From: Candidatus Atelocyanobacterium thalassae | Lineage (GTDB): Bacteria; Cyanobacteriota; Cyanobacteriia; Cyanobacteriales; Microcystaceae | Assembly (NCBI GenBank): GCA_051971635.1 | Contig: JBFPLN010000003.1 | Coordinates: 352,001 to 416,000, forward strand | Direction: 5' to 3' | Length of the DNA: 64,000 bases | Shown: in pieces, positions 1 through 64,000 of the stretch | How positions within the stretch are numbered: the first letter of the stretch is position 1 | Layout of the letters: every line of letters starts with the position of its first letter | The notes under the pieces: generated by a model | What the model was told of the DNA's origin: nothing | Databases searched by the model: none | Seen by the model: the letters and a program-made list of their open reading frames with translations, nothing else | Position numbers and translations under genes: made by a program

Positions 1-393
1 ATAGTTATCATTACTTTAATACTTAGTTGCGATTATTACTAACTTAATTTTCTTATGAATCTAATAAAAGTAGGGATTACTCTCATATATATATATGAAC
101 CAAAATTGTCCTAATAATAATTTCATATGCCTCCTAATCTAAGTAAATAATATTGTAATTTAGTTTTCAAAAGTAGTTGCTAGATAGAGATACTTACAAT
201 TTATTAATAACAACAAATATACAATTTAGAACCTAACTTAGAATTTTTTTTCTTAGTAATTGAATTTCATGAAAATTGTATTAAGATAATAGTAGGTTAA
301 GAATACAAGTAAACTTTCTTGAAATTATAGAAGTACTAAATCATAAAAATATTTTTCTATTAGAATTGTCGCTATTTATTATGTTATCATTCG

Positions 394-1473
394 ATGCTTA
401 AACTTTTATTTTTATCAACTCCTGTAGGTCCTTTAGGATCAGGAATAGGGGGAGGCGTTGAATTAACTTTATTTAACCTTGCTAAAGAAATGAGTCGAAG
501 AGGATATCAAGTTAAAGTTATTGCCCCTCAGCAATCAAGTTTGCCTGGGATTACTTGTCAAGAAATACCAGGTACTTGGCAAGATATGGTTCAAAATTCT
601 AAGAGAGATATACCTACTATCCTCCCTCAAAATTCAGTTTTAGCTAATATGTGGGATTTTGCAAAGAAAGTAGAGGATGACTATGACCTGATAGTTAATT
701 TCGCTTTTGATTGGCTTCCACTTTATTTAACTCCTTTTTTTAATCGTACTATTGCTCATTTAATTAGTATGGGTTCTATGACCAATGCTATAGACGATAT
801 GATTCGTCAAGTGGACAAAACTTTCCCCTACACCATTGGTTTTCATACTCAGGAACAAGCAAAAACATTTTCTTTTTTAGAAAATTTCTACATTTTAGGT
901 AACGGTATAGATGTATCGTTATATAGATTTTGCAATAATCCAAGCGATTTTTTTTCCTGGATTGGTCGTATTTCTCCTGAAAAAGGCCTAGAGGATGCTA
1001 TATCAGCAGCAAAAGTTGCTAATGTAAAGCTTAAAATTTTTGGGAAAATTCAAGATATAGAGTATTGGAAAAATATTCAAATTAATTATTCAGAGGTTAG
1101 TTTTCAATATGAAGGATTTTTAAGTACAAGTAAACTACAAGAAAAAATAAGAAAAAGTAAAGCTATACTAGTAACACCAAAATGGATAGAAGCATTCGGC
1201 AATGTAGTTATCGAATCATTAGCCTGTGGAGTTCCAACTATTGCTTACAAGCGCGGCGGACCGATTGAATTAGTAAAGAACGGTGAGACAGGCTTTTTAG
1301 TAATTCCAGACAGTATTGGTGAGCTAGTTCATGCTATCAAAAATATAGAGAAAATTGATAGAAAGAAATGCCGTCATCAAGTAGAAAATAATTATTCTTT
1401 GCAAGTATTAGGTGATCGTTTTGAGCAATGGATACTAATGTTAAACAAAGTAAATAAAGTGAAAATCAGTTGA
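394..1473 (+). CDS. Glycosyltransferase family 4 (GT-B fold)
   Basis: 359 aa; GGGVE N-terminal motif, GRISPEKG, and EAFGNVVIESLACGVP (E-x7-E). Confidence 0.88.
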   Translation: MLKLLFLSTPVGPLGSGIGGGVELTLFNLAKEMSRRGYQVKVIAPQQSSLPGITCQEIPGTWQDMVQNSKRDIPTILPQNSVLANMWDFAKKVEDDYDLIVNFAFDWLPLYLTPFFNRTIAHLISMGSMTNAIDDMIRQVDKTFPYTIGFHTQEQAKTFSFLENFYILGNGIDVSLYRFCNNPSDFFSWIGRISPEKGLEDAISAAKVANVKLKIFGKIQDIEYWKNIQINYSEVSFQYEGFLSTSKLQEKIRKSKAILVTPKWIEAFGNVVIESLACGVPTIAYKRGGPIELVKNGETGFLVIPDSIGELVHAIKNIEKIDRKKCRHQVENNYSLQVLGDRFEQWILMLNKVNKVKIS

Positions 1474-1663
1474 ATTCCATATACTTAATTCATAGTTATT
1501 TACTATTAGTAGAATTTATTAATTTTTATTTTAAGAATAAATAACTAATTTTTTTATAATTTATGTAAACTAATATATTGCAAACTGATACAGTGATAGC
1601 CAGCTTTTTGTTAAACTAAGGGAAATAAGTTAAGGTCCCTTAATACTACAACAGTACATAACT

Positions 1664-3502
1664 ATGAGTAATATTATTCTTGACGTTTCTAATCTTCGTG
1701 TTAAATTTTACGTTAATGGGGAACTAAATAAAATTGCTGTAGATGGTATAAGTTTTCAGTTAGAGAGAGGAGAAATATTAGGAATTGTTGGAGAATCGGG
1801 CTCAGGTAAATCTGTCACTTCTTTAGCTATCATGGGTCTAATTCAGGGATCCGGAAAAATCACCTCAGATAGTAAAATTAAGTATCATCTAACAAAACAA
1901 AATTATATCGAAACAACCAAACTAAATTGTAAGGAATGGACGCAATACCGTGGCAAAAAGATTGCTATGATATTTCAGGAACCTATGAGTTCATTTAATC
2001 CTGTATATACAATTGGTTGTCAGCTTCTTGAAGCTATTGAACTTCATCAGAATTTAAACAAGAAAGAAGCTAAAGATAAAGCTATTGAATTATTGCAATA
2101 TGTAAAAGTTTTAGAAGACGATATTACACTAGAAAGAAATTGTCTCTCAGAAAAAATAGAAAAAAAAAAATCAACATTTAGATCAAGATTTAACTTGAAT
2201 CAGAAACAAATTAAATCGTATATAAGAAAACATAAAGAATCTTTTTTGCAACGTTATCCACATGAATTTTCAGGAGGACAGCTCCAGAGAATTATGATTG
2301 CTATGGCAATTTCTTGTAAGCCAGATATCTTAATTGCTGATGAACCTACAACAGCTCTTGATGTCACTATTCAGAAAGCTATTTTGAAATTGTTGTTAGA
2401 TTTGTGCAAGCAAAACAATATATCTATGATCTTTATTTCTCATGACTTAGGCGTTATTAATGAAGTCGCTGATAAGGTTTTAGTTATGTATAAGGGCAAA
2501 ATAGTGGAGAGAGGAGAAAAAGATCAAATTCTTTATTGTCCAAGACACGACTATACCAAAAGTCTAATAGCTTGTCTTCCCCCTCTGAGAAATAAAATAG
2601 ATAGATTGCCTATAGTTTCAAATTCTTTGCATCATAAAGAAACAATCGACCCTTTTCAACAAAATAGTTTAATCAATAGAATAATTTCAGATAAAGAAAT
2701 TGAAGACCGAGAGAAAGATGTTATCAACAGAAAAGTCTTATTATCTGTAAAAAATTTAACTGTTGAATTTAATAAAGTTAAAGTACTTAATAATATAAAT
2801 TTTGAAGTATATACAGGTGAAGTTTTAGGATTAGTTGGTGAATCTGGCTGTGGAAAATCAACTTTATCAAAAACAATTTTAAAGTTACTTAGAATAAAAC
2901 AAGGAAATATTCTATTTGATAAATACGCAATATCAGAACTTTCAAACAATAGTAATTTTTTACGAAAATTAAGAAAAGATATACAAATTATTTTTCAAAA
3001 TCCTTATAGCTCTTTGAATCCACGCTTGACTGTTGGGCAAACGATTATGGAGCCGATGATTATTCACAAAATAGAGAAAAAATATGCAAAAAGAAAAGAA
3101 GTTGCTGAGACATTACTAAAATTAGTCGGTTTAGAAGAGATAAGTTTTAAACGTTATCCTCACGAATTTTCTGGTGGTCAAAGACAAAGAATATGTATTG
3201 CTAGGGCTTTAGCATTAAACCCTCGTTTTATTATTTGTGATGAGTCAGTATCTGCTTTGGATGTTTCTATACAAGCACAAATCTTAAATCTTTTGAAAGA
3301 TATACAGCAAAAGTTTAAATTAACTTGTATTTTTATTTCCCATGATCTAAGTGTTGTGAGATTTATGAGTGATAGAATTATGGTAATGAGAAAAGGAGAA
3401 ATTGTTGAATTAGGAATAACAGAAGAAATTATTAATAACCCAAAAATAAAATATACAAAAGACCTTCTTAATTCAGTCCCACAACTTTATAAAAATAAAT
3501 AA
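1664..3502 (+). CDS. Peptide/nickel ABC transporter ATP-binding protein with two fused ATPase domains (DppD/F-like)
   Basis: Two Walker A motifs ([16 protein letters not shown]), two YPHEFSGGQ signatures, and [16 protein letters not shown] Walker B regions. Confidence 0.92.
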
Positions 3503-3941
3503 TCAATTCTATTTGTTATGTAATATTGAGTTTTTTCCTAATGTAGGATGAATAGGAACTATGTTGTTCTTAATATAAATATTTTCTTTTAATAAGAAAT
3601 GTATAAGTTGGATTGTCCTTTTCAGGATTAAATCAGATTAAATTAGTATGGTTAATCTCATAAATAATATTAATCTGACTTTTTAAACATAACTCTTATT
3701 AATTAAAATACTCTACTGTACATAAATAATGAAAGCTCTTCTGAATAAAATTTAGCTGACGTAATTAGTCTGGGATATTTAATCTACAGTCACTTTTTAT
3801 ATATAAGATAATCTTGTTAGAATCTGCAAACTAAAAATATTATTTAGGTAAAATTTGGTAAGTCTAATTATTTATTAAGTAAAATATTTAAGATAGCTTT
3901 ATATTAAAATGTCTTCTCTCTAATAAATTTTTTTTAAAAAC

Positions 3942-5039
3942 ATGTTCAATAAAATTATATTTTTTTCTATAATTTCTCTCTTTTTTAGTTTCTCAGAAAC
4001 TATTACTTTTGCTTCATCTACATCGCGCTCAACCATATCACAACACTCCTTTGAAAAAAAGCTTGATGATTTATTACGTAAAGGACGAAAATATACAGAA
4101 AATAAAGACTATCAAAAAGCAATTGATACCTACAAAGAAGCATCTACTTTAGATAAAAATAACGCAAGAATATATTCTGGAATTGCTTATTTATATACAC
4201 AGCAAAGTAACTATCAAGCTGCTGCTCAGTATTATAGAAAAGCTCTTTCCATTGATTTAAGTAACGCAGACTTTTATTATGCCTTAGGTCATAGTTTAGC
4301 TAATATTGGAGATAATGATAATGCAGCTACAGCATATTATTATGCTGTACAGCTTGATCCTAAGTCTGTCAAGAGTTACATTGGTTTAGGTGTTGTACTC
4401 TTACGAAAAGAAGACTATGACGGAGCTGCTGAAGCTTATAAAGGGGTTATTGCCTTAGATCCAAATAATCCTGATATATTTTCTATCATGGGATCTTCAT
4501 TATTACAACAAAAAGAATTTAAACAAGCTATTGAATATTTAAAAAATGCAGTTAAACAGTTTCCACGTAATACTGAATTGAGGCTATTATTGGCTACTGC
4601 TTTATTACAACAAGGTCAAATTTATTCAGGGAAGGAAGAACTTAGAATAGCAGAAAAAATTGACCCTAGAAATTTAAAAATTCAATTAAAAATTGCTGGT
4701 ATATTAGAAATTCAAAATAACTTAGAAGAGGCTTTAAAAATTTACAGACGTATCTCGTATTTTAATCAAAGATCTTCAGAAGCCTATATGGGAATTGGAC
4801 GTATTCAACTAGCACAAAAAGATTTCTTAGGAGCAATTGTTACTTATACAGATTTAATTAATATTATTCCTCAAAATCCCTTATCTTATTATTATTTAGG
4901 TCTTGCCTTTAAAGAAAGAGAAAGAATTAAAGAAGCCGATAAAGCTTTAAGGCAAGCTCTTCGACTATATCAAAAATATGACAATACATATGGTATACAA
5001 AAAACTAATGAACTTTTAGGAAAGCTTAGTAAGCCTTAA
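3942..5039 (+). CDS. Tetratricopeptide-repeat protein with a signal peptide
   Basis: Hydrophobic N-terminus followed by repeated ~34-aa TPR units (YYALGHSL...AVQLDP, YIGLGVVL...ALDP). Confidence 0.88.
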   Translation: MFNKIIFFSIISLFFSFSETITFASSTSRSTISQHSFEKKLDDLLRKGRKYTENKDYQKAIDTYKEASTLDKNNARIYSGIAYLYTQQSNYQAAAQYYRKALSIDLSNADFYYALGHSLANIGDNDNAATAYYYAVQLDPKSVKSYIGLGVVLLRKEDYDGAAEAYKGVIALDPNNPDIFSIMGSSLLQQKEFKQAIEYLKNAVKQFPRNTELRLLLATALLQQGQIYSGKEELRIAEKIDPRNLKIQLKIAGILEIQNNLEEALKIYRRISYFNQRSSEAYMGIGRIQLAQKDFLGAIVTYTDLINIIPQNPLSYYYLGLAFKERERIKEADKALRQALRLYQKYDNTYGIQKTNELLGKLSKP

Positions 5040-5077
5040 TACAATAAGTACTAATGAGATTAGTGCTTATTGTATTA
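5037..5077 (+). terminator. 19-bp stem-loop starting at the TPR gene stop codon
   Basis: TAATACAATAAGTACTAAT-GAG-ATTAGTGCTTATTGTATTA, with one G-T pair. Confidence 0.65.
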
Positions 5078-5101
5078 GTCAAAATTTTCTCAATTTTAAG
5101 A

Positions 5102-5882
5102 ACAGAAATTAATGTAATAAAACTAGCTAGATTCTATTGATTTAAATTAATCTTTCGGTATAATGACTATTGCTATAAATTTATCAAACTAGCAAAAATC
5201 AGGATTGGAAAAATAATTATTACTTGCTACAGGGAGAGCCTTTTTCAACTACTAACCCTAGGATATTTAATTTTTACTATTTTTGATTTAGGCTATCCTA
5301 TCCCTGTTTTAATTATTCTTGGATCAATTACTGCTAATTGCCGCAAAAGTTACTCAAGAACATATTGATCATAAGAGAAGAAACTTTTTTTATGATCTTA
5401 GATCTTTTACTAGTTAGAAGTTTATTTATTTTAAGCTATGTTTTTTATCTAGTCATTCATCTTAAAGTTTGGTATCCTCCTTAATACATTATTTCTCTTA
5501 CCGAAATAATTTTTGGAAATACTATAAACAACGCAACTTTGTCTGGACAACATTATATTAAGAGTATTAGATATAGCCAGCACGAAATAGAAACGCATTT
5601 CTGTCTTGGATCTATTCCGAGGCAAACAGTTACTAGTTGCAAGAATGAATTTATACGCACTAATTTAATTCCTATTTAAAACCAAACGATAGTGTTAGGC
5701 ATTGTAGTTTAGGTGAAATGTTTATTGAGCAAATTTTAAAAGGATAAAATCTTCTGAATGCTTCTTCTTATCAAGTCTTAATTCTTTTTACGTTTGCTCT
5801 AACCAGTATATTAACTTCTATTCTGGTGACAGAAAGAATTAATCGGCAGTGTTTTTATGAAAATACACAACTGACAATTTAA
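5102..5882 (+). pseudogene. fetB: Decayed iron-export ABC permease FetB/YbbM (UPF0014) gene
   Basis: Manual translation across frameshifts gives GIMTIAINLSN*QKSGLEK*LLLATGRA..QLLTLGY, WYPP*YII..FGNTIN, EIETHFCLG, LIPI*NQ, and NLLNASSYQVLILF, ending at TAA 5880-5882. These match cyanobacterial FetB motifs (LLLATGR, WYxPQY, GNxMN, EIETHLSLGA, LNAASYQILI). At least 6 stops and several frameshifts. Confidence 0.82.
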
Positions 5883-5915
5883 CTTTTCATACAAAAAAAC
5901 TTAAAGAACTTAATT

Positions 5916-7103
5916 ATGTATCATATTGTCATTTTAATTATTTGTTTTTCTATAATTGCGTGGATATATTTACTATTATTTAGAGGTGGATTCTGGCTAA
6001 ATAACGAAAAAATTTATAAGATTTCTGATCATCTTGACGATTATCCTTCTGTTTGTGCAATAGTGCCTGCTAGAAATGAAGCTACAGTTATTTCTACAAG
6101 CTTAAGATCTCTTCTAGAACAAGACTATCCGGGGAACTTTTCCATTATTTTAGTTGATGATCAGAGTAATGACAATACAAAAGACATAGCTAGACAAAGT
6201 GCAGAAAGTTACAGCAACTCTAATGATTTACATGTTGTTTCTGGAGTACCTCTTATAACTAATTGGTCAGGAAAACTATGGGCAATCAAACAAGGAATTG
6301 ATAAAGCTAACCAATTAAAAGACAAGCCAGATTATTTTCTTCTAACCGATGCAGATATTAAGCACCATAAGGATAATTTGCAGGAGCTAGTTATCAAGGC
6401 GAAAAAAGAAAACCTAGTTTTAGTCTCATTAATGGTGAAATTAAAATGTAAAAGTTTATGGGAGAAACTATTAATTCCTGCATTCATATTTTTCTTTAAA
6501 AAGCTTTATCCTTTTTCCTGGGTTAATAACTATGACAAAGCAACTGCTGCTGCTGCTGGAGGTTGCATACTAATTAGTCGTTCTATTTTAGAGGAAATTG
6601 GTGGTATCGAAGTACTTAAAGAAACTTTAATTGATGATTGCTCTTTGGCAACTTTTGTCAAGAAAAAATTAAAAGATAATACAAGATATATTAATCAAGG
6701 AATTTGGTTGGGATTAAGTGAAAACACGATTAGTTTACGTTCCTACAATAGGTTGGAACCTATATGGGATATGATAGCAAGAACTGCTTATACCCAGTTA
6801 AACCATTCTCCTTTTATGTTAGTAGGAACATTAGTAGGATTGGCATTTATATATTTAATAGGGCCAATCAGCTTTGCATATGGGTTAGCAGTTCATGATA
6901 AAGCTTTAATAATCATTGGAATGATTAATTGGCTTTTAATGACAGTTGCCTATTTACCAACTGTCATACTATATAAATGTTCGCCTTTATGGGCATTAAG
7001 TTTACCATTTATAACTTCCTTGTACGCTGCAATGACTTTTGATTCAGCCTTAAGGTATTGGAAAGGGAAAGGTGGAAAATGGAAAGGTAGAACTTATAAC
7101 TAG
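5916..7103 (+). CDS. hpnB: Hopene-associated GT2 glycosyltransferase, HpnB-like
   Basis: VPARNE, VDDQS, WSGKLWA, LLTDADI, AAAAGGCIL, LIDDC, MIARTAYTQL and a C-terminal GGKWKGR. Confidence 0.8.
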   Translation: MYHIVILIICFSIIAWIYLLLFRGGFWLNNEKIYKISDHLDDYPSVCAIVPARNEATVISTSLRSLLEQDYPGNFSIILVDDQSNDNTKDIARQSAESYSNSNDLHVVSGVPLITNWSGKLWAIKQGIDKANQLKDKPDYFLLTDADIKHHKDNLQELVIKAKKENLVLVSLMVKLKCKSLWEKLLIPAFIFFFKKLYPFSWVNNYDKATAAAAGGCILISRSILEEIGGIEVLKETLIDDCSLATFVKKKLKDNTRYINQGIWLGLSENTISLRSYNRLEPIWDMIARTAYTQLNHSPFMLVGTLVGLAFIYLIGPISFAYGLAVHDKALIIIGMINWLLMTVAYLPTVILYKCSPLWALSLPFITSLYAAMTFDSALRYWKGKGGKWKGRTYN

Positions 7104-7169
7104 AAAATAAAAAATTACCTTTTCGAGAAACTTTTTATCACTGTTAACGTTAATAAAATAGTTAAAATA

Positions 7170-7242
7170 CGCGCCCTGGAGGACTTGAACCCCCGACATC
7201 AGGTTTTGGAGACCTGCGTTCTACCAACTGAACTAAGAGCGC
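7170..7242 (-). tRNA. trnW: tRNA-Trp (CCA)
   Basis: Reverse complement reads GCGCTCTTAGTTCAGTTGGTAGAACGCAGGTCTCCAAAACCTGATGTCGGGGGTTCAAGTCCTCCAGGGCGCG: cloverleaf, CCA anticodon, GTTCAA T-loop; lies downstream of rplS. Confidence 0.97.
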
Positions 7243-7337
7243 ACTGTTTGTGCCATAGTTAAATAACTTTCTACGCTTCCTAATTATAGCGTAGTTTAGT
7301 CTGACTGTGTTTAGCTATGTGCACTATTTCAAAAAAA

Positions 7338-7700
7338 TTAAATAGGACGGTCAAAACGTTGACGAATTCTAGTAGCTTTTCCTACACGGTCACGTAAGTA
7401 GTAAAGCTTAGCACGACGAACTTTTCCCCGACTAACAATTTTAATATTTGCAATACGTGGAGAATGAAGCAAGAAAACTCTTTCTACTCCAACCCCTTGA
7501 AAAGTTTTACGAACAGTAATAGTTTCATTAATACCACCATTACGCATTGCTATAACAACACCTTCATAAGGTTGGATCCTTTCTTTTCCTCCCTCTGAGA
7601 TACGTACACTGACACGAACAGAATCACCAACATTAATCTCAGGAAGATCATTCTTTAAATATTTAGATTCTATATTTTTAATAATTTCTTGGGCATTCAT
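7338..7700 (-). CDS. rplS: 50S ribosomal protein L19
   Basis: [32 protein letters not shown]. Confidence 0.98.
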
Positions 7701-7760
7701 AGTTTTAGTAAAAACTCACAGAATACCATAGTAATTTATTTCTTATTTAAAATCAATATA

Positions 7761-8378
7761 TTAAAATTCAATTCCTGCTTGAGCTTTAATTTTTTGCTCT
7801 TTAAACGGATGTTTTACTAAGTTCATCTCTGTTACTAGGTCAGCAATCTTTATTATTTCAGGAAGCGCATTTCTCCCTGTTAATATAACATGGGTATTTT
7901 CAGGTTTGTTTTCAAGAGCATTGACTATGGTTTGTGGTTTTAAATAACCTAACTTTAAAGCAATATTTATTTCATCAAGAAGTATTAATTGATAATTAGG
8001 ATTATTTATATAATATAAGCTTTTTTCCCATGCCTGTTCAGCTTTATGAATATCTCTTGCACGATCTTGAGTATCCCATGTAAAGCCATCTCCCATAGCA
8101 TGAAATTGAAGTTGTTTCTCAAATTTCCCTAAAATATTTTTTTCTGCAGGTTCCCAAGCGCCCTTAATAAATTGAATAATAGCTACTTGAAATCCATGTC
8201 CTAAAGAACGTAAAACCATACCTAAAGCAGCGGTCGTTTTTCCCTTGCCATTTCCCGTATTAACAATAATTAAGCCTTTTTTATTTGAGGCTTCAACGAG
8301 ACGCTTTTCTTGTACTTTCTTCCGTTGCTGCATTTTCTTCTGATATTGCTCTACAGAAAGTTTATTTTCATTTGTCAT
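7761..8378 (-). CDS. cobO: Cob(I)yrinic acid a,c-diamide adenosyltransferase (CobO/BtuR)
   Basis: TGNGKGKTTAALG P-loop, QFIKG, GFTW, LDEIN, LTGR, KHPF and AQAGIEF. ATG at 8378 is preferred because GAAAGGA lies upstream; the ORF track starts at 8396. Confidence 0.93.
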   Translation of the reverse strand: MTNENKLSVEQYQKKMQQRKKVQEKRLVEASNKKGLIIVNTGNGKGKTTAALGMVLRSLGHGFQVAIIQFIKGAWEPAEKNILGKFEKQLQFHAMGDGFTWDTQDRARDIHKAEQAWEKSLYYINNPNYQLILLDEINIALKLGYLKPQTIVNALENKPENTHVILTGRNALPEIIKIADLVTEMNLVKHPFKEQKIKAQAGIEF

Positions 8379-8986
8379 ATAATATAATCCTTTCAATTTT
8401 TTTAGATTTATCCATCATAGTTTAAGCCATAGGTACAATATTTTGTTTTACGATTTTTAAGTGTAATGATGAAGTGTTTCTCAAGAACTCTCTATTTAGC
8501 ATAGGAGTTTAATTTCTTTTTGTCAGAATAAGACATTTTTTTTAAATATTTATTCGTAGTTAAGTTGTTGGTATTTATAATCTTTTCATAAGCTTTACGG
8601 ATATTAAAAATTATACTTTTCTCATAAAATTCTCCTATCTTATATTGATAAGATACTATTGCTTTCCAAATAAGATAGATATATTGTCAAACATAATTAA
8701 CTTTATTAGGAAAGCAAATCAATTTGTAGCACCAAAAAATGGTATCTAATAAGATTCACTAAGCCTTTATTAGAAGTATTCTATAGAATAATTAAAAACT
8801 AATTAAAAAAAAAAGTCTATGTTTTTTATACATCGTATTTTATTATTTCTTAATAATTAAAAAAAAGTTTTATGGTTTTTATAGAGACATAGTAATAAAA
8901 TATCAAAGATTAACCAAAAAATTAAACTAGTTATTTTAGGTACAATCATTGATAATCAATTCATTGACTAAAAATATATAAAAAAT

Positions 8987-10873
8987 ATGTGTGGAATTAT
9001 TGGATATATTGGAACACAAACAGCAACAGAAATTCTCGTTGGTGGATTAGAACGGTTAGAGTATAGAGGATATGACTCAGCAGGGATTGCAACAGTTTTT
9101 GAAGGAAATATGTTTTGTACTAAAGCTAAAGGTAAGCTATATAATTTACGAGAAAAGTTAGAAAGAGAAAGTAATTTTGCCAAAGTTGGTATTGGTCATA
9201 CTCGTTGGGCCACACATGGGAAACCTGAAGAATATAATGCTCATCCTCACATTAACAATACAAAGCAAATAGCTGTAGTACAAAATGGTATTATTGAAAA
9301 TCATCAAGAGCTGAGAGAAAAATTAATAGATGATGGCTATCAATTTACATCACAAACTGATACTGAGGTTATACCTCATTTAATAGCTAAATATATTTCT
9401 AAAGAAATGAATTACAATAGCCTGTTAGAAGCAGTCAAAAAGGCTATTGATTGTTTGAAAGGAGCTTTTGCGATTGCTGTTATTTCTGCAGATTTTCCTG
9501 ATGAAATTATAGTGGCGAGAAACCAGGCTCCTTTAATTATTGGTTTTGGGCAAGGAGAATTTTTTTGTGCATCTGATGTAACAGCAATTGTTCCTCATAC
9601 TAATACAGTATTATCTTTAGAAAATAAAGAAATTGCTCGTCTTACACCTCTTGGAGTTGAAGTTTATAATTTTGAGTTGCAGCGTCTCAAAAAACTACCT
9701 CGTACTCTTGACTGGAACGTTGGAACAGTCGAGAAGCAAGGCTTTAGACATTTCATGCTTAAAGAAATTTATGAACAACCTTCTGTCGTGAGAAGTTGTT
9801 TAGAAAATTATTTAGATCCTAATTGGAATATAGAAGATATTTATGATAGTAGTCCTATCACATTAGGTAATGCTTCTGAGTTGTGTAGTAATGTTGATCA
9901 TATACAAATTGTAGCTTGTGGTACTAGTTGGAATGCAAGTTTAGTTGGAAAATACTTATTGGAACAGTTGGCAGGGATCCCAACAATGGTTCAGTATGCA
10001 TCAGAATTCCGTTATTTTCCATCTCCCATATTAGCGAATACCCTAACTATTGGAGTGACTCAATCAGGTGAAACAGCTGATACTTTGGCTGCATTAGAAA
10101 TGGAAAAGCAACGTAGAATGGGTTTAGAATTTCCCTATGATGCAAGAATTTTAGGTATTACGAATCGACCTGAAAGTACTTTGACTCACATGGTAGATTG
10201 TATAATCAACACTCATGCAGGTGTCGAAATTGGAGTGGCAGCAACTAAAAGTTTTGTGGCACAGTTAATGGGATTTTATTTTCTAGCGTTGGAGTTAGCA
10301 TATCGTCGTAAAACTCTAAGTTTTGAGAAAATTGAAGTACTCATTAAAGGTTTGAGAAAATTACCCAATCAAATTGAGATAATTTTAGAAAAACAAGGAG
10401 AACAAATTCAAGAACTATCTCATGACTTTTGTGATACTCAAGATTTTATTTTTTTAGGTAGAGGTATAAATTTTCCAATTGCTTTAGAAGGAGCTTTAAA
10501 GTTAAAAGAAATTAGTTATATACATGCAGAAGGCTATCCAGCAGGAGAAATGAAGCATGGACCCATAGCTTTATTAGATGCAAAAGTACCTGTCGTAGCA
10601 ATTACTATGCCTGGGATCGTACATGAAAAGGTTTTGTCTAATGCTCAAGAAGCAAGAGCAAGGGATGCACATCTAATAGGTGTTACATCTCTTGACGATA
10701 CGGAAGCTAGATCGATATTCAATAATTTATTATTTGTACCTGAAGTGGATGAAATATTATCACCTATTGTATCAGTAATACCTTTACAACTTTTGGCATA
10801 TCATATTGCTGCTAAAAGAGGTTTAGATGTCGATCAACCTCGCAACTTGGCCAAATCTGTTACTGTTGAGTAA
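8987..10873 (+). CDS. glmS: Glutamine--fructose-6-phosphate aminotransferase
   Basis: MCGIIG, LEYRGYDSAG, GHTRWATHG, EMKHGP and PRNLAKSVTVE. Confidence 0.98.
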   Translation: MCGIIGYIGTQTATEILVGGLERLEYRGYDSAGIATVFEGNMFCTKAKGKLYNLREKLERESNFAKVGIGHTRWATHGKPEEYNAHPHINNTKQIAVVQNGIIENHQELREKLIDDGYQFTSQTDTEVIPHLIAKYISKEMNYNSLLEAVKKAIDCLKGAFAIAVISADFPDEIIVARNQAPLIIGFGQGEFFCASDVTAIVPHTNTVLSLENKEIARLTPLGVEVYNFELQRLKKLPRTLDWNVGTVEKQGFRHFMLKEIYEQPSVVRSCLENYLDPNWNIEDIYDSSPITLGNASELCSNVDHIQIVACGTSWNASLVGKYLLEQLAGIPTMVQYASEFRYFPSPILANTLTIGVTQSGETADTLAALEMEKQRRMGLEFPYDARILGITNRPESTLTHMVDCIINTHAGVEIGVAATKSFVAQLMGFYFLALELAYRRKTLSFEKIEVLIKGLRKLPNQIEIILEKQGEQIQELSHDFCDTQDFIFLGRGINFPIALEGALKLKEISYIHAEGYPAGEMKHGPIALLDAKVPVVAITMPGIVHEKVLSNAQEARARDAHLIGVTSLDDTEARSIFNNLLFVPEVDEILSPIVSVIPLQLLAYHIAAKRGLDVDQPRNLAKSVTVE

Positions 10874-11369
10874 AGCTAATAACCTAAGATAAATATTTTT
10901 TATGTCTTATAACTATTCCTTCAATTTTTTATAAAAAAACAGTAATAATATAAATTGTATGTTGTTATAAATTTTTCTAAAATTGTTATAATTTCCTTGT
11001 GAGAGACAATATCAAAAGTTTGCAAAGTTTAAAAAATATTTTTCTAACAAAATAATAATAAATAGAACGTTCAGATGACTAACTTTACTTATATAGACAA
11101 GTGAAGTTATATTTTATTTAAGAAACAAGACGCTAAAAATACAGAATACTGATTTACATATCAATTTTTCTCGGTAAATAAGTAGTATTCTGTAAATTGA
11201 AGCTCGAGAAATGATTTGATATTATCATGATGTTCATTTTAAATAAAAGTACATAACAATATTTTAAAAATATGAATAGTAAAGAAATACTAGAAAAATT
11301 ATAATAATTAATCCTTTTATTAAATAAATTTACTTAATTAGTATTACATCACACAAATATTAACCAATA

Positions 11370-12098
11370 ATGAGTCTTTTAGATACTAGACGTAAAAAAC
11401 AACTACAAATTTGTATACAAAAGCTAGGATTATCCAATACAGAAAAGATTAACTGGGAAATACTTGACTTAGCATTAACTCATCCCACAATCTCTAAAAA
11501 AGATAATTATCAGCAGCTCGAATTTGTAGGAGATTCGGTCATAAGATTAATAGCGGCAGAAATATTATTCGAAAATTATCCTCATGAACTTGTAGGAGAA
11601 TTTGCTGCTATAAGATCTATACTTGTTAGCGACAAAACATTAGCAGAATTTGCTGAACAATATGGATTAGAACGTTATCTTCTCATGGCAGAAAGTGTTG
11701 CTCAGGATAAGATAGGGAGAGTGTCTTGGTTAGCAGATACCTTTGAAGCATTACTAGGGGCGTTGTATCTTAATAGAAGAAATATGACTTTAATACGTCC
11801 CTGGTTGGATCCATTAATTATTAAAAAGGCAGCTGAAATTAAAGCTGACCCTGCACGTCAGAACTATAAGGATGCGTTACAAGAATGGAGCCAAAGCCAA
11901 TATAAATTATTGCCAAAATACCAAGTTGTCCAATATGAGGGCAACAAAGATCATCATCAGAGATTTTTTGCGGAAGTCTGGATAAAAAATGATAATTTAG
12001 GTTCTGGATATGGTTGCTCAAAGAAAGTAGCAGAACAAGCTGCTGCTAAAAATGCTTTTTTCTCTTTTATTCATAAAAAAATTATAAATAGTAACTAG
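11370..12098 (+). CDS. rnc: Ribonuclease III family protein
   Basis: ALTHP, QQLEFVGDS signature, LADTFEALLGALY, and a C-terminal dsRBD (NYKDALQEW, SKKVAEQAAA). Confidence 0.9.
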   Translation: MSLLDTRRKKQLQICIQKLGLSNTEKINWEILDLALTHPTISKKDNYQQLEFVGDSVIRLIAAEILFENYPHELVGEFAAIRSILVSDKTLAEFAEQYGLERYLLMAESVAQDKIGRVSWLADTFEALLGALYLNRRNMTLIRPWLDPLIIKKAAEIKADPARQNYKDALQEWSQSQYKLLPKYQVVQYEGNKDHHQRFFAEVWIKNDNLGSGYGCSKKVAEQAAAKNAFFSFIHKKIINSN

Positions 12099-12440
12099 TA
12101 TGTAAAAATATTGATATTAGTGGAATGCCAAAGTTATTTCTAATAATTAATATTTTTCTATTTCAATGATAATTTTTTATAGAATAATTTTAAGTAATTG
12201 TTTTGATTTAAATTGATTTCAATATTTAAATTATAACTAAATAAGATTTATTAAATACCGTTAAAGTTATTGATAGTATATTGTTGGTTTAACTCTTGTC
12301 TAAAAGGAAATAAGCTTATCAAATAATTTCTTAAGCTATTTTTTGAATTAGTTTAGTAAGACCATACCGGAATCAAACAATTTACTTTTAGATTTTTAAA
12401 ATATTTGTATGGATTAGCTTAATACATTAATAAAATAGGC

Positions 12441-15400
12441 ATGGATAGCAATATGAATTTTAAGAGCAAACCTAATACAACTTACATGGGTCCTCCTTCT
12501 ATTGTTGAAAGTAGAGATTCCTGCGGGGTAGGGTTCATTGTAGATATTGCTGAGCAAGGCTCTCATCAACTGATTCGAAAAGCTTTAACTGCACTGGAAC
12601 GTATGGAGCATAGAGGTGGTTGCAGTGCAGACAATGATTCAGGTGATGGTGCAGGAATCATGGCAGAAATTCCTTATGCCTTATTAAAATCTTGGTTTGT
12701 CGAAAATAGAATTATCATGCCTCCCAAAGAAGAATTGGGAGTAGGTATGGTTTTCTTGCCACAAGATCCTTATCAGCAAAAAATTAAACGCTTACACATT
12801 AATACTGTAGTTAAGGCTTCTGGTTTAAATATTTTAGGATGGCGTAAAGTTCCCGTTAATATCTCTGTACTAGGTACCCAAGCTAAAAAAAATAGACCTC
12901 ATATCGAGCAAATAATGGTTACATCTTTTGAAAAATTATCAGGAGATGTATTGGATAAAAAGTTATATATTGCACGTTCATATCTAGGAAAATTATTAGC
13001 AGATGATTTTTATATTTGTTCTTTTAGTTGCCGTACTATTGTATACAAAGGAATGGTACGTAGTTCAGTTCTTGGAAAGTTTTATAAAGATCTAGAAAAT
13101 TCACGTTTTACTAGCCAATTTGCTATATACCATAGACGTTTTAGCACAAATACTATGCCTAAATGGCCTTTAGCACAGCCAATGCGTTTATTGGGACATA
13201 ATGGTGAAATTAATACTTTAACTGGAAATATTAATTCAATATCTGCTAGAGAAAAAACTCTTAAAATAGAAAACTGGACAACTGAGGAATTACGTGCCTT
13301 AGCTCCTATCGTTAATATCGCAAATAGTGATTCCTACAATTTAGATAGTATTCTTGAATTATTGATAAGAAGTGGTCATGGTCTACTTCAATCAATGATG
13401 ATTTTGGTCCCAGAAGCTTATCAAAACCAACCTGATTTAAAGGACTATCCACAAATTATAGATTTTTATGAATATTACAGTGGTTTGCAGGAACCTTGGG
13501 ACGGTCCAGCACTTTTAGTTTTTAGTGATGGAAAAACTGTAGGAACTTGTTTAGATCGCAATGGTTTACGACCGGCAAGATACTCCATAACTGATAATTA
13601 TATTGTTGTTAGTTCAGAGACTGGTGTAGTCGATCTACCAGAAACAAGCTTTATTGAGAAAGGTAAACTTGGTCCTGGACAAAGCATAGCAGTAGATTTA
13701 AAAACGAAAAAAATATTAAAAAATTGGGAAATTAAACAACGTGTAGCTCGAGAGAAACCTTACGGAGAATGGTTAAGAAAACATCGTAAGGAAATTATAC
13801 CTCAAAATTTTTCTAATACTTTATTAATAAAAGATTCCGAACAACTATTAAATCAACAGACAGCTTTCGGTTATACCGCTGAAGATGTTGACATGGTTGT
13901 TATCCCTATGGCAATTCAGGGTAAAGAACCAGTTTTTTGCATGGGAGATGATATTCCTTTATCAGTATTATCTAACAAATACCACTTACTCTATGATTAT
14001 TTTAAACAAAGATTTGCTCAAGTAACTAATCCTCCTATAGATTCTTTAAGAGAAAATTTAGTTATGTCTCTAGAGATGTTGTTAGGCAAAAAGGGCAATC
14101 TTATAGGAGCTAGAGACATAGATGCCAAGCTTTTAAAGCTAAAAACTCCTATTTTAAATGAGGTAGAATTAAATCAAATTAGACACTCAAGTTTCAATAT
14201 AAGCGAATTATCTACACTATTTAATATTACGCTAGGTCCAAATAGTCTAAAACTTGCGTTGGACAACTTATGTAAAAAAGCAGCTCAAGTAGTGAGAGAG
14301 GGAGCTGCAATTATTATTTTGAGTGACCGTTGTTCTAAAACTATTAACATTAGTGAAGATATCAGCTATATTCCACCTTTATTAGTAGTGGGAAGTATTC
14401 ATCATCATTTAATTAAACAAGGATTACGTTCAAAAACATCTTTAATTATCGACACAGGACAGTGTTGGAGTACCCATCATTATGCATGTCTGTTTGGCTA
14501 TGGAGCCTCAGCCGTATGTCCATACCTTACGCTAGAAACAATACGACAATGGTGGCAGGCTCCTAAGACTCAGAAGCTAATCAATAATAACAAAATAAAT
14601 ATTACTGGACTTCAAGAAGCATTAAAAAATTATCGTCATGCTGTAGAAGTAGGATTACTAAAAGTTCTTTCTAAAATGGGAGTTTCTTTATTATCTTCTT
14701 ACCATGGGGCTCAAATTTTTGAGGCTATAGGTCTAAACTTAGATATCATTGATACGGCTTTCAAGGGAACAAGTAGTCGTATCGGTGGACTAAACTTTAT
14801 AGAGCTAGCTCAGGAAACAATTAAAATTCATAGCCAAGCTTTTCCAGAACTAACTGACAAAAAACTCAGAAATTTTGGTTTTATTAAATACCGCTCAGAT
14901 GGAGAATATCACACGAATTCTCCAGAAATGGCGAAGATTCTTCATAAAGCTGTTAATAACTATAGCCGAAAAGATAACAAGTCAAACAAAGAAGCTTACA
15001 ACTACTATGAAACATATCAAAAATATCTTAAAAAACGTCCTGTAACAACCTTAAGAGATCTCCTCGAGTTTAATAGTGATCGTTCTCCTATAGCAATTAC
15101 TGAAGTTGAGCCTGTAGAAAATATAGTAAAACGATTTTGTACAGGAGGTATGTCTTTAGGAGCATTATCAAGAGAGGCTCATGAAACTCTTGCAATTGCG
15201 ATGAATCGTCTGGGAAGTAAGTCAAATTCAGGAGAAGGAGGGGAAGATCCTATTCGATTTACTACTTTGTCTGATGTAGATGAAAATGGATATTCTCCAA
15301 CATTTCCTCACTTGAAAGGTCTATTTAATGGTGATACTGCGAGCTCAGCAATTAAACAAATTTCATCTGGAAGATTTGGAGTTACACCAGAATACTTGAT

Positions 15401-17072
15401 GAACGCTCAGCAATTAGAAATTAAAATGGCTCAAGGAGCAAAACCAGGAGAAGGTGGACAATTACCGGGGGAAAAAGCTAGTTCTTATATTGCTATGTTA
15501 AGAGGCTCAAAGCCTGGTGTTACCCTCATTTCTCCACCTCCTCATCATGATATATACTCTATTGAAGACCTAGCTCAATTAATCTTTGATCTTCATCAAG
15601 TTAATCCTAAAGCAAAAGTTTCCGTTAAGCTTGTAACAGAAATTGGTATCGGAACTATAGCAGCAGGAGTAGCAAAAGCTGATGCTGATATAATACAAAT
15701 TTCTGGACATGATGGAGGTACAGGAGCATCACCTTTAAGTTCTATTAAACATGCGGGATGCCCATGGGAGCTTGGAGTTACTGAAGTTCATCGAACGTTG
15801 ATAGAAAATCAACTTCGTAATCGGGTCGTTTTGCGTACTGATGGTGGCCTAAAAACAGGTTGGGATGTTGTAATAGCAGGAATGATGGGAGCTGAGCAAT
15901 TTGGCTTTGGTTCTATTGCTATGATTGCTGAAGGATGTATTATGGCACGTATATGTCATACCAATAATTGTCCTGTTGGAGTCGCTACACAACAAGAGAA
16001 ATTACGAAAAAGATTTAACGGAATTCCTGCAAATGTTGTTAATTTCTTTTATTTTATTGCTGAGGAAATTCGTGTTATTTTAGCTGAAATAGGTTATGAA
16101 TCACTAGAAGAAATCATTGGACGTTCTGATCTTTTGACAACACGTCATGATACTCGCTTAAGTAAAACTCAATCAATTGATTTAAAATGTATTCTTAATC
16201 TTCCCGACGTAAAAGAAAATCGTACTTGGCTTGATCATAAAAAATATTACAGAAAAAGCTTAACGTTAGATAATCAACTGCTTGAAGATCCTGAAATTAT
16301 ATTTGCTATCGATAATCACAAAACTATTGTTAAAAATCTTAGTATTTCTAATATTGATCGCACTGCTGGTGGCCGAATAGCGGGAACATTAGCTAGAAAA
16401 TATGGGAATAATGGATTTTCTGGAAAATTAGAACTTAAGTTTAAAGGATCAGCAGGACAAAGTTTTGCTGCTTTTAATTTGTCTGGCATGTTTATGTATT
16501 TAGAAGGGGAGGCTAATGACTATGTTGGCAAAAGCATGAATGGTGGAGAAATTGTAATAATTCCCAACAAAAAATCAAAATTTAAAGCGGAAGATAATAT
16601 TATTATTGGGAATACCTGTCTTTATGGTGCTACTGGAGGAACTTTATCGGTAAACGGTCGTGCAGGGGAAAGATTTGGAGTTCGCAACTCTATGGGGAAA
16701 GCAATTATAGAAGGTGCTGGAGATCATTGTTGTGAGTATATGACAGGTGGCGTAATAGTAGTATTAGGTACAGTTGGTCGCAACGTTGGAGCAGGTATGA
16801 CTGGTGGCCTTGGTTACTTCCTAGATGAAAGTGATAATTTTCCTGAAAAGATTAATTTTGATAGTGTAAACATACAAAGAATTTGTACTCATGAAGGAAA
16901 GACACAGTTAAAAAATTTAATTCAGTTCCACTTTGATAGAACAAACAGTAAAAAAGCTAAACATATTCTTGATAATTGGGAAATTTATGTGTATCAGTTT
17001 TGGCAAGTTTTTCCACCTTCCGAATCTAACATTCCCGAAACCAATCAAAATTTATCTAATTTCTGTACTTAA
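12441..17072 (+). CDS. glsF: Ferredoxin-dependent glutamate synthase (Fd-GOGAT)
   Basis: 1543 aa; [44 protein letters not shown] [3Fe-4S] motif and GXGXG C-terminal domain. Confidence 0.96.
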
Positions 17073-17477
17073 AATTTTATTAACAAATAAATTATTAAGC
17101 TGGAAAATTATAATTTATAAGGAATAAGATCACATAAGCTGAAATATGTGTAATTTAAAAAATGTATGATAAAAATGTTGCGTTTTTTAACATTCTCGAG
17201 TAAATAATTTTTATACGATATAATTCAAGGAATAACTAATAAAGTAACTATCGTTCAAATACAGATATTAAAATCTTATATAGTTAAATAAATAAAAGCT
17301 TAATATCTTTTTATATATAGCTTACTGGATAAGTAAACTATATGTGGCAGTACATGAACAAACCTTATCTTATAATCTAAAGTATAGATACGTTACCACA
17401 TTTCAAAAATATGATGCTAGTCAAATATTTGACTTTCATAAATGAAATTTTTATAAAAACCAGGAGTTGTGCTACAT

Positions 17478-20400
17478 ATGTTCACCCACGTTAAGTCAAC
17501 CATTCGTCATATTATTCCAGAGACAGTCAATGGTCGTTCTTTGCTAAAGGTAGTCTATGTTGTATTAGAACCACAGTATCAAAGTTCCCTCTCTGCAGCA
17601 GTTAGAAACATTAATAGTAGCAATTCTAAAATAGCAATTGAAGTAAGTGGATATCTAATAGAAGAACTTCGAGATCCGGAAAATTATAAACAGTTTCAAC
17701 AAGATGTAGAACAAGCAAACTTGTTCATTGCTTCCTTGATTTTTATTGAAGATTTGGCCGATAAGGTTGTTGAAACTGTTTTACCTTTCCGTGAGAAATT
17801 AGATGCTATAATAATTTTTCCATCAATGCCACAAGTGATGCGTTTGAATAAATTGGGAAGCTTCTCAATGAGTCAGTTGGGTCAATCTAAAAGTATGGTT
17901 TCCCAATTTATGCGTAAACGACAGCAGAATTCTGGAACAGGTTTTCAAGATGCAATGCTAAAGTTATTACGTACACTGCCTCAGGTTTTAAAATATCTTC
18001 CGGTAGAAAAGGCACAAGACGCTCGAAACTTTATGTTAAGTTTCCAATATTGGTTAGGCGGTTCTTCAGAAAATTTAGAGAACTTTCTACTCATGTTAGC
18101 TCATAAATACTCTTTTCCTGACCTATTTAAAAATGAAGTAATTAGTTATAAAGAACCCATTGTTTATCCTGATATAGGAATCTGGCATCCCTTATCATTG
18201 AAAATGTTTGAAGATATTACATCTTATTTAGAATGGTATAATGCGCGTACAGATATTTCAGACGATCTAAAAAAATCTACAACACCATGTATAGGATTAG
18301 TACTCCAAAGAACTCATTTAGTAACAAAAGATGATGCTCATTACGTTGCGATGGTTCAAGAATTAGAGTCAATGGGAGTAAGAGTTATTCCTGTATTTGC
18401 AGGCGGTTTAGATTTTTCTAAACCTATCGAAGCATATTTTTGGAATAATTCTACTACTAATAACAATAGCGCGAGAACTCCTATAATAGATACCATCGTT
18501 TCTTTAACAGGATTTGCCTTAGTAGGTGGACCGGCAAGACAAGATCATCCAAAAGCAATAGATGCATTAAAATCTTTAAATTGCCCTTATATGTGCGTAT
18601 TACCATTAGTATTTCAAACTACTGAAGAATGGGAGGATAGTGATTTAGGATTACATCCAATTCAAGTTGCATTACAAATAGCTATACCTGAACTAGATGG
18701 TGCTATCGAACCTATAATATTATCAGGAAGAGATGGTAATACCGGACGATCAATAGCGCTTCAAGATCGTATTGAAACAATTGCACAAAGAGCTGCAAAA
18801 TGGGCTAGTTTAAGAAAAAAAGCAAGGATAGATAAAAAAATAGCTATCACTATTTTTAGTTTTCCACCTGATAAAGGCAATATTGGATCAGCAGCATATT
18901 TAGATGTATTTAGTTCTATTTACGAAGTAATAAAAGCGCTAAAGGATAAAGGGTATAACTTATCAGAGCTACCAGATTCACCAAAAGCTTTAATGGATAG
19001 TATCATCCAAGATGCTCAAGCTCAATATGCTTCTCCTGAACTAAATGTAGCTTATCGAATGTCTGTTGAAGAATATGAAAAATTAACTCCATACTCTACA
19101 CGTTTAGAAGAAAATTGGGGAACTCCTCCTGGAAATCTTAATAGTGACGGTCAAAATTTAGTTATATATGGTAAGCATTTTGGGAATGTTTTTATCGGTG
19201 TGCAACCAACTTTTGGGTATGAAGGAGATCCTATGCGTTTATTATTCTCAAGGTCTGCTAGTCCTCATCATGGATTTGCTGCATACTACACATATTTAAA
19301 CCAAGTTTGGCAAGCAGATGCAGTATTACATTTTGGTACTCATGGATCTTTAGAATTTATGCCAGGAAAACAAATGGGAATGTCAGGTGATTGTTACCCT
19401 GATACTCTAATTGGGAATATTCCTAATTTATATTACTATGCAGCTAATAATCCATCAGAGGCTACTATTGCAAAACGTCGTAGTTATGCAGAAACTATTT
19501 CATACCTAACTCCCCCGGCTGAAAATGCAGGACTCTATAAAGGATTAAAAGAATTAAATGAGTTAATAGGATCATATCAAACTTTAAAAGATAGCAGTCG
19601 CGGAATCCAGATAGTTAATACAGTCATGGATCAATGTCGATTAGTGAATTTAGATAAAGATATTCAGTTACCTGAGATTGACGCAAAAGAAATGACTGCA
19701 GAAGAGAAAAACAATATTATTGGTATTGTTTACAGTAAACTCATGGAAATTGAGTCTCGTCTGTTGCCATGTGGTCTACATGTTATTGGTAAAGCTCCAA
19801 CAGGGGAAGAAGTAGTTGCAACGCTAGTAAATATTGCATCACTAGACAGAGAAGAAGAAGAAATAATATGTTTACCGCGCCTCATCGCTGAAAGTATAGG
19901 ACGGGATATTAAAGATATATATTACAACAATGATATTGGTAAACTAGAAGACGTTGAATTATTACAAAAGATTGTGTTAGCAACTAGAGAAGCTATAACT
20001 TCGATGGTTAAAGCAAGCATGAATGAAGAAGGTAGAGTAAATTTCATATCAAAAATAGATATTTTAAAAATTACTCAAAAATCTCCTTGGGCAAGTACTC
20101 TAGAAAAACTAGGATATTCCAAAATTAATAAAAGTTCTTTAAGGTTACTTTTTGAATATCTTCAATCTTGTCTAGAAAAAATTTGCACAAGTCATGAATT
20201 AGATGCACTACTAAAAGGATTAGAAGGAGAATATGTTTTACCTGGACCAGGTGGTGATATTGTTCGTAATCCTGACGTTTTACCAACAGGTAAAAATATT
20301 CATGCATTAGACCCTCAATCTATTCCAACATTAGCTGCAGTAAAGTCTGCCAAAATAGTAGTAGATTCTCTTCTTAAACGTCAAAAAATTGATAATGGAG

Positions 20401-21476
20401 ATAAATATCCAGAAACTATTGCATGTGTTCTTTGGGGTACTGATAATATTAAAACATACGGAGAATCTTTAGCTCAAATTATGTGGATGGTAGGAGTTAA
20501 ACCTCTTCCAGATTCTCTAGGAAGAATTAATAAATTAGAACTAATACCTCTTGAGGATTTGGGAAGACCTCGTATTGATGTTGTTGTAAATTGTTCTGGT
20601 GTATTTCGTGATCTTTTTATTAACCAAATGAACTTATTGGATCAGGCCGTAAAAATGGCAGCAGAAGCGGATGAGCCTTTAGATATGAACTATGTACGTA
20701 AGCATGCGTTACAACAAGCTTCAGAAATGGATATTAATGTTAGAGAAGCTGCAACTCGTATCTTTTCTAATGCGTCTGGTTCTTATTCTTCTAATGTTAA
20801 TTTAGCAGTAGAAAACAGTAGTTGGGAAAAGGAAGAAGAGTTACAGAATATGTATTTAAATAGAAAAAGTTTTTCTTTTGATTCAAGTAATCCTGGTGTT
20901 ATGAAAGATAATAGAAAAATATTCGAATCTGCTCTAAAGACAGCTAGTGCAACTTTCCAAAATTTAGACTCCTCGGAAGTTAGTTTGACAGATGTTTCCC
21001 ATTATTTTGATTCTGATCCAACAAAAATTGTAGCTAGTTTAAGAGAGGATGGGCAAGAGCCTGCAGCTTATATAGCTGATACAACGACTGCTAATGCACA
21101 AGTACGTACTTTATCTGAAACTATTCGACTAGATACACGTACTAAGTTATTAAATCCAAAGTGGTATGAAGGGATGTTATCTCATGGCTATGAGGGTGTT
21201 AGAGAAATTTCGAAACGTTTAGTAAACACTATGGGATGGTCTGCGACTGCTAATGCAGTCGATAACTGGGTATATGAAGATGCAAATACTACATTTATTG
21301 AAGATGAAGAAATGTGTAAACGTTTAATGGATCTAAACCCTAATTCTTTTCGTAAGATGGTTAGTACCTTATTAGAAGTTAATGGTAGAGGCTATTGGGA
21401 AACATCTGACAGTAATTTGGAACGATTACAAGAGCTTTATCAACAAGTTGAAGATAAAATTGAAGGGGTAGACTAA
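17478..21476 (+). CDS. chlH: Magnesium chelatase subunit H
   Basis: MFTHVK start, [39 protein letters not shown] and [11 protein letters not shown]; uninterrupted frame. Confidence 0.97.
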
Positions 21477-21668
21477 AAAACCTAGTTTTTATCTTAATTC
21501 TATGGTTAGGGACAAAACTAAGCATATTTACATATATGTACGGTTAGATTTGAATTGTTATTAATATACTTAAAAATTTTAATAACTTCTTATCTACCGA
21601 TATATTCTATTATTAATTGTGGAGAATGAAATATTCTCTATTAGTAATAAGTTTGTGTAGTAGTCTTT

Positions 21669-23249
21669 ATGAATAAACAAGAACTGTGGCAACGTTATCA
21701 AAACTGGCTGTACTATCATAGTGGATTAGGAATATATCTTGATATCAGTCGAATGAGATTCAGTCAAGATTTTGTTGATCAACTTAGTCCAAAGTTCAAT
21801 AAAGCTTTTCAAGATATGGAGTCTTTAGAAAGTGGAAAGATTTCTAATCCTGACGAAAAGAGAATGGTTGGACATTATTGGTTAAGAGCTCCAGAATTAG
21901 CTCCTAATGATGCAATAAGAAAAGAAATTACTGAACCTCTGATTAAAATTAAACAATTTGTTGAGAAAATTCATCAAGGTACTATCAAACCACCATCATC
22001 TAGTAAGTTTACTGATGTGCTTTGTGTCGGTATTGGAGGCTCAGCCTTAGGACCTCAATTTGTATCAGAGGCACTATCTTCTCATAGGCCTTCTATGTCT
22101 ATTCATTTCATTGATAATACAGATCCAGAGGGAATAGAAAAAACCATTCATAAAATTGGTGAACGTCTTAAAAGTACTTTGGTAATTGTTACTACTAAGT
22201 CCGGAAAAACACCTGAAACTCGAAATGGGATGTTAGAAGTTGAACAAGCTTATAAGATGCAAGGTCTGAAATTTGAATCTCATGCTGTCGCAGTTACTAT
22301 GCCAGGTAGTTTAATGGATCAGTTAGCGAGTGAATGGCTTGAAAGATTTCCTATGCAAGATTGGGTGGGCGGAAGAACATCTGAATTATCTGCTGTTGGT
22401 TTATTGCCTGCTGCTTTACAAGGCATTGACATTGATGAAATGTTAATTGGAGCTAAAGAAATGGATGAAGCCACTAGAGTCAAATCGTTAAAGGACAATC
22501 CTTCTGCATTATTAGCTCTGGCCTGGTACTATTCTGGAAATGGTAAAGGAGAAAAAGATATGGTCGTCCTTCCATACAAAGATAGCCTACTTCTTTTCAG
22601 TCGTTACTTACAACAACTAGTTATGGAATCTTTAGGTAAAGAAAAAGATCTTGATGGAAATATAGTTCATCAAGGTATTGCTGTATATGGCAACAAAGGA
22701 TCAACAGATCAACATGCTTATGTTCAGCAGCTTCGGGATGGAGTTTCTAATTTTTTTGCTACTTTTATTGAGGTACTTGAGGATGGGCAGAATAGCCCAT
22801 TAGAGTTAGAACCTGGGGTAACATCAGGTGACTATTTATCTATTTTCTTACAAGGAACTAGGCAAGCATTATATGAAAATGGAAGAGATTCCATTACAAT
22901 CACCATACCTCAAGTAAAGCCTCGTACAATAGGAGCTTTAATTGCTATGTATGAGAGAACAATTAGCTTTTATGCTTCCTTAGTCAATATTAATGCTTAC
23001 CATCAACCTGGAGTAGAGGCAGGTAAACAAATGGCTGCTTCAATATTAGATTTACAAACTAAAGTACAAACAATAATCAAGCAAACAACTGGAAAGATAA
23101 ATGTTGAGACTTTAGCATTACAAACAGGACATCCTGACGAAATAGAAGCAGTTTATAAAATTGTTCGCCATCTTGCGGCAAATAATCGTAATATTGTTTT
23201 AGAAGGAGACTTGTCTAATTTATTAAGTTTAGAGGTTTCAGCGATTTAG
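21669..23249 (+). CDS. pgi: Glucose-6-phosphate isomerase
   Basis: [41 protein letters not shown]. Confidence 0.97.
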
Positions 23250-23286
23250 CTATTTTGGTGGGCATAGCCCACCAAAACAGCTAAAT
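23244..23286. terminator. Bidirectional terminator-like hairpin between convergent pgi and lpxC
   Basis: ATTTAGCTATTTTGGTGGGC-ATA-GCCCACCAAAACAGCTAAAT; 20-bp arms with 1 mismatch, overlapping the pgi TAG. Confidence 0.75.
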
Positions 23287-23346
23287 TACTTTGAATACCC
23301 AGCCTCATACTTACGTTGTATGTCTAATATATTTTTAATTATATTA

Positions 23347-24165
23347 CTAGCTAATTTGAGCTATCTTCCGTGCTAATTCAACATGGAGCTTATGACTAGC
23401 TTTATAGGCTATAAAATGAGCCCTAGGTATAAACCCTAATAAGCTCAAATCTCCTAATAGGTCTAAAAGTTTATGCCGCACGGGTTCATCCTTAAATCTT
23501 AGAGGGGGATTCATCCAATCTCTATGATTACAGATTAATGCATTTTCAAAACTCCCTCCCTTAATTAGCCCAGATTGTCTCAAATTATCAATTTGATCTA
23601 TAAAACCAAACGTTCTTGCAGGGGCAATAAAATCTATAAAAGGTTCTTCTTTAGGATTCCAACTAGCCCACTGATTTCCAATAACCCTATAATCAAAGTT
23701 AATTCCATAAGTAAAACATATTTGTGGTGAGGGAATCGCTGCAACAAAAGCATCTTTATCTTGTACCCAAATTGGTTCTATAAGAGGTTCACCTTCTTGT
23801 ATTCCTGAACAAGTAAAATCCGAGGCGATAAAAGCATTTACCCATTTTTTTGCTGAACCATCTAATAAAGGAACTTCCGGTCCATTAATTTCTATACGAG
23901 CATTTTTAATTCCACATCCAGTTAGTGCTGCTAGTAGATGCTCTACTGTCCGAACAGTAATATTTTTATCGGACAACTCCGTTGATAATACAGTTTGACT
24001 TACCTTAGATACTTGAGCAGGAATAACTGGGTTATTAAAAAGATCTACTCTAACGAAATGATGTCCTTCATTATAGTAGTTAGGTATTATTTTTACCTGA
24101 GTTTTTTTTCCAGAATGTAGGCCAATACCTGATATCTCAAACTTTACGTTCATACTTAGCTTCAT
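23347..24165 (-). CDS. lpxC: UDP-3-O-acyl-GlcNAc deacetylase
   Basis: [44 protein letters not shown] and ASHKLH. Confidence 0.96.
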
Positions 24166-24190
24166 AATAAATAGTAACTATCTATATTAA

Positions 24191-26398
24191 TTAAAATCTT
24201 TCTCCGATTCCAAAATGGACACGCGAATCACCTTCATTATTAATTCCATAATCTACTCTAATTGGTCCAACAGGTGATTGTATTCGAAGTCCAATTCCAT
24301 ATCCATAGCCGTCACTAGGCAACCCTCTTACTACACCAGGAATTCCACGCACAGATCTTTGAGATTTTATTGTTGTACCATAATCAAAGAAAATAGAAGC
24401 CCCTACTGCAGGAATGATAGGAAGACGATATTCTGCTGTAGCTTGAAAGTAACTACGTCCATTTCCAACTTCTCCTTCAGCATAACCTCGTATTGAGTTG
24501 CTTCCACCAATAACGAAGGCTTCATAAGGAGGTAAATCTTCGAAGACTGTACCTAACTGTACGTTAAAGGCAAAAGCTTGAGGTTTAGGCTGGTTTTCTT
24601 CAATAAATCCTAAATCAATTAAATTAACTGGAATATAGTAACTATAATTTCCTCGTAAACGTGTAAAACCAATACTACCTGAACCAATGGGTAGCGTTTG
24701 TTCCAATCCTAGACGTATAACATGTCCACTGGTGGGTCTTAAAGGATTATTTCGAAAATCTTGGGCTGCAGCAAAGGTTAATGTATATAAATCATCACGA
24801 CCTGAGTCACTAAAAGAAAGAGGTTGTTCCGGATAACCATTTATAGGAGCAGAAAGAGGAGCAATATCTCCATCAGCGTTTTCTATTAATACTCGCTGAT
24901 AATTTAATCCAGCAGTTAATCTCCAATCAGGTTTACTAAAAGGATCTTCTCCTAATGGACGTGCAAAAGATACTCCTCCTCCTGTACGTATAACCCTAGG
25001 GCTATCAAAACCATTCATAGTTCTGATTGAACTATCATCTCCATCAAATACAAGAGAAATAGTACGACGACGAAATCCATTTACAGTGTAAGCTGTACGA
25101 TATGGGTCTCCTGCAATCCAAGGATCTGTAAAATTAACATCAAGAAGTAATTCTCTCTCACCAACTTGTATTTCACCACCAATAGTTTGTCCATTACCTC
25201 CTAAATTCTGTTCTTGATAACTTATTGTTCCAAATAATCCACTACTAGAGCTTATCCCAGTTCCAGCAGCTAGTGATCCAGTATTCCCTTCTACCAAATC
25301 AACATTTACAATAACTTCTCTTAGATCTTCTCCTGGACTAAAAGAAATTCTTACATCTTCAAATAAACCTAAACCAAATATACGTTGTAGATCAAACTGA
25401 GCTGTCTTTCGATTGAATACACTACCTGGTTTTAGCCGCATTTCTCGGGTAACTATAAAATCACGAGTACCACCATTTACAGGCTCATCCTCAGCATTGA
25501 AAAAACGGACCTTTATATTTTCTATGACTCCTTCAGCAATAATTAAAGTGATTATACCATCGTCGCTTACTGCAGGAGAACCTATAACTTGAGCAAGATC
25601 AAATCCTTGTTCGGCATACCATTCATTGATTTTTTTGATACCCTTTTGAAGATCTCTAAGATTAAGAGTCTTATTATATTGTTGACCAAAAATTTTCTGA
25701 ACAGTTTCAGGCAATAATGCTCTTTGATCTTCAATATCAGGAACTGTATTGACAACTACTTGTTTTAGAACTGGATTAACTTTAACAGCATAGGTGATTT
25801 GCACGCCTAAAGGAGTATCAGTAGGAGTAACTTGAACATTTGCAAAGTAACCAGTTGCATAAATAGCATTAACATCCTGTTGCAATTCAGAACGTGTAGT
25901 TGTACGCCCTGGCTTAGTTTGAAGGATATTATATATTAAGTTTTCTAATTCTTCATCTGCTCCTTTAACTATTACCTCAACTACTAAAATTCTTGGTTCT
26001 TCTTCTAATGTTTCTTGTTTTTTTATTTCACTTATTTTTGTTTCTTGTAAAGTAAAAGTGTCTGATAAGTTTATATCTTCAAATTTATTAGATGAAGATT
26101 TTTCTAATTGAGCAGTATAAAAAATTTTCTGTAATTCTGAAATCGATTTTGTAATAATTGTATTTCTTACAGCTGATACTTTGAGATAAGAGTTAGTTAA
26201 ATTCGATAAATTATCAGAATATTTTCTTTGATTTAAATGACTAAGAAGCTCTTGTTGAATTTCTTGATCATTTAAGTCTTGTGTAAATAATATATCCTGT
26301 CCTTTAACAGGTTTACTTATTGAACATACTGTTGTTGTGAGAATAACTCCTAATAATCGAGAAAAATGTAACTTTTTGATCTGGTTTACCACTTCCAC
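24191..26398 (-). CDS. bamA: Omp85/BamA outer-membrane protein assembly factor
   Basis: POTRA-like segments, EQNLGG, GGSNSIRGY, SPVGPIRVDYG and C-terminal HFGIGERF; GTG start. Confidence 0.93.
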   Translation of the reverse strand: MEVVNQIKKLHFSRLLGVILTTTVCSISKPVKGQDILFTQDLNDQEIQQELLSHLNQRKYSDNLSNLTNSYLKVSAVRNTIITKSISELQKIFYTAQLEKSSSNKFEDINLSDTFTLQETKISEIKKQETLEEEPRILVVEVIVKGADEELENLIYNILQTKPGRTTTRSELQQDVNAIYATGYFANVQVTPTDTPLGVQITYAVKVNPVLKQVVVNTVPDIEDQRALLPETVQKIFGQQYNKTLNLRDLQKGIKKINEWYAEQGFDLAQVIGSPAVSDDGIITLIIAEGVIENIKVRFFNAEDEPVNGGTRDFIVTREMRLKPGSVFNRKTAQFDLQRIFGLGLFEDVRISFSPGEDLREVIVNVDLVEGNTGSLAAGTGISSSSGLFGTISYQEQNLGGNGQTIGGEIQVGERELLLDVNFTDPWIAGDPYRTAYTVNGFRRRTISLVFDGDDSSIRTMNGFDSPRVIRTGGGVSFARPLGEDPFSKPDWRLTAGLNYQRVLIENADGDIAPLSAPINGYPEQPLSFSDSGRDDLYTLTFAAAQDFRNNPLRPTSGHVIRLGLEQTLPIGSGSIGFTRLRGNYSYYIPVNLIDLGFIEENQPKPQAFAFNVQLGTVFEDLPPYEAFVIGGSNSIRGYAEGEVGNGRSYFQATAEYRLPIIPAVGASIFFDYGTTIKSQRSVRGIPGVVRGLPSDGYGYGIGLRIQSPVGPIRVDYGINNEGDSRVHFGIGERF

Positions 26399-26862
26399 AC
26401 ACTCAATAAAGCTATAGCGTTTTTACTGTTATCTGTTGCCTATTGTCAACCTCAGTGATAGCTAACAGCTCTAATAGCCGGGCCATACCACCTAAAGGTG
26501 TCTAAAACTCTGACTATCACAATAATAGAATGTTCCGAAAAAACAAGTTTTTTGAAAAAGAATTATTATCATATTCATATATAAAGACTTTTAGCTTAAT
26601 TATAAAATCTATTAAAAATAATTTTCTATATCAGTTCATTTCTATCTCTATATAAAATTCTTGTTTTAAGAATATAAAAAAAGTATTACATTAGTAATGT
26701 TAACTCATACAAGAAATTGTTTACTTTTTCTTAATTTAAAGTAAACAACACTCTATGGTAAAAATAAAATCCAAATTTATATAATTAATATGTACGAAAA
26801 GGATAGCCGAAATTAGTCTTTAGACAAAAAGTATGATTATTTCAAATACTTTTTCTAGGTAT

Positions 26863-27615
26863 TTATAATAACGAAGCTGAATCTCTATCTAATAACAAGA
26901 CTGCATTAGAATGTTCTCTTAAAAAGGAAGAAGGACAATGTGAAGAAATATTTTCTTGTAACATTATTTTTGTGATCTTTGCTTTATTTTTTCCAGTTGC
27001 TAGGCAAAGAATCTTGTTTACTGACAAAATCATCGGAATAGTTACAGTTAAAGCATATTTTGGAACTTCGTCAATAGATTCAAAATGATTTTGGTATACT
27101 TGAGACCAACGAGTATTTAGATCAAGTTCAGTAATTTTTACTAAGTCAAAATCATTAAAATTTTTTATTTGTGGCTCGTTAAAAGCTAAATGCCCATTAG
27201 CTCCGATTCCTAAGAAACAAATATCAACTTGTTTCCTTTTTAGTAGTTTAGAATACCGCTCACATTCTTTTAAAGGTTCTGATGAACCTCCAGATAAATA
27301 GTGGAATGATTTAGCTTTAATACGTTTTTCTACTTTTTCATAAAGATAAGTGCGAAAACTAGCAGGATGTTCCCTATCAATATCTAGATATTCATCTAGA
27401 TGAAAAAAATTAATACGTGACCAATCAATTTCTCTTGAATTTGTTAGAATTTCAAGAAACTTGATTTGAGAATCACCTGTAGCAAGTAAGATCGTAGCTT
27501 CATCTTTTTTGTGTAAAACTTCTATAAGATAATTCTGCGTAATTCTAGCTGCTTCAGCTGATACAGCATTATTATCTTTATGTATCTGAACAGTTAAATA
27601 ATTCATTGTTAACAT
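26863..27615 (-). CDS. nagB: Glucosamine-6-phosphate deaminase
   Basis: LATGDS, FHLDEY, LGIGANGHLAFNEP, ATGKNKA and CPSSFL. Confidence 0.88.
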   Translation of the reverse strand: MLTMNYLTVQIHKDNNAVSAEAARITQNYLIEVLHKKDEATILLATGDSQIKFLEILTNSREIDWSRINFFHLDEYLDIDREHPASFRTYLYEKVEKRIKAKSFHYLSGGSSEPLKECERYSKLLKRKQVDICFLGIGANGHLAFNEPQIKNFNDFDLVKITELDLNTRWSQVYQNHFESIDEVPKYALTVTIPMILSVNKILCLATGKNKAKITKIMLQENISSHCPSSFLREHSNAVLLLDRDSASLL

Positions 27616-27743
27616 TTGATGAATTTTTATATGATATTTACTGTATCTAAATAACAGATAACAGAACTTTTTCTATTTTTATCTAATTTGAATAATATTA
27701 AAAGCAAATTAGAAACATTTTCCTAGCCAAGATTATTTAAATA

Positions 27744-28997
27744 TTAATTTTTACGATAATATAAATCCTCTCTTTTTCCCATGGCAAAAGCTAAAGATGT
27801 TTTTACTGTCCGGTTAGACTGACTAATAAACAGGACAAATGCAATCAAAGCTAGATTGCTACTAAGAGTAAAAATAGTTTGATAAGTGAGTTGACTTCCT
27901 AAAATACCTATTATTGGTCCTGCAAGGGCTATTCCAAGATCATAACCGCCAAGACAAACAGAGTAGACTTGACCTCTTTCTTGAGGAGATGAACGGTCAG
28001 AAACTAAGGCAATAATCATAGGCATAAGAATTCCTGCTCCTATTCCTTCAAAAATAGCAGCCAAACATAATTGTTGATTTCCTGTTGCTTGAGTTAATAG
28101 GATCATTGAAACGAAATAGCAAAGAATACTAATTGTAATAAACAATCCACGGCCAAATCTATCAGCTACCCTACCTAAAAAAATTCTCGATAAAAAGCTT
28201 GTAATAGAAGCTAACGTATAAAATAAACCTGCATTAAAATCTAATCCTTTCTCTTCTAAAAAAAGAGGTAAAAAAGTTATTATGGTACCAAATAACAATC
28301 CAACTAATAATAAAACCAATGTTGGAATTACTAGGGAATGACTAGATAAAATTTTATAAAAGCTGTGAGACAAATTATTATTGTCAGTATCAGAAATATC
28401 ATAAGAATTAAAATTAGATTCTTTTCTCATTGCTGCTACTAAGAGTAACCCTAAAAAACCACAGCTTGCCGAAACAGTGAATAAACTAATATATCCAAAA
28501 TTCTCTTTTAACCAGTCTCCAAAGATAGGGCCAATACTCATACCAATAGGTGTTACTAAACTCATATAACCAATTATTTTCCCCCTATGTTTTACAGGAG
28601 AAAAATCTATTACTAAAGCACTGTAAGCTGTAGTAAAGGCAGAAATACTAATACCATGAATCGCACGAACAATAACTAAAGGAAAGATTGTTTGAACAAT
28701 AAGATAATTTAATGGAGATAGAGTTGCAATAATTACTCCTATGTAGAGCACTAATTTTCTACTTTTAGTATCAGCTAAGTAACCTAATAGTGTGCGAGAA
28801 AATAATGATCCTACAGCGAAACTACCCAAAATCAAACCAATTTGAGGTTTTGTACCACCAAGATATTCTATATATGTTGGTAAGGTGGGTAATAAAACTG
28901 TAATGCTAATCCAAAAAAATAAGCTTACTCCTAATAGAAGTCCTAAGTTCTGTTTTTGTCGAAAATCAAGATCAGTATAATCCATTAAGATGTCCAC
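27744..28997 (-). CDS. MFS transporter
   Basis: About 12 TM segments; motif A variants GYLADTKSRK and GRVADRFGR. Confidence 0.9.
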   Translation of the reverse strand: MDILMDYTDLDFRQKQNLGLLLGVSLFFWISITVLLPTLPTYIEYLGGTKPQIGLILGSFAVGSLFSRTLLGYLADTKSRKLVLYIGVIIATLSPLNYLIVQTIFPLVIVRAIHGISISAFTTAYSALVIDFSPVKHRGKIIGYMSLVTPIGMSIGPIFGDWLKENFGYISLFTVSASCGFLGLLLVAAMRKESNFNSYDISDTDNNNLSHSFYKILSSHSLVIPTLVLLLVGLLFGTIITFLPLFLEEKGLDFNAGLFYTLASITSFLSRIFLGRVADRFGRGLFITISILCYFVSMILLTQATGNQQLCLAAIFEGIGAGILMPMIIALVSDRSSPQERGQVYSVCLGGYDLGIALAGPIIGILGSQLTYQTIFTLSSNLALIAFVLFISQSNRTVKTSLAFAMGKREDLYYRKN

Positions 28998-29134
28998 AGA
29001 GAATATTTAACTCATAATAATATTGTTTTTAACTAAAAAGCTATTTAGTTAAATTAAATAAAATCTGTAAACACAATGATTATAGACCGAACCTGTTAAG
29101 AATTAGTGTTAAGTTAAATATATATATGATATAT

Positions 29135-29168
29135 AAACTTTTAATATTCAGTTGAATATTAAAAGTTT
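29135..29168. repeat. 16-bp perfect inverted repeat with a 2-nt spacer, in the divergent MFS/exoD intergenic region
   Basis: AAACTTTTAATATTCA-GT-TGAATATTAAAAGTTT. Confidence 0.85.
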
Positions 29169-29390
29169 TAAAATTATTTTTTCCTACTTGATGGAATTTT
29201 TATATCTGCAATTTTTTTAAGATAACTTACAAGGAAATTGTAAACTAAAAACTCAACAGAATAAATATTGCTATTAATACTTTGGGACTTAAACAAAATT
29301 AATATATTACCTATTAAAGTATAAAAACTTAAGTTTAGAAGGCAATTTACATACATTATTTTTTATCGTAAATATTTAAATTTAGATATT

Positions 29391-30014
29391 ATGGCTAAAC
29401 TATCAACTGAATTGGAGCAACACTTTTTCCAAGAAAAATTATTAAATGATATTAAATTGATTGATATTCTAGAATTAGCTGGGAAAAGAGTTTTCGGCTT
29501 TTTATTTGTAATTTTATCTATTCCTTCTGCTCTACCAATTCCAGCACCTGGTTATTCAATTCCTTTTGGAATATTAATACTTATTTTGGCTGTTCAATTC
29601 GTTCTAGGAACTAGAATTCCTTGGTTTCCTAAAAAGCTATTAAATAGCTCAATAAAATTAGAAACTGCACAAGCCTTTATAAGGAAAAGTCAACCATGGT
29701 TAAAACGTATTGAGTTATTAGCTCGTCCTCGCATGACTTATGTTTGTACGAATACAATAACACGTATTTTTATTGGTTTAATAATTATATTAATGTCAAT
29801 TTCTATGATGATTCCTATTCCTGGGACAAACACATTACCTGCAGTAGGTATTTTCATAACAGGTTTTGGTATACAAGAAAACGATGGATTAGTTACTTTT
29901 CTTGGACTAGTAGTTTGTTCAATAGCTAGTATTTTGTCCGCATCTATTCTTATGGTTGCTATCTGGGGTGGAAGTACACTTATTGAAATATTTAAAAATT
30001 ATCTGATACTTTAA
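29391..30014 (+). CDS. exoD: Exopolysaccharide synthesis ExoD family membrane protein
   Basis: FGFLFVILSIPSALPIP, PWFP, LARPR and PIPGTNTLPA..DG. Confidence 0.87.
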   Translation: MAKLSTELEQHFFQEKLLNDIKLIDILELAGKRVFGFLFVILSIPSALPIPAPGYSIPFGILILILAVQFVLGTRIPWFPKKLLNSSIKLETAQAFIRKSQPWLKRIELLARPRMTYVCTNTITRIFIGLIIILMSISMMIPIPGTNTLPAVGIFITGFGIQENDGLVTFLGLVVCSIASILSASILMVAIWGGSTLIEIFKNYLIL

Positions 30015-30209
30015 AAATTACTTAGAACTTATCAATAAAACGCTTTAGTTCTACTAAAAAGAATATGATATTTTCTAGAGACTTACAGTAAAAATATATT
30101 TTGTTTTTGATTACAGTGATAAAGCAACTTGTTTTATTTACTTTTGAATTGAAATCGTTAATATAATAACAATAATTTATAATTATTACTAATTAAATAA
30201 TAAATAGAG

Positions 30210-31265
30210 ATGGCAAAAGTATCAATCGGTCTATTATTTGGCGGATCTTCAGAAGAACATGCGGTTTCCATTAATTCAGCTAAAGCTATCTTTCAAGCAC
30301 TACAAATAGGTGATAATTGCTTTAAGTACAAGATCATACCTGTTTATATACAGAAAAACGGTATTTGGATAGCTGGAGAAATAGCTAAACAAGTCTTAGA
30401 AACCAAAAATGCTTTGTCGACAATACCCTTACGAGAAGAGGAAAAAATTCAACTATGGCAATTTCCAATTGAAGTAAATCAAGTAGAAGTCTGGTTCCCA
30501 GTTTTACATGGACCAAATGGGGAAGACGGAACTATTCAAGGTTTGCTAAAACTAATGCAAGTTCCTTTTGTCGGAACTGGTGTCTTGGGATCGGCAATAG
30601 GAATGGATAAAATTGCAATGAAAACAATGTTTTCACAAATAGGATTGCCTCAAGTTAAATATTTAACTCTTGAATATTCTAAATTGTGTTCTAATGCTCA
30701 ATATAGTTCTCAACTATATGATGAAATTAACATCAAATTTGGATATCCATGTTTCGTTAAACCAGCAAATTTAGGCTCTTCAGTTGGAGTTTCAAAAGTT
30801 TATTCTGATAATGAGTTATGTATTGCTTTAAAAAATGCAGCTGCTTATGATAATCGAATTATTATTGAAGAAGGAATTACTGCTAGAGAATTAGAGTGTG
30901 GAGTTTTGGGAAACGATAATCCTAAAGCCTCTGTTGTAGGAGAAATCACTTTTGAAAATGATTTCTATGATTATGAGGCTAAGTATAAAGATAGTAGTTC
31001 TAAAATACATATTCCTTCTCAATTACCAAATTGCATAATAGAAAAAATTCAACAACTTGCTGTTCTGGCATTTACAGTACTCAACTGTAGAGGATTAGCT
31101 AGAGTAGATTTCTTTTATATTGAAGAAACTCAAGAAATTTTTATTAATGAAATTAACAGCTTTCCAGGTTTTACAGAGTCTAGTATGTATCCAAAATTAT
31201 GGATGAAGACAGGATTAGATTTTCATGAACTAGTAAATGAGCTAATTGAATTAGCTTTAAAATAA
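30210..31265 (+). CDS. ddl: D-alanine--D-alanine ligase
   Basis: FGGSSEEHAVS, LHGPNGEDGTIQG, MDK, KPANLGSSVG, FYDYEAKY and NEINSFPG. Confidence 0.97.
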   Translation: MAKVSIGLLFGGSSEEHAVSINSAKAIFQALQIGDNCFKYKIIPVYIQKNGIWIAGEIAKQVLETKNALSTIPLREEEKIQLWQFPIEVNQVEVWFPVLHGPNGEDGTIQGLLKLMQVPFVGTGVLGSAIGMDKIAMKTMFSQIGLPQVKYLTLEYSKLCSNAQYSSQLYDEINIKFGYPCFVKPANLGSSVGVSKVYSDNELCIALKNAAAYDNRIIIEEGITARELECGVLGNDNPKASVVGEITFENDFYDYEAKYKDSSSKIHIPSQLPNCIIEKIQQLAVLAFTVLNCRGLARVDFFYIEETQEIFINEINSFPGFTESSMYPKLWMKTGLDFHELVNELIELALK

Positions 31266-31346
31266 ATTATTTAGAAAATTAATTTTAAGAAGAAGTATAA
31301 AGAACGAATACCTACAGGCAAAAGACAAATATCCAACAGCCATTTT

Positions 31347-32699
31347 TTATTTTTTGTATTCTAGTAAAGGAATACTATATGAAGTAAACTTTACTTTATT
31401 TAAGGCATTAATAATTAATTTTTCATCGTTAGGCCAATAACTTTCATCTAACCTAATTAATTTTTTATTTTTTTTATCTTGAAGAAATATGAAAATTGGT
31501 ATTTTAGTCTGATTACTTTTTCCAGCATGCCCAGATAGGATAGATTTTAGATTCTGACAAGATACTTTATTAGTTGCTTGTTCCTGATTCAAATTAATAA
31601 TGACTATTTTGATAGAATCTAAATTTTGGGCATTTTCTATAATTATTTGTACTTTATCGTCTCGGAAATCAACTTTTCCCCAAATAATTAATACAGAATC
31701 TTTTACTAAAGTATCCTTAATTTTCTTATAACTATTTGGAAAGCAAACTCCTTCAATCTGTCTTGAAACATCTTCTAAGGTAAGAAAGGACATTTGATCT
31801 CCCTTTTTAGTTGTATATTCCTTAATCTCATTGATTATAGATACAATAACAACTTGTCTTTTAGCTTTTTGGATCACTATTTCGTCGAAAGAAAGTGGAG
31901 AGAGTATTGAAACTGATTCTTTAATTATTCTTAAAGGATGTTCTGAAACATAAAATCCAAGATACTCTTTCTCAAATTTAAGTTTCTCTTGTAAAGAAAA
32001 ATCTTCAACTATTGGAGAACTTGGAACATCTTCATATTCTAAATTTAAGTTAGAACTGTCAGGGCTATTAGTGATTAAATCAAAAATATTTAATTGACCA
32101 CTTTCTTTATCCTTTGCTCTTTTTTGTGCCCAAGATATTACTAAATCAAGATCATTAATTAACTGTTTACGATTACTGGCTATGCTATCAAAAGCACCAG
32201 AATAAATTAAAGTTTCTAATGCCCTTTTATTAACAGTCCTTGAATCGGTATGAGAACAAAAATCTGCAAGAGATTTAAAATTGGTAGTTAGTTCTGTTCT
32301 GGCTTTTAAAATACTTTCTATTGCACCCTCTCCTAGATTTCTAACGGCTGATAATCCGAAAAGAATTTGATTTCTTAAAGGAGTAAAGTCTTTTAGAGAA
32401 AGGCTAATATCTGGAGGTAAAACTTCAATACCCATTTTTTGACAATTTTCTCTGTATTTTTCTACTTTATCTTGATTATCACTGTTGGCACTTAGTAAGG
32501 CAGTCATGTATTCAACAGGGTAATTAGCTTTTAAATATGCTGTCTGATAGGTTATGTAAGCATAAGCAGTGGAATGAGATTTATTAAAACAGTTAGAAGC
32601 TATTAAACCATTATTTAATATAAAATTATGATCTTTTTCTATACCAATATCAAATACTTCATGAATTCCTAAAGATTTACGACGTATAATTTTAGCCAT
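31347..32699 (-). CDS. dnaE-C: DnaE-C: C-terminal half of split DNA polymerase III alpha, led by the 36-aa C-intein
   Basis: MAKIIRRKSLGIHEVFDIGIEKDHNFILNNGLIASN|CFNKSHSTAY..YLKANYP, followed by HhH/OB-fold regions (FGLSAVRNLG, EKEYLGFYVSEHP). Confidence 0.97.
   Translation of the reverse strand: MAKIIRRKSLGIHEVFDIGIEKDHNFILNNGLIASNCFNKSHSTAYAYITYQTAYLKANYPVEYMTALLSANSDNQDKVEKYRENCQKMGIEVLPPDISLSLKDFTPLRNQILFGLSAVRNLGEGAIESILKARTELTTNFKSLADFCSHTDSRTVNKRALETLIYSGAFDSIASNRKQLINDLDLVISWAQKRAKDKESGQLNIFDLITNSPDSSNLNLEYEDVPSSPIVEDFSLQEKLKFEKEYLGFYVSEHPLRIIKESVSILSPLSFDEIVIQKAKRQVVIVSIINEIKEYTTKKGDQMSFLTLEDVSRQIEGVCFPNSYKKIKDTLVKDSVLIIWGKVDFRDDKVQIIIENAQNLDSIKIVIINLNQEQATNKVSCQNLKSILSGHAGKSNQTKIPIFIFLQDKKNKKLIRLDESYWPNDEKLIINALNKVKFTSYSIPLLEYKK
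32592..32699 (-). other. DnaE split-intein C-fragment (Int-C)
   Basis: 36 aa; block F VFDIG...HNF and terminal ASN, followed by the +1 Cys of CFN (32589-32591). Confidence 0.95.
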
Positions 32700-32885
32700 A
32701 ATTTTCTAATGTAAAACTTTAATTTTTTTAACTTAATATTAAACTTTATATTATTAATATCCAAAGATTGATTATTAAAATTTAAATAAAAATAGAAACA
32801 AATTATTCATAGCTATTGTATTTATATAATATGTTTCATAACATTTTTTAAGACAAGCTAATTGATTGTTTTGTATTATAGGATT

Positions 32886-34013
32886 TTAATATAAATCGTA
32901 TTTTAATAAGGTACAGTTTAAAGAACCATTATAAATTGGAGTACGATTAGATGCTCTTAAGCCAATTTGTTGAGTTAATTTTTTATCTTCACTTAAAATA
33001 TAAGCTACCCATCCTTTAAAGCGATGTTTGAGTACATCTCCTAATAGTTTGTATAATTTCCCTAATTCTTGAGAGTCTCCTATACGCCTACCATAAGGAG
33101 GATTACATATAATAATTCCTTTATCTGCTGGTGCTTCAATATCTTTTAAAGCTATTTGAATAAAATCAATATATTTTTCAATATTACATCTTTTTGCATT
33201 AATCCTTGCCTGCTCTATTACTGATAAATTATGATCACTGCCAAAAATAGGTGCTTTAAGTTTTTTTCTCTGTTTTTTGACTGCCTCATTAATTATATTT
33301 TTATAAAGTTTTTCATCAAAATCTGGCCAAAATTGAAATCCAAAAGATTTTCTATTTAATCCCACAGCCATATTTAAACTTTTCAAGGTTGCTTCAATAG
33401 GTATAGTTCCTGATCCACACATAGGATCTAATAAACAAATATCAGGTGTCCATTCTGCTATATCCAATAGTGCTGCAGCCAAACTTTCTTTAATAGGTGC
33501 GAGTCCCATAGCTGCACGATATCCTCTTCTATGTAAACTATTTCCAGAGCTATCTAAACTTAGGATGCATGAATTGTCGTTAATATGCGCATTTATTAAA
33601 ATCTCAGGATTTTTAGTATCAATAGTAGATCTTTTATTAAAACGATCTCTTTGCTGGTCAATAATAGAATTTTTAATTTGTAGAGCAGTAAAGTGAGTAT
33701 GATTTAACTTTAAGTTTTTCCCTGTACAATTTACTGCAAATGTCTGTTCTGTCTTTAAATATTGAGACCAATCTATTTTGCCAACATTATCATATAGTTC
33801 TAGCCCATCATTACATCTAATTGTAAAAATAGGCATTAGAAAACGAAGAATAGTTCTTGACCATATGTTTACTCTATATAACAAGGATTTATCACCTTGA
33901 AAATATACTCCTGCAAATGTAATTTCAATACTCTTAGCGTTTAAATTTTTTAATTCCTGAGCAGCCACTTTTTCCAATCCTCTAGCGACAGTGGCGAAGT
34001 ATTGATTAGGCAT
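32886..34013 (-). CDS. THUMP-domain SAM-dependent RNA methyltransferase (RlmL-like)
   Basis: RGLE, SLDSSGNSLHRRGYR, APIKESLAAA, DPMCGSGT and NPPYG. Confidence 0.9.
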   Translation of the reverse strand: MPNQYFATVARGLEKVAAQELKNLNAKSIEITFAGVYFQGDKSLLYRVNIWSRTILRFLMPIFTIRCNDGLELYDNVGKIDWSQYLKTEQTFAVNCTGKNLKLNHTHFTALQIKNSIIDQQRDRFNKRSTIDTKNPEILINAHINDNSCILSLDSSGNSLHRRGYRAAMGLAPIKESLAAALLDIAEWTPDICLLDPMCGSGTIPIEATLKSLNMAVGLNRKSFGFQFWPDFDEKLYKNIINEAVKKQRKKLKAPIFGSDHNLSVIEQARINAKRCNIEKYIDFIQIALKDIEAPADKGIIICNPPYGRRIGDSQELGKLYKLLGDVLKHRFKGWVAYILSEDKKLTQQIGLRASNRTPIYNGSLNCTLLKYDLY

Positions 34014-34409
34014 TAATTTAGTGATTTTGTAGAATAGTTCTTATAGACTGTCATAACTCACCTAATATTTTTATTGTTAAAAATTAGTCTATCGCAAATA
34101 TTAGAGTGCGATTATATTACCTATAGTAGTTGGATGATAATACTGTAAAACTAATCTATTCTTATGAATTACGTCAATAAATAATAAACTTGTTGATAAA
34201 ACCAATTTCTAGGAGAAACATTACTGTTAAAAATTGCTTTATAGATAAGATATTTGAAATTTTCATAACTATGATTGATACAAATCTATTATAACAAATT
34301 CTTGAAATCAACACTTGGGAATAAACCCTAAAGCCAATAATCATTACAAGAATAAAAAGCTTTTATGATCTTTTATTATTTAATAATGTATTGAATTGAC
34401 TATTAAACT

Positions 34410-35830
34410 ATGTCTAAAAACTATTGAATAAATAATGACGGGCAACAATCATTAAATTCTATAAGTTATTTATTTCCAGATTAGTCAAATTCAAGCTGTG
34501 GAGACAAACATTTGAAAAGCAAATTTTTTCAAGGTCTATTAGGAAGGCGAAAAAAAGCTGCTTTTGTATTAATTATTGTTTGGGGTATCATTATCAGCTT
34601 ATATTTTGTACCTTGGGGAATCTGGATTGTTTATATAATAACCACTCTTTTGAGTTTTCGATCACTTCTTATTATCATAACTCAACCAACTAGAATATCC
34701 ACGTCTTTACCTTACGAGGATTTAAAGCAAATTCCTTCAGTCTCTTTACTAGTAGCAATAAAGAACGAAGAAACCGTTATTCGTCAATTAGTAACAGAAT
34801 TATGTGGTTTAGATTATGTGCTTGGAAAATACGATCTCTGGATTGTAAATGATCATAGTACTGATAAAACAGTTAGTATACTAAACGACTTGGCTCAAGA
34901 ATATCCTCAACTTAATATCCTTCTCTTGTAGCAAGAGGTGGTAAATCTGGGGCTCTAAAGAGTGTTCTTCAAAAAGCTAGAGAAGATGTAATTGTAGCTT
35001 TTAATGCAAATGCTAGGGTTTCTAAAGACTTATTAAAACATGTAATTCCATTATTTGCTCAAGAAGAAATAGGTGCAGTACAAGTACGCAAGAAAGTTGT
35101 CAATGAGACCTTAAATTTATGGACTCGGGAATAAGCAGCAGAGATGGCGTTAGATAGTTTTTTTCAAGAGCAACGTATTTCAGTTAATGGGATTGGAGGA
35201 TTACGAGATAATGGCCAGCTTGTTCGTCGTATCGCTTTAGCTAAACGTGGAGGATAGAGCGAACAAACTATTACCGATGATTTGGATTTGACTATTCGTT
35301 TGCATTTAGATGGTTAGAAAATTAAGTTTTTAAATAATCATGCTGTTGAAGAAGAAGGTGTTGTAAGCGCAAAAGCTTTGTGGCATAAGCGTAATCACTG
35401 GGCAGAGGGAGGTTACTAACGTTATTTAGATTATTGGAAGTTTATCCTATATCAACCTATGGGATGGAGTAAAAAGTTTGACTTAATTTTATTTACATTA
35501 GTGCAGTATCTTTTACCGAGTGCTATTACTCCTGATTTTATAATGATGATTGTTCATCACCGTTTATCCTTATTAAGTCTTTTGATAGGGCTAATGCTAT
35601 CTTTATCTTGCTGGGGAATGTTTGTAGGCTTACGTCGAATTTATGGTAAAACAGTTTGGACAACTTTTAGTGTATTACGCTTAATCATAAAAACTTTATG
35701 GGGGGTATTATATATGATGCATTGGTTAATTGTTATGCCTTGTGTTAGAGGGAGAATGTCAATTAGAGCTAAACGTTTAAAGTAGATTAAAACTATACAT
35801 CAAGGGACTATCGTAACAATTGATGAATAA
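34410..35830 (+). pseudogene. mgdA: Monoglucosyldiacylglycerol synthase (sll1377-type GT2), inactivated
   Basis: Full-length relic containing FFQGLLGRRKKAA, AIKNEE, GGKSGAL, GAVQVRK, AEMALDSFFQEQR, EQTITDDLDLTIRLHL, VEEEGV, WAEGGY*RYLDYW, QYLLP, YMMHWL and KRLK*IKTIH. Stops at 34425, 34482, 35132, 35255, 35315, 35417 and 35783; frameshift near 34925. Confidence 0.92.
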
Positions 35831-36225
35831 CTGAAGTAATTGCTATAGATATAATCTATATAGATAGTTTATTAGGCTACTAGAATTAAATTCATATAGA
35901 CTATATCAACCAAGTACACATGTAAGAGAAAGTAAAATCAATATTTATGAAGTAAGGTGTTAAATATGACACGAAAATAAGAGTTGTATTATTGGTCATT
36001 ATTCATAAAAATTTCTTAGATGTAATACTTAAAATATTTAATTCCTAATTGATAAAATATAAGAAAAGTAGATCATTATTTATTATTTTTCCTGGATTGT
36101 ATAGAATATTAAGTGTTACTAAAAAAATGGAGATGATTTTTATTCTAAAACAGTTCTCTACTGTAAAAGTAACTTGAAAGTTTAAATTTAGTATTCTTTT
36201 AACTTTATTGAATATATAACTATAT

Positions 36226-37368
36226 ATGAAATACGCCTTAGTTCATGAATGGCTAACTCCAAAAGCTACAGGAGGTTCTGAATTAGTAGTCAAAGAAATT
36301 CTTAAGCATATAAAAGCTGATGTTTATTCTCTTATTGACTTTGAATCTACTAATCCTAAAAGTTATCTTTATAACCGCTCTATTGGAACCACTTTCTTAC
36401 AATATTTCCCTTTAGCCTATAACGGCGTTCAAAAGTATTTACCTTTTTTGCCTTTAGCTATAGAGCAATTGGATTTAAGAGAATACGATGTAATACTATC
36501 TTCTTCTCACTCTGTAGCTAAAGGAATACTTGCCAGTCCACATCAGCTTCATGTATGTTACTGTCATACACCAATGCGCTATGCCTGGGATTTAACTTTT
36601 GACTATCTCAAAAATTCTATAATAGGTAGAGGAATTCCTGGAATATTTACTCGTTATTTATTACATCATTTAAGACAGTGGGATGTTATCTCTGCTAATC
36701 GTGTTGATTTTTTTATAGCTAATTCTCACCATACTGCTGATCGTATATGGCGTTGCTATCGTCGTAAGGCCAAGGTTATATATCCTCCAGTAGATATAGA
36801 TAGATTTACTTATACTGCTAAAAAAGATAATTTTTATGTTACTGTTTCTAGGCTAGTTAGTTATAAAAAAATTAACTTAATTGTACAGGCCTTCAATAAG
36901 CTAGGATATCCTTTAATCGTTATCGGTGACGGACCAGAAATTTCTAAAATTCGTTCGATTGCTCAGCCAAATATAAAAATTCTAGGAGCGCAAAAAGATT
37001 CAGTAGTAGAAAACTATGTTGCAAAAGCAAAAGCTTTTATATATGCTGCTTGTGAAGATTTTGGAATAGCTTTAGTAGAAGCTCAAGCTTGTGGTACTCC
37101 AGTTATTGCTTATGGGAATGGTGGTGCATTAGAGACTGTAATTGATGTTCAAAAAAATGTACAAGATGGAACTGGAATTTTATTTAAAGATCAAACTGTT
37201 CAGTCTCTTGTTGAAGCAGTTGAAACTTTTCATGATTTTCAACATCAAGTAAATCCTGAAAGTTGTCGCCGTCAAGCGGAGAAATTTTCTCCTAAAATCT
37301 TTGAAACATCTTACTTAGCTTTTTTAGAAAAATGCTATGAAGACTTTACTGCAAATTCCTCGTCATAA
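36226..37368 (+). CDS. GT4 glycosyltransferase (WbaZ-like mannosyltransferase)
   Basis: VHEWL..GGSE, HVCYCHTPMRYAW, SRLVSYK and EDFGIALVEAQACGTPV. Confidence 0.88.
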   Translation: MKYALVHEWLTPKATGGSELVVKEILKHIKADVYSLIDFESTNPKSYLYNRSIGTTFLQYFPLAYNGVQKYLPFLPLAIEQLDLREYDVILSSSHSVAKGILASPHQLHVCYCHTPMRYAWDLTFDYLKNSIIGRGIPGIFTRYLLHHLRQWDVISANRVDFFIANSHHTADRIWRCYRRKAKVIYPPVDIDRFTYTAKKDNFYVTVSRLVSYKKINLIVQAFNKLGYPLIVIGDGPEISKIRSIAQPNIKILGAQKDSVVENYVAKAKAFIYAACEDFGIALVEAQACGTPVIAYGNGGALETVIDVQKNVQDGTGILFKDQTVQSLVEAVETFHDFQHQVNPESCRRQAEKFSPKIFETSYLAFLEKCYEDFTANSSS

Positions 37369-37444
37369 ATTTATATTTATCAATGTATGTAATTTGCTTA
37401 GTAAAATTCTGACAAATTAATATGGTGTAATTTAGAGGAGTGAG

Positions 37445-38179
37445 ATGACTATTAATAACCAATTTACTTCTATTAAAACGTTACAAATTCTAATAAGAAA
37501 AAAATCAATTACCTCAATTGTTCAAAAACTTCATCATAGATCTCGAACACAATATATATTGAGTAATCAATTTATTAAAAGATCTTTTGATATATTATTT
37601 TCTTTTTCTGTATTGATTATTTTTTTACCTCTTTACTTGCTGTTAAGTTTTTTAATAGCAGTTAGTTCTCCTGGGCCTGTTTTTTATTTTCAAGAAAGGG
37701 CTGGAAAAAATTTTAAAAAGTTTAAATGTATTAAATTTAGAACGATGGTTCAAAATGCAGATGAAGTATTAGAATCAATAATGGCAAGTTCTCCACAGAT
37801 TAAAGCTGAATTTGAAAATAATTTTAAGCTAAGAGAGGATCCTCGGGTTACCTGGATCGGGAAGTTCCTCCGTTTAACTAGTTTAGATGAATTTCCTCAA
37901 TTTTGGAACGTCTTAAAAGGAGATATGAGTGTTGTTGGTCCCAGACCATTGGTCACTGATGAGCTTTGTAAATACGGAGATAAGATAGGGAAAGTCTTAA
38001 CTATTCGGCCAGGAATAACTGGTTTGTGGCAAGTTTCAGGTCGTAATGATATTCCCTACCCTCAAAGAGTGCAAATTGATATTTATTATGTAAATTATCA
38101 TACCTGGATTATGGATGTATGGATAATTTTTAAAACTATTGGAGTAATTATTTTCCCAAAAAATAATGGTGCTTACTAA
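37445..38179 (+). CDS. Undecaprenyl-phosphate sugar phosphotransferase (WcaJ/RfbP-type)
   Basis: KRSFDI, KFRTM, DPRVT, SLDEFPQFWNVLKGDMSVVGPRP and RPGITGLWQVSGR. Confidence 0.93.
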   Translation: MTINNQFTSIKTLQILIRKKSITSIVQKLHHRSRTQYILSNQFIKRSFDILFSFSVLIIFLPLYLLLSFLIAVSSPGPVFYFQERAGKNFKKFKCIKFRTMVQNADEVLESIMASSPQIKAEFENNFKLREDPRVTWIGKFLRLTSLDEFPQFWNVLKGDMSVVGPRPLVTDELCKYGDKIGKVLTIRPGITGLWQVSGRNDIPYPQRVQIDIYYVNYHTWIMDVWIIFKTIGVIIFPKNNGAY

Positions 38180-38299
38180 GCCAAATATCCATATACCATA
38201 TAGACCTAATATAATGTAATTATTATAGATAATAAGAATTTATTTAGTTTAATCCAAACGAAAAATACTATATTTTTTTGATTTCATAGTTCATTTTAT

Positions 38300-38600
38300 T
38301 TACTGCGGATAAAAAAATTAACTATGAAATCAATGTGCTTCTGAATTTCATTACGCGATATTACAAGCTAAGCCAGTGTACCTCTTCAAGATGTACACCC
38401 TTAATTATTAGTATAGATGTACTTGTAAAAATTGCTAACAAATTAGCACAGATTAAATATCCAGCAACTAATAATACAGAACTTATTGGTAGAAATGTTT
38501 GCAGAATAATTGACATTAAGGCACCATAATCACAGGAAATCCCACAATAAGTAAACACACTATTAAAGAAAAACTCCATATTAAAAAGCTCCTAATCATT
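38300..38600 (-). pseudogene. Possible eroded remnant of a membrane-protein gene (family not recognised)
   Basis: A 72-aa hydrophobic open frame (38361-38579) continues past its stop with further stops, inside a 1.1-kb gene-free gap. Confidence 0.25.
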
Positions 38601-38787
38601 AGGAAAGTGTTAAAAAATTTTAAATTTATTTTTTGTACAAGGTTCATATATTATTTCTCCATAGAAAACATAAGCTTAAAAAATACTTATCTAAATCAAT
38701 ATAGGTATCATAATAAATTGATAGTATTTTTCGACACAAAGATTAACATATAAAACTAGCTTTTGTTTCTTGCATATAGTTTCGCCT

Positions 38788-38859
38788 AAAAGGCAATATA
38801 TTAAACTTTTATTATTGAATTAACTAATCTAATAATAAAAGTTTAATATATTGCCTTTT
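38788..38859. repeat. 29-bp perfect inverted repeat with a 14-nt spacer
   Basis: AAAAGGCAATATATTAAACTTTTATTATT (38788-38816) and its exact reverse complement (38831-38859). Confidence 0.95.
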
Positions 38860-39318
38860 TTATACTACTTAGTAGTTTCTATTAATATTATTTAAAATAT
38901 ATTTTTAAGCTTATTAAATGTTTTGATTTAAATACTTTGAATATTTAACTAGTTTTTAATCTGATAGTATAAAATGCCAGCAATATTATGTTAAAAAATA
39001 TAGATATTGATATCCTAGACAATAGCGACTCTAATGTTGCATATTGGGATGTCTGATTCGAAACCATAATATAATTTACAAATACCAGAAAAACAAATCT
39101 AATTTTTTATTAATATCTTTTTTATTAGATTATTTTATCGCTTTAAGTCTAGATATAATGACCTTGTTGCTTTAAAGTAAAAAAGGTTATCATTTTTAAT
39201 AATGTAATTCTAAAAATAAAAGTTCAAGAAAAATTAAACCTACACAATATAGTTTTAATCTTTTTTCGAAACTGATATTAAACATATAAAAATAGTCTTT
39301 TCTAGATAAAACTGTCTT

Positions 39319-40401
39319 ATGAATGATGATTATTTATTGTCAAGTTATGACTATCACTTACCTTCAAAACTAATTGCTCAGAATCCTCTAGTCCCAAGAG
39401 ATTCTTCACGTTTATTAGTAGTCAATTCTTCAAATACTCATGTTCATAGTTTTTTTAATGAATTACCTAAATGGTTGCTACCTGGAGATCTGCTCGTATT
39501 TAATAATACACGTGTTGTTCCGGCAAGACTTTATGGACAAAAGACTACTGGAGCTAAAGTTGAAGTATTACTATTAGAAGAAAAAAAGCCTTTCACCTGG
39601 CTTGTATTAGTTAAACCAGGTAAAAGATGTAAGATTGGCAGTGAAATTTTATTTAAAAGAGGATTAAAGGAATTTGAACAAAATGATCTACTTAAAGCAA
39701 CAGTAATAGATCAGGATGAACAAACGGGAGGAAGAATATTAAAGTTTGACGTAAGTTCTAAGAGTGCATTCTGGGAAAATTTAGAAAAAATTGGACATCT
39801 TCCTCTACCGCCATACATTACTAAATGTAGTGCAAACCCATCTCAGTATCAAACGATTTATGCGCAAAAGCCAGGTGCAATTGCTGCTCCAACAGCAGGT
39901 TTACATTTCACTCAAGAGTTGCTAAAAAATTTGCAAGAAAGAGGAATTGATCAAGCTTATGTCACTTTACATGTAGGATTGGGAACATTCCGTCCAGTGA
40001 ACACAGATGATATAAAAAAACATACGATGCATCAAGAATGGGTGGAAGTATCAAATCAAACGATCCAAAAAATTCATGAAACTAAAAGGAAAGGAGGACG
40101 AGTTATAGCAGTTGGAACAACTGTAGTAAGAGCTTTGGAAGGAATGGCAGATGTGGTTTCAATGGATAAAAAATGTGATGTAGAGTCTTTTTCGGGTAAA
40201 ACTGATATCTTTATATATCCAGGATATAGTTGGCGATTGATTGATGGAATGATCACGAACTTTCATCTTCCTAAATCTAGTTTATTAATGCTTGTTAGTG
40301 CTCTGATAGGTAGAAAAAGACTATTAGAATTGTATAAAATAGCTATTGAGCAAAAGTACCGTTTTTATTCTTTTGGAGATGGAATGCTGGTTCTATTCTA
40401 A
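39319..40401 (+). CDS. queA: SAM:tRNA ribosyltransferase-isomerase
   Basis: LIAQ, NNTRVVPARL, PLPPYI, AAPTAGLHF, TLHVGLGTF, TNFHLPKS and YRFYSFGD. Confidence 0.98.
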   Translation: MNDDYLLSSYDYHLPSKLIAQNPLVPRDSSRLLVVNSSNTHVHSFFNELPKWLLPGDLLVFNNTRVVPARLYGQKTTGAKVEVLLLEEKKPFTWLVLVKPGKRCKIGSEILFKRGLKEFEQNDLLKATVIDQDEQTGGRILKFDVSSKSAFWENLEKIGHLPLPPYITKCSANPSQYQTIYAQKPGAIAAPTAGLHFTQELLKNLQERGIDQAYVTLHVGLGTFRPVNTDDIKKHTMHQEWVEVSNQTIQKIHETKRKGGRVIAVGTTVVRALEGMADVVSMDKKCDVESFSGKTDIFIYPGYSWRLIDGMITNFHLPKSSLLMLVSALIGRKRLLELYKIAIEQKYRFYSFGDGMLVLF

Positions 40402-40437
40402 TATCTTGAAAAACTTTGAGAATTAAAAATAAAGATT

Positions 40438-43293
40438 ATGGCTGATTTAGATAACATCCGTATTCGTGGCGCTAGGCAACATAACTTAAAAAATATTAGT
40501 CTTGAACTTCCTCGTAATAAATTAATTGTTTTTACAGGGGTATCAGGTTCAGGAAAATCTTCTTTAGCATTTGATACTATTTTTGCCGAAGGACAAAGAC
40601 GTTATGTAGAGTCATTAAGCGCCTATGCTAGACAATTTTTAGGACAATTAGATAAGCCTGATATTGATACAATCGAAGGTCTGAGCCCTGCTATCTCTAT
40701 TGATCAAAAATCTACTTCTCATAATCCTCGTTCAACAGTAGGTACTGTAACAGAAATTTATGACTATTTGAGATTATTATTTGGTCGAGCCGGTGTGCCA
40801 TATTGTCCTATATGTGGTCAAGCTATTTCTCCTCAAACTATTGATCAGATATGCGATCGCATAATGGAATTGCCAGAAAATACAAAATTTCAGATTTTAG
40901 CTCCAGTAGTAAGAAGAAAAAAAGGAACTCATAAGCAATTATTATCTAGCTTAGCTTCTCAAGGGTTTGTAAGAGTAAGAGTTAATGGAAAAATTAAAGA
41001 AATTACGGATAATATTCAACTAAATAAAAACCAATATCATAGTATTGAAATTGTTATTGATCGTCTTATTAAAAAAAGAGGTATTGAAGAGAGATTAGCG
41101 GATTCTTTAAAAACTTGTTTAATTAATTCTGAAGGATTGTCAATAATCAGTATTGATACGGAAAAATCTACTCAAATTGGGAAGTCAGAGATTGAGACAC
41201 CTTTAGAATTAAGGTTTTCTGAAAATTTTTCTTGCCCTGAGCATGGAACAGTGATGGAAGAACTTTCTCCTCGCTTATTCTCCTTTAATTCTCCCTATGG
41301 TGCTTGTCCTGATTGCCATGGTTTAGGAACTCTGCGCAAATTTTCTCCAGATTTAATTATTCCTAATCCTTCTTCCCCAATTTATGCAGCCATTGCTCCT
41401 TGGTCAGAAAAAAATAATTCTTATTATTTATCCTTACTACATAGTATTGGTAAAAGTTGTGGTTTTGATATCCAAACGCCTTGGAATGAATTGACTGAAG
41501 AACAAAAAGAGTTTCTGTTATATGGTAGTGATAAACCTATATGGTTTGAGGAAGATTCCCGATTTAATAATCGTAAAGGATATTATTATAATTTCCAAGG
41601 AATTTTAGCAATTTTAGAACGCAACTACCGTGAAACTAGTTCCGAGAACATGAAACAAAAATTGGAGAGATATATTATTGAACAAACCTGTAGATCTTGT
41701 TCAGGAAAACGTTTAAAGTCAGAAGTGCTATCTGTCAAGTTAGGACAGTACAACATTGATGAATTAACAAGTGTTTCTATTGATAAATGCTTGAAGAGAA
41801 TAGAACAATTAGATTTAACTCCAAAGCAAAAGTTAATTGGTGAGATAGCATTAAAAGAAATTAAAAATCGATTACAGTTTCTTTTAGATGTTGGTTTAAA
41901 CTATTTAACATTGAACAGAGGAACAGCAACTTTGTCAGGAGGTGAAGCACAAAGAATCCGCTTAGCAACACAAATTGGTTCAGGATTAACAGGAGTATTG
42001 TATGTATTAGATGAACCAAGTATTGGGTTACATCAAAGAGATAATGAACGCCTTTTAAAAACTTTAAAAGCACTTAGAGATTTGGGTAATACTCTGATAG
42101 TTGTTGAACATGATGAAGAAACAATTCGTACAGCTGACTATATAGTTGATATAGGTCCCTTAGCAGGAACATACGGAGGACAGATAGTTTCTCAAGGAAA
42201 CTTAGAAACATTACTGAAATCAGAACATTCTCTTACAGCAGATTACTTGTCCGGTAAAAGAGTAATTAGAAAACAAGAAAAAAGACGATTGGGAAGTGGT
42301 GCTGCTTTACAGTTGAAAGATTGTTATGCTAACAACTTGAAAAATATTAATGTATCAATTCCATTAGGTAAGTTAGTTAGTATTACAGGAGTTTCTGGCT
42401 CAGGAAAATCTACTTTGATCAAAAATATCTTATATCCTGCATTACAAAATTATTTAACGAAAAAGACCCCTTTCCCGAAATACCTTTCTGAAATCAAAGG
42501 ACTTGAACTAATTGATAAAGTAATTATTATAGATCAATCTCCTATTGGCAGAACTCCTCGTTCAAATCCTGTCACCTATACTGGCATTTTTGATAATATA
42601 CGAGAACTTTTTTCACAAACTATAGAAGCAAAGGCAAGAGGCTATAAACCTGGACAATTTTCCTTTAATGTAAAAGGAGGAAGATGTGAAAATTGTAGAG
42701 GACAAGGAGTAAATATAATAGAAATGAATTTTTTGCCAGATGTATATGTTCAGTGTGAAGTTTGTAAAGGAACAAGATATAATCGGGAGACTCTACAAGT
42801 CAAATATAAAGGATATACAATTTCTGATGTTTTAAATATGACTATTGAAGAAGGATTACAAGTTTTTGAAAATATTCCTAGAGCTATAAATAGGTTACAA
42901 ACTTTAGTAGATGTAGGATTGGGATATTTAAAGCTAGGACAGTCAGCACCAACATTATCGGGAGGAGAAGCACAACGAGTTAAATTAGCTTCAGAATTAT
43001 CTCGTAGAGCAACAGGGAAAACTTTGTATCTTATTGACGAACCTACTACTGGTTTATCTTTTTATGATGTTCATCATTTATTAGATATTTTGCAAAGATT
43101 AGTTGACAAGGGAAATTCAATTGTCGTTATTGAGCACAATTTGGATGTAATTAAATGCTCAGATTGGATAATTGATCTGGGTCCAGAGGGTGGAGATAGA
43201 GGAGGTACTATCGTTGCAACTGGGACTCCAGAAACAGTTGCTCAAAACCCTAAATCTCATACAGGAAAATATTTAAAAAATATCTTAGAATAA
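40438..43293 (+). CDS. uvrA: Excinuclease ABC subunit A
   Basis: GARQHNLKN, two GVSGSGKS motifs, zinc fingers, two LSGGEAQR motifs and DLGPEGG. Confidence 0.98.
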   Translation: MADLDNIRIRGARQHNLKNISLELPRNKLIVFTGVSGSGKSSLAFDTIFAEGQRRYVESLSAYARQFLGQLDKPDIDTIEGLSPAISIDQKSTSHNPRSTVGTVTEIYDYLRLLFGRAGVPYCPICGQAISPQTIDQICDRIMELPENTKFQILAPVVRRKKGTHKQLLSSLASQGFVRVRVNGKIKEITDNIQLNKNQYHSIEIVIDRLIKKRGIEERLADSLKTCLINSEGLSIISIDTEKSTQIGKSEIETPLELRFSENFSCPEHGTVMEELSPRLFSFNSPYGACPDCHGLGTLRKFSPDLIIPNPSSPIYAAIAPWSEKNNSYYLSLLHSIGKSCGFDIQTPWNELTEEQKEFLLYGSDKPIWFEEDSRFNNRKGYYYNFQGILAILERNYRETSSENMKQKLERYIIEQTCRSCSGKRLKSEVLSVKLGQYNIDELTSVSIDKCLKRIEQLDLTPKQKLIGEIALKEIKNRLQFLLDVGLNYLTLNRGTATLSGGEAQRIRLATQIGSGLTGVLYVLDEPSIGLHQRDNERLLKTLKALRDLGNTLIVVEHDEETIRTADYIVDIGPLAGTYGGQIVSQGNLETLLKSEHSLTADYLSGKRVIRKQEKRRLGSGAALQLKDCYANNLKNINVSIPLGKLVSITGVSGSGKSTLIKNILYPALQNYLTKKTPFPKYLSEIKGLELIDKVIIIDQSPIGRTPRSNPVTYTGIFDNIRELFSQTIEAKARGYKPGQFSFNVKGGRCENCRGQGVNIIEMNFLPDVYVQCEVCKGTRYNRETLQVKYKGYTISDVLNMTIEEGLQVFENIPRAINRLQTLVDVGLGYLKLGQSAPTLSGGEAQRVKLASELSRRATGKTLYLIDEPTTGLSFYDVHHLLDILQRLVDKGNSIVVIEHNLDVIKCSDWIIDLGPEGGDRGGTIVATGTPETVAQNPKSHTGKYLKNILE

Positions 43294-43458
43294 AGTCAAG
43301 TTTTGTAGGAAAGTCCTATGTCTAAAAAATTATGTGTTATTAAAATTTTTTTTTATCTAATTATTTAATTTTCAAGTGAATTAATTAATTTGCGAAAAGG
43401 AATTGTAACTTAAAAAATTTATAATTTTAAACCTTAAAAATTATTTGTATATTACGGT

Positions 43459-44160
43459 ATGTCTATTCAAAAAGAATCTAGGCTCATTATAGCTATTGAT
43501 GGGCCAGCAGGAGCTGGTAAATCAACTGTAACTCGGAAAGTAGCTAAAGCACTCAATTTAAATTATTTAGATACAGGAGCAATGTATCGAGCAATTACCT
43601 GGTTAATACTAAAATCGAAAATTGCATTAGAGAACCAAAAAGCAATAGCAAAATTAATTGAAACAACAACTTTATACTTGATAGATAATTCTAAAGAAGA
43701 AATATCTCAAGTTTTTATAAATGGAGAAGATGTAACTAAAAATTTAAGGACATTAGAAGTAACTCAAGCAGTTTCTTCAGTTTCAGCTCAAGCTGCAGTG
43801 AGAAGTAAATTAGTAAAATATCAACGAGAAGTAGGTTGTTCTGGAAGGGTAATTGCTGAAGGACGAGATATTGGTACTAATGTTTTTCCGGATGCAGATA
43901 TTAAAATATTTCTTACCGCATCTGTGAAAGAAAGAGCGAAACGTAGGCTAATAGATTATAAATCTCATAAATTAGAGAATATTAGTATATATCAACTAGA
44001 AAAAGATATTGAAGAAAGAGATTATCAAGATAGCCATCGAAAGATTGCACCTTTGTGTAAAGCTATTGACGCTATTGAGCTAAATACAGATGGGCTCACG
44101 ATTGAAGACGTAACGTCTCAAATAATTTATATATGTAAAAATAGAGGATATTTTAATTAG
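43459..44160 (+). CDS. cmk: Cytidylate kinase (stand-alone, no PanC domain)
   Basis: IAIDGPAGAGKST, LDTGAMYRA, EGRDIGT.VFPDA and FLTASV.ERA.RR. Confidence 0.95.
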   Translation: MSIQKESRLIIAIDGPAGAGKSTVTRKVAKALNLNYLDTGAMYRAITWLILKSKIALENQKAIAKLIETTTLYLIDNSKEEISQVFINGEDVTKNLRTLEVTQAVSSVSAQAAVRSKLVKYQREVGCSGRVIAEGRDIGTNVFPDADIKIFLTASVKERAKRRLIDYKSHKLENISIYQLEKDIEERDYQDSHRKIAPLCKAIDAIELNTDGLTIEDVTSQIIYICKNRGYFN

Positions 44161-44303
44161 AAAGATATATTTTAAACCAATAAAAATACATTTAATTCAT
44201 GCATAAAGACAAAGCAAAAGTATTCATTAATTATATTTGCGGTTTTAAATAAATTTGTACCAAAATTATTTAATAATTTAGTCATTGCATACATATTACA
44301 ATA

Positions 44304-44349
44304 ATTAGAAATCTAGGATAATTAATATTCATATCCTACGATTTCTAAT
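44304..44349. terminator. Hairpin between convergent cmk and fbaA
   Basis: ATTAGAAATCTAGGATA...TATCCTACGATTTCTAAT; 17-bp stem with one bulge. Confidence 0.65.
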
Positions 44350-44381
44350 CATAAAACAAAGTCGTAATGATTATCTTGTAA

Positions 44382-45449
44382 TCAAACTTTTTTGCTTGTT
44401 GTTAATTCATTTCTAGAATATTTTGCAGCATAATCTTCAAGAGTCATTTGTTTAATTCTACTAGCATTACCTGCGGCCCAAAACTGTTGATAACGATCAG
44501 CGCAAACTGTCTTCATGTAGCTAATTGATGGTTTCATAAAATGACGCGGATCAAAATTGCTGGGGTCCTTTGCAAAGCATTCACGAATAGCTGCTGTAAT
44601 CGCTAAACGATTATCAGTATCGATATTAACTTTACGAACTCCACTTTTGATACCTTTTTGGATTTCCTCAACAGGTACACCATATGTTTCAGGTATTTTT
44701 CCACCATATTGATTAATTATATTCAACCATTCTTGAGGTACAGAAGAAGAACCATGCATAACTAAATGAGTATTAGGAAGGCGTTTGTGTATTTCCTCAA
44801 TACGATTAATTGCCAAGATTTCTCCGGTAGGCTTACGGCTAAATTTATAAGCACCATGACTAGTACCAATAGCTACGGCTAAAGCATCAACTTGAGTATT
44901 CTCAACAAATTCAACTGCTTCATCAGGATTTGTAAGAAGCTGTTCTTTACTTAAGGTTCCTTCAAATCCATGACCATCTTCTTTTTCCCCTTGACCAGTT
45001 TCCAGGGAACCTAGACATCCAAGCTCGCCTTCTACACTAGAACCTACCGCATGAGCTACTTTGACTACCTCAGAAGTAACACGAACGTTATAGTCAAAAC
45101 TAGCGGGGGTTTTACCATCTGCTTCTAGAGAACCATCCATCATTACACTAGTAAATCCATTACGAATTGCACTATAACAAGTAGCAGGACTGTTTCCATG
45201 ATCCTGATGCATAGCAATAGGAATATGAGGATAGCTTTCAACTGCCGCAAGAATTAAATGACGGAGAAAATTTTCTCCTGCATACTTCCGGGCACCACGA
45301 GAAGCTTGTAAAATTGCAGGGCTGTTCGTTTCATTTGCTGCCTGCATAATTGCTAAGATCTGTTCCATATTATTGACATTGAATGCAGGAATACCATAAT
45401 TGTTTTCTGCTGCATGATCTAAAAGTAGCCGCATAGGTACAAGCGCCAT
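44382..45449 (-). CDS. fbaA: Class II fructose-bisphosphate aldolase
   Basis: [45 protein letters not shown] and KVNIDTD. Confidence 0.97.
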
Positions 45450-45801
45450 AGATGCCCTCCTATTTTTTTCTAATTTTTGTGAGTGGTTCGTTAAGAAAAT
45501 TAATTCCCTTATTCGTTAATCTTAAGATAGATTTCACTCTTTTGACGAATCCTTTACTTTATTTCTCTTTCTATATATTGTTTGTTAATGTCAGATTTAA
45601 CTTTTAGAGTAAATAAATAACTTTTTTGTTTTATATAGTTTTTAAAGTAGCGGTTATTTTTCTATAAGAAATATTCTTACTAATCTAAAAAAATTTTAAT
45701 TTTTTAAACATTTTAGGACAGCATATATTACATCAAATAATTAAATGAACTGTAATGAAAAACAAGATATTAAATTTTACTTATAAATTTTGTATCGTAA
45801 G

Positions 45802-46905
45802 TTATTGATTGTAGTAAGCCTTTACAAGGCTTTCAACGATTGGTAATAATTCTTCTTCCGTTAAATTATAAGAGATACTAGAGGCTATAGCACATGCTCC
45901 AGCACCCATTCCTTCTTTAATGTATCCTTTCTCATAAACTTGTAATTGCTCATAATGAGAGTTAGAAAAATTTAATTGAGTTGCTAGCAAAGGGACCTCT
46001 CCTATTAATTTAGCTAATCCTAATGTATCTCCACTTGTATCTTCTAGTATCCAACGTGTTGTTCCTATAATAATATTTTCTAGATTTGCATTGTAATTGA
46101 ACATTTTTATGATAGTTTTTATTAACTGATATACTGCAAGCATTTGTGTTCCACCTGCTAATATTAAGCCAGTTTTTAAACTAGCTGAAATTGCCATTCC
46201 AGCTACAGTAATTTGCATAGGGTCACCTATCGAGGCAATTAATTCAAAAGGATTAACTGGAACATTGATAAGATCATAATTAGCTTTTTTAAATCCTTCG
46301 TTAATTAGGAATTCTTTATAGTTATGATTACAATAAGGATGACTACTGTTAACTTTTTGTGACGCATTAATACCTAGTCCCTTAAGAACAGCTAAAGCCG
46401 TTGTTGTCCCACCTACAACGCATTCACCCAAAACCAAGTATTTTTTCTTGGAATTTTTAGTCAATTTTTCACCCCAAACTAATCCATGATGAAATAAGTT
46501 AAAAACTAAATTTAAAGGTAATGCCTCTCCGGTACTTAAACAATTTGCCGGTTGTCTACTCAAGTTAACACAAGGAAAAGAAGGACTTGATGGCAAGCCG
46601 GTATTAAATAGATAGAAAGGAATTTGACAATGTTCAATGACTGCACGCGTTATAAATACGGGAGAAACTCCTTGAATCAAAAAGGGTAAGGGATGTTTAT
46701 AAGAAGAACTTACTCCTTTAACTAAAAATTCTGCATCTGCTAGTGCTGTATATTTTCTAGATTCTGAAGTAGCTCCTGCCAATGAAATATTTGGGATCAA
46801 AGCAGTCTTGGTAAATCCTAAAGTGCAAATAAAAAGAGGAGAGAATCTACTATAAGTACTAATCCACTTATCTACTAAGAATTTCTCGCTATATGTATAG
46901 AACAT
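45802..46905 (-). CDS. cobT: Cyanobacterial NaMN-dependent phosphoribosyltransferase CobT
   Basis: LGFT.T, SLAGAT, YTALADAEFL, GECVVGGTTTAL, GDPMQ, LAGGTQMLAV and KEGMGAG. Confidence 0.85.
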   Translation of the reverse strand: MFYTYSEKFLVDKWISTYSRFSPLFICTLGFTKTALIPNISLAGATSESRKYTALADAEFLVKGVSSSYKHPLPFLIQGVSPVFITRAVIEHCQIPFYLFNTGLPSSPSFPCVNLSRQPANCLSTGEALPLNLVFNLFHHGLVWGEKLTKNSKKKYLVLGECVVGGTTTALAVLKGLGINASQKVNSSHPYCNHNYKEFLINEGFKKANYDLINVPVNPFELIASIGDPMQITVAGMAISASLKTGLILAGGTQMLAVYQLIKTIIKMFNYNANLENIIIGTTRWILEDTSGDTLGLAKLIGEVPLLATQLNFSNSHYEQLQVYEKGYIKEGMGAGACAIASSISYNLTEEELLPIVESLVKAYYNQ

Positions 46906-47261
46906 TCTTTTATTGGAATTGAGAATTTAATAATTTTATTATTAAATAGTTTCTAATATGTAGTAACATACCACTATAAATGAAATGAATACTGTTTTTT
47001 ACAAGATACTAAACAAAATATTTAAGTAAATGTTTTTGTACTAAATATCAGTATCTAAGACTAAAAGATATAAATGATTGAATCTTATAAAAATCGATTA
47101 TGTAGTGATCTGAAAAATTGCTATTAATAACTCATAGAAGTTGAAAAAAATATACTAAATAAATTACTTCTCCTATAGATATAAGTTGGGATACTTAATT
47201 AATCAAAGAAAACAGAAGAAGCCATTAAGTTATAAATTCTTAAATATTATCTAAAATTAAC

Positions 47262-48371
47262 ATGGCCTATCCACTTAATACTACTACTAATCATTTTTCA
47301 ATTGCTCCTGCTCATATTTTTAAAGGAGAAAATATCATATCTCGAGTTAAAGAAAATATTATTCATTTAGGTAACCGTCCTTTAATTGTTGGAGGGAATA
47401 CGACTCTCCCTATTATTTCTACTCATTTAAAAGCTATTTTAAGAGAATGCAAAGAAATAAATATTATCTCTAAAAGTTATTCACCTGAATGTTCTGAAAA
47501 TTCTCTAAGGTCTCTTTCTTATTTAGTTAAAGAGCATGAAGCAAATATAGTCATTGGAGTTGGAGGAGGAAAGGCTCTTGATATGGCAAAAATATTAGCT
47601 CAATATAATAAACTACCAGTGGTTACTATCCCAACATCTGGTGCAACTTGTGCTGCATGGACGGCTTTATCTAATATATATACAAATCAAGGTGTATTTG
47701 AGTATGATGTATCACTATCGCGCTGTCCTGATATTTTAATATTAGACTACGCCATCATTAGAACAGCTCCTCAACGTACTCTAGTAGCCGGCATAGGAGA
47801 TGCTATCGCTAAATGGTATGAGGCCTCAATTGTTTTAAATAATGTTGATAGTAGTCAAACCTTAACAATGGCAGCAATTCAGCATGCAAAATCTATAAAA
47901 AATATTTTATTACAAAAGTCTTATATAGCTGTTAACAATATATATGGAAAGGAATGGTTTGAAGTAATTGATGCCTGTATTTTACTCGCTGGTATTGTTA
48001 GTGGCCTAGGCGGTGCTAGTTGCAGAACAGTAGCTGCACACGCAGTGCATAATGGTTTAACTAATATAAAAGCAACACATAAGATATTACATGGAGAAAA
48101 AGTAGCTTATGGTATTTTGGTCCAATTAAGATTGGAAGAAATTATGCAGAATAGCTACTTAGCGAAGATTTCAAGGCAGCAACTTTTAAAGTTTTATCAA
48201 AAAATTGGTTTGCCAAAAAGTTTAGAAGATCTAGGCCTAGATAGACTCACATTAGAAGAACTCAATTTTTTAACTGAAACAATTTGTCGTCCTGATTCTG
48301 ATATTCATCGATTACCTTTTTGTGTGTTTCCAAAACAATTATTGCTGGCAATGAAATCAACTACACAATAA
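47262..48371 (+). CDS. Iron-containing alcohol dehydrogenase / glycerol dehydrogenase-like protein
   Basis: GVGGGKALD, IPTSGATCA, AGIGDAIAKWYE, AAHAVHNGL and HGEKVAYG. Confidence 0.88.
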   Translation: MAYPLNTTTNHFSIAPAHIFKGENIISRVKENIIHLGNRPLIVGGNTTLPIISTHLKAILRECKEINIISKSYSPECSENSLRSLSYLVKEHEANIVIGVGGGKALDMAKILAQYNKLPVVTIPTSGATCAAWTALSNIYTNQGVFEYDVSLSRCPDILILDYAIIRTAPQRTLVAGIGDAIAKWYEASIVLNNVDSSQTLTMAAIQHAKSIKNILLQKSYIAVNNIYGKEWFEVIDACILLAGIVSGLGGASCRTVAAHAVHNGLTNIKATHKILHGEKVAYGILVQLRLEEIMQNSYLAKISRQQLLKFYQKIGLPKSLEDLGLDRLTLEELNFLTETICRPDSDIHRLPFCVFPKQLLLAMKSTTQ

Positions 48372-48620
48372 AGTAAGCTAATTAAAGTAATTTCTTAGTT
48401 AAAAATGTATAGTTTTTATTCTCAAGCTTTTTGCATAATACATATGTAAATGTTGAATATAATTCTTATTCTTTAAGAAGAAATGAGAATAAATTATAGT
48501 TAAAATCTTTTAAGGTTTTAAGGAACAAAATGTAGCTTCTAATCAATCTCTAATCTAGGAAATCAAAATTTTGAATACTAATTAAATAATAATTTTTTTA
48601 TACACATTAGGAGATAAAAA

Positions 48621-49061
48621 ATGAACAGTTTTGTTGTAATGGCGAAAGTTATTAGTAATCCTGAGTTGAGATATACTTCAGACACCCAAAAAGAAGTAAC
48701 TCAAATGCTTGTAGAGTTTGAAGGTGGACGTTTGGAAAATCTATCCCGTACTTTAAAAGTTGTAGGTTGGGGTAATTTAGCTGCTAATATGAAAACAAAT
48801 TGTCATGAAGGCGATATGTTAATAATTGAAGGTAGATTATCTACTAATACTTTCGAGCGAAAAGAAGGGTTTAAAGAAAAAAGGGTTGAATTAATAGCAT
48901 CTAATTTTTATCCTATTCATCAGATTTCTAATACTCAGAGTTCAAGTTACTCTGATACAAATTTTGATACATATCAAAGTAATGATGATAGTAGCTATAC
49001 TCTGAATCAATTAAATAATAGCTCCACAGTTTCTGATAATGATGATCCAATTCCTTTCTAA
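48621..49061 (+). CDS. ssb: Single-stranded DNA-binding protein (cyanobacterial second-SSB type)
   Basis: PELRYT, LKVVGWGNLA, IEGRL and an acidic tail ending DDPIPF. Confidence 0.9.
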   Translation: MNSFVVMAKVISNPELRYTSDTQKEVTQMLVEFEGGRLENLSRTLKVVGWGNLAANMKTNCHEGDMLIIEGRLSTNTFERKEGFKEKRVELIASNFYPIHQISNTQSSSYSDTNFDTYQSNDDSSYTLNQLNNSSTVSDNDDPIPF

Positions 49062-49300
49062 TTAAGACAAGTTTGGACAATACCTAAGTTTTACGTATAA
49101 CTTGTATTGTTGTTAATTATCTCTAGAGATACTAGATGGTATTAAACTCTACATTTAATATTAATTACTTATAGTATTGCTGTAGTTATTTCCCTCATTT
49201 CTTTTAGTAAGTATATGAATACTACATACATTGCAACATATATAGAAGAATAGCTATCACTATTCTTTAATCGTTTTTATTGAGGTATTTGGAGAAAGTT

Positions 49301-49807
49301 ATGGATTTAAAGCTCGTTCCTGCTCAGCCTAAACCTGATTTAGTTAATATCTTAGTAGAAATTCCTGCAGGAAGTAAAAATAAATATGAATTTGATAGAA
49401 ATATGCAATCCTTTACTTTAGACAAGGTATTGCATACTTCTGTACACTATCCATATGACTATGGTTTTATACCGAATACAACGGCAAAAGATGGAGATCC
49501 TTTAGATGGAATGGTAATTATGGATCAACCAACATTTCCTGGATGTGTTATTGCTTCTCGCCCTATTGGAATGCTTGAAATAGTTGAGGGAAAAAAATAT
49601 GATCAAAAAATTTTATGTGTTCCTGATAAAGACATACGTTATGCCTATATAAAATCTCTTAATGACATTAATGTTCATCGCTTAGATGAAATTGCTGAAT
49701 TTTTTCGAACTCATAAAAATCTTGAAAACAAGACTACAAAGATCTTAGGATGGAAAAATGTAGAAGCTGTTTTATCTCTGATTGAAAAGTGTATCAAAAA
49801 TGATTAA
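49301..49807 (+). CDS. ppa: Family I inorganic pyrophosphatase (divergent active site)
   Basis: [22 protein letters not shown] and DGDPLD. ATG at 49301 follows GGAG; the ORF track starts at 49280. Confidence 0.93.
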
Positions 49808-49928
49808 GATTGAGACTATTTCGTATAGTGAATGTTGCTTTTATTTTTTAGTTAAAATAGCTTAATTGCTCTTTTAAAAAGAAAACATTACTATCTAAGG
49901 TATCAGTTTCTATTTTTACTTAGTTCTT

Positions 49929-50288
49929 ATGTTAGTTAAATATACTACTCGGCATGTCCGTATTTTTACAGCTGAAGTCAAAGAAAATGAGTTAGTTGAA
50001 AATGATAAAATACTTACTCTAGATATCGATCCTGACAATGAATTTATCTGGAATGAAGATATCCTAGAGAAAGTTTATCGTAAATTTGATGAGTTAATAG
50101 AATTCTCTAGTGGAGAAGATTTAACTGATTATAATCTTAATTATATTGGTTCGTCATTAGAAGATTTTATTCGTGATCTTTTACAGAAAGGTGATATTAG
50201 TTATAACTTAGGAGGACGCTCTCCTAATTATAGTATGGGATTACCTAGAGTTAGAAACATAGAAACCGAAGGAAAATATAATCTATAA
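49929..50288 (+). CDS. ndhM: NDH-1 subunit M
   Basis: TTRHVRIF, LTLDIDPDNEF, YRKFDEL, DLTDYNL and NYSMGLP. Confidence 0.93.
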   Translation: MLVKYTTRHVRIFTAEVKENELVENDKILTLDIDPDNEFIWNEDILEKVYRKFDELIEFSSGEDLTDYNLNYIGSSLEDFIRDLLQKGDISYNLGGRSPNYSMGLPRVRNIETEGKYNL

Positions 50289-50306
50289 GTAATGATGAAT
50301 TTTTGC

Positions 50307-50337
50307 TCCCTGAAATATTTTCTTAAGTGTTTTAGGG
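50307..50337 (+). terminator. Probable terminator after ndhM
   Basis: Imperfect stem TCCCTGAAATATTT..AAGTGTTTAGGGA followed by a T-rich tract. Confidence 0.4.
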
Positions 50338-50529
50338 AATTTTCTTTAACTAAAATGATTATTATTTTGAGCATATATTGCTTGTATATTTCAAAATAAT
50401 AATCATTTTTTTTGAGAAATTTAACTTATATGAATAGTCTACCCCTATATATATAAACAATGTTGAAACAATAGTTTCTTAACTGCTACTATCTGTAGCA
50501 AGATTTTTATAATTCTCTCGGAATCTATT

Positions 50530-51384
50530 ATGTCATCTTCTTTCCATGTAAGTACAACGAAAAGATTAATGTACTTGGGTACAACAATAACGCTTTTTTG
50601 GTTATTTGTTGCATTATTTGCACCGTTTTTGCAAATAATGGGTATATTACAAGATCCTACTGATTTATTAAGTAACATACCTAGAGAGCCTCCTAGTTTT
50701 AATCATTTATTGGGTACTGACATTAGAGGCTATGATGTATTTTCAAGAACATTAGTAGGTTCACAAGCTGCATTAAAAGTTGTATTGCTCTCAACTATTT
50801 TTTCTTTAATTATAGGGGTACCCCTCGGATTAATTAGTGGATACTTAGGTGGAAACTTAGATAAGTTCCTTATGTTCCTCATGGATACTATCTACACCAT
50901 CCCTGGGCTATTATTATCTATTACTCTATCTTTCATTTTAGGGAAAGGCATAATAAACATTGCAATTGCAGTGAGTGTTTCTTATATTCCTCAATATTAT
51001 AAAATTATACGCAATCACACAAATAGTATTAAAAACCAGCTGTTTGTTGAAGCTGCACAAGCTATGGGAGCTCCTCCAAAAACTATTTTATATCGCTATC
51101 TCTTTTTAAATGTTATCCAGAATATTCCAGTAGTCTTCACTTTAAATGCTGCAGATGCCATTTTAGTATTGGGGGGATTAGGATTCTTAGGATTAGGCTT
51201 ACCTGAAGAAGTATCAGAATGGGGACACGATTTAAAGGAAGCATTACCAAGTCTATCTACAGGAATATGGTGGACAACTTTATTTCCAGGCCTTGCAATG
51301 ACATCAATGGTAGTAGGCTTATCACTTATTGGCGAAGGAATTAGTGAAATATTTATTCCTTTTTTACATAATAAAGACAAATGA
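50530..51384 (+). CDS. Peptide ABC transporter permease (DppC/OppC-like)
   Basis: HLLGTDIRGYDVFSR, GLISGYLGG, FVEAAQAMGA (EAA motif), LGFLGLG and WWTTLFPG. Confidence 0.92.
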   Translation: MSSSFHVSTTKRLMYLGTTITLFWLFVALFAPFLQIMGILQDPTDLLSNIPREPPSFNHLLGTDIRGYDVFSRTLVGSQAALKVVLLSTIFSLIIGVPLGLISGYLGGNLDKFLMFLMDTIYTIPGLLLSITLSFILGKGIINIAIAVSVSYIPQYYKIIRNHTNSIKNQLFVEAAQAMGAPPKTILYRYLFLNVIQNIPVVFTLNAADAILVLGGLGFLGLGLPEEVSEWGHDLKEALPSLSTGIWWTTLFPGLAMTSMVVGLSLIGEGISEIFIPFLHNKDK

Positions 51385-52364
51385 GAGTTAAAGACATTGG
51401 AGAACAGACACTTCTAAAAAAAATAAAAACATTCTGCCCCAAAAACGTTATTGGTGATGATGGAGCAGTTTTATCTATAGATCCTTTGTACAAACTAGTG
51501 GTTACGACTGATGTTCTTGTTGATGGAGTGCATTTTAGTGATTCAACTACTCCTCCTAGTGCGGTTGGATGGCGTTCTATAGCTGCAAATCTATCAGATT
51601 TAGCTGCTATGGGAGCTATTCCAGTTGCTATTACTATAGGGTTAGCTATTCCTAAAGAGCTACCAATTGAATGGATAGAATCTTTATATAGCGCAATAAA
51701 TATAATCTTAAGTAAATATAACATACCTATAATTGGAGGAGATGTTTGCTATTCTTCTATCAAGACAATTAGCATAACTGCTATAGGAAAAGTATATCCT
51801 AACCATATTATTAAGCGTTCTATAGCTAAGCCAAACCAAGTAATTCTAGTCACAGGTCATCATGGAATGTCAAAAGCAGGATTAGAGTTACTATCAAATC
51901 CTCATCTGGGAAGAAAATTAGATAAAGAAATACAGCTTAAATTCATTAATGCTCATCAATATCCTGAGCCGCGTTTAGATGTTTTACCCTATCTTCAGGA
52001 TATTATGAAAACTCATAATATAGCAGGAATGGATAGTAGTGATGGTTTGGCAGATGCAATTATACAAATATGCGAAATGAGTAATGTTGGTGCGGAAATC
52101 GAGCAATCTAAAATTCCTATGATAGCTGAATTATCTAAATGGACATCTCAAAAAGAAGCATTACAATGGGTCTTATACGGAGGAGAAGATTTCGAATTAG
52201 TATTATGTCTACCTGAAGAAATAGCTTTCAAATTACTTTGTAAATTAGGAAAAGATACTCACATTATTGGTAGGATAATTAAAAAAAGATCTGTTACTTT
52301 ACTTACAGAAAATTCAAAGCATTTGTCTTTAAAAACTTCTGAAGGATTTCAACACTTTTCTTAG
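51381..52364 (+). CDS. thiL: Thiamine-monophosphate kinase
   Basis: IGE, GDDGA, DVLVDGVHF, ANLSDLAAMG, GGD, MDSSDGL and GGEDFEL; ATGA overlap with the upstream gene. Confidence 0.96.
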   Translation: MRVKDIGEQTLLKKIKTFCPKNVIGDDGAVLSIDPLYKLVVTTDVLVDGVHFSDSTTPPSAVGWRSIAANLSDLAAMGAIPVAITIGLAIPKELPIEWIESLYSAINIILSKYNIPIIGGDVCYSSIKTISITAIGKVYPNHIIKRSIAKPNQVILVTGHHGMSKAGLELLSNPHLGRKLDKEIQLKFINAHQYPEPRLDVLPYLQDIMKTHNIAGMDSSDGLADAIIQICEMSNVGAEIEQSKIPMIAELSKWTSQKEALQWVLYGGEDFELVLCLPEEIAFKLLCKLGKDTHIIGRIIKKRSVTLLTENSKHLSLKTSEGFQHFS

Positions 52365-52453
52365 TTATAGAATCTATATATTGCAATGCAATAACTAAAG
52401 AAAAAGAATAGCAAAAAACTATATTTTCTGTAAATTACCTATTAATCAAGCAT

Positions 52454-52756
52454 ATGAAAAATATTCTATTGCATACAATTATAATGATTAATTTGATGCT
52501 AAGAATTATGGAGGCACAAATAGGACTAGCATTACCTTCTTCAAAAGATATTCCTGAAGAAATGTTACGTCATGAAGTTATTACAGAAGGACGTTCCGAG
52601 CTAACTGGAGAAATTCTAAATTCTTCAGAATATGCTAAAACACAAGAAAAATTATCTAGAAGTCCCTATCATCCTGAAGTAAATACAAAGTTAAAACATC
52701 TAGTTTTTTTATTAAAAATTAGAAAAATGTTAAAAACTATTGTACCTATTTTATAA
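52454..52756 (+). CDS. Conserved cyanobacterial hypothetical protein
   Basis: ALP..DIPEEMLR.EVITEGRS.LTG..L...EYA pattern, which I recall from small cyanobacterial proteins of unknown function. Confidence 0.7.
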   Translation: MKNILLHTIIMINLMLRIMEAQIGLALPSSKDIPEEMLRHEVITEGRSELTGEILNSSEYAKTQEKLSRSPYHPEVNTKLKHLVFLLKIRKMLKTIVPIL

Positions 52757-52802
52757 AAAATCCATTCTAGATTTATAATTTTTTAAATAATTAATTTAAA
52801 AG

Positions 52803-53720
52803 TTATAAGTTTGCACTAGCATTTCTTTGCCAAGCTGCTGCTTTTATTCTTTTTAATGACGAAGATGAAAATTTTTGTTGCCACTGCATTTCTGTAAAAT
52901 TTAAAATTTCTTTCAAATTAAGTGATATATTTCCAGGGTAAGGATAAAAATCTTGAATATTAGTTTCTTGAGAAAAGCGTTTGTTCCAAGGACAGATATC
53001 TTGGCAAAGATCGCATCCGGCAACCCATCTATTTAAATTATCTGCTATATTTTTAGGAAGATTTTTTGACCTGTTTTCAATAGTATGGTAAGCAATACAG
53101 CGTCTAGAATCTACTACAAATGGACTAACGATAGCTTTCGTAGGACATATGTCTAAACATCTTCTACATGTACCACAGTGTTTAGCATGAGGAGTGTCGC
53201 TAATCAAATTTAAATTAGTTAGAATAACTCCTAAAAATACCCAACTACCAAATTCTTTAGTGATAACGTTTCCATTCTTGGCAATCCAACCAATTCCTGA
53301 GCGTTCTGCCCAAACCTTTTCTTGTACAGGCCCTGTATCAACATAACAGGTAGCTTTTATATTTTTATTGGTCAACCATTTACAAAACAGTTTCAGCTTT
53401 TGTTGTAGAACTTTATGATAATCTTTGCCCCAGGCATAACGAGAAACTTTACCATAATTTATATTATTTGAATGTTTATGAGGAGTGTAATAATTTAATG
53501 CAACGGTAATAACTGATTTAATATCTGGCATACATTGAGTAATGTCAAATCGTTTAGGATTACTCATCCATGCCATATCTGCTTGATATCCTAAAGATAA
53601 CCAATTTTGTAAATTGTAAACAGCATTATCTTTATAAATTGTATGAGGGTTAGCAATACCTACTTTATGAAATCCTATATCAAAAGCTTTATTCTTAATT
53701 TTTCTAGTAATTGATAACAT
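52803..53720 (-). CDS. queG: Epoxyqueuosine reductase
   Basis: VSRYAWGKDYH, VDTGPVQEK, GSWVFLG, CGTCRRCLDICPT and GCDLCQDICPWN. Confidence 0.95.
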   Translation of the reverse strand: MLSITRKIKNKAFDIGFHKVGIANPHTIYKDNAVYNLQNWLSLGYQADMAWMSNPKRFDITQCMPDIKSVITVALNYYTPHKHSNNINYGKVSRYAWGKDYHKVLQQKLKLFCKWLTNKNIKATCYVDTGPVQEKVWAERSGIGWIAKNGNVITKEFGSWVFLGVILTNLNLISDTPHAKHCGTCRRCLDICPTKAIVSPFVVDSRRCIAYHTIENRSKNLPKNIADNLNRWVAGCDLCQDICPWNKRFSQETNIQDFYPYPGNISLNLKEILNFTEMQWQQKFSSSSLKRIKAAAWQRNASANL

Positions 53721-53786
53721 ATTAAAAATTCACTCAAGAATTGCAAGTAAATATTATTTGTATTGTTCTTAAAATTAATTATGATG

Positions 53787-54944
53787 TTAAGAGCATTTGG
53801 TCATTTTTCCATGTTTGGTTAATTTATACTTACTATTACGCCATATAACAGTTCTTTGCGTAAAAGCTAATCCCCAAAAAATCAAGCCAAACATATCCCT
53901 CAAAGGTAATAAATATAAATTTTTAATACTTTCATTATCTCTTATTTCTCGAGCTACTATAAAAGCAGTAAATATCCTAATAAATATTGTTATAATCAAT
54001 ACCCATAAGCTAATTATACTTCCTTCGAGCATACAGAATATAATAGCAAATGGAATTGCTCGAATAAAAATAGTTGAAATAAATGCTCCAGGTCTCGCTA
54101 AATAAGTATTCTGATCCCAATATACTTGATGATCCCACCAATTTTTCCAACTTTTCAAGTCTACAACAACATCTATGACGTAAGGCAAAAGTATCATACT
54201 TTTGCCAGAAGTCCATACTCTCCTTCCAATCTCATAGTCTTCGACCAGATAATTAGCTAAACTTTTTAATCCTCCAAATGAATCCAAAGTCGATTTATGA
54301 ATTGCAATAGATGGACCTAAACATGAATTTGAAGCCCCTGTCACATATGCAAAAATAACACTTGGTATAAAATCTGAATTAATCGTTAACATTTCTAGTC
54401 TCTCACATAAGCTATTAGCTTTTATGAGTTTAAAAGGGGTACAAACACAGCCAACTTCTTTTTTAGTGAGAGGTGTAACAATATTAGAAATGTAATCACT
54501 TTGCAAATAAGTATCACTATCACTTATTATGAAGAGTTCATGTTTTGCTTCATCAATTGCTCCTAACAAATTATTAACTTTCCCATTAGCTCCTTCTTCA
54601 ACCGTACTAATAACAACAGAGACAAAGTCTCTACCTAATTCAGATTGAATTTTTTTTAAGATAGGATATGCAGGGTCATCCGATGCTTGAACAGAATAAA
54701 TTATTTGGTAATTAGGATATTTTTGTTTAGTAATACTTCTTAGATTGCTTTCCAGATTTTTCTCTAAACCTCTAACAGGCTTTAAAACTGATACTGGTGG
54801 AGTAAAATCTTTATTTATGAAAGTATTTGTACGAGAAGATTTTAAAAAATATTTAGTTGTGAAAACAGTAATAATTGAAAAAACTGATCCACATATGATG
54901 GGTATTAAACAGAGTAATGATAGTGTGCTGTAAATATCTATCAT
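53787..54944 (-). CDS. hpnI: Hopanoid glycosyltransferase HpnI-like (ceramide glucosyltransferase, GT21-like)
   Basis: PPVSVLKPVRGLE, DDPA, GANGKVNNL, ISDSD and FGGL..LANYLVEDY.IG. ATG at 54944 is preferred; the ORF track starts at 55016. Confidence 0.75.
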   Translation of the reverse strand: MIDIYSTLSLLCLIPIICGSVFSIITVFTTKYFLKSSRTNTFINKDFTPPVSVLKPVRGLEKNLESNLRSITKQKYPNYQIIYSVQASDDPAYPILKKIQSELGRDFVSVVISTVEEGANGKVNNLLGAIDEAKHELFIISDSDTYLQSDYISNIVTPLTKKEVGCVCTPFKLIKANSLCERLEMLTINSDFIPSVIFAYVTGASNSCLGPSIAIHKSTLDSFGGLKSLANYLVEDYEIGRRVWTSGKSMILLPYVIDVVVDLKSWKNWWDHQVYWDQNTYLARPGAFISTIFIRAIPFAIIFCMLEGSIISLWVLIITIFIRIFTAFIVAREIRDNESIKNLYLLPLRDMFGLIFWGLAFTQRTVIWRNSKYKLTKHGKMTKCS

Positions 54945-55171
54945 GAATTTATGTGTTTTATTGTGCGATAAGATTAACGTATGTATCGATAAACTAAAAA
55001 TAGTTTTATATACCAAACAAAGTCCGTTAATAAATTTCTTTGTGTTGAAGCTTGCTTTGAAATTAGTAAATAAGTTACTTCAGTAACGTACTTAATCTTT
55101 TTTAAATAGGGAAATTATTTTGGGCGATTACAGTAATTAATTTACTTATGTCGTGCCTTTAGATTATTTTC

Positions 55172-55231
55172 AAACTAGAATAGCTTCTTAATCAGAAAAA
55201 TATTTTTCTGATTAAGAAGCTATTCTAGTTT
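55172..55231. repeat. 60-bp perfect loopless palindrome overlapping the infC stop codon
   Basis: AAACTAGAATAGCTTCTTAATCAGAAAAAT|ATTTTTCTGATTAAGAAGCTATTCTAGTTT. Confidence 0.95.
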
Positions 55232-55764
55232 AATTCTTTCTTAGGACTCATTAACATCATCATATTTCGTCCTTCGCGTTTTGGAGCTTGCTGGATTTCA
55301 GCTAATTCTTTTAGATCAGTAGCCATACGACTAAGTAATTCTTGTGCTAAATTAGCATGTTGAATTTCACGTCCCCGAAAAGTAATAGTTGCTTTTACTT
55401 TATCTCCTGATTTTAAAAATCGCTTGGCCTGATTAACACGGACTTGATAGTCATGTTCATCAATCTTATAGCGCATTTTTACTTCTTTAACATCAGCAGT
55501 ATGTTGCTTTTTTTTCGCTTCTCTAGCTTTTTTTTCCTGTTCAAATTTATATTTACCATAATCCATGATTCTACAAACAGGAGGTTTGGCGGTTTCACTT
55601 ACTAGTACCAGGTCTAGTTCTTGTTCTTGAGCAGTATTTAAGGCTTCTTCTGGGCAAATGATACCGAGTTGTGAACCATCACTGTCAATTACTCGTATTT
55701 CAGGGAAGCGAATTCTTTCGTTAATCTTTGGGAGATCGCGTTGTGTGCGTCTTTTATCTATCAC
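55225..55764 (-). CDS. infC: Translation initiation factor IF-3
   Basis: [40 protein letters not shown] and FRGRE. Start is GTG at 55764 or ACG at 55770. Confidence 0.97.
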
Positions 55765-56540
55765 AGGCGTTTTTTAATGTTTCTCTATATGATATAAATG
55801 AACTATAATCAATTTAAGTCTAGGCTTTGTGAATAAACCTTTTTACCATTGTAATAATTTTCTGCCAAGTTATGTCTACTTTGGCTGTGTATCCAGTGTA
55901 AATTTTAGATTACTTATTTCTATAGTAATTTTACTTTAAAGCTAAGCATTGAGTAGTGACTTTTGCAAAAACCTAAAGTATAAATACTTGACATAAGACA
56001 GCTATACATTGGTCAACAATTTTAGGAAAAATAAAGTCATAATACTTCAAATAGTGATTTGAATTTAATGAACAAAAGTTAAACCTCCAATAGTATCATT
56101 ATGTAATTTTGTCTTGAAATTAATCTCTTAAATACAATACCTCATTTCTGGCTAGAATAATTAATTTTATGTTTGATATTTTCTAAATTCGATGAAGTGA
56201 AGGAAATTAATACTATTTATAAAAATAAACTCTAATTTAAAATTACTCAGCTGATAATTATTTTTAACATGGTTTCTTTGTAGTCACTGCCTCTGTATTT
56301 AACTTATCCCAAGTGAATTTTTATAAACAAAATAATTGTTGTAATTCCTAAAATATTCTGGCTGAACAATAAAGTAAAAATATTATTATGTGCTATTTGT
56401 AGAATCTAATCATTAGATATACATATATTTTATTTGTTTAGAGAAGATTATTTAATTTTAGAAATTTATTGAAAAATAAAATTTCAGTGACAATAAACCG
56501 TTACTCTAGATTGAAGAGAAATCATAGGAGTAATATTTAG

Positions 56541-57833
56541 GTGACTTTCAAAATTGGCTTACTGGGTTTAGGTGTAGTAGGAACAGGAACTGCGAAAATT
56601 ATGCTTGATCCTTCAGGGCGGAACCCTCTTTTAAATGAGATTTCTATAGCAAAAGTAGGATTACGATCATTGGATAAGCTTCGTCAGATAGATTTACCTA
56701 CAAACATAATTGAAACTAACTTAGAAAGCATAGTTAATGATCCTAGTATTGATATTATAGTTGAATTACTAGGTGGGCTAGAGCCAGCTAAATCACTTAT
56801 CCTAAAAGCTATTGAGAATAAAAAACATATTGTCACTGCGAATAAAGCCGTTATGGCACTTTATGGAGACGAAATTTATAAAAAAGCTCACATAGCAGGT
56901 GTAAATGTTTTATCAGAAGCTGCCGTAGGGGGAGGTATTCCGATTATAAAAACCCTTAAACAGTCTTTAGGTGCCAATCGAATTGAAAGTATTATTGGCA
57001 TAATTAATGGTACTACAAACTATATTTTGACAAAGATGGCTTCTACAGATGCTGATTTCGAAAAAGTTCTGATAGAAGCACAAACATTAGGATATGCGGA
57101 AGCTGATCCTAGTGCTGATATTGATGGATTAGATGCCGCTGACAAAATCGCTATCTTAGCTTCTTTAGGGTTTGGAACACAAATAAATAGAAATGATATT
57201 TATTGTGAAGGTATTCGTGAAATTAATTCTATAGATATAAAGTATGCTAAACAATTAGGATTCGTAATTAAATTATTAGCAATTGCAAAAAAAGATGAAA
57301 CTTCTAAAAAATTACAATTAAGAGTACATCCTACTTTAATTTCTAAGGAACATCCTTTGGCTTATGTAAACGGGGTATATAATGCAGTCTTAATAGAGGG
57401 AAATCCTCTGGGAGAAGTCATGTTTTTTGGAGAAGGTGCTGGTGCTGGTCCCACAGCTAGTGCAGTAGTATCCGATATCATAAACATTGTAGATGCTCTT
57501 AAAAAGAATATAATTATCGATTCTATTACTTATTCACGACATTACATTAACAATAATCCATATGAAATAAATTCTATAGAATCAACCAAAAATCGTTTTT
57601 ATGTTCGTTTTCTTACCAAGGATATACCTGGTGTTATAGGACATTTGGGAACAATATTTGGTGAATATAGTGTTGGCTTGAAATCAGTTGTACAAATTGG
57701 ATTTCAGGAAAATTTAGCTGAAATTGTTGTCATTACTCATCATGTTGATGAAGGTTCTTTTCGGATTGCTCTTGATAAAATTTGTACTTTGGAAGCTATT
57801 GATTGTATTCCTAGTATATTAAGAGTTTTGTGA
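56541..57833 (+). CDS. hom: Homoserine dehydrogenase with a C-terminal ACT domain
   Basis: GLLGLGVVG, VTANKA, EAAVGGGIP, INGTTNYIL, GYAEADP, GAGAGPTASAV and DIPGVI; GTG start after AGGAG. Confidence 0.95.
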   Translation: MTFKIGLLGLGVVGTGTAKIMLDPSGRNPLLNEISIAKVGLRSLDKLRQIDLPTNIIETNLESIVNDPSIDIIVELLGGLEPAKSLILKAIENKKHIVTANKAVMALYGDEIYKKAHIAGVNVLSEAAVGGGIPIIKTLKQSLGANRIESIIGIINGTTNYILTKMASTDADFEKVLIEAQTLGYAEADPSADIDGLDAADKIAILASLGFGTQINRNDIYCEGIREINSIDIKYAKQLGFVIKLLAIAKKDETSKKLQLRVHPTLISKEHPLAYVNGVYNAVLIEGNPLGEVMFFGEGAGAGPTASAVVSDIINIVDALKKNIIIDSITYSRHYINNNPYEINSIESTKNRFYVRFLTKDIPGVIGHLGTIFGEYSVGLKSVVQIGFQENLAEIVVITHHVDEGSFRIALDKICTLEAIDCIPSILRVL

Positions 57834-58472
57834 AAGAATTGATAGCTTTTTTTTATCAAGAATTTACAATTTTTTATCTTCCCCAAATATAAAATTATAT
57901 GTAGCCAAGAAAGCAAGACTAGACTTTTTCGCTTTAAACTATTGCAATGTAATTATTTAAGGTTAACTTTCATAGCAGAATTGTATCAACTAAATTATGC
58001 TTTATGTATAACATTTATCGAATAACTTACCTGAAGTGCTATTCATTTACAAACATTATAAAAAACTTTTTTATCACAACAAAATTTTTCTAAAAAATAA
58101 ATTTATCCAATAAACAAAGTTTTTTCTTTGTTATGCATTAATAATAATTATATATTCTTAAATAAAATTAGAATGAAATAACTATATATTAATAAAATTA
58201 CTATAAAGACATACATAGACTAATTTCATTTAATTAATAAGATATGCCTAAAGTTATTTCAATGATGAAATAACTAATTTTGTATGCATTTCGTAAACAA
58301 TAGAAAACCGTAAAGAGTATATATTTAGTCTATAAATCTAAAATATTAATAATTTTATTAAAAATTAAGAGATTCTTAAATTATAGATTTATAATAGACA
58401 ACTTAATAACATTTTTTATTAGTTATTTCGTATTATCATTACTTAAAGAAGCTCAATTTTTTTAGCTAGTTC

Positions 58473-61109
58473 ATGCAGTCTTATTTAAAATCTCAACATT
58501 TTTATAGATGGATAAAATCACAAAAATTTAATATTAATAATAACAATAATTATGCTCTGATAGAGGCATGTATTATAGGTATACTTTCAGCTATTGCTGC
58601 TTTACTTCTAAAGCAAGGTGTAGGTTATTTAGGTAGTTGGCGTATTATTTTAGCCAATAATTTTGGAGCTGTATGGATACTACCTATCGGAGGTTTAGTC
58701 TTAGGTTATTTATCTGGCTGGTTAATTGAGAAGGCTTCTCCCACTGCAGCTGGTGGAGGAATTACTCAAGTGAAAGCAGCCTTGTATAGGCATCCTATCC
58801 CATTATCCCTAAAAGTAGCAGTTGTTAAACTGATTGGTACGATTTTAGTTTTAGGAGCAGGTTCAACTCTTGGACGTCGTGCTCCTACTGTTCATATTGG
58901 AGCTGCTTTAGCAGCTCAACTTAATAGTTGGTTTCCCACTTCTCCTGCCCGTAGACAACAAATGATTGCAGCAGGAGCAGCAGCAGGATTGGCTGCAGGC
59001 TTTACTACACCTATAGCAGGAGTTCTTTTTGTTGTAGAAGAGTTAATGCAAGATGTTTCTGGATTAACTCTAGAAACATCTATTGTTGCTTCGTTTACAG
59101 GTGCTGTAGTTTCTTTACTTCTCCAATCATCAACACTTAATTTTCCTTCACCTTTATTAAAACTTCCTAATATTAATTTTTCAGTATCTGAGATTCCATT
59201 TTACTTACTTCTAGGAATTTTAGCAGGAATTGCAGGAGCTTTATTTAATAGTGGACTACTATTTAGTTTAAAGCTACAACATAATTTCCATTTGTCTTTA
59301 TCTTGGCGTATTGGCCTGGCTGGAATGATTTCGGGTATTATAGTAGCAATCTTACCTCCTTTCTTTCAAGATAATGCTGGTCTAAGAATTGTATTGGTAA
59401 CAGGAGGATTAAGTGGAGAAAAAATTTTATTAGTATTTATAGCTCACTTTTTTCTAACGATGCTTGCTTATAGTGCCAATACTCCTGGTGGTCTATTTAG
59501 TCCAGCTCTAGTTTTAGGATCAGCATTGGGTTATTTAGTAGGAGATTTTGAAGCATTTTTAACAGGTACTGGATCAGAATCTACATATGCTTTAGTAGGT
59601 ATGGGAGCATTTTTTACCGCTGTAGTTAGAGTTCCGATTACTGCTATTGTTTTCGTATTTGAGCTCAATACAGATTTTAATATCGTACTTCCACTTATGG
59701 TTACTTGTGCTACGTCATACATAATTGCTGAAAATGTTTCCAGAGGATCCTTATATGACCACATGTTGAAAGCTTTAGGAATTAATATTACCGAAAAATT
59801 AACTTCAAAAAAATCTGGTCACGAACTAATAGCGTCTGAAATAATGCAATCTGATGTTGAAGTATTATCCAGCCACTTGACATTAGATGATGTACTTAAA
59901 AGAATGATGTTATCACATCATAGAGGTTTCCCTGTAACAAATAACGGAAGACTGGTAGGAATTATTACTCAAATAGATTTAAAAAAGCTATCTCATGTTT
60001 CATTAAGCACTCCTTTATCAGATTTTATGAATCCAGATCCTCTGACTATAAAGTCAGATACATCTCTAAGTGATATTCTATATGTTCTTGATCATTACCA
60101 ATTTTCTAGAGTTCCAGTTGTTGAAGAAGATAAACTAGTAGGAATAATAACTAGGACAGATATTATTAATGTTGAAGCCAATAAAGCCGAAAAGAATACT
60201 CTTAGTTATGACAAGAGTTATGATTCTTCATTTTTTACAATCTATCAAACTAGATCTTCTGCAATAAGAAATAGTAAGATACTACTACCTCTTTTCAACT
60301 TAGACATAAATTTTTCCTTACTTAAGTTTGTTATATCATTAGCTCAAAAACAAAAAAAAGAAATTGAATGTTTACAAATAATAGAAATACCAAAATATAA
60401 TAATTCTAATTTAGCCGATATATCAACTGGGTCTAATCGTGAGTTACTTCAAAAAATTGAGATATTAGGTCGTCAATATGGAGTCCCGGTTCATACTCAA
60501 ATTGTTATAGCTAGTGATGTTAAGCAAGCTATTCTAGATATTATTCAAAAAAATCATATTAGCTCAGTAGTTTTAGAATTGTATAAAAAAAATATAAATT
60601 ATCAAGCGTTTAATTATGAAATAATTGATATATTAATCAAGCAAACTTCATGTGATTTGACTTTAATTAAGTTAGGACAAAATAGAAAAAATTCTTTTTC
60701 TGAGTTGAGTAAATGCAATGGTTGGCTTATTCCCATTTCCTATGAATCTAATGTGAAACAAATTTTAAAATTATTATCTGATTTGATGAAATTATATTGT
60801 AATCAAATTCCTTTCCAAATCACTCTATGTTATGCATTCTCGCTAAATAATAGAAAAATAGCTCATAAATTATTAGAGAAAAAAGCAAAATTATTAGGGA
60901 AAAAGTTAGGTTGTGAAATAGTTACTCTTTTCACACGTTCTCAATCAACACTCAAAACAGTATTTGAGTTAAGTCTAATAAAAACATATGAGGTAATAGT
61001 ATTAGGAATAAATCAAAAAGAGTTATCTAAATATTCAGTTCAACAGAAGATTCTGAAACTTATTAACCAACAAATTAACAGTACTATTATTGTAGTTAAA
61101 GAATCATAA
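58473..61109 (+). CDS. ClC-family anion channel/transporter with a CBS pair and USP-like C-terminal domains
   Basis: GAAAGLAAGFTTP, EEL, PGGLFSP, VGMGAFF and VRVPITA; CBS motifs (GFPV..GRLVGIIT, RVPVV..KLVGIITR). Confidence 0.9.
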   Translation: MQSYLKSQHFYRWIKSQKFNINNNNNYALIEACIIGILSAIAALLLKQGVGYLGSWRIILANNFGAVWILPIGGLVLGYLSGWLIEKASPTAAGGGITQVKAALYRHPIPLSLKVAVVKLIGTILVLGAGSTLGRRAPTVHIGAALAAQLNSWFPTSPARRQQMIAAGAAAGLAAGFTTPIAGVLFVVEELMQDVSGLTLETSIVASFTGAVVSLLLQSSTLNFPSPLLKLPNINFSVSEIPFYLLLGILAGIAGALFNSGLLFSLKLQHNFHLSLSWRIGLAGMISGIIVAILPPFFQDNAGLRIVLVTGGLSGEKILLVFIAHFFLTMLAYSANTPGGLFSPALVLGSALGYLVGDFEAFLTGTGSESTYALVGMGAFFTAVVRVPITAIVFVFELNTDFNIVLPLMVTCATSYIIAENVSRGSLYDHMLKALGINITEKLTSKKSGHELIASEIMQSDVEVLSSHLTLDDVLKRMMLSHHRGFPVTNNGRLVGIITQIDLKKLSHVSLSTPLSDFMNPDPLTIKSDTSLSDILYVLDHYQFSRVPVVEEDKLVGIITRTDIINVEANKAEKNTLSYDKSYDSSFFTIYQTRSSAIRNSKILLPLFNLDINFSLLKFVISLAQKQKKEIECLQIIEIPKYNNSNLADISTGSNRELLQKIEILGRQYGVPVHTQIVIASDVKQAILDIIQKNHISSVVLELYKKNINYQAFNYEIIDILIKQTSCDLTLIKLGQNRKNSFSELSKCNGWLIPISYESNVKQILKLLSDLMKLYCNQIPFQITLCYAFSLNNRKIAHKLLEKKAKLLGKKLGCEIVTLFTRSQSTLKTVFELSLIKTYEVIVLGINQKELSKYSVQQKILKLINQQINSTIIVVKES

Positions 61110-61125
61110 AACTTGAAAGATTATA

Positions 61126-61614
61126 TTAAATGTTGTTTGTTAATCCCGATAATCCTGCATATGCTATCGCAATTGCGTCTACACTATCATCAATTGGTAT
61201 TGTTTGTAGATGAAATAACTGACTAATACTTTGTGTTACATCATCTTTTGTAGCTTTTCCACTTCCTACATAACGTTTCCAACTGGCTTGATGGAGAAAA
61301 ACTGGTTCAATTTGTGTCTCTCTATAGCAAACCAAATTAATTACTCCTACCGCTTGTATTACTCCACCAGCAGCTTTAATAGTACGATTAAAAAAAGGCA
61401 TTTCTATCGAAATACCATGAAAATTAAATTCACTTAGCAACTTTAGTAAATCATGTTCAATTTCTAAAAGTCTTTGAGATGTTGATAAATTTTTACTCGT
61501 TTGAATGACTCCGTAATCAACAATGATTGGGATTAGTTTCGCATGAGATTTTAAAATTGCCCATCCAGTTATAGCAAGTCCTGGATCAATTCCTAACCAA
61601 ATTTTGTCAGACAT
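61126..61614 (-). CDS. ruvC: Holliday junction resolvase RuvC family
   Basis: LGIDPG, GWA, IE.PFF, G.GKATK and DDSVDAIAIA. Confidence 0.9.
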   Translation of the reverse strand: MSDKIWLGIDPGLAITGWAILKSHAKLIPIIVDYGVIQTSKNLSTSQRLLEIEHDLLKLLSEFNFHGISIEMPFFNRTIKAAGGVIQAVGVINLVCYRETQIEPVFLHQASWKRYVGSGKATKDDVTQSISQLFHLQTIPIDDSVDAIAIAYAGLSGLTNNI

Positions 61615-61965
61615 TATAATTAGAATAAATATTAAAGCTTATATAGACAATTTATTATTCTTAGTTAATACCTAAGCTTAGAGTATGTTGAGTAAATTCT
61701 GGTAATTTATTTGCATTCAAGCACAGCATTAATAAGTTGAGTCCATTTTTAAAAGCAACTTATTAGTTTAATAATATATATTATTTGATTTTACTAAAAT
61801 ATTACATTTTGCTGAATATAGTTTAGCAATGAGGTTTACTTATCTAATTTAAAACTTTTGTTTACAAATAAAAAATTGTCATCCTATTATTAGTAATTAA
61901 TGATAGAGATGATACGACAGCATATGTAATAAATTTGTAGATACTATTAATTTAAATTGAAAATT

Positions 61966-61981
61966 GTTCGGATATCCCCAC
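61966..61981 (+). promoter_or_regulatory. K-box (cyanobacterial heat/light chaperone activation element)
   Basis: GTTCGG-ATAT-CCCCAC matches GTTCGG-NNAN-CCNNAC, upstream of groEL2. Confidence 0.8.
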
Positions 61982-62051
61982 CTTCAGGACCCAGACTACC
62001 ACACTATTTTTATTATGTAAAAAAAACTTTTCTAATCTTCCGCTTTAAGCG

Positions 62052-62078
62052 TTAGCACTCACACCATAAGAGTGCTAA
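62052..62078 (+). promoter_or_regulatory. CIRCE element (HrcA operator)
   Basis: Perfect TTAGCACTC-N9-GAGTGCTAA upstream of groEL. Confidence 0.97.
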
Positions 62079-62159
62079 ATTAACACTAATGGAAAAGAGC
62101 TAAAATTATAAATTACTATTATAAAAGTTATTTATAGCAGTAATCTAATTAGTTTTTAA

Positions 62160-63905
<1,746 letters not shown>

Positions 63906-63941
63906 AGTTATATCATCTCTAAACTGTTTTTTATCTAGAAT

Positions 63942-64000
63942 TATTTAAATTTTCAAGGGCCTTATTTTAGTATAAAATAAGGCCCTTAAAAGTTTAAATA
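63942..64000 (+). terminator. Long hairpin after groEL2 (28-bp arms, 2 mismatches); may extend past the window end
   Basis: TATTTAAATTTTCAAGGGCCTTATTTTA-GTA-TAAAATAAGGCCCTTAAAAGTTTAAATA. Confidence 0.8.

Follow-up and report, generated by a model that had tools for sequence, protein, structure and literature searches.

Recent and repeated loss of the monoglucosyl-diacylglycerol synthase gene mgdA, with retention of mgdE, across nitroplast sublineages

Beyond the general reduction of the genome studied here, our results revealed that mgdA, the gene for the first step of cyanobacterial galactolipid synthesis, has recently been lost, that this loss is real and is repeated across nitroplast sublineages, and that the gene for the next enzyme, mgdE, has been kept. 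The sequence analyzed is a 64,000-nt stretch of DNA (contig JBFPLN010000003.1, positions 352,001-416,000; hereafter the window, to which all coordinates refer) from a genome, G000, of 1,469,411 bases in 6 contigs with 31% GC. Two sister UCYN-A genomes, G001 and G002, each a single contig, were used for comparison, and a relative with an intact 476-codon mgdA, G021, served as the alignment reference. At 34410-35830 on the plus strand, the window carries a true mgdA pseudogene, an orthologue of GT2 monoglucosyl-diacylglycerol (DAG) synthases of about 470 codons with seven premature stops and one frameshift.

Results

The gene spans two frames, from the ATG at 34410 to about 34925 and then from about 34931 to the TAA at 35828-35830. 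As originally predicted, the open reading frames at 34512-34931 (+), with the N-terminal membrane helices and the start of the GT2 domain, and at 35459-35785 (+), with the C-terminal membrane helices, are pieces of this one gene: the two-frame read-through aligns with the intact G021 gene such that 468 of 476 codons pair, seven of them being stops. Codon alignment to G021 located every one of the seven premature stops, all of which are G>A or C>T transitions, at W6 (TGA, 34425-34427), W25 (TAG, 34482-34484), Q244 (TAA, 35132-35134), W285 (TAG, 35255-35257), W305 (TAG, 35315-35317), Q339 (TAA, 35417-35419), and W461 (TAG, 35783-35785), the last of which ends the second residual frame. The frameshift that had been placed near 34925 proved to be a 7-nt deletion (34920-34931, +). 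The predicted erosion of motifs stood for two of three sites: the DxD motif has changed from DAD to NAN (35003-35011, +) and QRNRW to KRNHW (35387-35401, +), each being invariant in 19 of 19 intact homologues. However, the third change, VDD to VND, need not be decay, because it is common to G002 and is also seen in 1 of the 19 intact homologues. Altogether, about 30 of the 153 residues invariant among these homologues have changed, including both DxD aspartates and the Q and R of QRNRW, and the window copy, its frame broken and its DxD and QxxRW motifs altered, is a pseudogene of the family and no working member. Separately, 5 of 16 conserved Trp codons have become stops, mostly in a TGGA context, in excess of the average change at G in the G000 copy; this excess possibly reflects a context-dependent mutation bias.

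These lesions are genuine. We compared 4 of 20 listed sequencing runs (X2, X5, X7, and X10), of which X2 is a possible source of G000, while the others derive from three studies other than that of X2 and gave short contigs at a depth of ~2-5x. Jointly, the contigs of X5, X7, and X10 cover the seven stops and the deletion with zero differing letters at those places, so all eight lesions recur in other studies. Specifically, X10 has the same letters at W6 and agrees at W25, X5 and X7 agree at Q244, X5 and X10 at both W285 and Q339, X5 at W305, and X7 at W461, and record 13 of X7 is gapless against the window over 34719-35085, the region of the deletion. Further, X5 and X10 add two lesions, ATG>ATA at 34412 and a T inserted behind 35396. 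With its start codon gone and one nucleotide inserted in these runs but not in the window, the pseudogene varies between wild populations, and its decay continues in the wild.

The identification as mgdA held, the best match not being to another GT2 family. Pfam GT2 matches lie on both read-through halves, the GT2 domain and its flanking helices (~475 aa) are those of the MgdA family, and orthology is to MgdA rather than to other GT2 families. Among intact homologues, the closest carries the name beta-monoglucosyldiacylglycerol synthase, and the pseudogene is 54-64% identical to that of G021, whose species has a 476-aa gene given as the sll1377 orthologue in Table S2 of PMC12903740. The C-terminal half of the read-through groups with the MgdA of G021 and G004 (96% ultrafast bootstrap, 299 columns). 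As no NCBIfam model scored above its cut-off on the intact homologue, the name mgdA rests on orthology. The neighborhood is likewise familiar. To the left lies an RlmL-like RNA methyltransferase gene (32886-34013, -), a synteny anchor in G001 and G002, and to the right a GT4 glycosyltransferase gene (36226-37368, +); in G021, a GT4 gene and a sugar transferase gene also lie downstream of mgdA, with one gene between, and the order in the window is the same. At 5 of the 6 loci listed outside UCYN-A, mgdA adjoins mgdE.

That the cell has no second copy, as the original prediction implied, was borne out by an HMM search over 1750 ORFs and by tblastn, neither of which found an intact mgdA genome-wide; the other GT2 proteins of G000-G002 match MgdA over 105-211 residues only, at 21-34% identity. 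An intact mgdA is also absent from both single-contig sisters. The G002 copy has decayed differently: what remains of it at the syntenic place has lost large stretches and aligns over 326 codons, 10 of them stops. The G001 copy has been deleted, the syntenic position holding a 557-bp gap with no trace of mgdA. Elsewhere, the gene is close to universal. Of the 88 other genomes in the family, 84 match mgdA at 1e-30 (G001, G002, and two drafts do not), and at the level of the order, a match at 1e-60 was obtained in 247 of the 250 others that are at least 97% complete, although several of the matches listed (all but 112) contain one stop. Among five drafts without a match, mgdE lies at a contig end in G054 and G073, and both neighbors are missing in G167, pointing to assembly gaps. 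Two further drafts that are 99% complete, G031 (L141) and G108 (L140), have mgdE and gave no mgdA match, and some free-living relatives have a second, divergent mgdA-like gene, such as the intact one of 45% identity at L079 (G076:C1:3444102-3445328). The mgdA frame is open in five diatom-endosymbiont-type genomes of genus g19 (2.5-3.1 Mb), one of which, G020, also has mgdE and dgdA. This agrees with Table S2 of PMC12903740, in which all six diatom endosymbionts, lacking both photosystems, keep mgdA, mgdE, and dgdA. All cyanobacteria have been stated to have MgdA (PMC4742570). Its deletion is lethal in Synechocystis (PMC3916417), upholding the premise that this step is essential in free-living cyanobacteria, and up to 2023 neither a natural nor an engineered complete mgdA knockout had been reported (PMC9816115). 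Given these observations, assembly errors, or an intact mgdA in an unassembled part of the genome, are hardly credible explanations. G000 is indeed in 6 contigs, and the draft relatives G088 and G089 carry frameshifted mgdA genes, but those show no residue decay, whereas conserved residues are eroded throughout the window copy, every lesion recurs in three other studies, and two single-contig sisters are also without an intact gene.

The losses appear to be late and separate. Between G000 and G002, the mgdA remnants give a dN/dS of 0.31 (bootstrap 0.22-0.44), as compared with 0.03-0.26 in 23 intact genes, which is raised, yet far from neutral. Parsimony, with rates taken from the 4-fold sites in 21 genes, assigns to the G000 branch of mgdA 40 of the 99 changes expected at its non-degenerate sites and to the G002 branch 68 of 102, the same ratio being 0.20 and 0.17, respectively, in intact genes. 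A fitted reversible model gives, at conserved sites, 33 of 163 expected in G000 and 59 of 134 in G002, with ratios of 0.06-0.14 for four intact controls. Changes common to G000 and G002 affect 0.106 of sites in mgdA and 0.099 in mgdE. Because the branch changes are below neutral and the shared changes are like those of mgdE, mgdA was, by these sequence statistics, functional in the G000/G002 ancestor and under selection after the sublineages split, with its death placed in roughly the final 10-25% of the branch leading to G000 and the final 35-60% of that leading to G002, estimates that assume 4-fold sites to be neutral and stationary and that come from one gene pair. G001 is the outgroup by 4-fold distance, and its deletion of mgdA is therefore a third loss. 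Thus, the data indicate separate losses in G000 and G002 after the split, with the gene deleted in G001. A single inactivation in the G000/G002 ancestor was rejected, since the branch changes are far below neutral and chance could account for the coinciding stops (3 of the 29 codons at risk, against an expectation of 1.9; P 0.26). Two of these stops, W25 and Q244, are identical, while W285 was hit separately by different codons, that of G002 being TGA.

The gene for the next enzyme has fared otherwise. mgdE is open in all three UCYN-A genomes, with no lesion, and its product fuses a fatty acid-hydroxylase domain to an SDR domain (PRK07424, 697.7 bits, cut-off 336). The His boxes, TGxxG, and YxxxK motifs are kept, 165 of 185 invariant columns are intact in G000, and dN/dS is 0.13-0.19 in both domains for all three genome pairs. 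From these values, we judge mgdE to be under purifying selection in all three genomes. Most of this dN/dS accrued while mgdA was alive, so that what carries the argument is the lack of lesions together with the G002 branch. On the former count, mgdA, which is gone in G001, has gathered 8 lesions in G000 and a larger number in G002, whereas mgdE, of similar length, has zero. On the latter, G002-only changes relative to the neutral expectation are 0.126 for mgdE and 0.44 for mgdA, at sites conserved in both G021 and G020. Conserved columns have changed at 8 of 157 positions in MgdE, versus 1 of 169 in SqdX, which is compatible with a shifted role for MgdE. A PDB search with MgdE returned two weak matches only, and the mgdE and sqdX locus tags were both absent among the rows listed from a published UCYN-A1 microarray table.

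A search of the remaining lipid gene set found mgdE, sqdB, and sqdX, while neither dgdA nor a GT28 MGD-like gene was found. dgdA is absent genome-wide from G000-G002, the best match being SqdX at 29-30%, and an MGD-type GT28 (PF06925) was found in 0 of 5 genomes, including G000-G002, with the control positive in 4 of 14. sqdX is intact in G000-G002 and sqdB in G000, which also keeps plsY, plsC, cdsA, pgsA, galE, mlaE, and one acyl-lipid desaturase. Similarly, the UCYN-A column in Table S2 of PMC12903740 gives mgdA, dgdA, and desA as absent and mgdE, sqdB, and sqdX as present. An MFS transporter gene in the window (27744-28997, -) has a homologue in G020 (52% identity) with dgdA immediately downstream of it; next to the window gene, a search for a remnant of dgdA found none (best E 0.06). 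The hopanoid branch is also kept, with genes for the hopene-associated glycosyltransferase HpnB (5916-7103, +), an HpnI-like inverting GT2/GT21 glycosyltransferase (53787-55016, -; TIGR03472, 280.7 bits, cut-off 310), Shc (G000:C6:97516-99414), and HpnA (L080).

G000 carries nifH, nifD, nifN, psaB, and an IsiA-type antenna, and no photosystem II (PSII) reaction center matches were found in any of the three UCYN-A genomes (G000-G002), nor was RbcL found in G000, using one short motif. It therefore fits the UCYN-A profile (~1.4-1.5 Mb, nif and PSI positive, without PSII or the RbcL motif), and the relatives of its MgdE at 79-84% identity are named Ca. Atelocyanobacterium. On these genomic features, G000 is assigned to UCYN-A/Ca. 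Atelocyanobacterium, the nitroplast lineage. The window genes chlH (17469-21476, +; above the NCBIfam cut-off, chlorophyll synthesis thus being kept) and ndhM (49929-50288, +) are both undamaged, as had been claimed. The accompanying claim, that the cell still builds photosynthetic membranes, survives in a narrower form: psaB and the antenna are kept, and cryo-ET of the cultured nitroplast shows many thylakoid-like membranes (bioRxiv 10.64898/2026.04.11.717942), but these membranes are PSI-only, with no PSII. The IsiA/Pcb-type chlorophyll antenna gene (L096, G000:C6:69931-70965) is retained despite the absence of PSII. Elsewhere, G000 has 34 gaps of >1.3 kb without an ORF of at least 150 aa, some of which may hold other recent pseudogenes, and a plasmid search gave no match. 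In the window, 31347-32699 (-) encodes the C-terminal portion of the alpha subunit of DNA polymerase III, here a split protein, with a short N-terminal stretch that we take to resemble the C-intein of cyanobacterial split DnaE.

Discussion

The pathway in Synechocystis runs through MgdA (Sll1377), MgdE (Sll1376), and DgdA (Slr1508), and the UCYN-A pseudogene and mgdE are orthologues of the genes for the first two. Relative to that system, UCYN-A has lost the first and third steps and kept the middle one, whereas Synechocystis needs the first and spares the middle one, its epimerase mutant being able to grow (PMC5897459). Thus, a gene essential there has been lost, and one dispensable there has been kept. 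Since mgdE remains intact and constrained despite the loss of mgdA, glucosyl-DAG probably still reaches MgdE in the organelle, and the conversion of glucosyl-DAG to monogalactosyl-DAG (MGDG) would still run there.

The best of the explanations considered, though still a tentative one, is that the host supplies the glucosyl-DAG. It might do so through a nucleus-encoded DAG glucosyltransferase, imported as other nitroplast gap-filling enzymes are, or by delivering the lipid itself, such that glucosylation by the host would be followed by cyanobacterial epimerization by MgdE; host supply is the weakest step in this scheme. The outcome would be PSI-only thylakoids with MGDG and/or GlcDG, SQDG, and PG, and little or no DGDG. 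Which lipid is actually made we infer throughout, in contrast to the pseudogene, the gene inventory, and the constraint on mgdE, which the sequence data show. The cultured nitroplast imports >350 host proteins by means of a transit peptide, filling pathway gaps (PMC12176269), and by day vesicles are seen between host and nitroplast, and the host membrane is interrupted in places (bioRxiv 10.64898/2026.04.11.717942). A host role is favored because diatom endosymbionts with low import keep the pathway without photosystems (in one of which enrichment was seen for just six host proteins; PMC12176269), whereas the high-import nitroplast has lost it. In further support, at least one eukaryote, the heterotrophic stramenopile Platysulcus, has an MgdA-like protein. 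Nevertheless, the search for an MgdA-like protein gave nothing attributable to the host: among 17 sequences looked up by name, from the best 150 MgdA-like representatives, there was one stramenopile and no haptophyte, and a listing of 120 relatives for the Platysulcus protein included one possibly eukaryotic sequence and no named haptophyte. In the tree, Platysulcus and two possibly eukaryotic MgdA-like GT2 proteins (P0212, P0246, P0326) branch beside the cyanobacterial clade. Counting against host supply are that plants make no glucosyl-DAG (PMC5897459), that endosymbiotic gene transfer has not been reported for the nitroplast host (PMC12176269), and that separate late losses are awkward if a single ancestral import event made mgdA redundant. 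The imported threonine synthase, phosphoserine phosphatase, orotate phosphoribosyltransferase, and Fmt likewise fill single missing steps (PMC12176269), but they are soluble. MgdA, in contrast, is an integral membrane enzyme whose truncated constructs are inactive in Synechocystis (PMC3916417), which makes import, or delivery of the lipid, harder.

The main competing explanations differ in what they make of MgdE. A takeover of the plastid style, by an imported host MGD1-type GT28 or by delivered MGDG and DGDG, with MgdE kept for a second or reverse activity, would draw on a working precedent, as Synechococcus without mgdA and dgdA, the very pair lost by UCYN-A, grows when given plant MGD1 and DGD2 (PMC9816115). 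MGD1 occurs in all plastid-bearing eukaryotes surveyed (PMC4742570), and galE could provide UDP-galactose in a cell that also retains the MlaE lipid-transport permease. However, it does not account for the constraint seen in both domains of MgdE, and we regard it as rather unlikely. Retention of mgdE could instead be explained without any host if an enzyme of the cell itself, such as the HpnI-like GT21 (53787-55016), SqdX using UDP-glucose, or another GT2, made glucosyl-DAG in amounts sufficient in the absence of PSII. Glycosylation of DAG is an activity of bacterial GT21 enzymes, all three UCYN-A genomes retain the HpnI-like gene, and the nearest NCBIfam models to SqdX include alpha-monoglucosyl-DAG synthase, though far below the cut-off. 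A second MGS-type activity has been proposed for Synechocystis thylakoids, but it cannot rescue the loss of mgdA there (PMC3916417). Further, no MGD-type gene was found, a retooled SqdX was rejected for want of any sign (1 of 169 conserved columns changed), and the HpnI-like enzyme has ordinary orthologues (67-69%) in mgdA-bearing relatives and sits alongside a hopanoid pathway, its 39 changed columns of 224 resting on only 3 comparators. Such an in-house replacement is thus unlikely.

It is also conceivable, but quite improbable, that neutral glycoglycerolipids were abandoned, with SQDG, PG, hopanoids, and host lipids making up the PSI-only thylakoids and another lipid serving as the substrate of MgdE. 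PSII is absent, and the best-shown role of DGDG is at PSII (PMC5897459); sqdB, sqdX, pgsA, cdsA, plsY, plsC, shc, hpnA, and hpnB are kept; and thylakoid thickness in the nitroplast varies widely (bioRxiv 10.64898/2026.04.11.717942). Yet diatom endosymbionts that lost both photosystems keep the whole pathway, so PSII loss alone does not release mgdA and was ruled out as a sufficient cause. Moreover, SQDG and PG are both anionic (PMC5897459), so that a neutral bulk lipid would still be needed. We know of no second substrate for MgdE.

Returning to host supply to MgdE, the parallel to plastid evolution put forth in the original prediction, in which MGD1 replaced MgdA and MgdE, holds only in part. 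UCYN-A has lost mgdA and dgdA, yet all three genomes keep an intact and constrained mgdE, a gene for which a direct MGD1-type route has no use. Like primary plastids, the nitroplast is a cyanobacterium-derived organelle with thylakoids, host protein import, and no encoded MgdA; unlike UCYN-A, plastids have lost mgdE too, and the red algal and glaucophyte lines kept dgdA (PMC4742570), which in UCYN-A is gone without a trace, while mgdE is retained and remnants of mgdA are still visible. The Paulinella chromatophore and the diazoplasts of Rhopalodiaceae are likewise young cyanobacterial organelles or endosymbionts with reduced genomes, but the chromatophore encodes mgdA, dgdA, and sqdX, and all six diazoplasts keep mgdA, mgdE, and dgdA. 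The engineered Synechococcus SeGPT (PMC9816115) is missing the same two genes as UCYN-A, although it is PSII-positive, has known replacements, and, as described there, involves no selection on mgdE. We regard the loss of mgdA as belonging, in a new form, with the gene losses that a host makes good in a young organelle.

In a mostly open-access literature, without published import lists, we found no study on UCYN-A mgdA, MGDG, or glycerolipids. The absence of mgdA and dgdA is recorded without comment in a supplementary table of PMC12903740 (2026), in whose main text mgdA, dgdA, and diacylglycerol do not appear, and a 'glycosyltransferase BscA' is among the genes given as unique to one sublineage in PMC11637426. 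The published UCYN-A model includes MGDG and DGDG as biomass, assigned to 12 generic glycosyltransferases (PMC8143392), and the losses reported here correct this gap-filled synthesis.

How and why plastids swapped MgdA and MgdE for MGD1 is unanswered, with no intermediate on record, and a cultured, protein-importing organelle without mgdA and dgdA but with mgdE makes that question testable. Each outcome would be informative, be it a chimeric pathway, a second MGD takeover, a new cyanobacterial glucosyltransferase, or galactolipid-free PSI thylakoids. It is possible, if doubtful, that the bulk thylakoid lipid of the nitroplast is made by a previously undescribed chimeric route, with an imported host DAG glucosyltransferase or host-made glucosyl-DAG feeding MgdE, and that the host takeover, finished long since in plastids, is here half-way and arose in parallel in three sublineages. 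If so, host takeover of lipid synthesis would give direct control over the growth of organelle membranes. Regardless, the loss of mgdA adds a host dependency to be reckoned with in moving the nitroplast into another cell.
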